Source: Gammaproteobacteria bacterium (lineage in GTDB: Bacteria; Pseudomonadota; Gammaproteobacteria; Steroidobacterales; Steroidobacteraceae). From it: a stretch of 64,000 nucleotides of DNA. Made by a program: the position numbers and the translations under genes. Under the pieces are notes generated by a model, which was not told where the DNA came from, did not search any database, and saw only the letters and a list, made by a program, of their open reading frames with translations. Position 1 is the stretch's first letter. Each line of letters opens with the position of its first letter. The stretch covers positions 14,390 through 78,389 of the forward strand of contig JANYLH010000044.1 of the NCBI GenBank assembly GCA_025357915.1, read 5' to 3'. Positions 1-64,000 of the stretch are shown in pieces.

Positions 1-438
1 GCTTTTGGCGGACCGCGACCGGATTTCATAGCGGTAAGCTGGCCCACCGCGCCGGGCGGCGTCATTCGCGACGAACTGCAACGACCGGAACTCCTGCATT
101 TTGCGCCGGACCGCTGGCTCGCGCCCGGCCCGACTGCGCAGGTGAGCGCGCTCCTGAGGGCGGCTGCAGACACCGGTGCCGGAGTACTGGTCGACGCGAC
201 GGGCAAGTGGGTCGAGCTGCTGATTGCCGGACCGGGCGCCGCGCGCCTGCTCGCGAGCGCCATCGCCGTCGAAGCGGTGCTGGATCGTCGCGGCTGTGCC
301 GCGGTAACGCTGTTCGATTGCCCAGCGATCCTGGCGCGGCAGAACGACGATTTCGTGCTGTGGGTGCAGGCAAGCTATGCCGCGGACTTCATCGCCACGG
401 CGGAGCGCTTCAGGGCCATGCTTCGATCGGGAGCCTAG
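1..438 (+). CDS. sarcosine oxidase gamma-subunit-like protein (5' end cut by window edge)
   Basis: Frame 1 is open from nt 1 to the stop at 436-438 (AFGGPRPDF...LLHFAPDRWLAPGP...VELLIAGPGAARLL...DDFVLWVQASYAADF). The pattern resembles SoxG/GcvT-C-like proteins. The call rests on motif-level resemblance only. Confidence 0.4.
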   Translation, partial: AFGGPRPDFIAVSWPTAPGGVIRDELQRPELLHFAPDRWLAPGPTAQVSALLRAAADTGAGVLVDATGKWVELLIAGPGAARLLASAIAVEAVLDRRGCAAVTLFDCPAILARQNDDFVLWVQASYAADFIATAERFRAMLRSGA

Positions 439-1253
439 CGAACCCGGGTTCCCACGCGGAGTGATTCCCAGCTCGCGTCCGCCGTCCAGCCGCCATCGAC
501 CGGCAAACTGACGCCATTGATGAAACCGCTGTGGTCGCCGTCGGCGAGGAAGGCGATCGCCGCCGCCACGTCCGCAGCGCTGGCAAAACGCGCCAGCGGC
601 ACGCGATCGACGATGTCCCGGTCCGTGTACTGGCCCGACGCCTGATCCACCGCGTCCATTTCCGTCTTGATCCAGCCTGGGCACACGGCATTCACCCGCA
701 CGCCGCGGCCGCCCCACTCCGCCGCCAGCGTGCGGGTCAGGCCGATCAGCCCGTGCTTCGAGGCGTTATAGGCGCTGCGATGGCTGACGCCGGCGAGGCC
801 GGCAACCGAGGCCACGTTGATGATGCTGCCGCGAGCGCGCGCCAGCATCTGCGCGCCCAGGTGCCGGCACAGCAGGAACGGACCCCGCAGGTTGATGTCC
901 ATGACGCGCTGCCATTGCGCTGCGGTCGTGTCCTCCGCCCGCTCGATCAGGCTGATGCCGGCGTTGTTCACCAGCACGTCGGCGGCGCCGCATTCGGCCT
1001 GGACCTGCGCCGTGAGTTGTATGGCGAACGCTTCCGAGGAGACGTCGCCACGGATGCCGCGCACGTGCAACCCCATGGCTTCAAGCCGCGCGACCTGCGT
1101 ATCAAGGTCCTGGATGTCGGCCAGCCAGACCTGGTAACCGCGCTGCGCCAGCAAGGTTGCGGTAGCCAGGCCCACGCCCTGGGCGGCCCCGGTCACGACG
1201 GCAGTTCTGCTCACTGTTGCTCTCCCCGATCGCGACGCGCGGTGCGATTGCAC
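435..1253 (-). CDS. short-chain dehydrogenase/reductase (SDR family oxidoreductase)
   Basis: It has a TGAAQGVG Rossmann motif, NNAGI, and a YNASKHG catalytic Y-x3-K. The length suits a classical SDR. The start could instead be the GTG at 1215. Confidence 0.85.
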   Translation of the reverse strand: MQSHRASRSGRATVSRTAVVTGAAQGVGLATATLLAQRGYQVWLADIQDLDTQVARLEAMGLHVRGIRGDVSSEAFAIQLTAQVQAECGAADVLVNNAGISLIERAEDTTAAQWQRVMDINLRGPFLLCRHLGAQMLARARGSIINVASVAGLAGVSHRSAYNASKHGLIGLTRTLAAEWGGRGVRVNAVCPGWIKTEMDAVDQASGQYTDRDIVDRVPLARFASAADVAAAIAFLADGDHSGFINGVSLPVDGGWTADASWESLRVGTRVR

Positions 1254-1316
1254 GCGGCAATTGTGCCGTGCATAGTGGGCACCAGGCCAATATTCACGAG
1301 CCGCCTAGAGAATGAC

Positions 1317-3185
1317 ATGAACCGGATTCCCACACAGCTTGACCGGCGCGAAATGCTTGCGCTCACCCTGGCGGCCGCGGCCACGGCGGCGTTGCCGCGC
1401 AGCGGCGCAGCCGCCGATGCCCCCGGGGCAGCGGCCAGCGGCTTTGCGACCCTGCTGGCGGGTTTCGCCGAGGACATCCTGCGGCTCAAGCCCGAGACGG
1501 CGACCTCGCTGGGCCTCGACCGCGGCGCGCACCGCGCGCTCAAGAGCCAGCTGGACGAAAATTCCACCGACACCGACGAGCGCTGGTCGTCACTGGTACA
1601 CGTGATGCTGGCGGGGCTCCGCAAGATAGACCGCGCGCAGCTCACGCCGCTCGACCAGCTCCGTTACGACACCGTCAAGTATGCGGCGACCGTGGGCGCA
1701 GAGGGCAGTTGGTTTGTCTGCGGCCGGGCGGAGGCCGCTTTCAACAACAACGGTATCGCGCCCTTCCCGGTTACGCAGCAGGACGGAGCGGTCAGCGGCG
1801 TGCCCGAATTCCTCGATTCGCAGCACCAGATCGCCGATGCGGGCGACGCCGAGGCATATCTGGCCCGCGTGGTGGCTTTCGCCGGCCGGATCGATGAGGA
1901 AAATACGCGGATCGCGGCCCAGGCCGCCAAGGGTGTGATGCCCCCGGCGTTCATTGCCAGCAACGCACTCGGCATACTCACTCAATACCGCCGCACGCCA
2001 ATTGCGCAGCAGAAGCTGGTCACTTCGCTGGTGACGCGCGCCGGGGCGTTGGGCCTGAAGGGCGACTGGGAGAACCGGGTGACGCAGGCCGTGCGCAAGC
2101 AGGTCTATCCGGCGCTCGACCGCCAGATCGCGGCGTTCGCGAAAGCGACCGAGCATGCGCCCGACACGGCCGGGGTCGATCGGCTGCCCGACGGCGAGGC
2201 CTATTACCGCTGGGCGCTCAAGCTCGGTACCACCACCGACATGAGCCCGGAGGAGATCCACGCCGTCGGCCTCGAACAGAACCGGGCCATACAGTCGCGG
2301 ATGGATGCGGTGCTTAAGGCGCAGGGCATGACGCAGGGGAGCGTGGGCGAGCGTGTGCTCTCGCTCAGCAGCGATCCACGCCAGCTGTTCGCGGACACCG
2401 ACGAGGGCCGCGCCCAGCTGATCGACTACTGCAACGAGCGGGTCGCCGCCAACCGCGCGCTGATGCCGAAGCTCTCGCACCTCGCGCTCAAGGCGCCGCT
2501 CCGAGTCAGGCGCGTGCCCGCAGACATCCAGGATGGTGCGCCGCTTGGCTACATGAACGGCGCTTCGATCGACGGGGTGCGACCGGCCACCTACTACATC
2601 AATCTCAAATCGACCAGCCTCTGGCCCAAGTACCAGATTCCCAGCCTGACTGCGCACGAAGGCCTGCCCGGGCACGCCTGGCAGGGGGCCTATCTGACGG
2701 AACTCAGCGGCGAAATTCCCCTGATATTCCAGTTGATGGGGTTCAACGCCTTCATCGAAGGCTGGGCGCTCTACGCCGAACAGACAGTCGACGAACTAGG
2801 CATTTATGCCAATGACCCCTTCGGCCAGCTCGGCTATCTGCAGGCACAGCAGTACCGCGCCTGCCGCCTGGTGATCGACACCGGCATCCACGCGATGAAG
2901 TGGACGCGCGAGCAGGCGATCCAATTTATGGTCACCGAGACCGGCAAGGCGCGCGACTTTGCAACCAGCGAGATCGATCGTTACTGCGTGAGCCCGGGGC
3001 AGGCCTGCGGTTATAAGGTCGGCCACAACGAGATCCTGCTGCAGCGCGAACGCGCCAAGGCGGCACTCGGCGAGCGCTTCGATCTGGCGGCCTTCAACGA
3101 CGCCCTGGTCCGCACCGGCGGCGTGCCGCTCGGCGTGCTGGGCACGGCCATCGATCAGTTCATCGCCGGGAACCGCGCATCATGA
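1317..3185 (+). CDS. DUF885 family protein with Tat-like signal peptide
   Basis: The ATG at 1317 gives MNRIPTQLDRREMLALTLAAAATAALP, a twin-arginine-like signal. A HEGLPGHAWQ (HExxPGH) motif typical of DUF885 is present. The tracked ORF start at 531 is an antisense-overlap artefact. Confidence 0.8.
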   Translation: MNRIPTQLDRREMLALTLAAAATAALPRSGAAADAPGAAASGFATLLAGFAEDILRLKPETATSLGLDRGAHRALKSQLDENSTDTDERWSSLVHVMLAGLRKIDRAQLTPLDQLRYDTVKYAATVGAEGSWFVCGRAEAAFNNNGIAPFPVTQQDGAVSGVPEFLDSQHQIADAGDAEAYLARVVAFAGRIDEENTRIAAQAAKGVMPPAFIASNALGILTQYRRTPIAQQKLVTSLVTRAGALGLKGDWENRVTQAVRKQVYPALDRQIAAFAKATEHAPDTAGVDRLPDGEAYYRWALKLGTTTDMSPEEIHAVGLEQNRAIQSRMDAVLKAQGMTQGSVGERVLSLSSDPRQLFADTDEGRAQLIDYCNERVAANRALMPKLSHLALKAPLRVRRVPADIQDGAPLGYMNGASIDGVRPATYYINLKSTSLWPKYQIPSLTAHEGLPGHAWQGAYLTELSGEIPLIFQLMGFNAFIEGWALYAEQTVDELGIYANDPFGQLGYLQAQQYRACRLVIDTGIHAMKWTREQAIQFMVTETGKARDFATSEIDRYCVSPGQACGYKVGHNEILLQRERAKAALGERFDLAAFNDALVRTGGVPLGVLGTAIDQFIAGNRAS

Positions 3186-3613
3186 TCCGGACTGCCGCGG
3201 CACTCTGGTTTGGCGACCTGCGTACCGGCGATGGCTCGTTGACCACGCACAGCGGCGCGCTGGAACAGACGCCCTACTCGTTTGCGCCCCGCTTCGGCGA
3301 CGCACCTGGCACCAACCCGGAAGAACTGCTCGCCGCCGCGCACGCGGGCTGCTTCACGATGGCGGTGTGCGCCGCGCTGACGCGCGCGGGCTTCAAGCCC
3401 ACGCGGCTGTCGACCCAGGCGGCAGTGAGCCTCGAACAGGTGCAGGGTACCTGGACCATCACGGCCTCTCACCTGGAAATGCGCGCGGTGGTGCCGGAAG
3501 TGACCGCCGAGCGCTTCGCCGAAATCGCGGCTGACGCCAAGGCCAACTGCCCCGTGTCGCGTGCCCTGAACCTGCAGATCACACTGGATGCCCAGCTCGA
3601 TACCGGGCGCTAG
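3182..3613 (+). CDS. osmC: OsmC family peroxiredoxin
   Basis: Two conserved Cys contexts are present (AAHAGCFTMA and KANCPVSRAL). The length is 143 aa. ATGA start/stop overlap with the upstream gene. Confidence 0.85.
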   Translation: MIRTAAALWFGDLRTGDGSLTTHSGALEQTPYSFAPRFGDAPGTNPEELLAAAHAGCFTMAVCAALTRAGFKPTRLSTQAAVSLEQVQGTWTITASHLEMRAVVPEVTAERFAEIAADAKANCPVSRALNLQITLDAQLDTGR

Positions 3614-3627
3614 CGAGCGAGCGTCGC

Positions 3628-4014
3628 CTAGCTCATGCGCCGCACCGCCATGACCGTGGCGATGCCCAGAATCGTCAGCGCCACCGAACCGACGACGTGC
3701 ACGGCGATTTCGGCGCCGGCCATGATCAGACGGCCCTGCTGGAGCAGCCGGGCAACCTCCGCGGAAAAGGTCGAAAACGTGGTCAGCCCGCCCAGGAACC
3801 CGGTGATCACCAGGAGCCGCAATTCGGGCGCCATCCCGAGCGGCGCCGACAGCGTCTCCATGGCGACGCCTACCAGGTAGCCGCCCAGCAGGTTGGCCGC
3901 GAGCGTGCCGGGGGGAATCGCCGGGAACAGCCCGTTGATGCCCAGCCCCAGGAGCCAGCGCAGCACGGCCCCCGCAGCGGCGCCGACGCTGATCAGCGCG
4001 ATCGAGTTGAGCAT
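3628..4014 (-). CDS. crcB: fluoride ion channel CrcB/FluC
   Basis: A 128-aa four-TM protein with GTLAANLLG...[13 protein letters not shown], which are CrcB signatures. Confidence 0.9.
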
Positions 4015-4130
4015 GCGTGCTTACCGGTGGCTCTCATCCCGTCATCGTCCACGGAAGCGCCGGCGACATCAAGCCCGCGCCTGACGGCCATGACACCGGG
4101 CGATATGCTGGTTAGACTCCATGCCCCATC

Positions 4131-4706
4131 GTGCATGCCTTGTTGATCAGTGCCGGAGTCGTCGCGCTCGCGGAAATCGGCGACAAGACCCAATTGCTGG
4201 CGCTGCTGCTCGCGACCCGCTTCCGCAGGCCGATCCCCGTCATCGCCGGAATCGTGGTCGCCACGCTGGCGAATCACTCGCTGGCCGGCCTGCTCGGCGC
4301 GTGGGTCATGCGGGCGCTCAGCCCGTCAGCGCTCCATTGGCTGCTGGCGCTGGGTTTCATCGGCATGGGCTTGTGGACACTGGTACCCGATAAGGCTGAT
4401 GACACGCCGCTGCAACGGGCCGGGCTCAGCGCCTTTGGCACCACACTGATCGCTTTCTTCCTGGTCGAAATGGGCGATAAGACCCAGGTCGCCACCGCCA
4501 TGCTTGCCGCCCGCTATGCGCCGCTGGCCGCGGTCGTCATCGGCACGACCTGCGGCATGCTGATCGCCGATGTGCCGGCCGTGCTGCTGGGCGAGGGTGT
4601 CACGCGCCTGTTGCCGATCACGACCGTGCGCCGCTGCGCCGCGGCCCTGTTCGTGCTGCTGGGCCTGGCCACACTCCTCGGCGGCGAGGGTATCCTCCAG
4701 CCGTGA
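4131..4706 (+). CDS. GDT1/TMEM165 (UPF0016) family cation (Mn2+/Ca2+) transporter
   Basis: The E-x-G-D-K-T motif is duplicated (EIGDKTQ and EMGDKTQ) within a six-TM, 191-aa protein. Confidence 0.85.
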   Translation: MHALLISAGVVALAEIGDKTQLLALLLATRFRRPIPVIAGIVVATLANHSLAGLLGAWVMRALSPSALHWLLALGFIGMGLWTLVPDKADDTPLQRAGLSAFGTTLIAFFLVEMGDKTQVATAMLAARYAPLAAVVIGTTCGMLIADVPAVLLGEGVTRLLPITTVRRCAAALFVLLGLATLLGGEGILQP

Positions 4707-5551
4707 ACCCCTCGCCCCTGCACGACCGATTGATCGCGCTGCCCGAGACGCGCGAACTCGACCTGTTCGCAGCCCTGCTCGAGCGCCGCGGCGCGCGCGT
4801 GCTGCGCGCACCGCTGGTGGCGATCCGTGATGCGGGCGACCCGGAGCCGGTGCTGCGCTGGCTGCGCGAGTTCTCCGCTGGCGGTTGCCACGAGCTGGTG
4901 CTGCTGACCGGCGAAGGGCTGCGGCGGCTACTCGCCTGCATCGAGCGCCACGAACCCGGACTCCGCCCGGCCTTTATCGCCGCGCTGGCGCACGCCCGCA
5001 AGATCACGCGTGGACCGAAGCCCGCGCGCGCCCTGCGCGAACTGGGGCTCAGCACCGACCTGGAAGCGGCTACGCCGACCACCGCTGGCGTCATCGCCAC
5101 GCTCGCCACGCTGCAGCTCGCTGGCCACGTGGTCGGCGTGCAGCTCTATGGGAGCGAGGCGAATCTGCCCCTGCAACAGTACCTGCGTGCTGCCGGCGCC
5201 GAAGTCCGCGTTGTCGCCCCCTACGTCTACGCGGACGCGGCTGATGACGCCGCGGTACGCGCCCTGCTCACACGGCTGACCAGCGGCGAGGTCGACGCGA
5301 TCGCCTTCACCAGCAAGACCCAGGTCGCACGGCTGTTCACCGTGGCCGATGCCGCGTCCGTGCTGGCCGCGCTCGCAGCCACGCAGGTGGCGGCGGTTGG
5401 CCCGGTGGTGGCGGCCGCGCTGACCGAGCGCGGCGTGACGGTCAGCGCCATGCCGGAATCAAACTGGTTCATGAAGCCGTTGTCGGCGGAGCTGGCGCGG
5501 CTCATGGGCGGCGGCGCCGAACCGGACGGGACCGGTGCGGTTCAGGAATAG
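4703..5551 (+). CDS. uroporphyrinogen-III synthase (HemD) family protein
   Basis: A 282-aa protein with a two-lobed HemD-like pattern (LLTGEG..., AFTSKTQV...). It overlaps the upstream gene by 4 nt. This is a family-level call only. Confidence 0.65.
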   Translation: MNPSPLHDRLIALPETRELDLFAALLERRGARVLRAPLVAIRDAGDPEPVLRWLREFSAGGCHELVLLTGEGLRRLLACIERHEPGLRPAFIAALAHARKITRGPKPARALRELGLSTDLEAATPTTAGVIATLATLQLAGHVVGVQLYGSEANLPLQQYLRAAGAEVRVVAPYVYADAADDAAVRALLTRLTSGEVDAIAFTSKTQVARLFTVADAASVLAALAATQVAAVGPVVAAALTERGVTVSAMPESNWFMKPLSAELARLMGGGAEPDGTGAVQE

Positions 5552-6069
5552 AAGCGCTGCAGAAAGCCGATGAACTGCTCGAATTCCGCGCGCGTGAAAC
5601 GGCTGGCCATCTGCCGCTCGAGGGTGCGGACCTGCGCAACCAGTGATGCCAGCGCCTCGGCGCCGCGGGCGGTGAGGAAGATCCCTTGCCGGCGGCGGTC
5701 GCGCGTGGAACGCTGGCGATCGAGCATGCCGTCCTTTTCCAGGCGGTCGAGCAGCGCCACGATGCTGGCCTTGTCGATACCCAGATGCTGGCCCAACTCG
5801 ATCTGGGCGATGCCGGGGTTTGAGCCGACCAGCACCAGCAGGCTGAACAACCCGGGACGGATGTTGTTCTCGCCGATGACGGCAACGTACTGGCGCCACA
5901 TGCACAGGTGCGCGCGCCGCAGGTTGAAGCCCAGGAACCGCGGCAGGCAGCCCAGATCGACGCGTGCGTCCGCGGCACGCTCGACGCGGGCTCTGGCCAC
6001 GCGCCGCGACACGGTGCGCGCGCGATCCGCTACCGGACTGGTCCGCACACCAGATGCAACTGTCGTCAT
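5542..6069 (-). CDS. MarR family transcriptional regulator
   Basis: Winged-helix segment: GIAQIELGQHLGIDKASIVALLDRLEKDGMLDRQRSTRDRRRQGIFLTARG. Confidence 0.85.
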   Translation of the reverse strand: MTTVASGVRTSPVADRARTVSRRVARARVERAADARVDLGCLPRFLGFNLRRAHLCMWRQYVAVIGENNIRPGLFSLLVLVGSNPGIAQIELGQHLGIDKASIVALLDRLEKDGMLDRQRSTRDRRRQGIFLTARGAEALASLVAQVRTLERQMASRFTRAEFEQFIGFLQRFYS

Positions 6070-6162
6070 CGTAAGCCCCCGCGCACCGCGCGATAGCGGC
6101 CGGGGAAAAGTATAGGTTCGTTATTGTTCGTAGTGCAAATAGTTCGATTTAATGCATTGCAT

Positions 6163-7119
6163 CTAAGCCGGCGGTGGCGGTCCACCTCTGCTGACCGCGG
6201 CGGCGATCGCCACTGCGGTCTGCAGCGCGCGCATGCCGTCCTCGCCGCTGACTACGACGGGACGCTCACCGCGGCAGCTGGCCAGGAATGCCTCGATCTC
6301 GCTGCGCAACGCGTCGCCGGGTTCGAACGACTGCTCGTCGATGGTGACCGGAAGCCGCGCCTCGCCTGCCGCCACCGGCTGCTTGCGGATGACGGTGAGG
6401 ATCTTCTGCTGCAGGTCGAGCGACAGATAGGCGTCGTCCTGGAAGATACGCAGCTTGCGCTCGGTCTTAAGACTGACGCGGCTGGCGGTGGCATTGGCCA
6501 CGCAACCGTTGGCAAAGCGGATGCGTGCGTTGGCGATATCGATCTCGGAGGAAAACACCGGCGTGCCGACGGCGTCGATGTGCGCGATGTCGCTGCCGAC
6601 GATGCTCTGCACGATGTCGAGATCGTGAATCATCAGGTCGAGCACCACGTTGACGTCGGTGCCGCGCTCGCGGAACGGCGCCAGGCGCTGGCAGTCGATG
6701 AAACGCGGCGCCCGCAGCTGAGGTTCGGCGGCGACGATGGTCGGGTTGAAACGCTCGAGGTGACCCACCTGCAGCACGCGCCCGGCGCGGCGCGCAGCGC
6801 TGATGAGCCGCTGCGCCTGGGCGACGGTTTCGGTAATCGGCTTTTCAACCAGCACGTGCGCGCCCGATTCCAGGAACGCGAGCGCGATCTCGCAGTGCGC
6901 CGCGGTGGGCGTCACGATGCTCACCGCGTCGACCTTGCCGAGCAACTCGCGGTAATCGCCCACCGCGCGCGTGCCCAGTTCCTGCGCGACCGCACTGCCC
7001 GGCCCGGGACGCGAGTCGGCGACCGCAAACAGCTCGCAGCGCTCGAGCGCCGCGTATTTCTGCGCGTGGAATCTGCCCAGGTAGCCGACGCCCACAACCG
7101 CTACGCGGAGTCTGTCCAT
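6163..7119 (-). CDS. Gfo/Idh/MocA family NAD-dependent oxidoreductase
   Basis: MDRLRVAVVGVGYLGRFHAQKY is an N-terminal Rossmann motif, and EKP is present in VLVEKPIT. I prefer the internal ATG at 7119 over the ORF-track start at 7191. Confidence 0.8.
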   Translation of the reverse strand: MDRLRVAVVGVGYLGRFHAQKYAALERCELFAVADSRPGPGSAVAQELGTRAVGDYRELLGKVDAVSIVTPTAAHCEIALAFLESGAHVLVEKPITETVAQAQRLISAARRAGRVLQVGHLERFNPTIVAAEPQLRAPRFIDCQRLAPFRERGTDVNVVLDLMIHDLDIVQSIVGSDIAHIDAVGTPVFSSEIDIANARIRFANGCVANATASRVSLKTERKLRIFQDDAYLSLDLQQKILTVIRKQPVAAGEARLPVTIDEQSFEPGDALRSEIEAFLASCRGERPVVVSGEDGMRALQTAVAIAAAVSRGGPPPPA

Positions 7120-7181
7120 GGGCGTTATTATGCCCGCTCCGGCCGGCGCCACACCGCCCGCCTCCCGATCGAGGGCCCTGC

Positions 7182-7472
7182 ATGCCGTCACTGCTTAAAT
7201 TCTGGCGCCGCTACCGGCAAACGCGCGGTCTGCAGCACGAACTCCTGGCCTTTGGCCTCTGCCTTGCCTTCGGGCTGATCGTGATGCCGCTGCTGATCTG
7301 GGCGATCGGCTCGGCGAAGCTTGGCCCCTATGCAGGCGGCGGGCTGGGCGCGCTGTGGGGCGACTACCTGCTCGCGCTCCTCAAGGGGTCGCTGGCCTAC
7401 TGGCTGGTTGCGCTCGGCCCCTACGCCGGGCTCTGGCTGTTGCGCGGGGTACGCTACCGGCTGAGCCGGTAA
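7182..7472 (+). CDS. hypothetical small membrane protein
   Basis: A 96-aa ORF with 2-3 hydrophobic helices (LLAFGLCLAFGLIVMPLLIWAI and YWLVALGPYAGLWLL). It is divergent from the oxidoreductase gene. No family recognised. Confidence 0.4.
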   Translation: MPSLLKFWRRYRQTRGLQHELLAFGLCLAFGLIVMPLLIWAIGSAKLGPYAGGGLGALWGDYLLALLKGSLAYWLVALGPYAGLWLLRGVRYRLSR

Positions 7473-7568
7473 ACTTTGCAGGCCAAACTGTCGACTGCGT
7501 CACATTTAAGCTCATTACGGGCCGCGCCGGACTCTACTGCAGGGGCGCGGGAGCGGGCATGGTGACGC

Positions 7569-7817
7569 ATGCAGCCCAGCGCAATGGCTGCCGGAACTGC
7601 AATGCTGGAAAAGAAACCTCGTTATGTCGCCGACCCGGCGCCGCGGGCTGAACCGAGCGTCGCCGACGCCCGCGACGCCACGCTGGAGCGCATCCGCAGG
7701 ACACTGGTTACTTCGCGGCTGACGCTGGCCGGCGAAGCCGCTGGCAGCGATCCTTACGACAGCCGCCGTGGCAGGGAACCCGGAGCGGTCTGGGGCAACC
7801 GCGGCCCGGCCCGGTAA
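7569..7817 (+). CDS. hypothetical protein (weak call)
   Basis: An 82-aa ORF with GC-rich third codon positions in an otherwise unassigned gap. No recognisable motif. Confidence 0.25.
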   Translation: MQPSAMAAGTAMLEKKPRYVADPAPRAEPSVADARDATLERIRRTLVTSRLTLAGEAAGSDPYDSRRGREPGAVWGNRGPAR

Positions 7818-7823
7818 CGTGCC

Positions 7824-8111
7824 TCAGGCCGGCCAGTAGCGCCACGCCAGCGCCAGGAGGAGTGCCAGCAGCAACGCTTGCGCCGGCCGCCGCCAGGCCC
7901 GGCCCTGAAGTTCGCCGATAAATCCCGCCGCCGCGACCAGCGCCAGTGACCAGGACCAGGCCAGCGCCTTGAGGAGCGGCAGATGCTCGCCTGCCAGCCT
8001 GGCCGAGTACTCCGGCAGCAGCATGAAGACGATCCCCGTCATGCCCAGCGAAACGGCCATGGCTACGGCCGAACCCAGAACGATTCCCAGCAGGACTGTC
8101 AAAGGCTTCAT
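7824..8111 (-). CDS. hypothetical small membrane protein
   Basis: A 95-aa ORF with three hydrophobic helices. No family recognised. Confidence 0.45.
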   Translation of the reverse strand: MKPLTVLLGIVLGSAVAMAVSLGMTGIVFMLLPEYSARLAGEHLPLLKALAWSWSLALVAAAGFIGELQGRAWRRPAQALLLALLLALAWRYWPA

Positions 8112-8226
8112 GATTTCATGTACCTGATCAGCTTGAATCCACAGTTCTTAAGCCTCATACCTGCCCTGTTGCCGGCAAAGCTGTCAGACTTGTGCCGTTC
8201 ACGTACTGCCTGGAGCCCCTGCCCGC

Positions 8227-10347
8227 ATGTCACGATCCGATAGCAACCTGCGCAAGGCCCTGGCACCGATTGCCGCGGCCGGCGCCTGCCTGCTGCTGCT
8301 CGCCGCCACGGGTTCCACTGGAACACTCTCGAGCGTGCGGCTGCCCGATGGCGCCATACAGCCAACGCTCCGCCAGCAGGAGCTGGCCCGGCAGGTGGCC
8401 GGCAACCTCGAACACTATCACTACAGCCAGCGCGCGATCGACAAGGAATTCTCCGCGCAGGTCTTCGACCGCTACCTGAACGCGCTGGATGGCCAGCGCA
8501 ACTATTTCCTGGCCGCGGACGTCGCCGCCATGAACCCGTGGCGCTCAGGGTTCGATGACATGATCCACACCGGCCAGCTGGACCCTGCCTATTTCATGTT
8601 CGCGCGCCTCCAGCAACGCAATCGCGAGCGCGTACGGTACGCCCTGGGCCTGCTCGCCACCGAACCAAACTGGAAGCTCAACGAGCGCTACGACTTCGAT
8701 CGCGACAAGGCGCCATGGCCGCGCGACACCGCGGAACTCAATGAACTGTGGCGGCAGCGCGTCAAGAGCGACGCGCTGTCGCTGATGCTCACGGGCAAGA
8801 CCTGGCCCGAGGCCGCCGACATCCTGCGCAAGCGCTACGAGCGCGTGCTGGCCCGTGTCGGCCAGGTGAATGCCGATGACGTCTTCGAGTCACTCATGGA
8901 CGCCTATGCCGCGGTCTACGATCCGCACACCAACTACCTGGCACCGCGCAGCGCCGAGGAATTCCGCATCCAGATGAGCCTGAGCTACGAGGGCATCGGC
9001 GCCTCGCTCCAGCTCGTCGATGACTACGTGACGATCGGCTCGCTCCTGCCCGGCGGCCCGGCCGCGGCGGCCAACACGCTCAAGCCCAACGATCGCATCC
9101 TCGCCGTCGGCCAGGGGCGCGAGGGCGCGCTCACCGACGTGGTGGGCTGGCGGCTCGATGATGTCGTGCAGCTGATCCGCGGCAAGGGCGACACGCTGGT
9201 GCGGCTCCAGGTGCTGCCCGCAGGCGCGGCGCCCGGCACCGACGTGAAGATCATCGCGCTGACCCGCGGCAAGGTCACGCTGGAGAACCAGGCGGCCCGC
9301 AAGGAACTGCGCAGCGTGCGCGTGGGCGAGCGCGAGCTGCGCGTCGGCGTCATCACCGTGCCCGGATTCTACGAAGACAACGACGCGCGCGGCGCCGGCG
9401 ACGCGAATTACCGTACCACGGCGCGCGACGTGCGCCGGCTGATCGGCGAGCTGCAGGCGCAGGGGCCGGTCGACGCGCTGCTCCTTGACCTGCGGGGCGA
9501 CGGCGGCGGCTATCTGCCCGAGGCACTGGCGCTCAGTGGCCTGTTCATCGACCAGGGCCCGGTGGTGCAGCTCAAGACCACGGATGGCAGCATCGAACAC
9601 CTGGACGATCCGGAGCCCGGTGTCGCCTATGCCGGCCCGCTCAGCGTGCTGGTCGACCGCACCAGCGCCTCGGCCTCCGAGATCTTCGCTGCGGCTATGC
9701 AGGACTACCACCGTGGCCTGGTGCTCGGCCAGACCACCTTTGGCAAGGGCACGGTGCAGAACGTCATTCCGCTCGACCGCTGGTCGCGCCAGCCCTCCGG
9801 CGGGCAGCTGACCATCACGATTGGCAAGTTCTACCGCGTGACCGGCGAGAGCACGCAGCTACGCGGCGTGCAACCCGACATCGAGCTGCCAGCGCGCATC
9901 AATACCAAGGACGTCGGCGAGGGTGCGCTGGAATCGCCGCTCCCCTGGGATCGCATCGCGCCGGTGCCGTTCCGCGCCGACGCGCCGCTGACCGAAGTGG
10001 CGCTGTCGCTGGCGAAGGAACAGAGCGTGCATTCAGCGCGCGATGCGGACTACCAGTGGCTGGTCGGCGCGCTGGCCGCCCTCGAGCAGAATCGGAAGGA
10101 CCACTCCCTGTCGCTCAACCTGGCCGAGCGCCAGCGCGAGCGCACCACCCAGGAACAGCAGGCGCTGGCCCGCGAGAATGCGCGCCGCGCCGCCGACGGC
10201 CTGCCCGCTCTCAAGGCGCTGAGCGACGTGCAGGCCGACCAGCAGCCCGACGTAGTACTGGCGGAAGCCGCGCGTATCACCGCGCAGCTGGCAGTGGCAG
10301 CGGCGCCGGCGGCAACCACGGCCGCGGCCCGCACCTCAGCGCAATAG
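8227..10347 (+). CDS. prc: tail-specific (C-terminal processing) protease, S41 family
   Basis: A 706-aa protein with a signal peptide, a PDZ region and the S41 catalytic context (SASASEIFAAAMQDY...GKGTVQ). The architecture is Prc-like. Confidence 0.9.
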   Translation: MSRSDSNLRKALAPIAAAGACLLLLAATGSTGTLSSVRLPDGAIQPTLRQQELARQVAGNLEHYHYSQRAIDKEFSAQVFDRYLNALDGQRNYFLAADVAAMNPWRSGFDDMIHTGQLDPAYFMFARLQQRNRERVRYALGLLATEPNWKLNERYDFDRDKAPWPRDTAELNELWRQRVKSDALSLMLTGKTWPEAADILRKRYERVLARVGQVNADDVFESLMDAYAAVYDPHTNYLAPRSAEEFRIQMSLSYEGIGASLQLVDDYVTIGSLLPGGPAAAANTLKPNDRILAVGQGREGALTDVVGWRLDDVVQLIRGKGDTLVRLQVLPAGAAPGTDVKIIALTRGKVTLENQAARKELRSVRVGERELRVGVITVPGFYEDNDARGAGDANYRTTARDVRRLIGELQAQGPVDALLLDLRGDGGGYLPEALALSGLFIDQGPVVQLKTTDGSIEHLDDPEPGVAYAGPLSVLVDRTSASASEIFAAAMQDYHRGLVLGQTTFGKGTVQNVIPLDRWSRQPSGGQLTITIGKFYRVTGESTQLRGVQPDIELPARINTKDVGEGALESPLPWDRIAPVPFRADAPLTEVALSLAKEQSVHSARDADYQWLVGALAALEQNRKDHSLSLNLAERQRERTTQEQQALARENARRAADGLPALKALSDVQADQQPDVVLAEAARITAQLAVAAAPAATTAAARTSAQ

Positions 10348-11382
10348 CACCCGGTAGATTTCCCAGCAATCTTCGACCAGCACGCGGGAGGTTACCGCGC
10401 CGTCGTCGTTGGCGAGACTCGCGGCGTCGGGCACCGAGTCGGTATCATTACGGTAGCGGGCGATACGACGGAACGCGTCCGCGCGCGAGCGGATTTCCGG
10501 CAGCAGATCGCGGCGTTCCTCGAGCAGTACGCGGGCGCGCTGGATTTCACCCATCAGCCGCTCGCAGCGGGGACGATCCCCATATTCGCCAGGGACTGGC
10601 TCGCGCCGGCCGCTGGCCTGGTGCGTGGACTCAAACAGCCCGGTACGGGTCAACCGCTCGCGCAGCACTTGTCCATACGCCACCGCAGCCAGATTGATCG
10701 CCCGGCGCGAATCCATCGACAGGCCGGTGAAGTTGGGCTGCTCGGCTTCCAGCGCCGCCCGCACGCCTCGCGCCTCGCCCAGGGCCTGCTCGGCCAGGAG
10801 CGATTGGATGTTGGCCGCGTGCAATTCCTGCCGCGCCCGGCGCCTCTGGAAGTAATGCCAGAAGCGCTGCAACCCGGCAAGCAGCCGCTCGAGCTCGCCG
10901 ACCCGCGCACGCGCCGCGGCGGCGGCGTCCTCGGCGTTCAGGCATTCGGCTTCGACTGTCTGCCGGCGGCCGAACTGCCGGCGGTTGAACTCCGCGAAGA
11001 AGTTCCGGCGCTCGCGCTCGAGCTGTTGCGTTTCGAGCTCGGCGATAAACTGGCGCAGCAGGCTCTGACCAAGAATCCACAGTTCCCGCAGCTGGTAGAA
11101 CACCAGCGCCGGGTAGCCGCTGTCCGGTTGCGCGAGCCGCGCTTCCAGGCCCTGCAGCAACTCCTGGACCCGCGCCGTAGCGCCTTCCTGCTGCTTGACG
11201 CGATCCTTGAGCCGCTGGATCTCCTCCTGCGCGTTGCTGAAGGATTTCTTGAGTTCGATGCGATTGCGGAACAGGTGCAGGATGCGACCGTCGTCTTCCG
11301 CGGCTTCACGGCCGTCGCGGATCGCCACGCGGAGAAATCCCAGCTGCCTGATACGTTTCATGAATTGCGCAACCAGGCGCAT
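10336..11382 (-). CDS. uncharacterised coiled-coil protein
   Basis: A 348-aa ORF with coding-like composition and long heptad-like, Arg/Glu/Leu/Gln-rich stretches. No motif recognised. Confidence 0.6.
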   Translation of the reverse strand: MRLVAQFMKRIRQLGFLRVAIRDGREAAEDDGRILHLFRNRIELKKSFSNAQEEIQRLKDRVKQQEGATARVQELLQGLEARLAQPDSGYPALVFYQLRELWILGQSLLRQFIAELETQQLERERRNFFAEFNRRQFGRRQTVEAECLNAEDAAAAARARVGELERLLAGLQRFWHYFQRRRARQELHAANIQSLLAEQALGEARGVRAALEAEQPNFTGLSMDSRRAINLAAVAYGQVLRERLTRTGLFESTHQASGRREPVPGEYGDRPRCERLMGEIQRARVLLEERRDLLPEIRSRADAFRRIARYRNDTDSVPDAASLANDDGAVTSRVLVEDCWEIYRVLLR

Positions 11383-11395
11383 AGCGGATTGGCGG

Positions 11396-11914
11396 TCAGC
11401 CGGATTGTGGGTCGGTACGGCGACGGGCGAAGCTGTGGCCGCGCTCCGCGCAGTATTCCAGCCACTTGTTTACCATCATGTTACGGGTCCAGCGCCGATC
11501 CAGTTCACGTTCCGCGCCAGTGGCATCCGCCACGCACGCTTCCAGGAGCCGCGCGTCGTGGTAGAGGCGCAGCCGCAGGTCCGGCACCCGCTCCGTGGCC
11601 GCTGGCGCACCTGCCACGGGCAGCAGATAAGTCAGCAGCAGCAGGGAGGTGTAACGGGCGCGCTCGGTCACGTTCAGGACCAGCGTGCAGTCGCCCGCGA
11701 CGCTGGAAACGCAGCTCCCGGCCAGCGTGCGCAGATCGCCGGCCAGGGCAGCCAGGCGCAGGTAATTGCTTTCGTACAGACCCATGAGCGCGACGAAGCC
11801 GCGCGGCCGCGCACGCCAGGAAACCACCAGATTGCATTCGGCGATCACGGTTCCGAATATAGCATGCGGTTCATGTCCGCCACGGCGACGTGAACGGGCC
11901 GCGACCTGCGTCAC
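11396..11914 (-). CDS. DUF1249 (YqiB-like) protein
   Basis: [13 protein letters not shown]...[13 protein letters not shown] aligns by eye with E. coli YqiB (MRLCEMNFSQLRRLL...VRLYHDAMVAEV). GTGA overlap with the orn stop. The exact start is uncertain. Confidence 0.7.
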
Positions 11915-12459
11915 GCGGGTTTTATGAACAGGTGCTCACGGTAGTGGCGCAGCTCGGCGATGGATTCATGGATGTCGGCGCGCGCCAGGTGCGCCGATTG
12001 CTTGCTGAATGCCGCGCTTACCTGCGGGTGCCAGCGCGCCGCCAGCTCCTTGAGGGTGCTGACGTCGAGATTGCGGTAGTGGAAGAACTTCTCCAGCGCC
12101 GGCATCCAGCGCGCCAGGAAGCGGCGATCCTGGCAGATGCTGTTGCCGCACATCGGCGATGCGCCGGGCGGCACGTGCAACGCGAGGAATGCCAGCGTCT
12201 GCCGCTGCGCCTCGGCGGCGCTGATCAGGCTGGCGCGCACGCGCGCAAGCAGCCCGCTCGCGCCGTGGTGTGTCTGGTTCCACTCATCCATCCGCGCCAG
12301 TACTGCTTCATCCTGGTGGATCGCCAGCTCTGGCCCGTCGGCCACCACGTTGAGATCGCGATCCGTCACGACCGTCGCGATCTCGATGATGCTGTCCTGC
12401 TCCGGAATGAGGCCGGTCATCTCCAGGTCGATCCAGATCAGGTGATCCTTGCTGCTCAA
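11911..12459 (-). CDS. orn: oligoribonuclease
   Basis: [11 protein letters not shown] is the DEDDh ExoI motif. The protein is 182 aa with an HxxxxD C-terminal motif context ([12 protein letters not shown]). Confidence 0.95.
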
Positions 12460-12496
12460 GCGCCTTTACTCCTGCGGGTTAGGGCATCATAACAGG

Positions 12497-13441
12497 GTGA
12501 AGAAAACGACCGCCGCTGACACCGGCTCCGCGCCGCCGCCGCTTGCTGCCCAGGTGCTGGTCTCGCACGGGGCCAGCGCACGCGTGCGCCTCGGCGATGG
12601 CGAGGAAGTACTGGCACGCGCAGCAGGCCGCGGGCTGCAGTTTGTGTGCGGCGACCAGGTGTTGTGCGCGCGCGATGCGCAGCATGGGCAGTGGCAGATC
12701 CGCCAGGTCGGCGCCCGCCGCAGCGCGCTCTATCGCAGCAACGCCCGCGGTGGCGCAGAACTGGTCGCAGCCAACCTCACCCTGCTCGTCGTGGTGCTCG
12801 CGCCACGGCCCGAGCCGGACCTGTTCCTGGTCGATCGCTACCTGGCGGCCGCGGTCAGCACCGGAATCAGCTCGCTGCTGTTGGCCAACAAGGCTGACCA
12901 GCAATTCACCCCGGAATTGCGCACCGAGCTGGCGGCACTCGCCGCCACCGGTTGCGAGATCCTGGAATGCAGCGCGGCGACCGGCGCCGGTGTGGCCGCG
13001 CTCCGCGCCCGCATGCACGCTGAGACCTCGATGCTGGTCGGACAATCGGGCGTCGGCAAGTCCTCGCTGCTGCGCGAACTGGTGCCCGGTTGCGAGGCGC
13101 TGGTGGGCGAGTTGCTCAAGAGCGAGGAAGGCCGCCACACCACCAGCACGGCACAGCTCTACGCCCTGCCTGGCGGTGGCGCACTGATCGATTCACCGGG
13201 CGTGCGCGATTTTGCGCCCGCCGCCGGCGCGCTCGACGAGCGCACTTTGGGCTTCAGCGAAATTGCGCGCCACGCGCAACACTGCCGCTTCGCCGATTGC
13301 GCTCACCTGCAGGAACCCGCGTGCGCGGTACGCGCGGCCGTGGCGGATGGCTCGATCAGTGCCCGACGCTACGAGAGCTACCGGCGCCTGCGCCGGCTGC
13401 GCGCGGAACTGCTCGAGCGCGTGCCCTACGCGCGCCGCTAG
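12497..13441 (+). CDS. rsgA: ribosome small-subunit-dependent GTPase A
   Basis: Circularly permuted GTPase motifs are present (LANKADQ ... GQSGVGKSSLL). The C-terminal zinc-finger cysteines are also present (CRFADCAHLQEPAC). The GTG start at 12497 is chosen to avoid overlap with orn, so the start is uncertain. Confidence 0.85.
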   Translation: MKKTTAADTGSAPPPLAAQVLVSHGASARVRLGDGEEVLARAAGRGLQFVCGDQVLCARDAQHGQWQIRQVGARRSALYRSNARGGAELVAANLTLLVVVLAPRPEPDLFLVDRYLAAAVSTGISSLLLANKADQQFTPELRTELAALAATGCEILECSAATGAGVAALRARMHAETSMLVGQSGVGKSSLLRELVPGCEALVGELLKSEEGRHTTSTAQLYALPGGGALIDSPGVRDFAPAAGALDERTLGFSEIARHAQHCRFADCAHLQEPACAVRAAVADGSISARRYESYRRLRRLRAELLERVPYARR

Positions 13442-13456
13442 CGCCGTTGTGCCGGG

Positions 13457-14053
13457 CTAGAGCGTCTGCCGGCCGGCCATGGCGTGCGCCAGAGTGCCGC
13501 CGTCGATGTATTCGAGCTCGCCGCCGACCGGGACGCCATGGGCAATGCGGCTGGCCTTGAGCCCTCGCTGGCGCACCAGCTGCGAGAGAAAATGCGCCGT
13601 GGCCTCGCCCTCGACCGTCGAGTTGGTGGCCAGGATCACTTCACGTACCTCGCCAGCGGCCAGGAGCGCGGCAAATTGCGCTCCCCCGATCTGCTCTGGG
13701 CCGATGCCATCGAGGGGCGAGAGGTGCCCCATGAGCACGAAATAGCGGCCGCGGTAGCCGCCCGACTGTTCTATCGCCACGACGTCGGCCGGCGACTCGA
13801 CCACGCACAGCAGCGCCGCGTCGCGCTGCGCGCTGGCGCAGATGTCGCACAGCTCCGACTCGGTGAGCATGCGGCAACGCTGGCAGCGGCCGACGCGCTC
13901 GAGCGCCCGCTGCAGCGAGGCCGCCAGCGTCTGCGCCGCCGGACGCGCGTCCTGCAGCAGGTGAAAGGCCATGCGCTGCGCGCTCTTGGGGCCCACGCCC
14001 GGAAGCGCGCGCAGCGCCTCGATCAGGGCGGCGAGCGCGGGTGAATGCTGCAT
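13457..14053 (-). CDS. recR: recombination protein RecR
   Basis: A C4 zinc finger ([16 protein letters not shown]) and a Toprim region ([17 protein letters not shown]). Length 198 aa. Confidence 0.95.
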
Positions 14054-14068
14054 GAGTATGAACGGGCC

Positions 14069-14392
14069 CTAAAACGGCAGCTTCATGCCCGGCGGCAGCT
14101 GCAGGCCACCCATCAGGCTCGCCATCTTGGCCTGGCTGGCCGCCTCCAGCTTGCGTACCGCGTCGTTGAAGGCCGCGGCCAGCAGGTCCTCGAGCATCTC
14201 GCGATCGTCGCCGAACGCGCCCGGCTCGATCTGCACACGACGCGCTTCGTGGCGGCCGTTGATCGTGACCCTGACCATGCCGCCACCCGATTCGCCGCTG
14301 ATCTCGAGCTGCGCGATCTCGGCCTGCGCCCGCTGCATGTTGGCCTGCAGCGCCTGGGCCTGTTTCAACATGTTGCCGATACCACCGCTCAT
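14069..14392 (-). CDS. ybaB: nucleoid-associated protein YbaB/EbfC
   Basis: A 107-aa protein, [19 protein letters not shown]...[13 protein letters not shown], in the canonical position between dnaX and recR. Confidence 0.95.
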
Positions 14393-14415
14393 GCGTGAAC
14401 TCCTTGCAAAAGGAT

Positions 14416-15990
14416 CTAGACCGGGCGCCGCGCCCGCACCGAATCGGGATTGACCGTGGCGCCGAACCGCTCCTGGAGCGCGCGGACCGTCGGGTCCACC
14501 GCGAGCGCTGCGCGCGCCGCCGCCAGCGTCTCCTGGGTAGCACGCTCCCCGGCCTGTGCCGGCGTTTCGACGGCGACCTCGCCGATGCTGATCTCGACCC
14601 GCACCGGCTCGCCCAGGTACTTGACCAGGGCCTGCGCCAACTTATCCTCACGGGCGCGGGTGCGGGCGCCGGCATTGCGCGGCTGTAGCATGAGGCGCAC
14701 CAGTCCGGGCTCGCGCGCCACCAGCGAGCAGTTCAGCGCCAGCATGCGCGCCGGCCCGTCCAGATCGAGTGCCGGCACCAGCGCGCTCCACTCCTGCGCC
14801 GACACCACCACGGGCGGTGCGTCTGCCGGGGGCGCTGCCCGAACCGTGACGGCCGGCTGCGGCGACTGCGCCGCCGGTGCGGGGACGGACCGCCCCTGGC
14901 CTGCGGGCTCCGGCCGGAATGCCAGCATGCGGATGAGTGTCATGCGAAATCCGGTGCGCGGATCGGGTGCCAGCGCGAGGTCCCGGCGTCCCATGATCGC
15001 TGTCTGGTAGTAGAGCTGCACGTCTTCGGCCGCGATGCGGGCAGCCAGTTCGGCCACCCGCGGCATCGAATAGAGTTCGTCGCCCGCGTAGCCCGGCACC
15101 AGCTGGTGCAACGCGATGCGTTCCATGAGCGCGGCCAGCTGGTCGAGAATCTGCCCGTAGTCCGGGGCGAATTCCGCCAGCTCCTCGGCGGCGGCGAGCA
15201 CGGCCTGCGCGTCGAGGGCGGCAAGCGCGGCGCCGATGCGCTCGACGTGATCGCGCGTCACCGTACCCAGCATGGCGCGCGCTTCGGCCGCGTGCGCCGC
15301 ACCGTTCCCGAAGGCCAGCAACTGGTCGAGCAGTGAGAGCGCATCGCGCAGGCTCCCGTCGGCTGCCTGCGCCAGCAGCTGGAGCGCTGCGGCATCGTAG
15401 GCGAGCTCTTCAGCGTCAAGAATCTGCGCCAGGCGCGCACTGATCAGCGGGACCGAGAGCCGCTTGAGATTGAACTGCAGGCAACGCGACAGCACCGTGA
15501 CCGGGAGCTTGTGCGGATCGGTCGTGGCCAGCAGGAACTTCACGTGCGGCGGCGGCTCTTCCAGCGTCTTCAACAGCGCGTTGAAGGAATTCGCGCTCAG
15601 CATGTGTACCTCGTCGATCAGGTACACCTTGTAGCGGCTCCGGGTCGGCGCGTACTGCACGTTGTCGAGCAGTTCGCGCGTGTCATCGACCTTGGTGCGC
15701 GAAGCGGCGTCGACCTCGATCAGGTCGATGCTGCGTCCGGCCTCGATCTCGCGGCAGCTCCCGCACTCGAGACAGGGCTCGGCGCTCACGCCGCGCTCGC
15801 AGTTGAGGCACTTGGCGAGGATCCGCGCCACCGTGGTCTTGCCCACTCCGCGCGTGCCCGCGAACAGGAAGGCGTGGTGGACCCGGCCACTGGCGAGCGC
15901 ATTGCGTAGCGAGCCCAGCACGTGCTCCTGGCCGGTCATCTCGGCAAAGGTGCGCGGACGCCATTTGCGCGCTAACGCTGTGTATGCCAT
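14416..15990 (-). CDS. dnaX: DNA polymerase III subunit gamma/tau
   Basis: [15 protein letters not shown]...[15 protein letters not shown] (Walker A), a zinc module ([19 protein letters not shown]) and a SRC sensor motif. Confidence 0.95.
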
Positions 15991-16020
15991 TGATCGCCCA
16001 CCTGACACTCAAGCGTTACC

Positions 16021-16137
16021 GTGGAGGCAGCCCGCGCCGGCCGAACTTCGGCGCACGACGTGGCCGTTACCGCTGCTCCCTTCCGGGCCTGACGGGGTTG
16101 GCGGCTCGTCATCGCGAAGGAACCGGCGCGGACCACC
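16021..16137 (-). ncRNA. ffs: signal recognition particle RNA (4.5S/ffs)
   Basis: The minus strand reads ...CCCGTCAGGCCCGGAAGGGAGCAGC..., matching the conserved domain IV core of E. coli 4.5S RNA (GGUCAGGUCCGGAAGGAAGCAGC). The flanking ends (GGTGGTCCGCGCCGG / CCGGCGCGG...CCTCCAC) can pair. It lies directly upstream of dnaX, as in many bacteria. Ends are approximate. Confidence 0.85.
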
Positions 16138-16143
16138 ATGGAT

Positions 16144-16235
16144 TGGCGGAGAGGGTGGGATTCGAACCCACGAACACCCGTGAAGATGTTACTGGAATTC
16201 CAGTCCAGCGCCTTCGACCGCTCGGCCACCTCTCC
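16144..16235 (-). tRNA. tRNA-Ser (anticodon GGA), CCA encoded
   Basis: The minus strand folds as a cloverleaf. The acceptor is GGAGAGG/CCTCTCC and the anticodon stem is CTGGA/TCCAG with loop CTGGAAT. There is a long variable arm, a T arm GTGGG-TTCGAAT-CCCAC, discriminator G, and CCA. Confidence 0.9.
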
Positions 16236-16312
16236 TTTCAACAAGTTAGAGACTAATCTTAATGTAATACCGTACACACTGCAGCGCTCATTCTAGCAAC
16301 AGCCGCGCCGGC

Positions 16313-16591
16313 CTAGCTCTTGAAGCTGGGCGGTTGTGACAGGCACGGGTCAGTGGGCAACCGCGGAGCTTCCGGCGTGTTGAGCGGCGGCACCTTGATG
16401 GCGTTGCGCGTGTCCGGGGCATCGAGGCCCGGTGGCACCTTGAGGGGCGGCAGATTCTGGCTATTGCCCCCAATAGGCGGCTCACGGCAACGTTTCCCGC
16501 TTCCGTGATGCATCCAGGAACAGCCTGCCAGCGCGAGCAGCAGCACGCCGCAGGCAGCCAGGCGCACGCCTCGCGCAGCAGGGCCACTCAT
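16313..16591 (-). CDS. small lipoprotein in the BamC (NlpB) position downstream of dapA
   Basis: The internal ATG at 16591 overlaps the dapA stop (ATGA). A lipobox is present (LLLALAGC). Pro-rich LPPLKVPPGLDAPD...KVPPL resembles the BamC N-terminal segment. It is only about 92 aa. Confidence 0.55.
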   Translation of the reverse strand: MSGPAARGVRLAACGVLLLALAGCSWMHHGSGKRCREPPIGGNSQNLPPLKVPPGLDAPDTRNAIKVPPLNTPEAPRLPTDPCLSQPPSFKS

Positions 16592-17490
16592 GCGCTGCGC
16601 ACCTGTGGCATGGCGCCGGTGGCATGTGCCGCACGCAGGGCCGCGCGGACACGTGGCTGCGCAGACGCGCTGAGCCAGGTCAGCGGCAGGCGTATTCCGG
16701 GGTTGATCATTTTCATATCGGCGAGCACCCATTTTACAGGTATAGGGTTTGATTCCAGCGACAACTCGCGATGGAGCGATGCCAGCGGGCGGTCGAACTG
16801 CTCCGCCAGCGTACGATCTGCGCGCAGTGCCGCGCCCATGACAGCGGCCACCGCCGCCGGCACGACGTTGGCCGTCACCGATATCACGCCATGCGCTCCG
16901 GCCAGCACCGCTTCGCAGGCCGTAGCGTCGTCGCCCGACAGCACGCTGAAACCGGCAGGCGCCAGCTCCAGCAATTCACGCACGCGGGCCATGTCACCCA
17001 CGGCCTCTTTGATGCCGGCGACGCGCGGGAGTTCAGCGAGCCGGGCAACGGTCGCGGGCAGCAGGTCGACGGCGGTGCGCGCGGGCACGTTGTAGAGGAT
17101 TACAGGCGCGGTGGCGGCAGCCGCCGCCGCCGCAAAATGCCGGTACAGGCCCTCCTGGGTGGGGCGGTTGTAAGCCGGGGTCGCCACCAGGAGCGCGTCG
17201 GGGCCGGCGCGCGACAGTTCGCGCACCCGCGCGGCGACCAGCGCCGTGGAACTGCCGCCGACACCGGCGATCAGCGCCATGCGCGCACCGATAAGCTGCC
17301 GGGCCCGGGCCAGCAGGGCCGTCTGCTCGTCGTCGGTCAGGGTCACGGATTCCCCGGTGCTGCCGCCGACGACCACGCCCGCCGTGCCGCTGTGCAGGTG
17401 CAGTTCGATGAGCCGATCCCAGGCGTCCATGTCGATGGCGCCATCCTCGAGCATGGGCGTGACGATCGCTACCAGACTGCCTGAAAACAT
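16588..17490 (-). CDS. dapA: 4-hydroxy-tetrahydrodipicolinate synthase
   Basis: MFSGSLVAIVTPM...GVVVGGSTGES...the Schiff-base lysine context (VAGIKEA). About 300 aa from the ATG at 17490. Confidence 0.95.
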   Translation of the reverse strand: MFSGSLVAIVTPMLEDGAIDMDAWDRLIELHLHSGTAGVVVGGSTGESVTLTDDEQTALLARARQLIGARMALIAGVGGSSTALVAARVRELSRAGPDALLVATPAYNRPTQEGLYRHFAAAAAAATAPVILYNVPARTAVDLLPATVARLAELPRVAGIKEAVGDMARVRELLELAPAGFSVLSGDDATACEAVLAGAHGVISVTANVVPAAVAAVMGAALRADRTLAEQFDRPLASLHRELSLESNPIPVKWVLADMKMINPGIRLPLTWLSASAQPRVRAALRAAHATGAMPQVRSA

Positions 17491-17603
17491 GCTGCCTCGC
17501 GTGGGGGGTGGGACGGTCGCGGCACCGTTGTCGCGGCGGGCGCGGGATGTTACGCATCCAGCGTAGCCTGAAGCAAGCCCCGGAAACCGGTACACTCCTG
17601 ATC

Positions 17604-18155
17604 GTGAACGACCCAATCGCTCCCGGCAAGCAACACCTGGCGGTATCCGCCATCGGCTCCGACCACACCGGCATGGTGCACGAGCTGACGCGGGTGATTA
17701 CCGACTGTGGCGGCAATATCGCCGAGAGCCGCATGGCGGCACTCGGCAACGAATTTGCCATGCAGTTGCTGGTGACCGGCAACTGGCACACGCTGGCGCG
17801 CATCGAATCGGAGCTGGGGCGCCTCGCCGATACGGCGGCGATGAGCGTGCACCTGCGCCGCACCGAGCCGCGTCCCAGCCGCAAGGAGCTGGTCCCCTAT
17901 TCGATCGACATCGTCAGCATCGACCAGGCCGGCATCGTCGCCGGGCTGTCCGGATTTTTCGCGGCGCGCAACATCGATATCTGCGAAGCGGCCACACGCA
18001 GTTACCCGGCTGCCCACACCGGGGCGCAGATGTTCGCGGTGCAGATGACCATCAATGTCCCGGCGAAACTCCACGTGGCGCAACTGCGCGAGGAGTTCAT
18101 GGACTACTGCGACACGATGAACCTCGACGCGATCCTCGAGCCGGTCAAGTCGTGA
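17604..18155 (+). CDS. gcvR: glycine cleavage system transcriptional repressor (tandem ACT domains)
   Basis: QHLAVSAIGSDHTGMVHELTRVITDCGGNIAESRMAALGNEFAMQLLVTGNW aligns by eye with the E. coli GcvR N-terminus. It shows dapA//gcvR-bcp synteny. The GTG start at 17604 is inferred. Confidence 0.8.
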   Translation: MNDPIAPGKQHLAVSAIGSDHTGMVHELTRVITDCGGNIAESRMAALGNEFAMQLLVTGNWHTLARIESELGRLADTAAMSVHLRRTEPRPSRKELVPYSIDIVSIDQAGIVAGLSGFFAARNIDICEAATRSYPAAHTGAQMFAVQMTINVPAKLHVAQLREEFMDYCDTMNLDAILEPVKS

Positions 18156-18619
18156 GCGGCGTAGCCATCGGCCGGCTGGTGCCCGATTTTTCGTTGCCCG
18201 CCACGGCGGGCGGCACTTTCAGGCTGCGCGAAGCGCGCGGCCAGACGCTGGTGCTGTATTTCTACCCGCGCGACAGCACGCCGGGCTGCACGCTCGAGGG
18301 CCAGGATTTCCAGCGACTGCTGCCGGCGTTCAAACGGGCCAGGGTGCGTGTCTGCGGCGTGTCGCGCGACACGCTGGCCTCGCACGAGAAGTTCTGCGCA
18401 AAACACGGGTTTGAATTCCCGCTGCTGGTCGATGCCGACGGCGAGGCCTGCAAGCTGTTCGACGTGATCCATGAGAAGAACATGTACGGCCGCAAGGTGC
18501 TGGGCATCGTGCGCAGTACTTTCCTGATCGACGCGACCGGGAAGCTTCGCCAGGAGTGGCGCAAGGTCAAGGTCGAAGGCCATGCGGCCGAGGTGCTGGA
18601 GGCCGCCAGGAAACCGTGA
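18152..18619 (+). CDS. bcp: thiol peroxidase Bcp (peroxiredoxin)
   Basis: The FYPRDSTPGCT peroxidatic Cys motif is present. Length 155 aa. Confidence 0.9.
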   Translation: MSGVAIGRLVPDFSLPATAGGTFRLREARGQTLVLYFYPRDSTPGCTLEGQDFQRLLPAFKRARVRVCGVSRDTLASHEKFCAKHGFEFPLLVDADGEACKLFDVIHEKNMYGRKVLGIVRSTFLIDATGKLRQEWRKVKVEGHAAEVLEAARKP

Positions 18620-20022
18620 AAGCCAGGTCACGGCGGCTGTTCGTGCTCGATACCAACGTGCTGATGCATGATCCGACCGCGATCTTCCGCTTCGCGGAAC
18701 ACGATATCTTCCTGCCAATGGTGGTGCTCGAGGAACTCGACGCCAACAAGAAGGGCATGTCGGAGGCCTCGCGCAATACGCGCCAGGCGAGCCGTTTCCT
18801 CGACGACATGATCCGCGGCGTCACCAAGGCGCAGATCGACGCCGGGCTGCCGATTCCCTCGGCACGCACCGACATTCACGGCAAGGAGCCGCCGGCGGGC
18901 CGGTTGTTCTTCCAGACCCGGAGCCTCGGCAACGGCCTGCCGGACAACCTCCCGGGCCACGGCGCCGACAACCTGATCCTCGGCCAGACCCTCACCCTGC
19001 AGAAGGAGCACCCGCAGACGCGCGTGGTGCTGGTCTCCAAGGACATCAACCTGCGCATCAAGGCAGCCGTGGTCGGCGTGCACGCCGAGGACTACTACAG
19101 CGACAAGACCATCGAAGACGCCGACGTGCTCTATACCGGCTGCGCGCGACTGCCGGCTGATTTCTGGGAACGCCACAGTGACAACATGCGCTCCTGGAAG
19201 GAAGCGGAGCGCACCTGGTACGAGATCAAGGGGCCCGCCGTGGCCGACTGGCATGTCAATGAATTCGTATTCGAAGACAGTGCGGCCGGCATCGAGGCCA
19301 TGGTGCGCAGGATGAACAACGGCGCGGCCACGCTCGAGCTGGTGCGCGATTTCCGCAGCGAACGCCACAGCGTCTGGGGCATCAGCGCGCGCAACCGCGA
19401 ACAGAATTTCGCGTTGAACCTGCTGATGGATCCGGACATCGACTGCGTGACCATCCTCGGGCCGGCGGGCACCGGCAAGACGCTGCTGGCGCTGGCCGCG
19501 GGCCTGGTGCAGACGCTGGAGCGCAACCGCTTCGCTGAAATAATCATGACGCGCGTGACCATTCCGCTGGGCGAGGACATCGGCTTCCTGCCCGGCACCG
19601 AAGAGGAAAAAATGGAACCCTGGATGGGCGCGCTGATGGACAATCTCGAGGTGCTGACGCGCAGCGAAGAAGGCGGCGCCTGGGGGCGCGCGGCCACCAA
19701 CGACCTGCTGCGCAACCGCATCAAGATACGCTCGATGAATTTCATGCGCGGCCGCACCTTCCTCAATCGCTTCATCATTGTCGACGAGGCGCAGAACCTC
19801 ACGCCCAAGCAGATGAAGGCGCTGATCACGCGCGCCGGGCCCGGCAGCAAGCTGATCGCGCTCGGCAACATCGCGCAGATCGACACGCCCTACCTGACCG
19901 AGACGACCTCGGGCCTGACCTACGTGGTCAACCGCTTCCGCGGCTGGCAGCACGCCGGCCACATCACCCTGCTGCGGGGCGAACGCTCGCGGCTGGCAGA
20001 CTTCGCCTCCGAGCAGCTGTAG
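18616..20022 (+). CDS. PIN-domain + PhoH-like ATPase (YlaK family)
   Basis: An N-terminal PIN domain (LFVLDTNVLMHDP...VVLEELD) and a PhoH Walker A (LGPAGTGKTLLALA). GTGA overlap with the bcp stop. Confidence 0.85.
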   Translation: MKARSRRLFVLDTNVLMHDPTAIFRFAEHDIFLPMVVLEELDANKKGMSEASRNTRQASRFLDDMIRGVTKAQIDAGLPIPSARTDIHGKEPPAGRLFFQTRSLGNGLPDNLPGHGADNLILGQTLTLQKEHPQTRVVLVSKDINLRIKAAVVGVHAEDYYSDKTIEDADVLYTGCARLPADFWERHSDNMRSWKEAERTWYEIKGPAVADWHVNEFVFEDSAAGIEAMVRRMNNGAATLELVRDFRSERHSVWGISARNREQNFALNLLMDPDIDCVTILGPAGTGKTLLALAAGLVQTLERNRFAEIIMTRVTIPLGEDIGFLPGTEEEKMEPWMGALMDNLEVLTRSEEGGAWGRAATNDLLRNRIKIRSMNFMRGRTFLNRFIIVDEAQNLTPKQMKALITRAGPGSKLIALGNIAQIDTPYLTETTSGLTYVVNRFRGWQHAGHITLLRGERSRLADFASEQL

Positions 20023-20061
20023 GCCCTGCAGGAACCCCGGCGCCGCTCCCCGGTCGAACCG

Positions 20062-21576
20062 TTGATGCCACTGCCCGCCCCGCCCCGATCCCCATCCCAC
20101 TGCCTGCGCCCGCTGGCCGCCACGCTTGCGGCCCTGTGCCTGACGCTGGTGGCGCATGCGGCCAGCGACCCCGGTGCGGTGGCGAGCGAGCTCCCGGACA
20201 TGGGTTCGCCCGAGAACGCGGTCCTCAGCAAGACCGACGAGTACCAGATCGGCCTGATGGCAATGCGCCAGCTGCGCGGACAGGACCTGATCCTCGAGGA
20301 TCCCGAGCTGACCGACTACATCCAGCATCTCGGTTCGCGCCTGGCCGCGCAGGCTCGTGACGACGACCAGAATTTCCAGTATTTCGTCATCCGCTCGAAC
20401 GACATCAACGCCTTTGCCACCTACGGCGGCTTCATCTGCGTCAACGCCGGGCTGATGCTGCTGACCGAGACCGAGTCCGACCTGGCCGGCGTGCTGGGCC
20501 ATGAGACCGCGCACGTGCGCCAGCGCCACATCGCCCGCTCGATCGTCGCGCAGAGCCGCATGTCACTGGGTACTACGGCGGCCATGTTGGCAGCGGTCCT
20601 GATAGGCGCCGCCAGCGGCGCCGGCGGCCAGGCGATGGAAGGCGCCATTGCCATGAGCCAGGGCATTGCCCTGCAGCAAAGCATGAATTTCACGCGCGGC
20701 GAGGAAGAGGAAGCCGACCGCGTCGGCATCGGCCTGCTCGCCGGCGCCGGCTTCAACACCATGGCGATGGCCAATTTCTTCGACGCCATGGGCCGGCGCG
20801 AGGGCCTGGCCGAGACCGCTGGGCCGCTGGACATGCTGCGCAGTCACCCGGTGACGCGCGACCGCATCGCCGAGGCCCGCACCCGCGCCGCGCACTACGC
20901 GAAGAGCCCGATCAACGAGTCGATCCTGTTCCCCTGGATGCGCGAGCGCCTGCGGGTGCTGGTGGCGCCCGGCGACAAGGACATGACGGTCTACTACGCG
21001 CAGCTGCGCGATCGCCGCGCGCTCAATGACCCGGAGCGCTACGGCGAAGCGCTGGCGCAGACACGCGGCGGCCAGGCGGAAGCCGCGGCCGCAACGCTGC
21101 GCGAGCTGCTGGCGAAGTACCCGCAGATCACCGCGCTGTACTCGGCGCTCGGGCAGGCGCTGCAGGCCGATCACCAGTCGGCGGCGGCGCTCGCCAATTT
21201 CGAGCGCGCCATGGGGCTGTTCCCGCGCAACGTACCGCTGGCCGTGCGCTACGCCGACACGCTGATGCAGACCGGGCAAGCCAGGGCGGCCCACGTCCTG
21301 CTGCTGGACGTATTCAACAACACCCAACCAACACCGGAGCAGATCCGCCTGACCGCGCTCGCGGCCAGCGCCGCGGGGGACACCGGCGATGCCTCCTACT
21401 ATATGTCCGAGTATCACATCAGCAATGGCGACCTGCCGCTGGCCAACCAGCAGCTGGAACTGGCGCTCGCCTCGCCCAACCTCACCTCCGTGCAGCGCCA
21501 GCGCTTTCGGGCCCGGCTCGATGAGATCCGCGAGTGGATGCGCGAACAGCGCCTGTCGCGCACCGATACGCAATGA
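20062..21576 (+). CDS. bepA: M48 family periplasmic metalloprotease with TPR domain (BepA/YfgC-like)
   Basis: A signal peptide, a HETAHV zinc motif, and C-terminal TPR-like repeats. Length 504 aa. Confidence 0.85.
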   Translation: MMPLPAPPRSPSHCLRPLAATLAALCLTLVAHAASDPGAVASELPDMGSPENAVLSKTDEYQIGLMAMRQLRGQDLILEDPELTDYIQHLGSRLAAQARDDDQNFQYFVIRSNDINAFATYGGFICVNAGLMLLTETESDLAGVLGHETAHVRQRHIARSIVAQSRMSLGTTAAMLAAVLIGAASGAGGQAMEGAIAMSQGIALQQSMNFTRGEEEEADRVGIGLLAGAGFNTMAMANFFDAMGRREGLAETAGPLDMLRSHPVTRDRIAEARTRAAHYAKSPINESILFPWMRERLRVLVAPGDKDMTVYYAQLRDRRALNDPERYGEALAQTRGGQAEAAAATLRELLAKYPQITALYSALGQALQADHQSAAALANFERAMGLFPRNVPLAVRYADTLMQTGQARAAHVLLLDVFNNTQPTPEQIRLTALAASAAGDTGDASYYMSEYHISNGDLPLANQQLELALASPNLTSVQRQRFRARLDEIREWMREQRLSRTDTQ

Positions 21577-21636
21577 GCCCGATATGCAATGACCTTACAA
21601 CCGGACTACCGCGGCCAGCGCTGTTAGAATAGACCC

Positions 21637-22383
21637 ATGAAATTCCGCAATCTTGCCGCGGCCTGGGCCGCGGTTTTCGTTTTGGCCGGCTGCGCCACGC
21701 TGCCTGCCGGTCCGCGCGACGCGCACGACCCGCTCGAGCGAGTCAATCGCAGTGTATTCCGCTTCAATACCGCCGCCGACCACGCGGTCTTCCGTCCAGC
21801 CGCCACGGCCTGGCGCGCGGTCGTGCCGCCCCCGGTACGCCAGGGCCTCGGCAACTTCGTCGGCAACCTCGAGTACCCGGTGACCATCGTCAACGATGTC
21901 CTGCAGGGGAAACTCACTGACGGCGGGAAGGATGTCATGCGCCTGCTCGTCAACAGCATATTCGGCCTCGGTTTCTTTGATCCGGCGACGCACGCCGGCC
22001 TGGCGCGGCATAACGAGGATTTCGGCCAGACGCTCGGCAAGTGGGGGATGCCGGCCGGGCCCTACCTGATGCTGCCGTTGTTGGGCCCCTCAACCCTGCG
22101 CGACGCGCCGGCCAAGCTCGCCGACGAATACGCAAACGGCCGCCACTACCTGCAGGACCCGTACCTGCGCTGGGGCCTGTGGACCACCGACAAGCTGGAG
22201 AAGCGCGCCAGCCTCCTGGATGCCGACGCCATGCTCGAGCGCGCCTACGACCCCTATGCCTTTGTGCGCAACGCCTGGCTGCAGCGGCGCGAGTACCAGG
22301 TGCGGGACGGCGCGGTCGACGAACCCGCAGCGGACATGGGCGCCGACGCGCCCCTCGACCCTGACCCGGCAGGCGGCGGCTAG
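21637..22383 (+). CDS. mlaA: outer-membrane lipid asymmetry lipoprotein MlaA/VacJ
   Basis: A lipobox (VLAGC) and DPLERVNRSVFRFN...GPYLMLPLLGPST, which are MlaA signatures. Confidence 0.85.
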   Translation: MKFRNLAAAWAAVFVLAGCATLPAGPRDAHDPLERVNRSVFRFNTAADHAVFRPAATAWRAVVPPPVRQGLGNFVGNLEYPVTIVNDVLQGKLTDGGKDVMRLLVNSIFGLGFFDPATHAGLARHNEDFGQTLGKWGMPAGPYLMLPLLGPSTLRDAPAKLADEYANGRHYLQDPYLRWGLWTTDKLEKRASLLDADAMLERAYDPYAFVRNAWLQRREYQVRDGAVDEPAADMGADAPLDPDPAGGG

Positions 22384-22685
22384 CGACCGGTCAGCAGGTC
22401 CTCCACATCGCTAAGCCGCGCCAGCGCCAGCAGCGCAGCGGGGAGCGCGGTGAATTTCATCCCGCGCCCTGCCATGTGCGCCCACGCCAGCCAGTCCACC
22501 AGCAACGCCAGAGCGCCGCTGTCGGCGCGCTCGACGGCGCCGAGGTCCACCTCGATGGCGCCGGAACTGTCGCCAAAGGCGCGCAGGCCCTGCTCGCGCA
22601 GCGCCGTGACGGTGCCCAGCACGAGCGAGCCGGCAAGGCTGAAGCGCCCGTTGCCCTCGTCACGCAAGGCGCCCGCAACCGTCAT
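22380..22685 (-). CDS. mlaB: STAS-domain protein MlaB
   Basis: A 101-aa STAS-like protein at the end of the mlaFEDC string, overlapping mlaC by 4 nt. Confidence 0.7.
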   Translation of the reverse strand: MTVAGALRDEGNGRFSLAGSLVLGTVTALREQGLRAFGDSSGAIEVDLGAVERADSGALALLVDWLAWAHMAGRGMKFTALPAALLALARLSDVEDLLTGR

Positions 22686-23353
22686 TTGCCGCCGCTCTGC
22701 TTCTCGAGCCTGCCGATGAGCGCGTCCACGCCGCGCGCCTCGATCTCGGCGCTGAAATCGTCGCGGAAGCTCTTTACGTAGCTGATGCCCTCGATGATGA
22801 CATCCCAGGCCATCCAGCCCTTTGCCGTGCGGTGCAGGCTGTAGTTCACCGCCACCAGGGTGCCGTCGTTCTTGCGCACCTGGGTACGCACCGTGGCATT
22901 GGTCGCCGCGGCATCGCCCTTATAGGGCAGCACCTTGAGGCGTTCGCCCGTGAAATCGAGCAGCGCCGTGCCATAGTTGTTGAGCAAGGAGTGATAGAAC
23001 GCGGCCACGAAGCGCTGGCGCTGCTCAGGGCTCGAATTGTTCCAATGCCGGCCCAGCACCAGCCGTCCGGAATAATCCGTATCGAAATGCGGCAGCAGCA
23101 CACGATCGACCAGCGCGTTCATCTTCGCCGGATCCTGCCGGTACTCGGCGCGGTGCGCGTCGAGCTCGCGCAGGATGGCCTGCGCGACCGTATCGATCAG
23201 TCGCCCCGGATCGGTGCCGACCACGACGACCGCCGCGGTCGCGGTCGCGGACGCGGGCGCAGGAGCAGGCGGTTGCGCGTGCGCCGAACCAGTTGCCAAC
23301 AGCGGCAGCACCAGCGCAACCAGTGCTGCCGTAAACGGATTATTGCTTTGCAT
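22682..23353 (-). CDS. mlaC: phospholipid-binding periplasmic protein MlaC (Ttg2D)
   Basis: A signal peptide and Tol-tolerance family motifs (LLPHFDTDYSGRLVLGRHW, FYHSLLNNY, WMAWDVIIEGIS). Start taken at the internal ATG. Confidence 0.85.
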   Translation of the reverse strand: MQSNNPFTAALVALVLPLLATGSAHAQPPAPAPASATATAAVVVVGTDPGRLIDTVAQAILRELDAHRAEYRQDPAKMNALVDRVLLPHFDTDYSGRLVLGRHWNNSSPEQRQRFVAAFYHSLLNNYGTALLDFTGERLKVLPYKGDAAATNATVRTQVRKNDGTLVAVNYSLHRTAKGWMAWDVIIEGISYVKSFRDDFSAEIEARGVDALIGRLEKQSGGK

Positions 23354-23831
23354 CGCCGTCCTTCTTGCCGGCAAAGCCGGCGAACATCTTGTTGACCAGG
23401 TTTTCGAGTACCAGCGCCGACTGCGTCACCTGGATCTCCGTGCCGTTGGCCAGGTAAGCACTGGAACCGCCGGCACCAAGGCCGACGTACTTGGCGCCGA
23501 GCAGGCCCGAGGTCTGGATCGCCGCGTCGCTGTCGTCGGGAATCTGGTTGTAGCGCCGCTCAATGGCGAGCGTGACCACGGCCTTGAAATCGCCCGGGTC
23601 GAAGGCTACCGCGGTAACGCGCCCGATACGCACGCCCGCCATGGTCACCGGCGCCCCAACCTTCAGGTCGCCCACGTTGTCGAAGCGGGCCATCACCTGG
23701 TAGCTGTCGGCGGCGCGATTCAGGCGCATGCCGCTGGCGGGCAGCTGGGTGGTGAGAAACCCCAGCGCCGCGAATCCCAACAGCACAAAAAGCCCGGTGC
23801 CGATCTCCAGGCTGCGGCTCGTAGTGTTCAT
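23340..23831 (-). CDS. mlaD: MCE-domain protein MlaD
   Basis: An N-terminal TM followed by an MCE domain (FDNVGDLKVGAPVTMAGVRIGRV). Confidence 0.9.
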   Translation of the reverse strand: MNTTSRSLEIGTGLFVLLGFAALGFLTTQLPASGMRLNRAADSYQVMARFDNVGDLKVGAPVTMAGVRIGRVTAVAFDPGDFKAVVTLAIERRYNQIPDDSDAAIQTSGLLGAKYVGLGAGGSSAYLANGTEIQVTQSALVLENLVNKMFAGFAGKKDGDAKQ

Positions 23832-23850
23832 GGTCGTCAGATGCTCCTCA

Positions 23851-24606
23851 TCATGAATGCAAGAATGCCGCGGTCAGCATGTAGTCGAGCAGCAGCGTCA
23901 GTACTGCCGAACTCACCACCGTCCGCGTCGTCGCCAGACCAACGCCCTCGGCGGTGGGCTCGGCATGGTAACCCTCATAGACCGCCATCAGGCTGCAGGC
24001 CACGCCGAAACACATGCTCTTGATCAGGCCCTCGTTGATGTCGCCAAGTTCCACGTTGCTCTGCATCTGTGACCAGAAGGAACCGGACTCAACGCCGATC
24101 AAGCCGACGCCGATCAGCTGGGCGCCGAATATGCCGATGACGTTGAAGATCGCGACCAGCAGTGGCATGGCGATGATGCCGCCGAGGAACCGCGGCGCGA
24201 CCACGCGTCGCACCGGGTCGACCGCCATCATTTCCATGGCCGTTAGCTGGTCGGTCGCGCGCATCAGGCCGATCTCAGAAGTCAGCGAAGTGCCGGCGCG
24301 GCCGGCAAACAGGAGCGCGGTGATGACCGGCCCCAGCTCGCGGACCAGCCCCAGGGCTGCGGCGACGCCGAGTGCCGACTCGGAGCCGAAGCGCTGCAGC
24401 AGGTCGTACCCCTGGAGCCCGAGCACCATGCCGACGAACAGGCCGCAGAGCATGACGATGATCAGCGAGCGCGCGCCGGCATTGTAGATCTGCAGCACCA
24501 GCAGCCGCGGTTGGCGGAGCGAGGGCAGGCACTGAGCGAGTACGCGCACCAGGAACAGGGCCACCCGGCCCATGCGCAACATCGCCCTGCCGAGCGCGGT
24601 GTTCAC
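23851..24606 (-). CDS. mlaE: ABC transporter permease MlaE
   Basis: A 251-aa polytopic permease with LVRELGPVITALLFAGRAGTSLTSEIGLM. Confidence 0.9.
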   Translation of the reverse strand: MNTALGRAMLRMGRVALFLVRVLAQCLPSLRQPRLLVLQIYNAGARSLIIVMLCGLFVGMVLGLQGYDLLQRFGSESALGVAAALGLVRELGPVITALLFAGRAGTSLTSEIGLMRATDQLTAMEMMAVDPVRRVVAPRFLGGIIAMPLLVAIFNVIGIFGAQLIGVGLIGVESGSFWSQMQSNVELGDINEGLIKSMCFGVACSLMAVYEGYHAEPTAEGVGLATTRTVVSSAVLTLLLDYMLTAAFLHS

Positions 24607-25421
24607 TGGCCCGGCTCCAGCAACTGCACGCGATAGTCGGGCGCCGGCACGTGGAAGGGCACCGGGCCATCGGGGAGCCCCTTCAGGAACTGGTTGACCG
24701 CCGGCGCCGTCGTCGCGCGCAGTTCGGCGGGAGTCCCCGCCGCGGCTGCGCGACCACCGGCCAGCAGGTAACTGTGATGGGCGATGCGGCTGATCTCCTC
24801 GACGTCATGCGTGACTACGATGCTGGTGATGCCGAGCGTAGAGTTGAGCGTCTCGATCAGCCGCAGGATCACGCCCAGCGAAATCGGGTCGAGGCCGACA
24901 AAGGGCTCGTCGTAGATCAGCAGTTCCGGGTCCATGGCGATTGCCCGCGCCAGAGCCACACGCCGCGCCATGCCGCCCGACAGCGCAGCGGTGGACATCT
25001 GCGCGGCTCCACGCAGGCCGACCGCCTGCAGCTTCATGAGTACCAGGCGGCGCAGGAGCGGTTCAGGCAGGCGCATATGCGCCCGCAGCGGGAAGGCAAC
25101 ATTCTCGAACACCGACAAATCGCTCATCAGCGCGCCGTTCTGGAACAGCATGCCTATACGGCGGCGCAAGCTATAGAGTGCAGGTCGCCGCAGTTGCGCC
25201 ACCTCCTCGCCGAACACGCTGATCTGGCCGGCGTCCGGCCGGATGGCGCCCATCAGCAGCCGCAAGAGCGTGGTCTTGCCCGTGCCGCTCGGCCCCATCA
25301 CCGCGGTGATCTGTCCGCGCCGCGCCGTCAGGTTCAGGCCATCGAAGATGCTGCGCCCGCCAATCGCGTAGCACACATCCCGCACCTCAACCACGGCGTC
25401 AGCCCCCAGGGGTAAACCCAT
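24603..25421 (-). CDS. mlaF: ABC transporter ATP-binding protein MlaF
   Basis: Walker A (GPSGTGKTT), signature (LSGGMARRVALARA) and Walker B (LIYDEPF). The ATG at 25421 gives about 272 aa and shares 1 nt with the fba stop. Confidence 0.9.
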   Translation of the reverse strand: MGLPLGADAVVEVRDVCYAIGGRSIFDGLNLTARRGQITAVMGPSGTGKTTLLRLLMGAIRPDAGQISVFGEEVAQLRRPALYSLRRRIGMLFQNGALMSDLSVFENVAFPLRAHMRLPEPLLRRLVLMKLQAVGLRGAAQMSTAALSGGMARRVALARAIAMDPELLIYDEPFVGLDPISLGVILRLIETLNSTLGITSIVVTHDVEEISRIAHHSYLLAGGRAAAAGTPAELRATTAPAVNQFLKGLPDGPVPFHVPAPDYRVQLLEPGQ

Positions 25422-26443
25422 CAGGCGGCCTGCGCTTCCATCCCCGGCTTGAAGCGGCCAGCGCGGGCCAGGCCATTGAGCCGCGCCCACTTGCCGAATT
25501 CACGCTGCCCGGCGGCCACGCCGCCGGGTTTCCCTCCCCAGCCGGTCAGCGCCGTGTCCTGCAGGGCACGCCCGTAGCTGAAGGTGAGCTGCCAGGGAAG
25601 AGTGCCCATGGCGTTCATCAGCGAGAGGTGCAGGCTCGCCTCGGCCGGCGACTGGCCGCCGGAGAGGAAAGCGATGCCGGGCACGGCGCCCGGAACGTGC
25701 CGCTTGAGGCAGCGTACGGTCGCGGCCGCCACCAGCTCGGGCGAGGCCCGCTGTGCGCACTTCTTGCCCGAGATAACCATGTTGGGTTTGAGGATCATGC
25801 CTTCCAGGTGAACGCGGTGGCCGTCGAGCTGCTGGAACACTTCGGCCAGCACGGCGTTGGTGACTTCTTCGCAGCGCTCAAGCGTATGGCTGCCATCCAT
25901 CAGCACCTCAGGTTCGACGATCGGCACGATGTTTTGTTCCTGGCAAAGTGCCGCATAACGAGCCAGGGCCTGCGCGTTGGCGTGGATCGCGTAGCGGGTC
26001 GGGAAGCCTTGGCCGATGTCGATGACGCCGCGCCACTTGGCAAAGCGGGCACCGAGCTGGTAATACTCCATGAGCCGCTCGCGCAGGCCGTCCAGTCCTT
26101 CGGTGATCGTCTCGTTCGGGAACGCCGCCAGCGGCTTGGCACCCGTGTCGACCTTGATGCCGGGCACCACGCCGAGCTTCGCCAGGTACTCGGGGAACGG
26201 CACGCCTTTGCTGGTCTTCTGCCGCAGCGTCTCGTCATAGAAGATGACGCCGCTGATCGACTGCGCCATGTCCGGCGTGGTGAACAACAATTCGCGGTAG
26301 GCGCGGCGGGATTCTTCCGTGGATTCCAGGCCGATCTTGTCAAAACGCTTCTTGATCGTGCCCGAACTCTCGTCAGCGGCCAGGATGCCCTTGCCTGTGG
26401 CAACCATGGCGGCCGCCACGCTCTCCAGATCTGCGAAACTCAT
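25421..26443 (-). CDS. fba: fructose-bisphosphate aldolase, class I
   Basis: GKGILAADESSGTIKKRF...the Schiff-base Lys context (LEGMILKPNMV)...AFLSGGQS. Length 340 aa. Confidence 0.9.
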   Translation of the reverse strand: MSFADLESVAAAMVATGKGILAADESSGTIKKRFDKIGLESTEESRRAYRELLFTTPDMAQSISGVIFYDETLRQKTSKGVPFPEYLAKLGVVPGIKVDTGAKPLAAFPNETITEGLDGLRERLMEYYQLGARFAKWRGVIDIGQGFPTRYAIHANAQALARYAALCQEQNIVPIVEPEVLMDGSHTLERCEEVTNAVLAEVFQQLDGHRVHLEGMILKPNMVISGKKCAQRASPELVAAATVRCLKRHVPGAVPGIAFLSGGQSPAEASLHLSLMNAMGTLPWQLTFSYGRALQDTALTGWGGKPGGVAAGQREFGKWARLNGLARAGRFKPGMEAQAA

Positions 26444-26507
26444 GCGCCTACCTCCAAAAAAGGGGCGGCAAGCATAGCAAAGCCGGGCCCTGCCCCTTTA
26501 AGTGAAA

Positions 26508-26538
26508 CTGATATAGGACTAAACTAGTCCTATATCAG
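26508..26538. promoter_or_regulatory. perfect 14-bp inverted repeat (3-bp spacer), candidate Rrf2 operator of the suf operon
   Basis: CTGATATAGGACTA-AAC-TAGTCCTATATCAG. It is AT-rich in a GC-rich genome. It ends at the AGGAG ribosome-binding site, 9 nt before the Rrf2 ATG. Confidence 0.5.
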
Positions 26539-26546
26539 GAGTGCCC

Positions 26547-27010
26547 ATGCTGCGCATCAGCAAGATGACCGATTACGCAACCGTGCTGCTGGCGCGCCTG
26601 GCAGCCGCGCCCGAGCGGCAATTGACGGCTGCCCAGCTATCGGCCGTGACCCACCTGGCCGCACCCACCGTCAGCAAGGTGCTCAAGCAGTTGCACCGGC
26701 GCGGGCTGGTCAGCTCCACCCTCGGCCTGCGCGGCGGGTATCGGCTGGCGCGCCCGGCCGCCCAGATCACGGCCGCGCAGATTCTCGACGCGCTCGAGGG
26801 GCCCATGGCCCTGATCGAGTGCGCGAGTCACAGCCACCAATGCAGCATCGAGAGTACCTGTGGCGTGGGCCGCGCCTGGCAGCGCGTCAACCTGGCGATC
26901 CATCGCTCGCTGCAGGAAATCACCCTGGTGGAACTGGCGGGCCTGGGCGGCGAGCCGGTGCGCTTCGCGGCGCTCGAGCGCGCGCTGCGCGGCGGCCGTG
27001 CGGAACGCGC

Positions 27011-27014
<4 letters not shown>
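26547..27014 (+). CDS. Rrf2 family (SUF/IscR-type) Fe-S cluster assembly regulator
   Basis: [15 protein letters not shown] is an Rrf2 N-terminal HTH. Three clustered Cys follow ([14 protein letters not shown]). It is first in the suf operon, with ATGA overlap with sufB. Confidence 0.85.
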
Positions 27015-29219
<2,205 letters not shown>

Positions 29220-29223
<4 letters not shown>

Positions 29224-30500
29224 GCGCGCTCGAGCGGCTGCTGGGTGAGTTCGAGGCGCAGCCGGCGCCAGCCGGCGCGCGCCTTGCGGCCGCGCAGGCA
29301 CTGCGCACGCATGGCCTGCCGACGCGCCGCGAGGAGAACTGGCGCTATGCCAACTTGCGCGCGCTGGAGGGCGTAGCCCGCTTCCTTCCAGCCGCGCCGC
29401 CGGCGCCCGGCACCCGCCTCCCGCCCCTGCCCGAAGCGCTCGCGGGCTACACCAGGCTGGTGTTCGTCGACGGCCGTCTAACTACCGCATGGCCGCAGCC
29501 GGACGCAGCGCAGATCACGCGCCTGCCGATGGATGCCGCGGTGGCCGGCGATGCCGCAGCCACAATGTTCGAGACCACAGGCGACGGACGCATGGGCCTG
29601 ATCGCGCGCCTGTTTGCGCCCGACCCGCTCTCGCTGCGGATTGCCGGACCCGCCGCGCTGGAACTCATCTTTGTTACCACTTCCGGCGCGGCCGGATCCT
29701 ACGCCGAAATCGCCATCGAAATTGCCACTGGCGCGCAGGTGGCGCTGGTCGAGCGTCACCTCGGTTGTGCCGCGGCCACGCTGCCGCCGGAGGCGCCGGC
29801 CTCCCTGAACTGCAGCAACCTGCGGCTGCGGCTGGCCGCGGACGCGCAGCTCCGGCATACGCGCCTGCAGCAGGCGGCCGGGAATGCACTGCACTACCAC
29901 ACGCTGTCGGCGAGCCTTGGCGATCGCGGCAGCTACTCGCTGGCGCATATTTCCGCAGGCGACGGGAGCGATCGCAGCAGCGCCCAGATCCGGCTGCAGG
30001 GGCGCGAGGCGACCGTGCGAATCCGCGCGCTGGCGGCGGCGTGCGACAGCGGCATTGCGGACGCCCAGTTCACGGTGCTCCACGAGGCGCCGGGCACTCG
30101 GAGCGATCAGCTGTTCCGCGGCATCGCCAGCGACCGCGCCCACATTTCCTGCAGCGCCGATGTGCAGGTGCTGCCGGGCGCCCCGGGCTCGCGCGTACTG
30201 CAATCGCTCCGCGGCCTGATCGACGGCAAGGGCGCCGAAGTGAACCTGCGCCCGCGCCTGACCATCGACACCGACGACATCCAGGCCGCGCACGGCGCCA
30301 CCACCGGCCGGCTCGATGAGGACCTGCTCTTCTACCTGCTGTCGCGCGGCCTTGAGCCCGCGGCGGCGCGCTCGCTGCTGAAGTGGGCGTTCCTGGGCGA
30401 GGCCTTTGGCGCGATCGAACCGCCGGCCCTGCGCCGGGCGGCGGAATTGGCGGCCGCGGCGCGCCTCAGCGACGCGCCCGCGACGGAGTTGCTACAGTGA
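29220..30500 (+). CDS. sufD: Fe-S cluster assembly protein SufD
   Basis: Its position is between sufC and sufS. The C-terminal SufB/D beta-helix region (LTIDTDDIQAAHGATTGRLDEDLLFYLLSRG) is present. Confidence 0.9.
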
Positions 30501-31765
30501 GCGCGACGCTGCCGCTGCCGGCCACCGGCTACGCGGACGCAAACGGGCGGCTGTGTGCCGAACGGGTGCGCGCCGATTTTCCGATTCTCGGCCGCGAAGT
30601 CCACGGCCGGCCGCTCGTCTATCTTGACAGCGCCGCCTCCTCGCAGCAGCCGCGCGCGGTGCTGGATGCCGTCGAGCGTTATGTGACGACCACCCACGCC
30701 AACGTGCATCGGGGCGTACATGTGCTCAGCCAGGATGCCACCGCGGCGTTCGAGGGTGCGCGCGAGACGGTGCGGCGCTTCATCAATGCGCGCTCGACGC
30801 GCGAAATCATCTTCACGCACGGTACCACCGAGGCCATCAACCTGGTGGCCCAGGCCTGGGGCGGCGCACAGCTGCGCAGCGGCGACGAAGTACTGATCAC
30901 GCACCTCGAGCATCACGCCAACATCGTCCCCTGGCAGATGGCCTGCGCGCGCGCCGGCGCCACGCTGGTGGCCGCGCCGCTCACCCCGAATGGTGAACTT
31001 GATGTTGAGGCGTTCGCTGCATTGCTCGTCCCGCGTACGCGCCTGGTGGCGCTCGCGCACGTCTCCAACGCACTGGGCACCGTATTGCCAGTGGCCGACC
31101 TGATTGCGCTGGCGCACGCGCGCGGCGTGCCGGTACTGCTCGACGGCGCCCAGGCCATCGCGCACCAGCGCGTCGATGTGCAGCAGCTGGACTGCGATTT
31201 CTACGCCTTCTCCGGCCACAAGATCTACGCCCCTACCGGCATCGGCGTGCTCTATGGCCGCGAGTCGCTGCTCGCGGCGATGCCACCCTGGCAGGGTGGG
31301 GGCGATATGATCCTGAGCGTGGCAATCGAGCGCAGCACTTTTAACGAGCTGCCGTGGAAGTTCGAGGCGGGCACGCCCAACATCTCGGGCGCGATCGGCC
31401 TGGGCGCCGCACTCGACTACGTCGACACGCTGGGCCGCGAGCGCGTCGCCGCACACGAGCAGATGCTCCTGCAGATTGCCACCGCGCGCCTGCGCGAGGT
31501 GCCGGGGTTGACGCTCATCGGCACGGCACGCGACAAGGCCGGTGTCATCTCCTTCACGCTTGCGGGCATCCACCCCCATGACGTCGGCACCATCCTCGAT
31601 CGCGAGGGCATTGCGATCCGCACCGGCCATCATTGCGCCATGCCGGTCATGACGTACTACGGACTGCCCGCCACGGTGCGCGCCTCATTTGGCTGCTACA
31701 GCACCGCGGCCGACATCGAGGCGCTGCTGGCCGGCCTGCAGCGCGTGCGCGAGGTGTTCGCCTGA
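30497..31765 (+). CDS. sufS: cysteine desulfurase SufS (group II)
   Basis: FPILGREVHGRPLVYLDSAASSQ..., a PLP-lysine context (FSGHKIYAPTGIGVLYG), and the active-site loop (RTGHHCAMP). The GTG start overlaps the sufD stop. Confidence 0.9.
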   Translation: MSATLPLPATGYADANGRLCAERVRADFPILGREVHGRPLVYLDSAASSQQPRAVLDAVERYVTTTHANVHRGVHVLSQDATAAFEGARETVRRFINARSTREIIFTHGTTEAINLVAQAWGGAQLRSGDEVLITHLEHHANIVPWQMACARAGATLVAAPLTPNGELDVEAFAALLVPRTRLVALAHVSNALGTVLPVADLIALAHARGVPVLLDGAQAIAHQRVDVQQLDCDFYAFSGHKIYAPTGIGVLYGRESLLAAMPPWQGGGDMILSVAIERSTFNELPWKFEAGTPNISGAIGLGAALDYVDTLGRERVAAHEQMLLQIATARLREVPGLTLIGTARDKAGVISFTLAGIHPHDVGTILDREGIAIRTGHHCAMPVMTYYGLPATVRASFGCYSTAADIEALLAGLQRVREVFA

Positions 31766-32223
31766 TGGAAATCCGCGACCTGTACCGCGACGTGATCCTC
31801 GATCACAACCGCAGTCCCCGCAATTTCGGCCGGCTCGACCCGGCCGATGCCGAAGCGGTGGGCCACAACCCGCTGTGCGGTGATTCGCTGAGCGTGACAG
31901 TGCGGTTCGAGGGCGACCGGCTCAGTGAGCTGCGCTTTAACGGGCAGGGTTGCGCCATTTCGGTCGCCTCGGCGTCGCTGATGAGCGAGGCGGTCAGCGG
32001 CCGCCCGCTCGGCGAAGTCGAGGCGCTCTACCGGGAAGTGCATGCATTGCTGACCGAGCCCGCGCACGTGCCCGGCATACCGCTCGGCAAGCTCATGGCT
32101 CTCGCCGGCGTGCGCGAGTTCCCGGCCAGGGTCAAGTGCGCCAGCCTGTGCTGGCATACGCTCCACGCGGCGCTGACGCGGCCCGCGCACCCGAGCGCGG
32201 CCCCTGCGGTATCCACGGAATAA
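31765..32223 (+). CDS. sufU: SufU-type (IscU-like, Zn-dependent) sulfur transfer protein
   Basis: LYRDVILDHNRSPRNFG...NPLCGDS...GQGCAISVASASLM...FPARVKCASL aligns by eye along the whole of B. subtilis SufU. Confidence 0.85.
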   Translation: MEIRDLYRDVILDHNRSPRNFGRLDPADAEAVGHNPLCGDSLSVTVRFEGDRLSELRFNGQGCAISVASASLMSEAVSGRPLGEVEALYREVHALLTEPAHVPGIPLGKLMALAGVREFPARVKCASLCWHTLHAALTRPAHPSAAPAVSTE

Positions 32224-32225
32224 TC

Positions 32226-32780
32226 ATGGCGGGCTACGAGAACGAACCGGTGGTCTTGAGTCGCGACGTCGAGGCCGTGATCGTCCCGGCCGGCACCGCG
32301 GTGACGCTCAAGGTCGGACTCGCCGGCTACATCACGCAGGCGCTGGGCGGGAGCTTCACGCTCTACATCGAAGGCAACCTCTATCGCATCGCCGGGGAGC
32401 AGGCCGACGCGATCGGCAAGGAGCCGGTCTCGGCGCCCGAACTCCCGCCGGGCGCCACCGAAGAGGACGTGCGCGAACTTGCCTGGGCGCAGATGCGCCG
32501 TTGCTATGACCCGGAAATCCCCGTCAACATCGTCGATCTCGGGCTGGTGTATGGCTGCGCCGTGACGCTGGCGCCGGACGGTACCCGCAAGCTCAGCGTC
32601 AGCATGACCCTCACCGCGCCCGGCTGCGGCATGGGCGAGGTGCTGGTGCGCGACGTGCGCGATAAGCTTGAGATGATTCCGACCGTAAGCGAGGCGGATG
32701 TGCAACTGGTGTTCGATCCGCCCTGGAGCCAGTCGATGATGTCCGAGGCAGCGAGACTACAGACTGGCATGATGTGGTAG
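32226..32780 (+). CDS. sufT: SufT-like Fe-S assembly protein (C-terminal DUF59/MIP18 domain)
   Basis: DPEIPVNIVDLGLVY...LTAPGCGMG is the DUF59 signature. The gene is last in the suf string. Confidence 0.75.
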   Translation: MAGYENEPVVLSRDVEAVIVPAGTAVTLKVGLAGYITQALGGSFTLYIEGNLYRIAGEQADAIGKEPVSAPELPPGATEEDVRELAWAQMRRCYDPEIPVNIVDLGLVYGCAVTLAPDGTRKLSVSMTLTAPGCGMGEVLVRDVRDKLEMIPTVSEADVQLVFDPPWSQSMMSEAARLQTGMMW

Positions 32781-33235
32781 CCATGCGCGAGCTGATCCTG
32801 ATGCGCCACGCGGAAGCCCTGCCTGCCGCGATCGACGCCGACGATTTTTCGCGGCCGCTTTCCGACGCCGGGCGCGCCGCGGCGGCGCGCGCCGCCCGCG
32901 AGCTCGCAGGCAGCGCGGCTATCGAGCGCGTGCTGTTCAGTCCGGCGCGACGCACCAGCGACACGGCCGCGATCGTGGCGGGCGAACTCCCGCTCGAGCG
33001 CGCGCGACTCCAGGAAGTGCCCGAGCTCTATCTGGCGACACCGGCCGCGGTGCGCGCCGCCATCGCCCGTTGGCACGGCGACGCGCGCACACTGCTCATC
33101 GTCGGCCACAACCCCAGTCTCAGCGAACTCGGCGGCGACCTGACCGGCAAGCTTGCGCATACCCACCTGCCCACGGCAGGATTCTGGCGCCTGCGTCTCG
33201 ACGACGACGCGTGGCAGTCGCTGACACGACCATGA
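32774..33235 (+). CDS. sixA: phosphohistidine phosphatase SixA
   Basis: The LILMRHAEA (RHG/A) histidine-phosphatase motif and a later GHNP motif are present. About 150 aa, as in E. coli SixA. Confidence 0.75.
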   Translation: MVAMRELILMRHAEALPAAIDADDFSRPLSDAGRAAAARAARELAGSAAIERVLFSPARRTSDTAAIVAGELPLERARLQEVPELYLATPAAVRAAIARWHGDARTLLIVGHNPSLSELGGDLTGKLAHTHLPTAGFWRLRLDDDAWQSLTRP

Positions 33236-33251
33236 ACAGTGCGCGTGCGCG

Positions 33252-34043
33252 ATGAACCGGCCGCACCCCGCTTTGTTCCTGGGTCATGGCTCGCCTCTCC
33301 ATGCGATCGAACCCGGCCGCTACACGGCGGCATGGGAGCAGCTGGGGCGCGAACTGCCGCGGCCACGTGCGATCGTGGCCGTCTCGGCGCACTGGTACAT
33401 CCGCGGCACGGCGGTCACCCTGCCGGCCATGCCCCGTACCATTCACGATTTCCAGGGCTTTCCGTCGGCTCTTTACGCCGTGCAGTACCCCGCGCCCGGT
33501 GACCCGCAGCTCGCCGCGCGCGTGGCCAGGCTCCTCTCGCCGACGCCCGTGCGGCTCGACCATGATTGGGGCCTGGATCACGGCACCTGGTCTGTGCTGC
33601 GCTACCTCTACCCCGATGCCAGCGTCCCCGTCATCCAGCTGTCGATCGATGCCGCATTGCCGGCGCAGCAGCACTACACGCTGGCGCAGCGGCTGGCGCC
33701 GCTCCGCGACGCGCGCATCCTGGTGCTGGGAAGTGGCAATGTGGTGCACAACCTGCGCGCCTTGCAGTTCGACGCGGCGGTGACGCCGCCTTCCTGGGCG
33801 ATCGGATTCAACAAGGCGGTGCGCGACGCGGTACTCGCGGGCCGTGACGAGGACCTGGCCGGCTACCAGACGCTCGATCCAGGCGCCGCACTCAGCGTGC
33901 CCACCCCCGAGCACTACCTGCCGCTGCTCTACGTGCTGGCGCTCCGGCGCGCCGGTGAGGCCGTGAGCGTGCCGATCGATGGGATCGACCTTGGGACCAT
34001 CAGCATGCTGAGTGTGCTGGTTGGCTCCCGGCAACCCGTATGA
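33252..34043 (+). CDS. ygiD: 4,5-DOPA dioxygenase extradiol family protein (YgiD-like)
   Basis: ALFLGHGSPLHAIE...VSAHW...LDHGTWSVL...GSGNVVHNL...EHYLPLLY, which are class III extradiol dioxygenase motifs. Confidence 0.85.
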   Translation: MNRPHPALFLGHGSPLHAIEPGRYTAAWEQLGRELPRPRAIVAVSAHWYIRGTAVTLPAMPRTIHDFQGFPSALYAVQYPAPGDPQLAARVARLLSPTPVRLDHDWGLDHGTWSVLRYLYPDASVPVIQLSIDAALPAQQHYTLAQRLAPLRDARILVLGSGNVVHNLRALQFDAAVTPPSWAIGFNKAVRDAVLAGRDEDLAGYQTLDPGAALSVPTPEHYLPLLYVLALRRAGEAVSVPIDGIDLGTISMLSVLVGSRQPV

Positions 34044-34053
34044 GGACGCTGGC

Positions 34054-36288
34054 ATGAGCGCGCTGCCAGGCCTGCTGCCGCGCCTGTGGCGTTTACGGCC
34101 GGGGCGCCGCTTTCTGCTCCGCCTGCTGCTCTCGGCGCTGCCACTCACGCTGCTGCTGCCGCATGCCTTCGGCCAGCTGCCGATCGGGTTTCTGCAGCGT
34201 TTCGAAAGTTACCTGTACGACGTCCGCGTCCGCTGGACCACGACGCCGGTTCGCGATCCGCGCGTCGTGATCGTCGACATCGACGAGGCGAGCCTCACGG
34301 CCGAGGGCGAGTGGCCGTGGTCGCGCGAGGTCTTCGCCCGACTGGTCGATCGCTTGTTCGACGACTACGGCGTGCGCGCGCTGGGCTTCGACGTCTTTTT
34401 TGCCGACCCGCAGCAGCCGGGTGCGCTCAGACTCCTCGACGAGCTCAGCCGGGGTTCACCGCCCGCGCTCGCCGCGCGCCTGGCCGGACTGCGGCCGCGC
34501 TTCGAGACCGACCGCGTCTTCGCCGAGGCGCTGATCGCCCGCGACACGGTGCTCGGTTACGTCTTCAAGCAGAAACTGCAGCCTGGGGACCGGCCTGAGA
34601 AGGGCCGGCTGCCGCGGGCGCAGCCGCTGTCGATGCCGCCCGGCGCGCGGCTGCTGCAGCCCGCTGGTTACGTCGCGAACCTCGGCGCACTGCAGGAGAA
34701 CGCCGCGGCCGGCGGCTTCTTTGACACCTCGCTGGTGGACGAGGACGGCGTGGTCCGCCGGATGCCCTTGCTCCAGTACTACGGTGGCCGGGTGTACGAG
34801 TCGCTGAGCCTCGCGCTGACGCGCCTGGCCCTGCACTCGCCGCCGCTGTCGCTCGGCATCGACCCGGCCACGGGCGCGTTGCAGGAAATCCATTTCGGCG
34901 AGCGGGTGGTACCGGTGGACCGTGCCGCCGCGGTGCTGGTGCCGTTCCGCGGACCGGTCGGCTCCTTTCCCTATGTATCGGTGACCCAGGTGCTGCACGG
35001 CACCGCGCCCGCAGCCACGCTCAAAGGCGCGATCGTGCTGGTGGGCGCGAGCGCTCCCGGGCTGCTGGACCTGCGTGCGACGCCGGTCGGCAAGGAGTAC
35101 ATCGGTGTGGAAGCGCACGCCAATGTGATCGCAGGGCTGCTGGACGGCACGATCCGTTACGTCCCGACCACGACGCCGTGGATCGAGGCCGGCACGCTGC
35201 TGCTGCTCGCGCTGCTGACCGCTGCGCTGCTGGCGCGTTCGCCACTCGCGGGAGTATTGACGGTCGCGGCGCTCCTCGCAGCGCTGTGCGCTGCCAATCT
35301 GCTCGCCTGGCAGCGCCTCGGAATCGTGCTGCCGCTCGCCTCGAGCCTGAGCTACGTGCTGGTCGCCGCACTGCTGCATCTCAACTACGGCTATTTCTTC
35401 GAGTCGCGCCGCAAGCGACGGCTCGGACGGCTGTTTGGGCAGTACGTCCCGCCAGAGGTCGTGCAGGATCTCGACGCCACCGAGACCGACATTTCGCTGG
35501 CCGGCGAGAGTCGCGTCATGAGCGTGCTGTTCTCGGACGTGCGCGGCTTCACGACCATCTCCGAGGGACTGGACCCGCGCTCGCTGAGCCAGTTCATGAA
35601 CGAGTTCCTGACGCCCATCACGGCCGTGATCCGCCGTCATCACGGCACCATCGACAAATACATGGGCGACGCCGTGATGGCCTTCTGGGGCGCGCCGCTC
35701 GCCGAGCCCGCCCACGCCGCGCGGGCCGTGCGTGCCGCCCTGGACATGGTCGCGTGCCTTGAGGGCGTCAACGCCAGCTGTCGCGCGCGCGGCTGGCCCG
35801 AGATCCGCATCGGCGTGGGCATCAGCTCCGGTCCCATGAACGTGGGCAACATGGGCTCCGAGTTCCGGATGGCCTACACGGTGCTCGGCGATACCGTGAA
35901 CCTGGGTTCACGGCTCGAGGGGCTCACGAAGGAATACGGCGTCGACATCATTGTCAGTGCCGCTACGGCCAGCGCGGTGCCGGAAATGGCTTTCCGGGAA
36001 CTGGACCTCGTGCGCGTCAAGGGCAAGCACGAGGCGATCGCGATCCTGGAGCCGCTCGGGCCGCGCGCCGGGCTGGCGCCCGCGACGCTCATCGCTTGCG
36101 AGGAGTTCACCGCCGTGCTTGTCGCCTACCGCAAGCGCGACTTCGCGGGCGCCGCGACGCGCTTGGCCGCACTGCGCGCACGCACGGATCATCGTCTATA
36201 CGAATTGTACGCGGCGCGGATCAGCGCTTACCTCGAGGCCCCGCCGCCGCCGGAGTGGGACGGAGTCTACACATTCACCAGGAAGTGA
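34054..36288 (+). CDS. CHASE2 sensor domain-containing class III adenylate/guanylate cyclase (adenylyl-type residues)
   Basis: An N-terminal TM is followed by CHASE2 (VVIVDIDEASLTAEGEWPWSREVFARLV) and three TMs. The cyclase domain has LFSDVRGFT, IDKYMGDAVMAFWG and YTVLGDTVNLGSRLE. Confidence 0.85.
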   Translation: MSALPGLLPRLWRLRPGRRFLLRLLLSALPLTLLLPHAFGQLPIGFLQRFESYLYDVRVRWTTTPVRDPRVVIVDIDEASLTAEGEWPWSREVFARLVDRLFDDYGVRALGFDVFFADPQQPGALRLLDELSRGSPPALAARLAGLRPRFETDRVFAEALIARDTVLGYVFKQKLQPGDRPEKGRLPRAQPLSMPPGARLLQPAGYVANLGALQENAAAGGFFDTSLVDEDGVVRRMPLLQYYGGRVYESLSLALTRLALHSPPLSLGIDPATGALQEIHFGERVVPVDRAAAVLVPFRGPVGSFPYVSVTQVLHGTAPAATLKGAIVLVGASAPGLLDLRATPVGKEYIGVEAHANVIAGLLDGTIRYVPTTTPWIEAGTLLLLALLTAALLARSPLAGVLTVAALLAALCAANLLAWQRLGIVLPLASSLSYVLVAALLHLNYGYFFESRRKRRLGRLFGQYVPPEVVQDLDATETDISLAGESRVMSVLFSDVRGFTTISEGLDPRSLSQFMNEFLTPITAVIRRHHGTIDKYMGDAVMAFWGAPLAEPAHAARAVRAALDMVACLEGVNASCRARGWPEIRIGVGISSGPMNVGNMGSEFRMAYTVLGDTVNLGSRLEGLTKEYGVDIIVSAATASAVPEMAFRELDLVRVKGKHEAIAILEPLGPRAGLAPATLIACEEFTAVLVAYRKRDFAGAATRLAALRARTDHRLYELYAARISAYLEAPPPPEWDGVYTFTRK

Positions 36289-36440
36289 GCTCGGGCGCGC
36301 ACCGACAGGGGCGCCCGGTTGCGATGAAAAACCTGCTGGCGCAAGATACGCCGTCTGCGCGGGCTTTCGGGCGGATGCTGGTCGAGCGTTGCGGCGTGCT
36401 GCAGCGACGGGCGGCGACAATCACTTGATCCGGGAGTCAA

Positions 36441-37784
36441 ATGCAGCCATCACCTCGCCGGCGCCGTAGCTGCTTCGCCTGCGCCGTATTCACCCTGATG
36501 GCAATGACGGGACTGGCCCGTGCCACTGCGCCCACCGACCTCGACCTGCTCCTGGCGCAGTGCCAGTCGCAGCTCGACGCTGGCCACAGCGCCGACGCCT
36601 ACTCCCTGCTTTCGGCACATGAAGCGGAATTCGGCGGCCTCGCCGCCTTCGACTACCTCTACGGCATGGCGGCGCTCGACAGCGGCCACGCTTCCGAGGC
36701 CGGCTTTGCCCTGGCCCGCGTGGTGGCGATCGAGCCTGACTTCGACGGCGCGCGCATGGAACTGGCCCGCGCCTACTACGCGAGTGGCGACTACGAGTCG
36801 GCCCGCACCCAGTTTGCCTTCTTGCGCGAGCGCAGCCCACCGGCGCCCGCGCGCGCGCTCATCGATCGCTACCTTGCCGCCATCGACGACCATGTGGCCG
36901 TCTTGCGCCCGCGCCTGGTACTGAATTTCGATGGCGGCGGCGGCTACGACTCCAACGCCAATGGCTCGACCGCCGACCGGCAATTTCTCGGGTTCAATCT
37001 CGACGCCCGCAATGTGGCTGCCTCGACCGCGTTTGCCGATGCGACCTTCAGCGCGAGCTACGTGCGCCCGCAGGGGCGCCGCCTCGGCTGGACGGGCGAT
37101 CTGGCCGCGAACCAGCGCTGGAACCCCGGCGCTCACTTCGTTGACCAGTCGCTCCTGTCCGGCGCGCTGGCACTGGCCGGGCGGTTCGGCGAATGGCGGA
37201 CCGCGCTCGGCGTCAACGGCTATTGGGCCGCGCTGGATGGCGCTGGCCACGAGTGGAGCGGCAACGTGCAGGCGCGGGCGACGCATCCGATGGGCGCGCA
37301 CTGGTCTGCGACCAGCAGCGTCTCGTACGGCGCGCTGCGCTACCTGGATGAACGCCTCAGCCTGCTGGAGGTCAACCGCTTGCTCGGGAGCGTGCGGATC
37401 GACCGCGGCGGCCTCGCCGCCGGCGGCATCCTCTCAGTGACGCTGCTCGCGGGCCATGACAACGCGCAACAGGTCAGTTCACCGTATGGGGGTGCCCGCT
37501 ACGGCGCGCGCGCCTCTTATGCCTGGCAGGCGGGGCCGCGCGTCCGCGCGGTCGTCGACGCTGGCGGCCTGCGCAGCCGCTACGCGGGTGGTGCCGGTTT
37601 CTTCGGCCTCGCACGGCGCGATACCCAGTACTCGGCGCTGGTGCTGCTCGACATCGACGGCGCGCCGGCCGCGGGCTGGCACGTACAGCCGCGCCTGCGC
37701 TACACGCAGAACGACTCCAATGTTTCGCTCTACGCCTACGATCGCTGGGAAGCCGGCATTTTCCTGCACCGGACCTTTCACTAG
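36441..37784 (+). CDS. TPR + C-terminal beta-barrel outer-membrane protein, Slam/DUF560 (type XI secretion)-like
   Basis: A signal peptide is followed by a TPR-like N-terminal region of about 130 aa. The remaining roughly 300 aa are Gly/Asn/Tyr/Arg-rich with alternating-pattern segments. The size (447 aa) and architecture match Slam proteins. Family assignment is by pattern only. Confidence 0.5.
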   Translation: MQPSPRRRRSCFACAVFTLMAMTGLARATAPTDLDLLLAQCQSQLDAGHSADAYSLLSAHEAEFGGLAAFDYLYGMAALDSGHASEAGFALARVVAIEPDFDGARMELARAYYASGDYESARTQFAFLRERSPPAPARALIDRYLAAIDDHVAVLRPRLVLNFDGGGGYDSNANGSTADRQFLGFNLDARNVAASTAFADATFSASYVRPQGRRLGWTGDLAANQRWNPGAHFVDQSLLSGALALAGRFGEWRTALGVNGYWAALDGAGHEWSGNVQARATHPMGAHWSATSSVSYGALRYLDERLSLLEVNRLLGSVRIDRGGLAAGGILSVTLLAGHDNAQQVSSPYGGARYGARASYAWQAGPRVRAVVDAGGLRSRYAGGAGFFGLARRDTQYSALVLLDIDGAPAAGWHVQPRLRYTQNDSNVSLYAYDRWEAGIFLHRTFH

Positions 37785-37801
37785 CCTCCACGGGAATCCT
37801 C

Positions 37802-39442
37802 ATGAGCGCACGCACCTGTCGCCGCACCGACCGCCGCCTCCAGATCCTGCTCAGGGTCATGGCGCTGCTCGCCTTCAGCCCCTGCGCGCTTGCCGCGCAG
37901 GCGGGCAAGATCGTATTCGTGGCCGGCAACGTAACGCTGGAGGCGAGCCACCGCCCGCTCCAGCGCGGCGACACACTCAACACCGGCGACACGGTCGTGA
38001 CTGCGGCGGGCGCCCGCGCGCAGCTCTTGATGGGCGACGGCGCGCGGATTGCACTGCGTTCGGGGTCGCGCTTTCGTATCGATGCGTTCGAGCTTGGCGC
38101 CGCGGTCAGGAACCCGGCGGCCACGGCGGTCGCGGCCTCGACCGGGCGGAGCCTGAGCACGCTGCTCAGCGGTGGTTTTCACACCGCCTCAGGCAGCATT
38201 GGCAAGGCAGATCCGTCCGCGTACGAGGTGCGCGTGCCGGTCGGCACGCTCGGCATCCGCGGCACCGACTACGTAGCGGTGTACTGCCGCAGCGATTGTA
38301 CCGATGCGCCAGGACTGAAGCCCGGTGAACCGGTAAGAGACGGCCTGTACCTTGGCGTCTACTCCGGCAGCATCGTGTTTCGCGGCGGTGACCTTGAAGT
38401 CGTGGTCGCGGCGGGCGAGTTCGTGTTCATACCGGTGCCCGAACTCAAACCCGAACGGCTCCAGCTGCCACCGGCGCCGATAGTCGGCGACGGTGCCGGA
38501 CCACTCGACCTGGCAGGCGCCACCGCGGGCGTGCAGGCGCGCCCCGCCGGCAAGCACTCGGGTTTCGGTGATTCCGGCGGGGGTCATGGCCCGGCTTCCC
38601 CCGTCACGGAGCCGCCGCCGCCAGCCAACGGCACGGTCCAGCCGGTGGGCGGATCGGTGAACGGCGTGCCGATCGATCTGACGCCGGGCCAGCTGCCCAC
38701 ACGCAACGATTCCACCTGGATAACCGGCCCGGTGCGCGGCCTGTTCAGTCCCGGCAGCAACGCCGCGGCCACGACGCAGTATGGCTTTGGCGGTACAGGC
38801 GGCGGCGCCACCGTGCTGCCCGTGCTGGGCGATGCGGGGGCCGCTTTGCTGCAGATCGGCACAGCCACCGCCAGCGAGTCGGGGTTCGATGCCGCGACCG
38901 GACTGCGCTGGGGTCGCTGGAGCGGCGGCAGCGTCAACCTCGTCACCGCAACCGGCGGCAGCGTGCCGGTGCCGCTCGGGAGCGACAGCGTGCACTGGGT
39001 TGCCGGAAGCGGCTACGTCGATGCTGCCATCCCGGTGCTGCCGGTCAGCGGCACGGCGACTTACAACCTCGCAGGCGCCACCCGCCCGACCGACGGCCTG
39101 GGCAACCTCGGCACACTCAACAGCCTTAAGCTGACCGCCGACTTCAGCGCGAACGCAGTGACCGCAGCCCTGGCGCTGACCATCGCCAACGTGGACTGGA
39201 TCGCCAGCGGCAACGGCTTCATCCTCGCGGGCTCGAAGACGACTGGCCCACAGTTCAACGGCGCGTTCGGCGCGCCCTCGATAGGCGGCTCCACGCAATT
39301 GGGCGGTGGCGGCCAGTTCAGCGGCTTCTTCAGCAATGTGCCCGGACAGGTATCGGGCGCGCCTGGCGCAGCCGGCATCTCCTATACCCTGTTCGCGCCA
39401 GGGGCTGGCACTGTATCGGGTGCAGCGGCACTCAGCCGATGA
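37802..39442 (+). CDS. secreted FecR-domain protein with TbpB/fHbp-like C-terminal 8-strand-barrel motif (candidate Slam cargo)
   Basis: It has a signal peptide and a FecR domain (GKIVFVAGNVTLEASHRPLQRGDTLNTGDTVVTAAGARAQLLMGDGARIALRSGSRFRI). The C-terminus reads GTATYNLAG...LTADFSANAVTAAL...GQFSGFF...GAAGISYTLF, like TbpB-type barrel domains. Confidence 0.6.
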   Translation: MSARTCRRTDRRLQILLRVMALLAFSPCALAAQAGKIVFVAGNVTLEASHRPLQRGDTLNTGDTVVTAAGARAQLLMGDGARIALRSGSRFRIDAFELGAAVRNPAATAVAASTGRSLSTLLSGGFHTASGSIGKADPSAYEVRVPVGTLGIRGTDYVAVYCRSDCTDAPGLKPGEPVRDGLYLGVYSGSIVFRGGDLEVVVAAGEFVFIPVPELKPERLQLPPAPIVGDGAGPLDLAGATAGVQARPAGKHSGFGDSGGGHGPASPVTEPPPPANGTVQPVGGSVNGVPIDLTPGQLPTRNDSTWITGPVRGLFSPGSNAAATTQYGFGGTGGGATVLPVLGDAGAALLQIGTATASESGFDAATGLRWGRWSGGSVNLVTATGGSVPVPLGSDSVHWVAGSGYVDAAIPVLPVSGTATYNLAGATRPTDGLGNLGTLNSLKLTADFSANAVTAALALTIANVDWIASGNGFILAGSKTTGPQFNGAFGAPSIGGSTQLGGGGQFSGFFSNVPGQVSGAPGAAGISYTLFAPGAGTVSGAAALSR

Positions 39443-39452
39443 GCCCGCGCCA

Positions 39453-41861
39453 TTGCTGACCGAGCGCGTCTCGATCGCAGTGATCGGCGCCGGCCCGGCC
39501 GGCCTTTCGGCCGCGGCCCACGCCGCCGACCTTGGCATCCCGCACCTGCTGCTCGAGGCGAGTCCGGGTCACGCCAACACCATCCGTAAATACCAGAAGG
39601 GCAAGCACGTCATGGCCGAGCCAGGGGCGCTGCCGCTGCGCAGCCCCCTGCCGTTTGCGGCCGCGGTCCGTGAGGCCGTGCTCGAGGGCTGGGACGCCGG
39701 ACTCGCGGCGCATCGCGTCAATGTCCGCTACGGCGCCGAGGCGGTCGCCATCAGCGGCTCGCGCCCGCAATTCCAGATCGCGTTGAAGGATGGCAGCGTG
39801 GTCCACGCCGAGTGCGTCGTGCTTGCAATCGGCGTGCAGGGAAATCCGCGCAAGTTGGGCGTGTCCGGCGAAGACCTGGCTTGCGTGCAATACCAGCTCG
39901 ACGATGCCGACGCCTATCGCGACGAGGCCATCGTCGTCGTCGGCGCCGGCGATGCCGCGATCGAGAACGCGCTGGCGCTGTCGAAGCGTAACCGCGTCTG
40001 CCTGGTGAACCGTGCCGCCGAGTTCTCGCGCGCCAAGGAAGGCAACCTGAGCGCGGTGCTCAAGGCAATCGAAGCCGGCACGCTCAGCTGCTTCTTCAAG
40101 AGCTCCTGTGCGCGCATCGAGGCCAGTGCCGGCGCGCAGCGAGGTTATCGCCTGACGCTCGACACCGATACCGGCGAGGCCAGCGTCGCGTGCGACCGGA
40201 TCATCGCCCGGCTCGGGGCCATCCCGCCGCGGCAATTTCTCGAGGCCTGCGGTGTCGGGTTCCCGGGGCCGCAGCCGACCGCGCTGCCTATCCTGTCCGA
40301 CCAGTACGAGTCGAGCGTGCCCGGGCTGTACGTGGTCGGTGCGCTCGCTGGCTATCCGCTGATCAAGCAGGCGATGAACCAGGGCTATGAGGCGGTCGAG
40401 TACAGCCGCGGGCGCGCTGTGGAGCCGGCCGACGAGCCGATCCTGCGCGAGCGGTTCGCACCGCTCCCCTTCGGCCTGACGGTCGCCGGCACGCTGGCGT
40501 TGATCCGCGAGCGCGTGCCGCTGTTCGCGGAGGTGAACCCGTTGCTGCTGCGCGAGCTGGTGCTGGGCAGCGAAGTCCACGCACCCGCGTCCGGCACCGT
40601 GCTGTTCCGCAAGAACGACTACACCAATTCGTTTTACACGATCATAAATGGCGGCGTCGACATGGAACTCGGCGACGAGGGCCAGCAACGCATAGCACTG
40701 CGCCAGGGTCAGTTCTTCGGCGAGGGGAGTCTGCTGTCCGGCCGTCGGCGCGCCGGCAGCGCGCTGGCCGGCGCCGGCTGCGTGGTGCTGGAGACGCCGC
40801 GCCGCGAGATCCTCAAGCTCATGAGCTCGGTCGACGGGGTCCGGCGCGTGGTCGACGAGCTGTTCATCATCCGCGCGATCCAGTCAAGCTTCGCGACCGA
40901 CGCCTCCTTCGACGAACTGCGCACGGTCGCCGCCGGCGCGCGGCTCAACCGCTACCGGCCGGGCGAGATGCTGTTCGAGGAAGGCGCGGTCGCCGACTGC
41001 CTGCACCTGGTGCGGAGCGGTTCGGTCGCGGTATTGCGCCAGCTCGGCGGGCGCGACGTCGTTACGTCGTATGTTGCCGCGGGCAACTATGTCGGCGAGA
41101 TCGGCCTGCTGGGCCGCACGCGGCGTACGGCGAGCGTGCGGGCGAACGTCGCCACCGAGACCGTGAGCATTGACGCCGCCGCCTTCGACCAGCTGCTGGC
41201 GCGCAACGCGGCGCTGCGCGAGCGCATCCAGGACACCATCCGTGAGCGGCTGGCCGCGAACGCGCGCATGCAGGGCCAGACCCAGGCGGGCGACCTGATC
41301 TCGTTTCTGATGCAGCAGGGCCTGGGGGAGGCCACCGACGTGCTGCTGATCAACGAGTCGCTGTGCGTGGGCTGCGACAACTGCGAGAAGGCCTGCGCCG
41401 AAACGCACGGCGGCACCTCGCGCCTCGACCGCGGGGCCGGGCCGAGCTTCGCGCAGGTGCACGTACCCACCTCCTGCCGGCACTGCGAGGACCCGCACTG
41501 CATGACCGATTGCCCGCCGGACGCGATCCGGCGCGCACCGGACGGCGAGGTGTACATCCGCGACAACTGCATCGGCTGCGGCAACTGCGAGCGCAACTGC
41601 CCGTACGGCGTGATCCAGATGGCCGCCGCGACGCCTGCCAAGCCCCCGCTGCTGGCGTGGCTGCTGTTGGGAAGCGGTCCCGGGCCCGGCGGCGTGGCCG
41701 GCGCGCCCGCCGACCCGCAAGCCGCGAAGAAGGCCGTGAAATGCGACATGTGCAAGGACCTGGGCGGCGGCCCCGCCTGCGTCCGCGCCTGCCCGACGGG
41801 CGCCGCGATCCGCATCAGTCCCGAGCGCTTCGTCGAGCTCGCCCATGGCAGCGATGTCTAG
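39453..41861 (+). CDS. fusion protein: FAD/NAD(P)-binding oxidoreductase + two cyclic-nucleotide-binding domains + four-cluster [4Fe-4S] ferredoxin (DmsB/NrfC-like)
   Basis: VIGAGPAGLSAA (FAD), VVVGAGDAAIENA (NAD(P)) and GLYVVGALAG are present. The cNMP motifs are FFGEGSLL... and YVGEIGLLGRTRRTASVRA. The Cys motifs are CVGCDNCEKAC, CRHCEDPHCMTDCP, CIGCGNCERNCP and CDMCKDLGGGPACVRACP. The start (TTG 39453) is inferred and uncertain. Confidence 0.8.
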   Translation: MLTERVSIAVIGAGPAGLSAAAHAADLGIPHLLLEASPGHANTIRKYQKGKHVMAEPGALPLRSPLPFAAAVREAVLEGWDAGLAAHRVNVRYGAEAVAISGSRPQFQIALKDGSVVHAECVVLAIGVQGNPRKLGVSGEDLACVQYQLDDADAYRDEAIVVVGAGDAAIENALALSKRNRVCLVNRAAEFSRAKEGNLSAVLKAIEAGTLSCFFKSSCARIEASAGAQRGYRLTLDTDTGEASVACDRIIARLGAIPPRQFLEACGVGFPGPQPTALPILSDQYESSVPGLYVVGALAGYPLIKQAMNQGYEAVEYSRGRAVEPADEPILRERFAPLPFGLTVAGTLALIRERVPLFAEVNPLLLRELVLGSEVHAPASGTVLFRKNDYTNSFYTIINGGVDMELGDEGQQRIALRQGQFFGEGSLLSGRRRAGSALAGAGCVVLETPRREILKLMSSVDGVRRVVDELFIIRAIQSSFATDASFDELRTVAAGARLNRYRPGEMLFEEGAVADCLHLVRSGSVAVLRQLGGRDVVTSYVAAGNYVGEIGLLGRTRRTASVRANVATETVSIDAAAFDQLLARNAALRERIQDTIRERLAANARMQGQTQAGDLISFLMQQGLGEATDVLLINESLCVGCDNCEKACAETHGGTSRLDRGAGPSFAQVHVPTSCRHCEDPHCMTDCPPDAIRRAPDGEVYIRDNCIGCGNCERNCPYGVIQMAAATPAKPPLLAWLLLGSGPGPGGVAGAPADPQAAKKAVKCDMCKDLGGGPACVRACPTGAAIRISPERFVELAHGSDV

Positions 41862-42744
41862 CATTCACGAGTCGGCCCTCGCCTACCGCGGGCGCCGCTA
41901 CCTGTGGGTCGCGCTGGCACTGACGGCAGCCTCCGTGCTCGCCTACGCGTGGCACTCGCCAGCCGTACCGCCGAACGGCGGCACCTGGCTGGGCTATACG
42001 CTGGGCACGGTCGCCGCGCTACTGATCCTGTTGCTGCTGGCGCTCGGCATCCGCAAGCGCAGCTACCACTCGACGCTCGGCACCGTCAGCGGCTGGGTAT
42101 CGGCGCACGTATACCTGGGGCTGGCACTGGTCGTGGTGGCCACGCTTCACACCGGGTTTCACTTCGGCCGCAACGTGCACACGCTCGCCTACGTGCTGAT
42201 GTGTCTGGTCATCGCACTGGGCATCGTCGGCGTCGTGCTGTACGCGCGCTACCCGGCCCGCATGAGCGTCAACCGCCAGGGGCGCGCACGCGCGCAACTC
42301 GTGGAAGAGGTCAACGATCTCAATGCCCGCGCACTGCGCGTCGCGCAACCGCTGCCCGCGGAATTCCTGGCGGCGGTGCGCAGCGCGCGCGACCGGCTGG
42401 TGCTCGGCGGCAACGCCTGGACGCTGCTCACCGGCCGCGACCGCTCCCGCGTCGTGCTGCCAGGGAGCGACGGCGCCAGCGCGCCGCTCGCCAACCCCTT
42501 TCAGGCGACGCTGATCGCCTGGCTTGGCGACCGCCTCGCGCGCTGCCAGGACGGCGAGGTGGCGCCGCGCATTCAGAGCCTGCTCACGCTCATCAGCGCC
42601 CAGCGGGTCGCAATCGAGCGCCTCAAACGCGACCTCGCCTTCCAGGCGCGGCTCGACGCCTGGCTGTATTTGCACGTGCCGTTGTCCTTCGCGTTGCTGG
42701 CCGCGCTCCTGGCGCATGTCGTCAGCGTGTTCCTGTACTGGTAA
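41845..42744 (+). CDS. integral membrane protein with two HX13H motifs (putative di-haem b, ferric-reductase/NOX-like transmembrane electron carrier)
   Basis: About five hydrophobic helices by eye. His88/His102 sit in helix 3 and His277/His291 in the last helix, each pair separated by exactly 13 residues. It overlaps the upstream gene by 17 nt. Confidence 0.7.
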   Translation: MAAMSSIHESALAYRGRRYLWVALALTAASVLAYAWHSPAVPPNGGTWLGYTLGTVAALLILLLLALGIRKRSYHSTLGTVSGWVSAHVYLGLALVVVATLHTGFHFGRNVHTLAYVLMCLVIALGIVGVVLYARYPARMSVNRQGRARAQLVEEVNDLNARALRVAQPLPAEFLAAVRSARDRLVLGGNAWTLLTGRDRSRVVLPGSDGASAPLANPFQATLIAWLGDRLARCQDGEVAPRIQSLLTLISAQRVAIERLKRDLAFQARLDAWLYLHVPLSFALLAALLAHVVSVFLYW

Positions 42745-42754
42745 GGCCTGCGCC

Positions 42755-44464
42755 GTGCGTACCCTGATCCGCTTCGTCAGCCGCGCCACAGGCGGTGCCG
42801 TCGAGACCAGCGAGCGGCTCTTCGATGGCGAGGCGCTCACTCTCGGCCGCGCCACCGACCAGGTGCTGCAGTTCAAGGACGGACGTGTGGCATTCCAGCA
42901 CGCGCGGATCTTCCGGCGGGGCAGCCGCGTGCTGCTCGCCTGCCGCGCGCCGGCGACCGTCATCGTCAACGACGCATTGGTGCGCGAGGCGGAGTTGTCG
43001 CTGGGCGACGTACTGCGTCTGGGCGCAAACGTACTCACGCTCATCGAGCCGCCCGCCGGCGCCGATCTCGCGCTGACCTTCGAGCTCGATCCGGCTGCGT
43101 CCGAGGCGGAACTCGCGACGGTCAATGCACCGCTCCTGCTCTCGGGCGGGCGGCTCGGCAAGCGCGGCTGGTCCTGGCTGCTGTTTCTCACACTGCTGGG
43201 CGCGTTCCTCGTGCTGCCGGTATTGGTGTTGCCTGCGAAGTCCACCCGCGAGGCGCTGCGCGCGAGCTGGCTGCCGAGCGATCACGCCTATTCGCCCGGC
43301 GCGCTGCACTCGGTGCACCAGACGATCGGCGGTCGCTGCGAGGCGTGCCACCAGCAGGCCTTCGTCCGGGTACGCAACGAGGCGTGCCTCGCCTGCCACG
43401 CGACGGAACTGCATCGGCACGTCGACGCGGGCAGCCCACGGGCGCGTGCAGTGGAGCAGATGCGCTGCCTTGCCTGCCATTCCGGCCACGAACCCGCGCC
43501 GTTGCTGCGCAGCGGCTCCGGCGGCTGCGTCGCTTGCCACGCTGACGTCTCGCTCGCCGGCGACCCGCACCGCCTCGGTGCCGTCAGCGACTTCGGTCGC
43601 GCGCACCCGGAGTTCCGCGTCACCTTGCTGCGCCCGGACGCCGCCGGCATCGCTGGCGCGAGTGAGCGGGCGCGCCTCGATGCGCCCGCGCTGCGCGAGC
43701 ACTCGCACCTCAAGTTCTCGCACGCGCAGCACCTCGATCCGCGGGGAGTCAAGACGCTGGACGGGCGCCGGGTGCTCGGCTGTGCCGATTGCCACGTGCC
43801 CGAGCCCGGCGGCGGGCGCATGTTGCCGATCCGCATGGCGGCGCACTGCCAGAGCTGCCACCGGCTCGACTTTGACCCGGCGTTCCCGGACCGCCAGCTG
43901 CCGCACGGCGATGTGACCGGGGCGGTGAACACGCTGTTCGAATACTACAGCGCACGCTACCTGGAGGGCTGGCCGGATCCGAACGCGCGAGCGTCCGCCG
44001 GGCGCTTCGCGGCGACGCCTGGACCCGCGCTGGCACCGGCCGAGCGTGAGCGCCGGCTCGGCCTCGCACGCACGCGCGCCGCAGTGGTCGCGCGTGACCT
44101 CATCGAGCGGCGCGCCTGCGTCGTGTGTCATGAAGTACGCGTGGTCGCGGACGCGGCGCTGCGCTGGCAGGTCACGGCAGTACGGCTCACGCACGCCTGG
44201 TTCCCGGCTGCGCGGTTCGATCACGCGCAGCACACCACTACGCTGACGCCGTGCTCCTCGTGCCACGACGCGGCACATTCCACACAGTCCGCGGACGTGC
44301 TCATGCCACGCATCGCGACCTGCCGTCGCTGTCACGCGGGGAGCGGCGGCGCGGCGCCGCCCGCCGGCAAGGTGGCGACCGGATGTCCGGCCTGCCATGC
44401 GTTCCACGACCCGCGGCGCGCGCCCTGGGTTCCGGTGGCGCAGCCAACGGATCCGGGACGGTGA
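42755..44464 (+). CDS. FHA domain - single TM - decahaem c-type cytochrome (cytochrome c3/c7-like)
   Basis: An N-terminal FHA-like fold (LTLGRATDQVLQFKDGRVAFQHARI...VIVNDALV...LSLGDVLRLGANVL) is followed by a TM (WSWLLFLTLLGAFLVLPVLVLPA). Ten CXXCH motifs follow: CEACH, CLACH x2, CVACH, CADCH, CQSCH, CVVCH, CSSCH, CRRCH and CPACH. GTG start at 42755. Confidence 0.85.
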   Translation: MRTLIRFVSRATGGAVETSERLFDGEALTLGRATDQVLQFKDGRVAFQHARIFRRGSRVLLACRAPATVIVNDALVREAELSLGDVLRLGANVLTLIEPPAGADLALTFELDPAASEAELATVNAPLLLSGGRLGKRGWSWLLFLTLLGAFLVLPVLVLPAKSTREALRASWLPSDHAYSPGALHSVHQTIGGRCEACHQQAFVRVRNEACLACHATELHRHVDAGSPRARAVEQMRCLACHSGHEPAPLLRSGSGGCVACHADVSLAGDPHRLGAVSDFGRAHPEFRVTLLRPDAAGIAGASERARLDAPALREHSHLKFSHAQHLDPRGVKTLDGRRVLGCADCHVPEPGGGRMLPIRMAAHCQSCHRLDFDPAFPDRQLPHGDVTGAVNTLFEYYSARYLEGWPDPNARASAGRFAATPGPALAPAERERRLGLARTRAAVVARDLIERRACVVCHEVRVVADAALRWQVTAVRLTHAWFPAARFDHAQHTTTLTPCSSCHDAAHSTQSADVLMPRIATCRRCHAGSGGAAPPAGKVATGCPACHAFHDPRRAPWVPVAQPTDPGR

Positions 44465-46434
44465 AGCGCGCATCGGCCTGTCTCGCTCCACTGGCGGCGC
44501 TGACGTTGTCGGCCTGTGGCGGTGGGGGCGAAGTCGCTTCGGGTGTGCCCACAAGCCCGCCGCCCCCGGGCCTGGTCTGTACCGGCCAGTGCGCGAATGC
44601 CCTCACGCTGCTGTCGCAGGCGGACGTGGAGCGCACGATCGCGCAGGCGGTCGCCGAGGCGCAGGCCCGCGGCGCGCACGCCACCGTCGCGGTTGTCGAC
44701 CGCGTTGGCAACGTGCTCGGTGTGTTCCGCATGAATGGCGCGGCGAATACCGTCACGATCGGGTCGGGACTGGCCACAGGCGGTCTCGAGAACGTCACGA
44801 TTGTCCCTGACACAGTCGCGGCCATCGCCAAGGCCGTGACGGCGGCATACCTGTCGAGCGAAGGCAATGCGTTCTCGACCCGCACAGCGAGTCAGATCGT
44901 GCAGGAGCATTTCAATCCGGGCGTAGCGCTGGCGCCGGGCGGTCCGCTGTTCGGCGTGCAGTTCAGCCAGCTGCCCTGCTCCGATCTGATGGCGCGGGCG
45001 GGAGCCGCGCCCGCCCCTGGCCCGCAGCGCTCGCCGCTGGGCCTCGCGGCGGATCCGGGTGGCCTGCCGCTCTACAAGGCCGGCACGCCGGTGGGCGGCG
45101 TGGGCGTAATCGCCGATGGCCGCTACGGGCTGGATCGCAACGTGCTCGACACGGACGTGGATCTGGACGAAACGATCGCGCTCGCCGCGACCTTTGGGCT
45201 CGCGGCGCCCGACGATCGCCGCGCCGACCGGATCACGGCTGATGGCAGGACGCTGCGTTTCAGCGATGCGACGGTGGCGACGCTCGCCAGTGCGCCCGCT
45301 GCTGCGCCGTCATTCGCGTCCCTGGACGGCGTCGCGGGTCACCTGCTTGCAGTGCCCGGCTACGGCGCAGCGACGACGCGCGCGGGCCTCGCGTATGGCA
45401 CGAGCGCCTCGGGCATCCGCTCCGATGCCAGCGACTACCCGGGACTCGACGCGCAGGTGCTGGTGGACGCGAGCGATGCGCCCCGCTATCCGCCGCGCGC
45501 CGGCAGCGAAACCTCGGGTGCACTGAGTGCGACCGAAGTGCGCGAGATCCTGCGCGCGGCACTCGGCGTGGCGAACCGCACCCGCGCCCAGATCCGCCTG
45601 CCGCTTGGCTCGCAGGCGCGCGTCACCGTCAGCGTCGTCGACAGTCAGGGTGTAGTCCTCGGAATAGCCGCTATGCGCGACGCACCGGTATTCGGCGTCG
45701 ACGTCTCGCTGCAAAAGGCGCGCTCGAGCGCGTTCACGAGCTCGGCGGCCGCGGCCGCGGCACTCGCGGCTGCGCCCGATGCGGTCTATCTCGACGGTGG
45801 ACTGAGTGTGCTCGCGCGGGTGCCACTGGCCAGCTACGTGACGGCGACGCGCGCATTCCTGGGGTTGCCAGCAGCGCTCGGCGACGGCGGCGTCGCCTTC
45901 AGCGCGCGCGCGCTGGGCAACATGGCGCGACCGTTCTATCCCGACGGCGTCGACGGCACCCATGCCGGACCCTGGTCCAGGCCGGCCGCGGCGTGGAGCC
46001 CGTTCAGCACCGGCTTACAGCTGGATCTGGTTTATAACGCCCTGGTGCAGCATGTCGCCTTCGTGCTTGGCGCGGCACCCGACGTGGGCTTCAGTTGCAC
46101 CGGTGTCAGCGGCTTTGACACCGGCTTTGCTCCCGCCGCGCCCATCCCGGCGCTCGCCAATGGCCTGCAGATCTTTCCGGGCGGCGTGCCGATCTATCGG
46201 GACCACACGCTGGTCGGCGCGATCGGCGTGTCAGGCGATGGCGTCGACCAGGATGACATGATCGGCTTCCTGGGCGTCGATAGCGCCGCGCAACGCCTCG
46301 GCGGCTTCGGCAATGCGCCGCCCGACCTGCGCAGCGACACGCTGGTGCCGCGCGGCGCGCGCTTGCGCTATGTCGGCTGCCCGGTGGCACCGTTCCTCGA
46401 CTCGTCGACGCAGGACGAGTGCAGTGGCCGCTAG
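44461..46434 (+). CDS. lipoprotein with two GlcG/HbpS-like (DUF336, haem-binding/degrading fold) domains
   Basis: A lipobox (LTLSAC). Domain 1 reads LSQADVERTIAQAVAEAQARGAHATVAVVDRVGNVLGVF...GGLPLYKAGTPVGGVGV. Domain 2 reads VTVSVVDSQGVVLGIAAM...GGVPIYRDHTLVGAIGVSGDGVDQDDMI. GTGA overlap with the upstream stop. Confidence 0.7.
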   Translation: MKRASACLAPLAALTLSACGGGGEVASGVPTSPPPPGLVCTGQCANALTLLSQADVERTIAQAVAEAQARGAHATVAVVDRVGNVLGVFRMNGAANTVTIGSGLATGGLENVTIVPDTVAAIAKAVTAAYLSSEGNAFSTRTASQIVQEHFNPGVALAPGGPLFGVQFSQLPCSDLMARAGAAPAPGPQRSPLGLAADPGGLPLYKAGTPVGGVGVIADGRYGLDRNVLDTDVDLDETIALAATFGLAAPDDRRADRITADGRTLRFSDATVATLASAPAAAPSFASLDGVAGHLLAVPGYGAATTRAGLAYGTSASGIRSDASDYPGLDAQVLVDASDAPRYPPRAGSETSGALSATEVREILRAALGVANRTRAQIRLPLGSQARVTVSVVDSQGVVLGIAAMRDAPVFGVDVSLQKARSSAFTSSAAAAAALAAAPDAVYLDGGLSVLARVPLASYVTATRAFLGLPAALGDGGVAFSARALGNMARPFYPDGVDGTHAGPWSRPAAAWSPFSTGLQLDLVYNALVQHVAFVLGAAPDVGFSCTGVSGFDTGFAPAAPIPALANGLQIFPGGVPIYRDHTLVGAIGVSGDGVDQDDMIGFLGVDSAAQRLGGFGNAPPDLRSDTLVPRGARLRYVGCPVAPFLDSSTQDECSGR

Positions 46435-48226
46435 CGCAACTCGCGCCTGCGCGTGCGCGCTGGCCCTCGCCGGTGCGGGTCTTGCCACCGGCGTGGTCCG
46501 CGCCGGAGACGGGAGCACGACCGCGCCCTGCCCGCCCGAGTCCCCGGTCGCGGCCGAACGCAAGGCACCGGCGGTACCCGAGCTGCCCGGCTTCGCGCCC
46601 ACGCCGTGCAATCCGGCCGCGCTACCCCCACCGCGCGCGGACCAGCCGGGGACGCTCGCCGGGCTCCCGGATCGCTGGCGCATGGTCTCGACGCTGGGGT
46701 ACCCCGAGCGGCTCCACGACCCCTACCACGGCAACAACTGGTTGAAGGGCGATCGCCCGGCGTTCGGTGCTGACTGGTTCGTCAACCTCGCGGCGGTCGC
46801 GGATACCGTCGTCGAGCCCAGGCGCTTCCCGCTGCCAGTCGGCAACGTCGTCACCGAACGCCCGGGGAGCCTCGACGCCTACGGGCACGGCGCGAGCCAG
46901 CTCTATGCCCAGACCCTCGCCTTCGAGGCCGTCCTCTATCAGGGCGATACCGTATTCAAGCCGCCGGAGTGGGAGTTTCGCCTCACGCCCGTCTTCAGCG
47001 TCAATCGTGTCGAGGTAGGCGAGCGCGGCCTGGTGAACGCCGCCGCAGGCGCGCCGCTGTCGCGCACCGACACGGCGCTCGGGCTGCAGGCGGCGTTCGT
47101 CGATCGCCATCTGCGCAATGTTTCCGCGCACTACGATTTCGACAGCCTGCGCGTCGGCATCCAGCCGGTGACCGCGGACTTCCGCGGCTTCCTCTACACG
47201 GATGCGGCGCTAGGCGTGCGGCTGTCTGGCAACCGGGCCAACAATCGCTACCAGTACAACTTGGGTTGGTTCCGTCGCCTGGAGAAGGACACCAATTCCG
47301 GACTCAACGACGTGTTCGCTCGTGGCCTCGCCTCACTGCGCCATGACAGCGTAGTGCTCGCCAACCTGTACGCGCAGGACACGCCACTGCCCGGTTTCAC
47401 CTCGCAACTGGTGGTGGCGTACAACCGCAACCGGGAAGGCGGCGAACTACGCTACGACGGCAACGGCGCGCTGCAGCGTCCGGCGCAAATCGGTGATGGC
47501 CGCGGCCGCGACTACCAGGTGACCTACCTCGGCGTCAACGGCGATGGCCATGTCGGCGTGCTCAACGCGACCATTGCCGGCTACTTCGTATTCGGGCACG
47601 AATCGCGCGGCACCTTCGCCGCCGCCGCAGACCAGGTGCGCGCCTTCTTCGCAGCCGCCGAAGTGTCGCGCGACTGGGACTGGCTACGGGTCCGCGCTTC
47701 GATCGCGCTGCAGAGCGCCGATCACGATCCATTCGACCGGCGTGCCACCGGGTTCGATGCGATTGTAGAGAACCCGTTGTTCGCCGGCGCCGATACCAGT
47801 TTCTGGATCCGTCAGCCGGTGCCACTGATTGCCGGCGGCGGCGTATCACTGTCGGGTCGCAACGGCCTGCTCAGCTCGTTGCGCTCCTCGAAGGAATTCG
47901 GCCAGTCCAACTTCACCAACCCGGGACTGCAGCTGGTTGGCGTCGGCGCCGACGCGGACCTCACGCCGACGCTGCGGGTCAGCGCGAACGCCAACGACCT
48001 GCGCTTTGGCGACACGGCGGTGCTCGAGGTGGCGCGCGCGCAGGCATCGATCCCAAGACGCATCGGGCTCGACCTCTCGCTCGCGCTCAGCTGGCGTCCC
48101 CTCGCCACGCAGAACGTGGTCGCACGCCTGTCGGCCGCGAAGCTGCTGCCGGGCAGCGGCTGGAAAACGCTTTATGGCGGCGAGCAGGGCTATTCCATTC
48201 TCGGCAACCTGATACTGAGCTACTGA
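46424..48226 (+). CDS. putative outer-membrane beta-barrel protein (unassigned family)
   Basis: A signal peptide (ACACALALAGAGLATGVVRAGD). It contains abundant alternating aromatic/polar stretches such as YQYNLGWFRRLEKD, YQVTYLGVNGDGHVGVLNATIAGYFVFG and LDLSLALSWRPL. The C-terminus is aromatic (NLILSY). The GTG start at 46424 overlaps the upstream gene. Confidence 0.55.
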   Translation: MAASATRACACALALAGAGLATGVVRAGDGSTTAPCPPESPVAAERKAPAVPELPGFAPTPCNPAALPPPRADQPGTLAGLPDRWRMVSTLGYPERLHDPYHGNNWLKGDRPAFGADWFVNLAAVADTVVEPRRFPLPVGNVVTERPGSLDAYGHGASQLYAQTLAFEAVLYQGDTVFKPPEWEFRLTPVFSVNRVEVGERGLVNAAAGAPLSRTDTALGLQAAFVDRHLRNVSAHYDFDSLRVGIQPVTADFRGFLYTDAALGVRLSGNRANNRYQYNLGWFRRLEKDTNSGLNDVFARGLASLRHDSVVLANLYAQDTPLPGFTSQLVVAYNRNREGGELRYDGNGALQRPAQIGDGRGRDYQVTYLGVNGDGHVGVLNATIAGYFVFGHESRGTFAAAADQVRAFFAAAEVSRDWDWLRVRASIALQSADHDPFDRRATGFDAIVENPLFAGADTSFWIRQPVPLIAGGGVSLSGRNGLLSSLRSSKEFGQSNFTNPGLQLVGVGADADLTPTLRVSANANDLRFGDTAVLEVARAQASIPRRIGLDLSLALSWRPLATQNVVARLSAAKLLPGSGWKTLYGGEQGYSILGNLILSY

Positions 48227-48233
48227 CAGAGCG

Positions 48234-51200
48234 ATGCGCCACTACACCATCCTGCTGGCCTTCACGACGCTTGCCTGCCTGGCGCGCGGCGCGCCTGCGC
48301 AGGCTGCTGCCGACGAGGAAACGCCCGTCGAGCGCGCCTGGGTGACGGCGCCGTCCGCGCCGGCAAGCCAGACGCAATCGGCCGCGGATGCCAAGAGCGA
48401 GGGCTGCATCTCCTGTCACGCAGCCAGCGACGCTGCGAGCATGCACGCGGCGAAGGCGGTCGTGCTCGGCTGCACCGACTGCCACGGCGGCGATGCGTCA
48501 GTGCGCTGGCGCGGCGCGGCCTCAAAGAGTGATCCGCAGTATTCTGCGAGCCGCGATCGCGCCCACGTGCTGCCGCGCTTTCCGGCGAGCTGGCACTACC
48601 CGGACAGCGCCAACCCGGAGCGCAGCTACACGCTCCTGAACCGCGAGGCCCCGGAGTTTATCCGCTTTAAAAACCCTGGCGACTACCGGATCGCGCGCGA
48701 GGCCTGCGGCGCCTGCCATCTGCGCATCATCGAGGCCGCGGAACGGAGCCTCATGTCCACGAACGCGATGTTCTGGGGCGGCGCCGCGTACAACAACGGC
48801 ATCCTGCCGTTCAAGAACTACCTGCTCGGCGAGGGTTATACGCGCGAGGGCAAGTCGACGGTTATCGAAGGGCCACCCCTCACGCCCGAGGAAGCGTTGC
48901 AGCATGGCATCCTGCCCCGCCTCTATCCCCTACCGCGCTTCGAGACCATCCGGCCCGGCGATATCTTCCGGGTTTTCGAGGACGGCGGCCGCAACATCTC
49001 GAACCTGTTCCCCGAGACGGCCCTGCCGAACGTGTCGGGCGAACTGGAGCGGCTTGAGGAACCGGGCCGGCCCGATATCCGCCAGTCCAATCGCGGCCCC
49101 GGCACGGGCGCGCGCATCGCGGTGCCGGTGCTCAACATCCACAAGACGCGCCTCAACGACCCGCTTGCATGGTTCCTCGGCACCAACGACCAGCCCGGTG
49201 ATTACCGCTCCTCGGGCTGCAGCGCCTGCCACGTGGTTTACGCCAACGACCGCGACCCGGCGCACTCCGGGCCCTACGCGCGCTACGGGCACGAGGGCAC
49301 CTCGCAGCAGCGCGACCCGGTGATTCCGCGCGACCGGCCCGGCCACGCCCTGCAGCACGCGTTCACGCGCAGCATCCCTTCCAGCCAGTGCATGGTCTGC
49401 CACATGCACCAGCCGAACATGTTCATGAACACGTTCTACGGCTACACGATGTGGGACTACGAATCCGACGCGCCCTCAATGTGGCCCGGGCAACAGCGCT
49501 ACCCCACCGCCGATGAGACGCGGGCCGTGCTCGACCGCAATCCCGAGGGCGCCGCACCGCGTGGCAACTGGGCGGATCCCGGGTTCCTCAGCCGGGTCTG
49601 GGAACTCAACCCCGGGCTCAAGGATACGCAGTTCGCCGACTACCATGGCCACGGCTGGAATTTTCGCGCTGTCTTCAAGCGCGATCGCCATGGGCACCTG
49701 CAGGACAGCGCGGGCGCGATCGTCGCCAACGACGACCCGCAAAAGTGGGCCAAGGTCGTGCACATGGCTTCGGTGCATGTCGATGTCGGCATGCACTGCG
49801 TCGACTGTCACTACGGCCAGGACGCGCACGGCACCGGCCACATCCATGCCGAGGTCGCGCAGGCAGTCGAGATTGACTGCAAGGACTGCCACGGCACCGT
49901 GCGAGCCTACCCGACACTGCGCACTTCCGGTCCCGCAGCCGGCCCGAACGGCACCGACCTCGCGACGATTCGAAACCCCGACGGCCGTCTGCGCTTCGAG
50001 TGGCGCGACGGAAAACTGCTGCAACGCTCCGCCGTGGATCCCGCGAGGGAATGGGTGGTCTCGCTGGTCAAGGATTCGGTGACTCCAGGAAATCCGCGTT
50101 ACAACCCGCGCGCCGCGCGCGCCAAGCTCATGGCGAGGGATCCGCTGGGGCAGAAGTGGGGCACCGACGTCGCCTGGCCGCAACTCGCGCACAGCGACGA
50201 CAACATGGAGTGCTACTCCTGCCACACGTCGTGGACCACGAGCTGCGGGGGCTGCCACTTGCCGATTGAGGCCAACTGGAAGAGCGAGAAACACCGCTTC
50301 GAGGGCGGCACGAGCCGCAATTACGCCAGCTACAACCCGCAGGTGGCGCGCGACGACATGTTCCTGCTCGGTCGCCGCGGGCCGGTCGAGAACGGCAAGA
50401 TCGCCCCGGTGCGCTCGTCCTCGGCGCTGGTGCTGTCCTCGACCAACGCGAATCGCGAGCACATCTACGTGCAGCAGCCACCGATTGCAGCCTCGGGCTT
50501 TAGCTCACAGGCGATGAACCCGCACTACCCGCACACCGAGCGCAAGACCGAGACCAAGACCTGCAGTGACTGCCACCTGGCGGCCACGCGTGACAACAAC
50601 GCGATCATGGCGCAGACCCTGGGTCAGGGTACGCAGTACATCAACTTCGTCGGGCTCAACGCCTACCTCGGCACCGAGCGCGCGGTCGCCGCGGTGCAGG
50701 TAACCGAGTGGGAGGAGCCGCAGGCGGTCATCGGCAGCTACCTGCACCGCTATGCGTATCCCGATTACTACGCGGCACACCTGGCGCGCGGCCGGCAGCT
50801 GACGAACGCGGCCACGCACGCCTCCGGGCCCGCCAGCTGCGTGCAGCAACGCGGCGAATACCTGTACGCCTCCGAGGGCCATGGCGGATTGCGCGTCTAT
50901 GACATTGCCAGCATCGCCAACAAGGGAGTCAGCGCCCGGATTCTCAGCGCGCCGTTCTCGCCGTTGGGCCACGATACGCACGTGACCACGCGTGATGCCT
51001 CCTGCGTGGTGCTCGCGACCACGCAACCGGTGCAGCCCTCGCGCAACCAAGGTGCGCTGATGCGCGAGGCCAACCTCGAGCAGCCCTTCCTCGACGTCTA
51101 TCGTTACGCGTTCATCACTGACCGGGTCGAAGGGCTGATCCTGGTGGACATCGACACGCTCATGGACGGCAACTTCCGCAACAACCAGCTGCGGCGGGCG

Positions 51201-51974
51201 CTCACCTGGAACCCCGGCGGAGTGCTGCGCGGCGCGCGACACCTCGCCATCGGCGGCCGCTACCTCTACATCGTTGCCGACGCGGGCCTGATCGTTGCCG
51301 ACTTCCAGGATCCGCTCGCCCCGCGCGTACTCGCAACCGTCCCGCTGGACGACGCGCGCGCCGCGATGCTGCAGTTCCGCTATCTGTTTGTCACCGACCG
51401 CAGCGGGCTCGCGGTCATCGACGTCACGCATCCCGAGGGGCCACGCCTGGTGCCCGGCGCGCGCGTGCCGCTCGCCGACGCGCACAAGCTGTTCGTGTCG
51501 CGCACCTACGCCTGGGTGGCCAATGGTCGCGAGGGCCTGGCGATCATCGATGTCGAGAAACCCGAGGCGCCACGCCTGTTCCGGAACTTCAACGCCGACG
51601 GCGCGCTCGGCGATTCCCGCGACGTGGTGCTCGCGGCGACCAATGCCTCGTCATTCGCCTACGTGGCCGACGGCGCGGGCGGACTCAAGGTGATCCAGAC
51701 GATCGCCCCGGACACGCAGCCCGATTTCTACGGCTTCGCGCCCGAACCCCGGCCGCAGTTGATCGCGAGCTACCGCACGGCGGCCCCGGCCCTCGCCCTG
51801 TCGCGGCCGCTTGAGCGCGACCGCGCGGTGGACGAGAGCGGCGGGCAGGTTGCAGTATTCGGCCGCCGCGGCTCACGACCGTTTACTCTGCAGGAGATGC
51901 AACGCATGTACCTCGACGCAGCGGGTAACCCGTGGTTCGTCAGCGATTCCACGGCCCCTGGAGCGCCGCGATGA
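48234..51974 (+). CDS. 1246-aa secreted decahaem c-type cytochrome fused to a C-terminal LVIVD-repeat beta-propeller
   Basis: It has a signal peptide. Ten CXXCH motifs are spread over about 800 aa: CISCH, CTDCH, CGACH, CSACH, CMVCH, CVDCH, CKDCH, CYSCH, CGGCH and CSDCH. About six LVIVD-type repeats follow: GGLRVYDIASI, EGLILVDIDTL, AGLIVADFQDPLAP, SGLAVIDVTHPEGP, EGLAIIDVEKPEAP and GGLKVIQTIAP. Confidence 0.85.
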   Translation: MRHYTILLAFTTLACLARGAPAQAAADEETPVERAWVTAPSAPASQTQSAADAKSEGCISCHAASDAASMHAAKAVVLGCTDCHGGDASVRWRGAASKSDPQYSASRDRAHVLPRFPASWHYPDSANPERSYTLLNREAPEFIRFKNPGDYRIAREACGACHLRIIEAAERSLMSTNAMFWGGAAYNNGILPFKNYLLGEGYTREGKSTVIEGPPLTPEEALQHGILPRLYPLPRFETIRPGDIFRVFEDGGRNISNLFPETALPNVSGELERLEEPGRPDIRQSNRGPGTGARIAVPVLNIHKTRLNDPLAWFLGTNDQPGDYRSSGCSACHVVYANDRDPAHSGPYARYGHEGTSQQRDPVIPRDRPGHALQHAFTRSIPSSQCMVCHMHQPNMFMNTFYGYTMWDYESDAPSMWPGQQRYPTADETRAVLDRNPEGAAPRGNWADPGFLSRVWELNPGLKDTQFADYHGHGWNFRAVFKRDRHGHLQDSAGAIVANDDPQKWAKVVHMASVHVDVGMHCVDCHYGQDAHGTGHIHAEVAQAVEIDCKDCHGTVRAYPTLRTSGPAAGPNGTDLATIRNPDGRLRFEWRDGKLLQRSAVDPAREWVVSLVKDSVTPGNPRYNPRAARAKLMARDPLGQKWGTDVAWPQLAHSDDNMECYSCHTSWTTSCGGCHLPIEANWKSEKHRFEGGTSRNYASYNPQVARDDMFLLGRRGPVENGKIAPVRSSSALVLSSTNANREHIYVQQPPIAASGFSSQAMNPHYPHTERKTETKTCSDCHLAATRDNNAIMAQTLGQGTQYINFVGLNAYLGTERAVAAVQVTEWEEPQAVIGSYLHRYAYPDYYAAHLARGRQLTNAATHASGPASCVQQRGEYLYASEGHGGLRVYDIASIANKGVSARILSAPFSPLGHDTHVTTRDASCVVLATTQPVQPSRNQGALMREANLEQPFLDVYRYAFITDRVEGLILVDIDTLMDGNFRNNQLRRALTWNPGGVLRGARHLAIGGRYLYIVADAGLIVADFQDPLAPRVLATVPLDDARAAMLQFRYLFVTDRSGLAVIDVTHPEGPRLVPGARVPLADAHKLFVSRTYAWVANGREGLAIIDVEKPEAPRLFRNFNADGALGDSRDVVLAATNASSFAYVADGAGGLKVIQTIAPDTQPDFYGFAPEPRPQLIASYRTAAPALALSRPLERDRAVDESGGQVAVFGRRGSRPFTLQEMQRMYLDAAGNPWFVSDSTAPGAPR

Positions 51975-53272
51975 GGTTCGCACTGTTTCCAGCCTGTGCC
52001 CGCGCGTTGGTCCTGGCCGCGTTGCTGGGCGCCGCCGCCGCGGCGGCGAACCCGGGGGCGCCTGCCGACGCCGTGCACCAGGGCGTCGCCAGTTGCGCCA
52101 GCGGCATCTGCCATGGTTCGGCGAAACCCCGCTCGGCCACACCGGTGCAGCAGAACGAATACGTCACCTGGCAACATTTCGATCCGCACGCCGGCGCTTT
52201 CCATGCGCTGAGCGAACCGCGTGGCCGCGAGATCGCGCGACGGCTGGGCATTGCCGATGTCACCGCCGCGCCCCAGTGCCTCGGCTGCCACGCCGATGCC
52301 GCGCCCCCGGCGCAACGCGGCCCGCGCTTCCAGCTCGACGACGGCATCGGCTGCGAGAGCTGTCATGGTGCCTCTGATCGCTGGATCGCGAGCCACGCCG
52401 ACACGCCGCGCGTCACTCATGCGGACAACCTCCGCGCGGGGCTGCGTCCCCTCGAGCAGCCCGTCGTACGGGCCAGCGTGTGCCTCGACTGCCACGTCGG
52501 CTCGGTAGGCAATCTGGCCACTCACGCGATGATGGCGGCCGGCCACCCGCGGCTCAGCTTCGAGCTGGACACCTACACCGAATTGTGGCGGACGAGCGGC
52601 GGCCGCGAGCACTACGTGCGCGACCAGGACTACCGGCAGCGCAAGGGCCTTCCCCCAGCCACCGACGTGTGGATCGCAGGGTTGCTGGCGCAGGCGCGGC
52701 GCCAGCTGGCGATCCTCCGCGAGGATCCGGCGCCGGGCCTGCTGCCGGAGTTCGCGCTTTTCAACTGTTACTCCTGCCACCGCACCATGGGGCTCTCGCG
52801 TTGGGCCGCGCGGGAATCGAGCCCGGCCGGATCGGCCGGCGCCCTGCGCTTTGACGACAGCGCGTTGCGGCTCATCGCCGCGGTACTCGGGGCTGCCGGA
52901 TCCGCCGATGCCACACTGCTGCCCGAAATGGTGCGGGAACTCCAGGCGGCGCCGGGCAGGGATTGGGCGGCCGTGCAGCGCGCCGCAGCGGCACTAGATG
53001 CCGCTCTGGCCCCGTTGGCCGTCAGGCCGCCGGCACTCTCGGCGCCGCAGGCGCGAGTGCTGCTCGAGCAACTGTCCGCGGCGGTGCAGCGGGGCGAGTA
53101 TCGCGACTATGCCGGCGCAGAACAGGTGGCCATGGGGGCTGTGGTGCTGCTCGAGGCGAGCGGCCAGCCGACCGGATCAGCTGCGGTCGAAGCCCTGTTC
53201 GCGAGCCTGGCCGACGACGAGCGCTTCGACGCGGCGCGATTCCGGAGCCTGCTCGAGCACGCCACGAAATAG
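51971..53272 (+). CDS. secreted multihaem c-type cytochrome (cytochrome c554-like family)
   Basis: It has a signal peptide and four CXXCH motifs (CLGCH, CESCH, CLDCH, CYSCH). One additional CX4CH motif (CASGICH) is present. ATGA overlap with the upstream gene. Confidence 0.8.
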   Translation: MRFALFPACARALVLAALLGAAAAAANPGAPADAVHQGVASCASGICHGSAKPRSATPVQQNEYVTWQHFDPHAGAFHALSEPRGREIARRLGIADVTAAPQCLGCHADAAPPAQRGPRFQLDDGIGCESCHGASDRWIASHADTPRVTHADNLRAGLRPLEQPVVRASVCLDCHVGSVGNLATHAMMAAGHPRLSFELDTYTELWRTSGGREHYVRDQDYRQRKGLPPATDVWIAGLLAQARRQLAILREDPAPGLLPEFALFNCYSCHRTMGLSRWAARESSPAGSAGALRFDDSALRLIAAVLGAAGSADATLLPEMVRELQAAPGRDWAAVQRAAAALDAALAPLAVRPPALSAPQARVLLEQLSAAVQRGEYRDYAGAEQVAMGAVVLLEASGQPTGSAAVEALFASLADDERFDAARFRSLLEHATK

Positions 53273-53287
53273 GCGCGCCGTGCGCCG

Positions 53288-55147
53288 CTAGTCCACCGTG
53301 CAGAAGCAGTAGGCCAGCGCGTGCTGTGGAACCGCGGCGAGGCGTTGCCAGCGCAGCACTTCGCGCTGCAGCGGCCGCAGCTGCGGCGCCAGTGGCGAGC
53401 GCAAGCCAGCCTCGAGCGGGCTCTCGCCCAGCCCCGCAGCATGCAGCACCATGCTGTAGGCGCTGCGCGCGTTCAGCAGCAGCTGTTCGCTGAAACTCAA
53501 CTGCGGCTCGATGATGCGCACGTCGTAACCCGCCGCCAGCCTGGCCCGTTTCGCGGCCGCATGCACCGCGTCGTCGTAGCCTCCGAGCCGGTCGACCAAC
53601 CCGAGCCGCAACGCATCGCGCCCCGCCCAGACCCGTCCCTGGGCGATCGCATCGATCGCCGCCGGCGTCTTGCGACGCCCGCTGGCCACGCGCTGGAGGA
53701 ATTCGGAGTAGGAATGATCGACGCTGGCCTGCAGGATGGCTTCGATTTCCGGCTTGAGCGGCCGATCGAGTCGCAGCGTGCCGGACAGCGCGGTAGTACC
53801 GACGCCGTCCACCTGCACGCCGAGCTTCGCCAGCGCGCGATCGAAGGTCGGGATCGTGGCGAACACGCCGATCGAGCCGGTGATGGTGTTGGCGCTCGCC
53901 ACGATCTCGTCGGCGGGCGCGGCGATGTAGTACCCGCCGGAGGCCGCCAGATCGCCCATCGAGGCAACGACCGGCTTGCCCGCCGCACGCAGCAGCTGCA
54001 CTTCGCGATAGATCTGCTCGGAGGCGAACACGCTCCCGCCGGGGCTGTCGATACGCAGCACCACCGCCTTGATATCGGCATCCTCGCGCGCCTGGCGCAG
54101 GAGCGCCGTGGTCGAATCGCCCCCCACCGTCCCCGAGGGCTGCTCGCCGTCGAGAATTTCGCCGCTCGCCATGATCACGCCGACGGCGCTGCCGTGGCCG
54201 CGATGCAGGCGCTCCTCGGTGCGCAGCACGCGCAGGTAGTCCTCGAGCGCGACCGACTGGAAGCCATGCCGGTCGGTATCGGCGCCAACCAGCTCCACCA
54301 TGTGTTGCTCGAGCTGGGCACCGGTGAGCAGCGCAGTCACCAGGCCCGCGCTCTTGGCCACGCCCGCCAGGTCGCCGCCCGCCTGGCGCACCGCCGCGGG
54401 GTAGCCGTTGGCATAGGCGTCGATCGCTCCCGGGTCCAGGTGACGCGCGGCGCCAACGCCGGTGCGGTATCCCAGCCACAGGGACTGCAGATAGGCGGCA
54501 CTCTCCTGCCGCTCTTCGGCCGACATGTCGTTGCGCACGAACGGCTCGTTCGCGCTCTTGAACTTGCCGGCGCGCACCAGGTGCACATCGACGCTGAGCC
54601 TGGCGATCGCGTCCTTGAAGTACATGCGGTAGCGATCGAACCCCGGCAGCAGCACGAATCCGAACGGATCGAGGTAGATCTCATCGGCCTGGGCCGCGAG
54701 GTAATACTGGCTCTGCAGGAAATAGCTGCCGTGGGCGACGACCTTCTTGCCGGCAGCGCGGAATTCGCCGATCGCCCGGGCCAGCTCTTCGAGCGCCGGG
54801 AGGCCGGCGCCCGACAGGTCATCGGTCTCGATCAGCAGCGCCTGGATGCGCGCATCGCCCGCGGCACCACGGATTGCCCGGGTCAGGTCCCACAGCAACG
54901 TCTGCGGCGCGCGCTCCCCTTGCGCCTCACTGAGCGCCCGCTCGAACGGTGCCCCGGCGAGCTGCTCGACGATGTCACCGGAGGGATGCACCACCAGCGC
55001 GCCGCGTTCCGGGAGCCGCGGGATCGAACCCCGGAGCGCCGCGACCAGCAGCGCCAGCAGCCCGAGCAGCAGCAGCAGGTGCAGCACGCGGCGTACGACG
55101 TCGAGGCCGCGCCACAGGTTGCGGAAGAAGCCGAGCAGGTAGCGCAT
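53288..55147 (-). CDS. sppA: signal peptide peptidase SppA (67K type, tandem S49 domains)
   Basis: A 619-aa protein with an N-terminal TM and two S49 domains (GSYFLQSQYYLAAQAD...; MGDLAASGGYYIAAPADEI). Confidence 0.9.
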   Translation of the reverse strand: MRYLLGFFRNLWRGLDVVRRVLHLLLLLGLLALLVAALRGSIPRLPERGALVVHPSGDIVEQLAGAPFERALSEAQGERAPQTLLWDLTRAIRGAAGDARIQALLIETDDLSGAGLPALEELARAIGEFRAAGKKVVAHGSYFLQSQYYLAAQADEIYLDPFGFVLLPGFDRYRMYFKDAIARLSVDVHLVRAGKFKSANEPFVRNDMSAEERQESAAYLQSLWLGYRTGVGAARHLDPGAIDAYANGYPAAVRQAGGDLAGVAKSAGLVTALLTGAQLEQHMVELVGADTDRHGFQSVALEDYLRVLRTEERLHRGHGSAVGVIMASGEILDGEQPSGTVGGDSTTALLRQAREDADIKAVVLRIDSPGGSVFASEQIYREVQLLRAAGKPVVASMGDLAASGGYYIAAPADEIVASANTITGSIGVFATIPTFDRALAKLGVQVDGVGTTALSGTLRLDRPLKPEIEAILQASVDHSYSEFLQRVASGRRKTPAAIDAIAQGRVWAGRDALRLGLVDRLGGYDDAVHAAAKRARLAAGYDVRIIEPQLSFSEQLLLNARSAYSMVLHAAGLGESPLEAGLRSPLAPQLRPLQREVLRWQRLAAVPQHALAYCFCTVD

Positions 55148-55182
55148 GCGTCGTGTATGCCGCGACTACGGCGACCGCAACC

Positions 55183-55524
55183 CTAGACTTTCTCTTCGAT
55201 GCGGGCCGACTTGCCGGCGCGATCGCGCAGGTAATACAGCTTCGCGCGCCGCACGTTGCCGCGACGCTTGACGCTGATGTCGCTGATCGAGGGGCTGTGG
55301 GTCTGGAAGGTACGCTCGACGCCCTCGCCGTGCGACACCTTGCGCACCGTGAACGAGGAGTTGAAACCGCGATTGGAAATGCCGATCACGACGCCCTCGA
55401 AGGCCTGCACGCGCTCGCGCTCGCCCTCGACGACCTTGACCTGCACCACTACGGTGTCGCCCGGCTTGAAATCAGGGACCTTGCGCGTCATGCGCTCGGC
55501 TTCGAGGGTCTGAATGATGTTCAT
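55183..55524 (-). CDS. rplS: 50S ribosomal protein L19
   Basis: [10 protein letters not shown]...[29 protein letters not shown] is a canonical L19 sequence. Confidence 0.97.
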
Positions 55525-56273
55525 GTGTCGTCTTCCTGTTCCCGTTCCTGCAAAAATTCCTGCAGCAGCGCCGCGCGCTGCGCATCCAGTGTCACTCCCG
55601 CCAGCAGCTCGCGCCGCCGCAGCCAGGTGCGCCCGAGCGCCTGCTTGAGCCGCCAGCGGTCGATCGCCGCGTGGTCGCCCGACAGCAGCACCGGTGGCAC
55701 CCGCCGTCCCGCGTACTCCTCGGGCCGCGTAAAGTGCGGCCAGTCGAGCAGCCCGTCGCTGAACGACTCCTGCTGCGCCGAGCGCTCGTCGCCCAGCGCC
55801 CCCGGCAGGAGCCGCGCCAGCGCGTCGATCAGCACCAGCGCCGGCAGCTCCCCGCCCGAGAGCACATAATCACCGATCGAGAGCTCGAGATCGACTTCCG
55901 TCTCGAGCACCCGTTCATCCATGCCTTCGTAACGCCCGGCGACCAGCACCAGCGCGTTGTTCGCGGCCAGCGCTCGCACCCGCGCCTGCTCCAACCGCTC
56001 ACCCTGCGCCGAGAACGCCACGGTCAGGCTCCCGGCCGGAAGCCGCGCCCGCGCGGCACGGATCGCCGCACACAATGGCTCTGGCTTCATCACCATGCCG
56101 GGCCCGCCACCATACGGCCGGTCGTCCACCGTGCGGTGTACGTCGCTCGTATAGGCGCGCGGATCACAGGTGCCTACCCTCAGCAGCGAGCGCTCCTGCG
56201 CCCGCCCCACGATTCCGTGCCGCAGCGCCTCCCGGATCATCTCCGGAAACAGCGTGACCACTTCGATCAGCAC
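55521..56273 (-). CDS. trmD: tRNA (guanine37-N1)-methyltransferase
   Basis: VVTLFPEM...[13 protein letters not shown]...[10 protein letters not shown]...[14 protein letters not shown], which are TrmD signatures. Confidence 0.95.
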
Positions 56274-56298
56274 CTGCGCTCACCGCCCCGCGGACCGC

Positions 56299-56814
56299 CT
56301 ACAGATCGTCAGGCCAATCCACTTCAATCTCGCCCTGCGCCAGGTCGACACGCACCAGGTGAGTGGGTACCGCAGGTATCCACAGCTCCCGTATGCCCGT
56401 CACCACCATCACCGGCGCGGCGGGCGCCTCGACAAAATGGCTGACCCGACCCAGTTCCCGGCCCGCGCGGTTGGCCACGCGGAACCCGATCAGGTCGTCG
56501 CGGTAGTACTCCCGCGGCGCGGTCGGCGGCAAGGCCTCGCGCTCGACCTCGATGTCCCTGCCGCGCAGCAATTCGGCGGCATCCCGATCTTCGATGCCCG
56601 CGAACCTGGCGCGGAGCCACCGTCCGTCAAACGCGGCCTCCGCCACCTGGTACGGCGCGCGCCGGCCTTCAGCGTCAGCCAGCAGCCAGGCCTTGTGCTG
56701 CAGCAGGTTGTCAGGCGGATCGGTATAAGACTGGATCTTCAGCCAACCGCGTACTCCCGCGGCACCGAGCACCCGCCCGAGCTTCACGAAGCGCGGCGGC
56801 CGGACTTCGGCCAC
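56299..56814 (-). CDS. rimM: 16S rRNA processing protein RimM
   Basis: LGRVLGAAGVRGWLKI... followed by a PRC-barrel C-terminus, located between rpsP and trmD. Confidence 0.9.
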   Translation of the reverse strand: MAEVRPPRFVKLGRVLGAAGVRGWLKIQSYTDPPDNLLQHKAWLLADAEGRRAPYQVAEAAFDGRWLRARFAGIEDRDAAELLRGRDIEVEREALPPTAPREYYRDDLIGFRVANRAGRELGRVSHFVEAPAAPVMVVTGIRELWIPAVPTHLVRVDLAQGEIEVDWPDDL

Positions 56815-56826
56815 GAGCCCTGGGCC

Positions 56827-57081
56827 TTAAGCCGTCGCCTGCTTGCGGTAGCCGGCCACGAGGTTGCGCACGCGATCGGACAACTGTGCCCCAAGCCCGA
56901 CCCAATGGTCGATGCGACCGACCTCGAGCCGCAGACGGGTTTCCTTGCCACGCGCGACGGGATTGAAGAAGCCGACTTGCTCGAGGCTCGAGCCGCCCTG
57001 GCGCTTGCGGCTGTCAGTCACCACCACGTGGTAGAAAGGCTGATTCTTGGCGCCGCGCCGGGTGAGACGAATGGTGACCAT
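56827..57081 (-). CDS. rpsP: 30S ribosomal protein S16
   Basis: [25 protein letters not shown] is a canonical S16 sequence. Confidence 0.97.
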
Positions 57082-57158
57082 GTTTAACGAAGCTCTGGGG
57101 TCAAAAAAAGAGCGCGGATTCTACGCAAAGGCTGGCCAGACTTAAAGCCCTCAATGAC

Positions 57159-58511
57159 TTATCGCTGCGGGGCCCCGCCCTTGAAAGCCCCCATGAGGCG
57201 GCGCAGGCCCCCACCCTTGAGCTGTTTCATCATCTTCTGCATCTCCAGGAACTGCTTCATCAGGCGATTGACGTCCTGGACCTGCACCCCTGCCCCCCTG
57301 GCGATCCGCCGCCTCCGGGAGCCGTCTATGAGCCCGGGCACACGGCGCTCTTTCGGGGTCATGGAGTCGATAATGGCCATCTGGCGCCGAATCTGGCGCT
57401 CGCCCTGTTCAGGCGGCATGCTCGAACGTTGGGTCATCTGGGTTGGGAGCTTGTCCATCAGGGCCCCCAGGCCCCCCATGCGCTGCACCTGGTCCAGCTG
57501 GGAGCGCAGATCGGCCAGGTCGAAGCCCTTGCCCTGGCTGACCTTGCGGGCCAGCCGTTCGGCCTCCCCGGTCTCGATGTTGCGCTGCACACTCTCGACC
57601 AGGGCAACGACGTCGCCCATCCCGAGGATCCGCCGGGCCATGCGCTCGGGGTCAAACAGCTCGAGCGCCTCGGTCTTCTCGCCGACCCCCAGGAACACAA
57701 TCGGCCTGCCGGTCACCTCGCGCACCGACAGGGCCGCGCCGCCCCGGGCGTCTCCATCCGCCTTGGTGAGGATGATGCCGGTGAGCTCCAGTGCGGCCCC
57801 GAAGGCGCGCGCCGAGTTGAGCGCGTCCTGGCCCGACATGGCGTCGACGACGAACAAGCGCTGGTGCGCGCCCACGGCGGCGTCGATCTCCTGCACTTCG
57901 CTCATCAATTCGCTGTCGATATGGAGCCGTCCGGCCGTGTCGACGATCAGCACGTCGTAGACACCGCTGCGGGCGTGCTGCAAGGCGGCCGTGGCAATTG
58001 CGGTGGGGTCATTGCAGGCAGTTGGCGGCGCAAAGAAATCGGCCTCGACCTGCCCGGCGAGCCGCTCGAGCTGGAGTATGGCCGCCGGCCGCCGCACGTC
58101 GGTACTCACCAGTAGCACGCGGCGCTTGTGCGTCTCCTTGAGCCACCGGGCGAGCTTGCCAGCGGTCGTGGTCTTGCCCGCGCCCTGGAGGCCCGCCAGC
58201 AGCAGCACCAGCGGCGGGGTCACGTTGAGCGCCAGGCCGCTGCTTGCGCCTCCGAGCAGCTCCACCAGTTCACGGTGCAGGATGCCGATCAGCGCCTGGC
58301 CGGGGCTGAGGCTGGCGCTGACCTCGGCGCCCAGCGCGCGCACCCTGACGGCATCGATGAAGCGCTTGACCACCGGCAGCGCGACGTCAGCCTCGAGCAG
58401 CGCGATACGCACCTCGCGGAGCGTGTCGGCGATGTTGTCTTCGGTGAGGCGTCCGCGGCCCCGCAGCGCGGCTACCGCAGCACTGAGCCGCCCGGTTAAC
58501 TGGTCAAACAT
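57159..58511 (-). CDS. ffh: signal recognition particle protein Ffh
   Basis: NG domain (GLQGAGKTTTAGKLA, DTAGRL, TKADGD) plus a Met-rich M domain. Confidence 0.97.
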   Translation of the reverse strand: MFDQLTGRLSAAVAALRGRGRLTEDNIADTLREVRIALLEADVALPVVKRFIDAVRVRALGAEVSASLSPGQALIGILHRELVELLGGASSGLALNVTPPLVLLLAGLQGAGKTTTAGKLARWLKETHKRRVLLVSTDVRRPAAILQLERLAGQVEADFFAPPTACNDPTAIATAALQHARSGVYDVLIVDTAGRLHIDSELMSEVQEIDAAVGAHQRLFVVDAMSGQDALNSARAFGAALELTGIILTKADGDARGGAALSVREVTGRPIVFLGVGEKTEALELFDPERMARRILGMGDVVALVESVQRNIETGEAERLARKVSQGKGFDLADLRSQLDQVQRMGGLGALMDKLPTQMTQRSSMPPEQGERQIRRQMAIIDSMTPKERRVPGLIDGSRRRRIARGAGVQVQDVNRLMKQFLEMQKMMKQLKGGGLRRLMGAFKGGAPQR

Positions 58512-58591
58512 CAGGTAATTATACGGTACGGCACAGTCCCGGCTCGCCAGGCTCTATGCTATGGGCCCCCGATTGATCCCAAGGTGTCCGC

Positions 58592-59860
58592 GTGGATACG
58601 GCTCCAACCCCCCAACTGATCCTGACGCTGCTGGGCCTGCTCATCGTGATCGCATTTTCCTCGGGTACCGAGGTGGCGATGCTGTCGGTCAACCGCTACC
58701 GGGTCCGCACCCGCGCCGCCGCTGGCGAGCGCCGCGCCCGCGCGCTCGAGCGACTGCTCGCCAAACCCGACCAGTGGCTGGGCGCCAACCTGGTAATCCT
58801 GGCGCTCGCCAGCGTCGCCGCCTCGACCGTGGCCACGCTGCTGGCGCTGCGCGCGCATTACGAGCACGCGCTCCCGGTGGCGATGTTCGGACTGACCGTG
58901 TTCATCATCATCTTCTGCGAGCTGGCTCCGAAGATCTACGCCGCCGTGCACAGCGAAGCGGTGGCGCTGAACTCGACCATGGTCTACCGCGTACTGCTGT
59001 GGCTCACCTGGCCGGCCCTGTGGATCACCAACCGCGCCGCCTACGGATTCCTGCGCCTGTTCGGGATGCGCGGCGCCGCGCACGGCGCGCAGGCCCTGAG
59101 CGCCGAGGAGCTGCGCACCGTAGTGAGCGAGTCGAGCGCGCTGATACCGGCGCGCCACCGGCAGATGCTGCTGTCGATCCTCGACCTCGAGCGCGTCACG
59201 GTGAATGACATCATGATTCCGCGCCAGGACATTGCCGGCGTCGATATCTCGGGCGACTGGGAGGACGTGCTCGAGCGGCTCCGCCAGACCCCCCACACGC
59301 GGCTCCCGGTGTACGACGGCGAACTCGACAACCTGGTCGGGATCCTGCACATGAAGCGCACCGCGCAGGAATTCGCGCGCGGTTCGCTGACCCGCGAGCG
59401 GCTCATCGAGCTGGCGGCGGCGCGCGAGCCCTACTTCGTGCCCGAGGGTACCTCGCTCATGCACCAGCTCGCGCAGTTCCAGCGCAACCGGCGCCGGCAC
59501 GCCTTCGTCGTCAATGAATACGGCGACATCGAGGGCCTGGTGACGCTCGAAGACCTGCTCGAGGAGATCGTCGGCGAATTCACCACCGACCCGGCCACGG
59601 TCGGCCACAAGGACGTGCACCGCGACGCCAGCGGCGCGTGGCTCGTCAACGGCAGCGCCACGATCCGCGCACTGAACCGCTCGCTCGGCTGGCAGCTGCC
59701 CGACCTCGGCCCCAAGACGCTCAACGGCCTGCTGCTCGAAAAGCTCGAAGACATCCCGCAGGCGGGCACCTCGCTGCGGATCGGGGCGCTGGAATTCGAG
59801 GTGCTGCAGACGGTCGACAACTCGATCCGCACGGTGCGGGTACGGCCGATCACCGCCTGA
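58592..59860 (+). CDS. DUF21/CBS-pair/CorC_HlyC family transporter (CorB/YfjD-like)
   Basis: An N-terminal DUF21 membrane domain, a CBS pair (VNDIMIPRQDI..., FVVNEYGDIEGLVTLEDLLEEIVGE) and a C-terminal CorC domain. It lies beside ffh, as in E. coli. Confidence 0.85.
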   Translation: MDTAPTPQLILTLLGLLIVIAFSSGTEVAMLSVNRYRVRTRAAAGERRARALERLLAKPDQWLGANLVILALASVAASTVATLLALRAHYEHALPVAMFGLTVFIIIFCELAPKIYAAVHSEAVALNSTMVYRVLLWLTWPALWITNRAAYGFLRLFGMRGAAHGAQALSAEELRTVVSESSALIPARHRQMLLSILDLERVTVNDIMIPRQDIAGVDISGDWEDVLERLRQTPHTRLPVYDGELDNLVGILHMKRTAQEFARGSLTRERLIELAAAREPYFVPEGTSLMHQLAQFQRNRRRHAFVVNEYGDIEGLVTLEDLLEEIVGEFTTDPATVGHKDVHRDASGAWLVNGSATIRALNRSLGWQLPDLGPKTLNGLLLEKLEDIPQAGTSLRIGALEFEVLQTVDNSIRTVRVRPITA

Positions 59861-59862
59861 GG

Positions 59863-61236
59863 CTAGGCGCGGGGCGCGGGTGCAAACGCGGCGTCGAGCG
59901 CCTCGGCGAGGGTGGACACCGCAATGACCTTCACGCCGTCGGCAGCGGATCGCGGCGCGTTCTGCTGCGGCACGATGGCGCGCGTGTAGCCCTGCTTGTG
60001 CAGCTCCTTCAGCCGCTCTTCGCCGTAGGGCACTGGCCGCACCTCGCCCGTGAGCCCCAGCTCGCCAAATGCGACCAGCTTCCCGTCGAGCGGTTCGCCG
60101 CGCAGGCTCGAGGCCAGCGCGAGCGCCAGCGGCAGGTCGGTCGCGGTCTCGGTGATGGTCAGACCACCGACCAGGTTCACGTAGACGTCATGCTCGGCCA
60201 GCGACACGCGGGAATGACGGCTCATCACCGCCAGCAGCATCGCCAGGCGGTTCGCGTCGACACCCTGCGCGACGCGGCGCGGCGTCGAGAAACGCGTGGC
60301 GTCGGTCAGCGCCTGCACTTCGATGAGCAGCGGGCGGCCGCCGTCGCGCGCCACCATCACCAGGCTCCCGGGAACCGGCTGCGGGTTGCGTGACAGGAAG
60401 ATCGCCGACGGGTTACGCACCTCGCGCAGGCCGGCCGCCGACATGGCGAAGAAGCCCAGCTCGTTGACCGGGCCAAACCGGTTCTTGGTGGCGCGCAGCA
60501 TGCGGTAGCGGCTGCCGGCGTCGGCGTCGAAGTACAGCACGGTGTCCACGAGGTGCTCGAGGAGCTTCGGGCCCGCGATCGCGCCATCCTTGGTGACGTG
60601 CCCAACGATGATGACCGAGGTGCCGCCCTGCTTCGCAAAGCGCACCAGTGCGGCCGTGCCCTCGCGCAACTGTTGCGCCGAGCCGGGGCTCGATTCCACG
60701 CTGCTGGTCTGCATGGTCTGGATCGAATCCACCACCAGCAGCGCCGCGCGCCGCTCGGTGCACAGCGCCATGATCGACTCGAGCGAGTTGTCACTGACGA
60801 GCGTGAGGTGCGGCGCGGTCAGGGAGAGCCGCCGCGCGCGCTGCGTGATCTGCTGCGTCGATTCTTCGCCGGAGGCGTACAGCACCGGCCGCCCGGCGCC
60901 GACCGCCGCCGCGACCTGCAGCAGCAGGGTCGACTTGCCGATGCCCGGCTCGCCCCCGAGCAGGCTTACCGAACCCACGCCGAGCCCGCCACCGAACACG
61001 CGATCGAGTTCGGACTGCCCGAGGCTCAGCCGTTCCTCCGCACCCGGATCCGCGGCCAGCGCCACGGGTACCGCTGCGGCGCCGGCCCCCGCGCCGCCCC
61101 CGGCGCCGGCCTGGGCACGCACCCCGACCATGCGCGTGAGGGTGTTCCATTCGCTGCAATGCGGACATTGGCCCTGCCATTTCAGCGATTCGCCCCCGCA
61201 GGAGCTGCAGACGTAGACCGGTTGGTTGCGCGCCAT
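59863..61236 (-). CDS. radA: DNA repair protein RadA/Sms
   Basis: A zinc finger (YVCSSCGGESLKWQGQCPHC), Walker A (GGEPGIGKSTLLLQ), KNRFG, and a Lon-like C-terminal domain. Start taken at the internal ATG 61236. Confidence 0.95.
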   Translation of the reverse strand: MARNQPVYVCSSCGGESLKWQGQCPHCSEWNTLTRMVGVRAQAGAGGGAGAGAAAVPVALAADPGAEERLSLGQSELDRVFGGGLGVGSVSLLGGEPGIGKSTLLLQVAAAVGAGRPVLYASGEESTQQITQRARRLSLTAPHLTLVSDNSLESIMALCTERRAALLVVDSIQTMQTSSVESSPGSAQQLREGTAALVRFAKQGGTSVIIVGHVTKDGAIAGPKLLEHLVDTVLYFDADAGSRYRMLRATKNRFGPVNELGFFAMSAAGLREVRNPSAIFLSRNPQPVPGSLVMVARDGGRPLLIEVQALTDATRFSTPRRVAQGVDANRLAMLLAVMSRHSRVSLAEHDVYVNLVGGLTITETATDLPLALALASSLRGEPLDGKLVAFGELGLTGEVRPVPYGEERLKELHKQGYTRAIVPQQNAPRSAADGVKVIAVSTLAEALDAAFAPAPRA

Positions 61237-61483
61237 GACAGACTTGTAAGCCAGCGCCCGTCGCAGCGCAATCGAAACTCCAGTACGATGCCGCGGTATT
61301 GCGGGCGCGGCCGGCCCGATCCGGTGCATCTGTGACCCCAGACGCGCCCGGGAGGGGCCGCGGATGGTAACTTTTGCGGCGCGGCGCGCTCCAGCCGCTC
61401 GACCAGGAAGGCAGCGGACCAGTACCTGTGATCCAGTTCACGCTTTCAAGCCAGCTCAAGAGCCCGGGCCCCAGGGTCCGCCG

Positions 61484-62308
61484 ATGAGCCTCAAAGGCAA
61501 GCTCCGCTGTGTGGGGCTGACGGACACCGGCCGTGTCCGTGAACACAACGAGGACACGATCGCCTGGGATGCCAACATGGGGCTGCTGGTGCTGGCCGAC
61601 GGCATGGGCGGCTACAACGCCGGCGAAGTGGCCAGCGGCATCGCGGTCAAGACCATCGTCAACCTGGTGCGCGAGGCGATCGAGCGCGAGGACCTCACGG
61701 CCCCCGATGTGGGCACCGGCCTGTCGCGCACCGCCATCATCCTGCGCGATGCCATCACCCGCGCCAACAAGATCATCTTCCAGACCGCGCGCACGCAGCC
61801 CAACTGCGAAGGCATGGGCACGACCGTGGTCGGCGCCCTGTTCCACGACAACCGCGTGACCATCGCCCACGTGGGCGACTCGCGCCTGTACCGGCTGCGC
61901 GGGGACGGTTTCGAGCAGATCACGCTCGACCATTCGCTCCTCCAGGAGCTGGTCGACCGCGGTTTCTACTCGCCCGAGGAAGCGCAGCGCGCCGCCAACA
62001 AGAACTACGTGACCCGCGCGCTGGGCGTCGAGGCGGGGGTCGAGGTCGAGATCCAGGAACACCCGGCGCAGCGCGGCGATATCTACGTGCTCTGCTCCGA
62101 CGGCCTGTCGGACATGGTCGAGGACGACGATATTCACTTAACGATCAACACCTTTGGTGCTAACCTTGATACCGTAGCGAAACATCTGGTCCAGCTCGGC
62201 AACGACAACGGGGGGAAAGACAATATTTCCGTTCTGCTGGCCCAGGTCGTTGATTCATTCCCGGTGCGTCGTGGAGTATTGGACCGCATGCTCGGTTGGT
62301 TCAGCTGA
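61484..62308 (+). CDS. PP2C-family Ser/Thr protein phosphatase (Stp-like)
   Basis: GLTDTGRVREHNED, LVLADGMGG, GMGTTVV, AHVGDSR, LCSDGLSD and GGKDNISVLL are PP2C motifs. Start taken at the internal ATG 61484. Confidence 0.85.
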   Translation: MSLKGKLRCVGLTDTGRVREHNEDTIAWDANMGLLVLADGMGGYNAGEVASGIAVKTIVNLVREAIEREDLTAPDVGTGLSRTAIILRDAITRANKIIFQTARTQPNCEGMGTTVVGALFHDNRVTIAHVGDSRLYRLRGDGFEQITLDHSLLQELVDRGFYSPEEAQRAANKNYVTRALGVEAGVEVEIQEHPAQRGDIYVLCSDGLSDMVEDDDIHLTINTFGANLDTVAKHLVQLGNDNGGKDNISVLLAQVVDSFPVRRGVLDRMLGWFS

Positions 62309-62339
62309 TCCCCAATAGACGAGAACAAAGCGAGTACAT

Positions 62340-63038
62340 ATGGCTAGGCTGATTCTAAGTCTCGACGGTCAGGTAATGGCCGAATACAACATGAACAAGG
62401 AGCGCTACACGATCGGGCGCCTCCCGGACAACGATATCCGGATCGACAATCCGGCTGTCAGCGGCCATCACTCGCTGATCATCAATATCCTCAACGACTC
62501 CTTCCTCGAAGACCTCAACAGCACCAACGGCACCTACGTCAACGGCAAGCTGATCAAGAAGCACGCGCTGCAGCATGGCGACGTCATCACCTGCGGCCAC
62601 CACCAGCTGCGCTTCGTCGAGGACGATACCGCCCAGCAGGACGAATTCGAAAAGACCATGGTGATCCAGCCCTCGGCCCGCCCGGTCGAAAAGGTGCGCG
62701 CTGCCGTGGCAGCGAGCGCCGAGGCCACCGCTTCACGGCGCACGCTCGGCAACGGTGCGCCAGCGCTCAAGAAGGCGCGGCTCCAGGTGCTCTCCGGCGC
62801 CTTTGCCGGACGCGAACTGGAACTGACCAAGACGCTCACCACGCTCGGCAGGCCGGGCGTGCAGGTGGCGGCGATCACGCGGCGCTCGGAAGGCTACTAC
62901 CTGGTGCACGTCGATGCCGACACGGCCGAGAACTACCCGCTGGTGAACGGCGCGCCGATCGGTGCGCACGCACGCAAGCTCGTGGACAACGATGTCATCC
63001 AGCTCGCCGGCGTCAAGATGGGATTTTTCGAGGGCTAG
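62340..63038 (+). CDS. protein with two FHA-like domains
   Basis: Domain 1: YTIGRLPDNDIRIDNPAVSGHHSLI...STNGTYVNGKLI...LQHGDVITCGHHQLRF. Domain 2: TTLGRPGVQVAAI...LVNGAPI...LVDNDVIQLAGVKMGF. Confidence 0.8.
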   Translation: MARLILSLDGQVMAEYNMNKERYTIGRLPDNDIRIDNPAVSGHHSLIINILNDSFLEDLNSTNGTYVNGKLIKKHALQHGDVITCGHHQLRFVEDDTAQQDEFEKTMVIQPSARPVEKVRAAVAASAEATASRRTLGNGAPALKKARLQVLSGAFAGRELELTKTLTTLGRPGVQVAAITRRSEGYYLVHVDADTAENYPLVNGAPIGAHARKLVDNDVIQLAGVKMGFFEG

Positions 63039-63059
63039 GCGCCCGCGCGGCGCCCGCCG

Positions 63060-64000
63060 TCAGCGCAGCACACCCTCTGCGTAGGAGTCCGCCGCGTAGT
63101 TGGCGAAGCGGCTGTACTGGCCCTGGAAGGTCAGCATGAAGGTGCCGATCTCGCCATTGCGGTGCTTCGCCAGGTCGATCTCGGCAATGCCGCGCTTGGG
63201 CGTGTTCTTGTCGTAGACCTCTTCGCGGTAGATCAAGAGGATCATGTCCGCGTCCTGCTCGATGGCCCCCGACTCGCGCAGGTCCGACATCACGGGCTTT
63301 TTCTCGGTACGGGCCTCGACGCCGCGATTGAGCTGCGAGAGCGCAATCACCGGCACCTGCAGTTCCTTGGCCAGCGCCTTGAGGCCGCGGGAAATCTCCG
63401 CGATCTCGGTGGCGCGGTTCTCCTTGGTGCCCGGCACCTGCATGAGCTGCAGGTAGTCGATGACGATCAGGTCGAGGCCGTGCTCGCGGGCCACGCGCCG
63501 CGCGCGCGCGCGGAGCTCCGTTGGCGTCAGGCCAGCCGACTCGTCGATGAAGATCCTGGCCTCGGCGAGCTGGCTGGTCGCCGCCGTGACCCGCACCCAG
63601 TCCTCGTCGGAGATCTGCCCACTGCGGATGCCGTTGAGCGGCACGCCGCCTATCGAGCTCAGCATGCGCGTCAGCAACTGCTCGGAGGGCATTTCCATGC
63701 TGAAAATGGCCACCGAGGAACGTGTGCCGGGATTCACCGCGGCGTACTCGGCGATGTTCATGGCCAGCGTGGTCTTGCCCATCGAGGGACGGCCGGCCAC
63801 GATGACCAGGTCACCGGGACGGAGCCCTCCGGTCTTGCGATCGAAATCGGCAAAGCCCGTGGGTAGCCCGCGCATCGAATTCGGGTTGGTGTGCCACTCG
63901 TCGATCTTGTCGATCAGTGGTGGCAGCAGCGCGCTCACCTTGATAGCGCCATCGCGCCGGCCGGTGCTCTGCTCGGCAATGGCAAACACCTGTTGCTCGG
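63060..64000 (-). CDS. dnaB: replicative DNA helicase DnaB (C-terminal part; N-terminus beyond window edge)
   Basis: Walker A (AGRPSMGKTTLAMN), IVIDYLQLM, ISRGLKALAKELQVPVIALSQLNR and DADMILLIYREEVY. The ORF runs off the window. Confidence 0.95.
   Translation of the reverse strand, partial: EQQVFAIAEQSTGRRDGAIKVSALLPPLIDKIDEWHTNPNSMRGLPTGFADFDRKTGGLRPGDLVIVAGRPSMGKTTLAMNIAEYAAVNPGTRSSVAIFSMEMPSEQLLTRMLSSIGGVPLNGIRSGQISDEDWVRVTAATSQLAEARIFIDESAGLTPTELRARARRVAREHGLDLIVIDYLQLMQVPGTKENRATEIAEISRGLKALAKELQVPVIALSQLNRGVEARTEKKPVMSDLRESGAIEQDADMILLIYREEVYDKNTPKRGIAEIDLAKHRNGEIGTFMLTFQGQYSRFANYAADSYAEGVLR

Follow-up and report, generated by a model that had tools for sequence, protein, structure and literature searches.

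One gene in a 64,000-nucleotide stretch of gammaproteobacterial DNA, the whole of which is called the window here, encodes a genuine exported protein that joins a ten-haem c-type cytochrome to a beta-propeller (Table 1). This decahaem-LVIVD protein is best explained as the signature subunit of an uncharacterised redox module of the cell envelope. Within that module its most likely role, given its probable location, is that of a soluble end-piece for electron transfer, lodged in the periplasm and docked on the outer membrane. To the fuller reading, an envelope module fed by NAD(P)H and ending in the docked protein, we assign a probability of about one half. The gene, its haem sites and propeller, the size of the family, the synteny and the fold of the barrel are shown here; to them the reading adds a predicted direction of electron flow, putative bis-histidine ligation of the haems, a presumed periplasmic location and a proposed docking.

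Table 1. Features of the decahaem-LVIVD gene and its neighbors; positions are those of the window, residue numbers those of the protein.
Feature	Position	Strand	Basis
Decahaem c-type cytochrome-LVIVD beta-propeller gene	48234..51974	+	ORF list and translation, full-length homologues
Sec signal peptide, aa 1-24, predicted cleavage AQA|AADEE	48234..48305	+	sequence
Haem region, ten CXXCH sites	48405..50576	+	motif scan and shuffles
CXXCH codon starts	48405, 48471, 48705, 49218, 49389, 49797, 49878, 50211, 50244, 50562	+	
Loop, aa 247-295	48972..49118	+	pLDDT profile, column conservation
Beta-rich subdomain, aa ~670-763, between haem sites 9 and 10	50241..50522	+	DSSP of AlphaFold2 model
Beta-propeller, aa ~809-1189	50658..51800	+	Pfam LVIVD, repeat register, AlphaFold2 strands, Foldseek
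Conserved C-terminal tail (RDRAVDESG.Q.AVFGR.G.RPF...EM)	51801..51971	+	column conservation
18-strand AlgE-like outer-membrane barrel, directly upstream	46424..48226	+	synteny, AlphaFold2, Foldseek
Lipoprotein, tandem HbpS-like (PF03928) domains	44461..46434	+	Pfam, lipobox, synteny
c554-like cytochrome, downstream	51971..53272	+	
Inner module of the same operon, three proteins	39453..44464	+	Pfam, synteny

Sequence and predicted structure

Translation confirmed the coordinates and length of the open reading frame as first annotated: 1246 residues plus a stop codon from an ATG start, for a protein of ~135 kDa. Packing within the operon is tight, with 7 nt separating the stop codon of the upstream barrel gene from the start, and with the stop codon overlapping the start of the downstream cytochrome gene (ATGA). 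The AlphaFold2 model, computed from a 146-sequence alignment (mean pLDDT 84.8, pTM 0.89), lays out a haem region, a small beta subdomain and a propeller of about seven blades.

A motif scan finds CXXCH at residues 58, 80, 158, 329, 386, 522, 549, 660, 671 and 777, ten sites spanning residues 58-781, where 2000 shuffles of the same protein averaged 0.013 and never exceeded 1; the scan found no CXXCK, CX3CH or CX4CH in the protein. With several such sites in an exported protein, it belongs among the multihaem c-type cytochromes. All ten sites are conserved in 146 relatives, and in a distant clade of the family site 3 takes the form CX4CH. The initial annotation counted the sites exactly, but its description of them as sparse needs qualification: the haem region has ~78 residues per haem, which is within the 60-70 +/- 30 usual for multihaem proteins (PMC5566968). 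Such spacing is MtrC/OmcA-like, and is not diagnostic of an enzyme. Thirteen histidines outside the motifs are conserved (H71, H111, H344, H371, H375, H392, H473, H510, H515, H532, H653, H767 and H849), enough for bis-His ligation of all ten haems, and from this pattern we take all ten to be electron carriers of the bis-His type, with probably no catalytic haem among them. One relative (P0134) has 28 CXXCH sites; the match to our query begins only at its residue 729, so the extra haems lie N-terminal, away from the propeller. A loop in the haem region is modeled at pLDDT ~40 yet conserved in sequence (RVFE.GGR ... EEPGRPD..SNRG.GT), and is a candidate partner-binding segment.

The six or so LVIVD repeats proposed from the sequence stand in register as six, anchored at residues 884, 966, 1017, 1057, 1100 and 1149, and the Pfam LVIVD model (PF08309), whose cut-off is 20.2 bits, reaches 54.1 bits; it matches 26 of 27 family members. 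AlphaFold2 places ~27 beta-strands in the propeller region at pLDDT above 90, a predicted arrangement that fits six LVIVD blades (residues ~873-1160) plus a composite seventh, to which the N- and C-terminal sides contribute two strands each. The PDB neighbors returned by Foldseek are beta-propellers only: AztD, the YVTN propeller 1l0q and the propeller of cd1 NirS. Profile search and structure prediction together bear out assignment to the LVIVD repeat family, with tandem ~42-residue repeats, a PF08309 score above threshold and a propeller fold. Column conservation across the family shows that no His, Cys or Met is conserved within the blades; conserved acidic, amide and basic residues occur in blades 1-3 and in an insertion in blade 2. 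The expected tail of about 100 residues does follow the last repeat (residues ~1160-1246), and is among the best-conserved stretches: the highest conservation of any 50-residue segment, 0.78, falls in it, with R1195, R1197, G1203 and R1211 invariant and D1196, D1200, E1201, Q1205 and E1221 invariant or nearly so.

Gene neighborhood and taxonomic distribution

Synteny was counted across 81 loci. The barrel gene lies directly upstream of the decahaem-LVIVD gene in 78 of them; the other three begin at that gene or no more than a few hundred bases from it, leaving too little upstream DNA to tell. The barrel is modeled at pLDDT 87.7 with ~18 long strands, its top Foldseek match is AlgE (E 7.6e-19, TMt 0.67), and its C-terminus is aromatic and conserved; no Pfam model matches it, the alginate-export family included. 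The HbpS-like lipoprotein (Pfam HbpS-like, 68 bits over 3 stretches; lipobox LTLSAC|GGG) occurs in 64 of the 81 loci and also in the acidobacterial, Wallbacteria and planctomycete loci, and the triad of HbpS-like lipoprotein, barrel and decahaem-LVIVD protein is kept in Acidobacteriota, Wallbacteria and Planctomycetota. The pairing of an 18-strand AlgE-fold barrel with an outer-membrane lipoprotein gene recalls AlgE/AlgK polysaccharide export; here, however, the lipoprotein is HbpS-like rather than TPR, and the cluster contains no polysaccharide synthesis genes. The c554-like cytochrome, with four CXXCH sites and one CX4CH-like site, is found in 52 of 81 loci. The inner module, by Pfam a cNMP-binding flavo-4Fe4S protein, a dihaem-b-like membrane protein and an FHA-anchored decahaem cytochrome, is co-located with the decahaem-LVIVD gene in 54-60 of 81.

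Full-length homologues at 58-87% identity occur in at least 596 species genomes, and the family as a whole, which has no name, comprises thousands of 90% clusters. Besides Proteobacteria it reaches Acidobacteriota, Wallbacteria, Planctomycetota and other phyla, and the fusion of haem region to propeller is retained across phyla, from ~40% identity upwards. The decahaem-LVIVD protein is the most conserved of the cluster (58-82% identity). The carriers are mostly aerobic heterotrophs, and those that are named are not known for mineral respiration.

Comparison with reductases and other haem-propeller enzymes

The initial annotation likened the protein to enzymes such as the octahaem reductases, a likeness that proved weak. 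Searches of Pfam, NCBIfam and PDB profiles returned no known reductase family or active-site signature above threshold. Over ~50 residues, a segment spanning haems 6-7 (H..G..C.DCH ... C.DCH) can be aligned to the final two haems of TvNiR/NrfA (E 0.0015-0.2); with only this local di-haem match and no CXXCK or other catalytic haem motif, the protein falls outside the NrfA and octahaem nitrite reductases. Its ten haems have 13 conserved histidines available to them. The NrfB-type NCBIfam model gives 12 bits against a cut-off of 184, and ExtM (NF040943, a cytochrome of selenite/tellurite operons) 49.2 bits against 800, in one local stretch.

An enzyme of a different kind deserves consideration. 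High conservation is uniform over all 1246 residues, propeller loops with their acidic and amide residues included, and judged from sequence this would also fit a catalytic or substrate-binding propeller. The protein might then be a periplasmic enzyme, its active site in the propeller or at the junction of the propeller with the last haem, with a soluble substrate entering through the AlgE-like channel. Cytochrome cd1 nitrite reductase likewise has a c-type haem domain covalently joined to a beta-propeller, and quinohaemoprotein dehydrogenases and hydrazine synthase are also enzymes of haem c and beta-propeller. Full-length identity of 59-68% (about 60-70%) between alpha-, beta- and gammaproteobacterial genomes, the conserved residues of blades 1-3 and the blade 2 insertion, the dedicated small-pore barrel next door and the presence of cd1 NirS among the Foldseek matches all favor such an enzyme. 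The cd1 match, however, is generic propeller similarity (TMt 0.36-0.40, ~10% identity); the cd1 propeller is eight-bladed and binds haem d1 with conserved His ligands. Our propeller has no conserved cluster of His, Cys or Met that could bind Cu, Fe or haem d1, and nowhere in the protein are ligands of haem d1, PQQ or copper conserved. Unlike those enzymes it has ten haems rather than one or two, all apparently fully ligated, and LVIVD-type blades, and it reaches no family threshold. We consider a periplasmic enzyme distinctly unlikely.

Cellular location and comparison with Mtr conduits

Signal peptides in the family are mostly of the SPase-I type, and those of close homologues end just before a conserved (D/E)-x-x-PVER start. 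A lipobox-like pattern occurs in ~15% of relatives (16 of the 119 close ones, 17 of the 118 distant ones), and the decahaem-LVIVD protein of the window has none. These observations bear on the proposal of the initial annotation that the propeller could be a mineral-contacting terminal module. The protein would then sit at the cell surface, in touch with minerals or other acceptors outside the cell, much as MtrC/OmcA terminate the Mtr conduit. MtrC, OmcA and UndA, with MtrAB, do share with it about ten haems in ~700-800 residues, interspersed beta domains and an adjacent barrel gene, and are taken as the end of an electron-export chain. In favor of surface exposure are also the MtrC/OmcA-like haem density, weak PF22113 matches in 7 of 27 relatives, the lipoboxes in a minority of relatives, and a source genome that is rich in electron-transfer cytochromes and encodes a type II secretin, GspD, above cut-off, so that surface export is possible in this organism. 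LVIVD repeats, moreover, were reportedly first described in predicted cell-surface proteins.

The source genome provides its own standard of comparison, for it carries a true MtrCAB operon. Its MtrC-like protein scores 177.7 bits to PF22113, the model for domains II/IV of MtrC/OmcA/MtrF, while the decahaem-LVIVD protein scores 11.8 against a cut-off of 30; a PDB profile search retrieved no MtrC, OmcA or UndA chain at E up to 10. Unlike those proteins, ours has no lipoprotein signal peptide and has an extra propeller. Nor does it resemble MtrA/DmsE-type decahaem cytochromes (TIGR03508, 14.5 bits against 192.2). The MtrB/PioB porin of the genome is 709 residues long (PF11854, 534 bits); the barrel beside our gene, AlgE-like and free of Pfam matches, is not that of an MtrAB, PioAB or MtoAB conduit, and as modeled its 18 strands are too narrow to sheath a haem chain. 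It could act beside the cytochrome in some other, novel way. Most family members lack a lipobox, six of eight complete carrier genomes lack GspD above cut-off, and the named carriers are aerobic heterotrophs. Exposure at the surface, with the propeller in contact with minerals or other outside acceptors, is weakened by these findings, though not refuted, and we regard it as unlikely.

Relatives of the inner module

By description, the same inner module is recognizable in PCC4 or ptdABCDEFG (He et al. 2017, PMC5566968; Elbon et al., bioRxiv 10.1101/2023.11.21.568154) and, in Ferrigenium straubiae, as the NHC trio (bioRxiv 10.64898/2026.01.22.701106). Its parts there are an Fe-S or cNMP-binding protein, a membrane protein of five helices that carries two HX13H motifs, and an FHA cytochrome with nine or ten haems that is anchored in the membrane; the three inner proteins here correspond to PtdE/F/G and to the NHC trio. 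Those clusters likewise include a porin gene, and the three papers leave the function of the clusters unassigned. Those systems have 4-, 5- and 10-haem cytochromes, including a pentahaem NrfA-like protein with a beta-sandwich; the haem counts here are 10, 10 and 4(+1). The three papers mention no decahaem-LVIVD protein, HbpS-like lipoprotein or propeller, and in two of them the words propeller and LVIVD never appear, which makes the decahaem-LVIVD protein an undescribed end-piece. That the inner module is paired elsewhere with other end-pieces (ptd/PCC4, Ferrigenium NHC) fits the earlier suggestion of a terminal module, which the gene order, at the outer-membrane end of the cluster, also backs. 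The uet undecahaem cluster of 'Ca. Tenderia' (bioRxiv 10.1101/2022.05.06.490989) is similar, by description, in that propellers accompany multihaem cytochromes and outer-membrane barrels; UetH and UetI, however, are NHL-type and separate polypeptides, whereas the propeller of our protein is of the LVIVD type and shares one polypeptide with the cytochrome.

The related PCC4 occurs in Zetaproteobacteria and Hyphomicrobium and is modeled as an uptake route, raising the prospect that electrons run inward from an external donor such as Fe(II) or Mn(II), as proposed for PCC4 in iron oxidisers. The origin of the window DNA in a sediment metagenome would suit such a chain. The cytoplasmic partner, however, is a flavoprotein of the NAD(P)H type that contains 4Fe-4S clusters, and flow from outside to NAD(P)+ would go against both redox potential and membrane potential; the carriers, furthermore, are mostly heterotrophs. 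Inward flow is therefore highly improbable in our estimation.

Proposed electron path

In the preferred reading, that of an NAD(P)H-fed module, cytoplasmic NAD(P)H would feed electrons into the cNMP-gated flavo-iron-sulfur protein, and the NOX/FRD-like dihaem b protein would carry them across the inner membrane. From there they would pass, possibly by way of the c554-like cytochrome, to the membrane-anchored FHA-decahaem cytochrome and on to the decahaem-LVIVD protein, whose haem chain is predicted to end beside the propeller and conserved tail. Propeller, tail and conserved loop may dock the protein onto the 18-strand barrel and the HbpS-like lipoprotein, on the periplasmic side of the outer membrane, where the chain would reduce an acceptor that either crosses the barrel or is bound by the complex.

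A bolder form of this path, which we think quite doubtful, is a bacterial counterpart of NADPH-oxidase wiring across the whole envelope, gated by second messenger and phosphorylation, in which NAD(P)H would be spent on sending single electrons to the outer membrane of aerobes, with decahaem-propeller, AlgE-like barrel and HbpS-like lipoprotein as a new kind of outer-membrane redox terminal. If true, it might serve, for example, regulated extracellular superoxide production, or reduction of external oxidants or metal chelates. These activities are widely observed in heterotrophs and have no known enzyme.

Significance

Multihaem electron conduits are known, so far as we are aware, almost only from metal-respiring or metal-oxidising specialists. 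The decahaem-LVIVD family differs in being very large, strongly conserved and found mainly in ordinary aerobic heterotrophs. It presents a new combination, ten haems fused to an LVIVD propeller together with an AlgE-like barrel and an HbpS-like lipoprotein, served by a chain that appears to start at NAD(P)H and to be gated by cyclic nucleotides. The gene set, widespread and never studied, seems to carry cytoplasmic NAD(P)H electrons to the outer membrane, mostly in oxygen-respiring bacteria. Several carriers are in culture, so the question of the acceptor is directly testable; its identification would define a new envelope redox function and give the LVIVD propeller its first functional context.

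Architecture of the decahaem-LVIVD protein

The initial annotation described a giant decahaem cytochrome fused to an LVIVD beta-propeller, and its reading frame was recovered exactly, with its ten CXXCH motifs and its approximately six LVIVD repeats confirmed by motif scan, repeat register and Pfam score. The haem motifs fall at residues 58, 80, 158, 329, 386, 522, 549, 660, 671 and 777; in 2000 shuffled versions of the protein the mean count was 0.013, never exceeding one, and the motif scan of the protein found no CXXCK, CX3CH or CX4CH variants. The six repeats, of the form Y-x-Y-h...G-L-x-h-h-D-h..P..P, are anchored at residues 884, 966, 1017, 1057, 1100 and 1149; at 54.1 bits, the protein passes the 20.2-bit cut-off of the Pfam LVIVD model. 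Thirteen histidines outside the motifs (H71, H111, H344, H371, H375, H392, H473, H510, H515, H532, H653, H767 and H849) are invariant or nearly so, and would be enough for bis-His ligation of all ten haems. The sparse placing of the haems had been taken to indicate an enzyme; the haem region carries one haem per approximately 78 residues, within what PMC5566968 gives as usual for multihaem cytochromes, so this argument does not discriminate.

No known catalytic signature was found in the protein by motif scan, NCBIfam or PDB searches, and the NCBIfam and PDB comparisons returned no known reductase active-site signature, one of two features that the annotation had jointly set against its own reading. 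A PDB sequence search with the single protein gave no match. Membership in the NrfA/TvNiR family was rejected, as a profile of the decahaem-LVIVD family searched against PDB matched only a di-haem stretch of about 50 residues in TvNiR/NrfA (E approximately 1.5e-3). Of the NCBIfam matches, all rejected, the best is ExtM at 49 bits (cut-off 800); the DmsE/MtrA-type model reaches 14.5 against 192, and HmcA and GSU2203 both fall far under their cut-offs. BLASTP similarity to the other two cytochromes of the operon is limited to the CXXCH motifs, and the haem region is therefore not a duplicate of either.

Coordinates of the features discussed. Positions are those of the window unless residues, a contig or a locus are named; fractions refer to 81 loci from other genomes.
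Feature	Position	Strand	Remarks
Decahaem-LVIVD ORF	48234-51974	+	1246 codons, ATG start
Haem region	up to ~residue 665		mostly helix and coil (AlphaFold2 secondary structure)
Haem site 3	48705-48719
Loop	residues 247-295; 48972-49118		pLDDT ~40, sole low-confidence stretch; sequence conserved (RVFE.GGR, EEPGRPD, SNRG.GT)
Beta-rich subdomain	residues ~670-763		between haem sites 9 and 10 (AlphaFold2 secondary structure)
HbpS-like gene	44461-46434	+	64/81 loci
FHA-decahaem			60/81 loci
cNMP-binding flavo-FeS protein			56/81 loci
Membrane dihaem-b-like protein			54/81 loci
c554-like cytochrome	51971-53272	+	52/81 loci
Canonical MtrCAB-type operon	contig C85:20608-26769 (locus L091:1609-7770)		same genome, outside window
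Multihaem cluster	contig C49:43807-52870 (locus L092)	minus	same genome, outside window
DUF4331-matching ORFs (Tsuneonella rigui)	locus L086:5572-7187	minus
Acidobacteriia MAG locus	L088:1-7472
Planctomycetota MAG locus	L090:1-7488
Split homologue, window's genus	G018:C5:285934-289594

Family size and spread

At 90%-identity clustering the relatives exceed 7900. Each of the best 120 has a length of about 1240 residues and 66-87% identity, under a name no more specific than "hypothetical" or "LVIVD repeat-containing"; searched exhaustively, the 50% representatives gave 1322 matches at E <= 1e-30. The census of domain architecture bore out the annotated fusion, with ten haems plus LVIVD repeats conserved in full-length relatives down to approximately 40% identity. 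Carriers number at least 596, counting one genome per species, in Gamma-, Beta- and Alphaproteobacteria, and isolates are among them: Tsuneonella rigui KCTC 42620, Stagnimonas aquatica THS-13, Fontimonas sp., Hyphococcus sp., Pseudohalioglobus lutimaris and Kineobactrum salinum. A distant clade is found in Acidobacteriota, Rokubacteria, Planctomycetota, Calditrichota, KSB1 and Wallbacteria. The spread is patchy. A sample of 394 high-quality genomes from across the phylum has nine carriers, seven of these in one family, and the 25 species genomes of the window's genus have six, the window's own counted. One other species of that genus has a homologue in two separate frames (residues 16-91 and 100-1238), which may reflect a frameshift or assembly error.

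Ten haem sites are common to all aligned members. At site 3 the attachment motif has switched clade-wide: the proteobacterial clade has CXXCH there, and 84 of the 146 aligned relatives CX4CH (e.g. CGTAGCH). P0134, a 1648-residue protein from the representative library, contains 28 CXXCH motifs; alignment with the decahaem-LVIVD protein starts only at residue 729 of P0134, placing about 18 extra haems on the N-terminal side of the usual body.

Predicted structure

An AlphaFold2 model of residues 26-1225, built from the 146-sequence alignment, has a mean pLDDT of 84.8 and a pTM of 0.89. It places about 27 strands at residues 809-1189; from the strand list we read these as the six LVIVD blades plus a probable seventh, composed of two strands that precede blade 1 and two that follow blade 6. 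Foldseek searches of PDB with the full model returned beta-propellers exclusively, of generic kinds (AztD, the archaeal YVTN propeller 1l0q at TMt 0.52, the cd1 nitrite reductase propeller, and WD40 or LRP domains), with no multihaem structure among the matches. The annotated repeats score over the LVIVD cut-off and are modelled as a propeller, and the structural matches are all propellers.

Binding of a partner or cofactor may be needed for the conserved low-confidence loop to fold. No 50-residue stretch of the protein is more conserved than the C-terminal tail (RDRAVDESG.Q.AVFGR.G.RPF). Conserved residues of the blades are Gly, Asp, Glu, Asn, Arg and Lys, and the family alignment shows no conserved His, Cys or Met there, a pattern that fits a putative surface for binding or docking better than a centre with Cu, Fe or haem.

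Gene neighbourhood

The gene starts 7 nt past the stop of its upstream neighbour, and its own stop overlaps the downstream start (ATGA), placing it inside a tightly packed operon. In 78 of 81 loci from other genomes the same barrel protein of about 600 residues is encoded directly upstream; the remaining three have no upstream DNA, or at most a few hundred bases of it, before the decahaem-LVIVD gene, too little to tell. Many of the absences behind the lower frequencies of the other genes (see table) are likewise contig ends. The decahaem-LVIVD protein is the best conserved of the cluster across these loci (58-82% identity), and its triad with the barrel and the HbpS-like protein, which has the lipobox LTLSAC|GGG, is kept in acidobacterial, Wallbacteria and planctomycete loci. 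The barrel protein has a conserved aromatic residue at its C-terminal end. Its model (pLDDT 87.7) has about 18 long strands. In the listed top 50 structural matches, the alginate exporter AlgE ranks first (E 7.6e-19, TMt 0.67), OprD/Occ channels come next and MtrB is absent. The c554-like cytochrome has four CXXCH motifs and an N-terminal CASGICH (CX4CH-like); its C-terminal half, about 170 residues rich in alanine, has no family match.

Some loci show variations. The Acidobacteriia locus encodes a NuoF-like (Complex1_51K) protein and a Fer2/Fer4/cNMP-binding protein, and both it and the planctomycete locus have a Pyr_redox_2 plus Pyr_redox_dim flavoprotein adjoining the HbpS-like gene; the predicted input side is different in these distant phyla. 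ResB/CcsA cytochrome maturation genes lie alongside in the planctomycete locus. In Tsuneonella rigui, two DUF4331-matching ORFs on the opposite strand lie between the HbpS-like and barrel genes and overlap the barrel gene start; they may be one split gene. Sequence runs holding the window's stretch are DNA of sediment metagenomes only, with no RNA runs.

Comparison with known conduits

The same genome encodes a canonical MtrCAB-type operon, with an MtrC/OmcA-like decahaem cytochrome (PF22113, 177.7 bits, plus OmcA-like_N), an MtrA-like decahaem cytochrome with three paired-CXXCH domains, and an MtrB/PioB porin (PF11854, 533.9 bits). In contrast to this MtrC-like protein, the decahaem-LVIVD protein scores 11.8 bits on PF22113, and its neighbour barrel, unlike that of an Mtr conduit, is small and AlgE-like. 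Score and neighbour together show a module other than an Mtr-type conduit. A further cluster of the genome resembles the PCC3 type; it encodes a 283-residue membrane protein with two HX13H motifs, 21-haem (533 residues) and 42-haem (1424 residues) cytochromes, and a large barrel-like protein (819 residues, ending ...YRIGF, with SPOR and TPR matches). ORFs with 31 and 34 haems lie at the ends of two more contigs (C71 and C6), the former sharing the end residues VSDAAFKH with the 42-haem cytochrome.

PCC4 was rejected as the same system: its published cytochromes have four, five and ten haems and no propeller, and the inner module alone corresponds (PMC5566968). That paper covers a related inner module, not the decahaem-LVIVD protein. 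In a search that reached few subscription journals we found no paper on a multihaem-LVIVD fusion or on this barrel-lipoprotein-cytochrome triad, and we class the protein as a new form of multihaem envelope electron-transfer module.

Location and proposed electron flow

Signal peptides of the family are mostly of the SPase-I kind, ending just ahead of a conserved "(D/E)-x-x-PVER" mature start, and a lipobox-like pattern occurs in about 15% of members. In the window's protein, TLAC (Cys15) fits the loose PROSITE lipobox, but close relatives do not keep this Cys and a standard AQA|A cleavage site lies downstream, so we treat the protein as an SPase-I substrate. Surface exposure had been proposed. 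Export of the folded 135-kDa haem protein to the surface would call for type II secretion; GspD scores over cut-off in the window's genome but in only two of eight complete carrier genomes. MtrA needs a 26-strand barrel, and an 18-strand barrel, as modelled here, would be too narrow for sheathing a haem chain. Given the signal peptides, the few GspD and the narrow barrel, we prefer, at odds of about 60:25, a periplasmic location with docking to the inner side of the outer membrane over surface exposure.

The cytoplasmic protein at the entry is, by Pfam, a flavoprotein of the NAD(P)H type, carrying 4Fe-4S clusters and a pair of cNMP-binding domains; next come a NOX/FRD-like membrane protein and a decahaem cytochrome with one membrane helix. 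Electrons from NAD(P)H would pass along these three in that order and then outward, a direction favoured by redox potential and membrane potential, and the 10 + 10 + 5 c-haems would be about enough for spanning a periplasm. The same trio is combined with other end-pieces as PtdE/F/G in ptd (bioRxiv 10.1101/2023.11.21.568154), as part of PCC4 (PMC5566968) and as the NHC of Ferrigenium straubiae (bioRxiv 10.64898/2026.01.22.701106), a modularity that supports the initial proposal of the decahaem-propeller protein as terminal module of the conduit. The N-terminal position of the extra haems in P0134 suggests that electron entry would be N-terminal, with exit from the propeller end.

The window's genome has three haem-copper oxidase genes, and the named carriers are mostly aerobic heterotrophs, making a role dedicated to anaerobic mineral respiration unlikely. 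The value of the family lies in its size and conservation, its presence in aerobes, and the cultured carriers already at hand.
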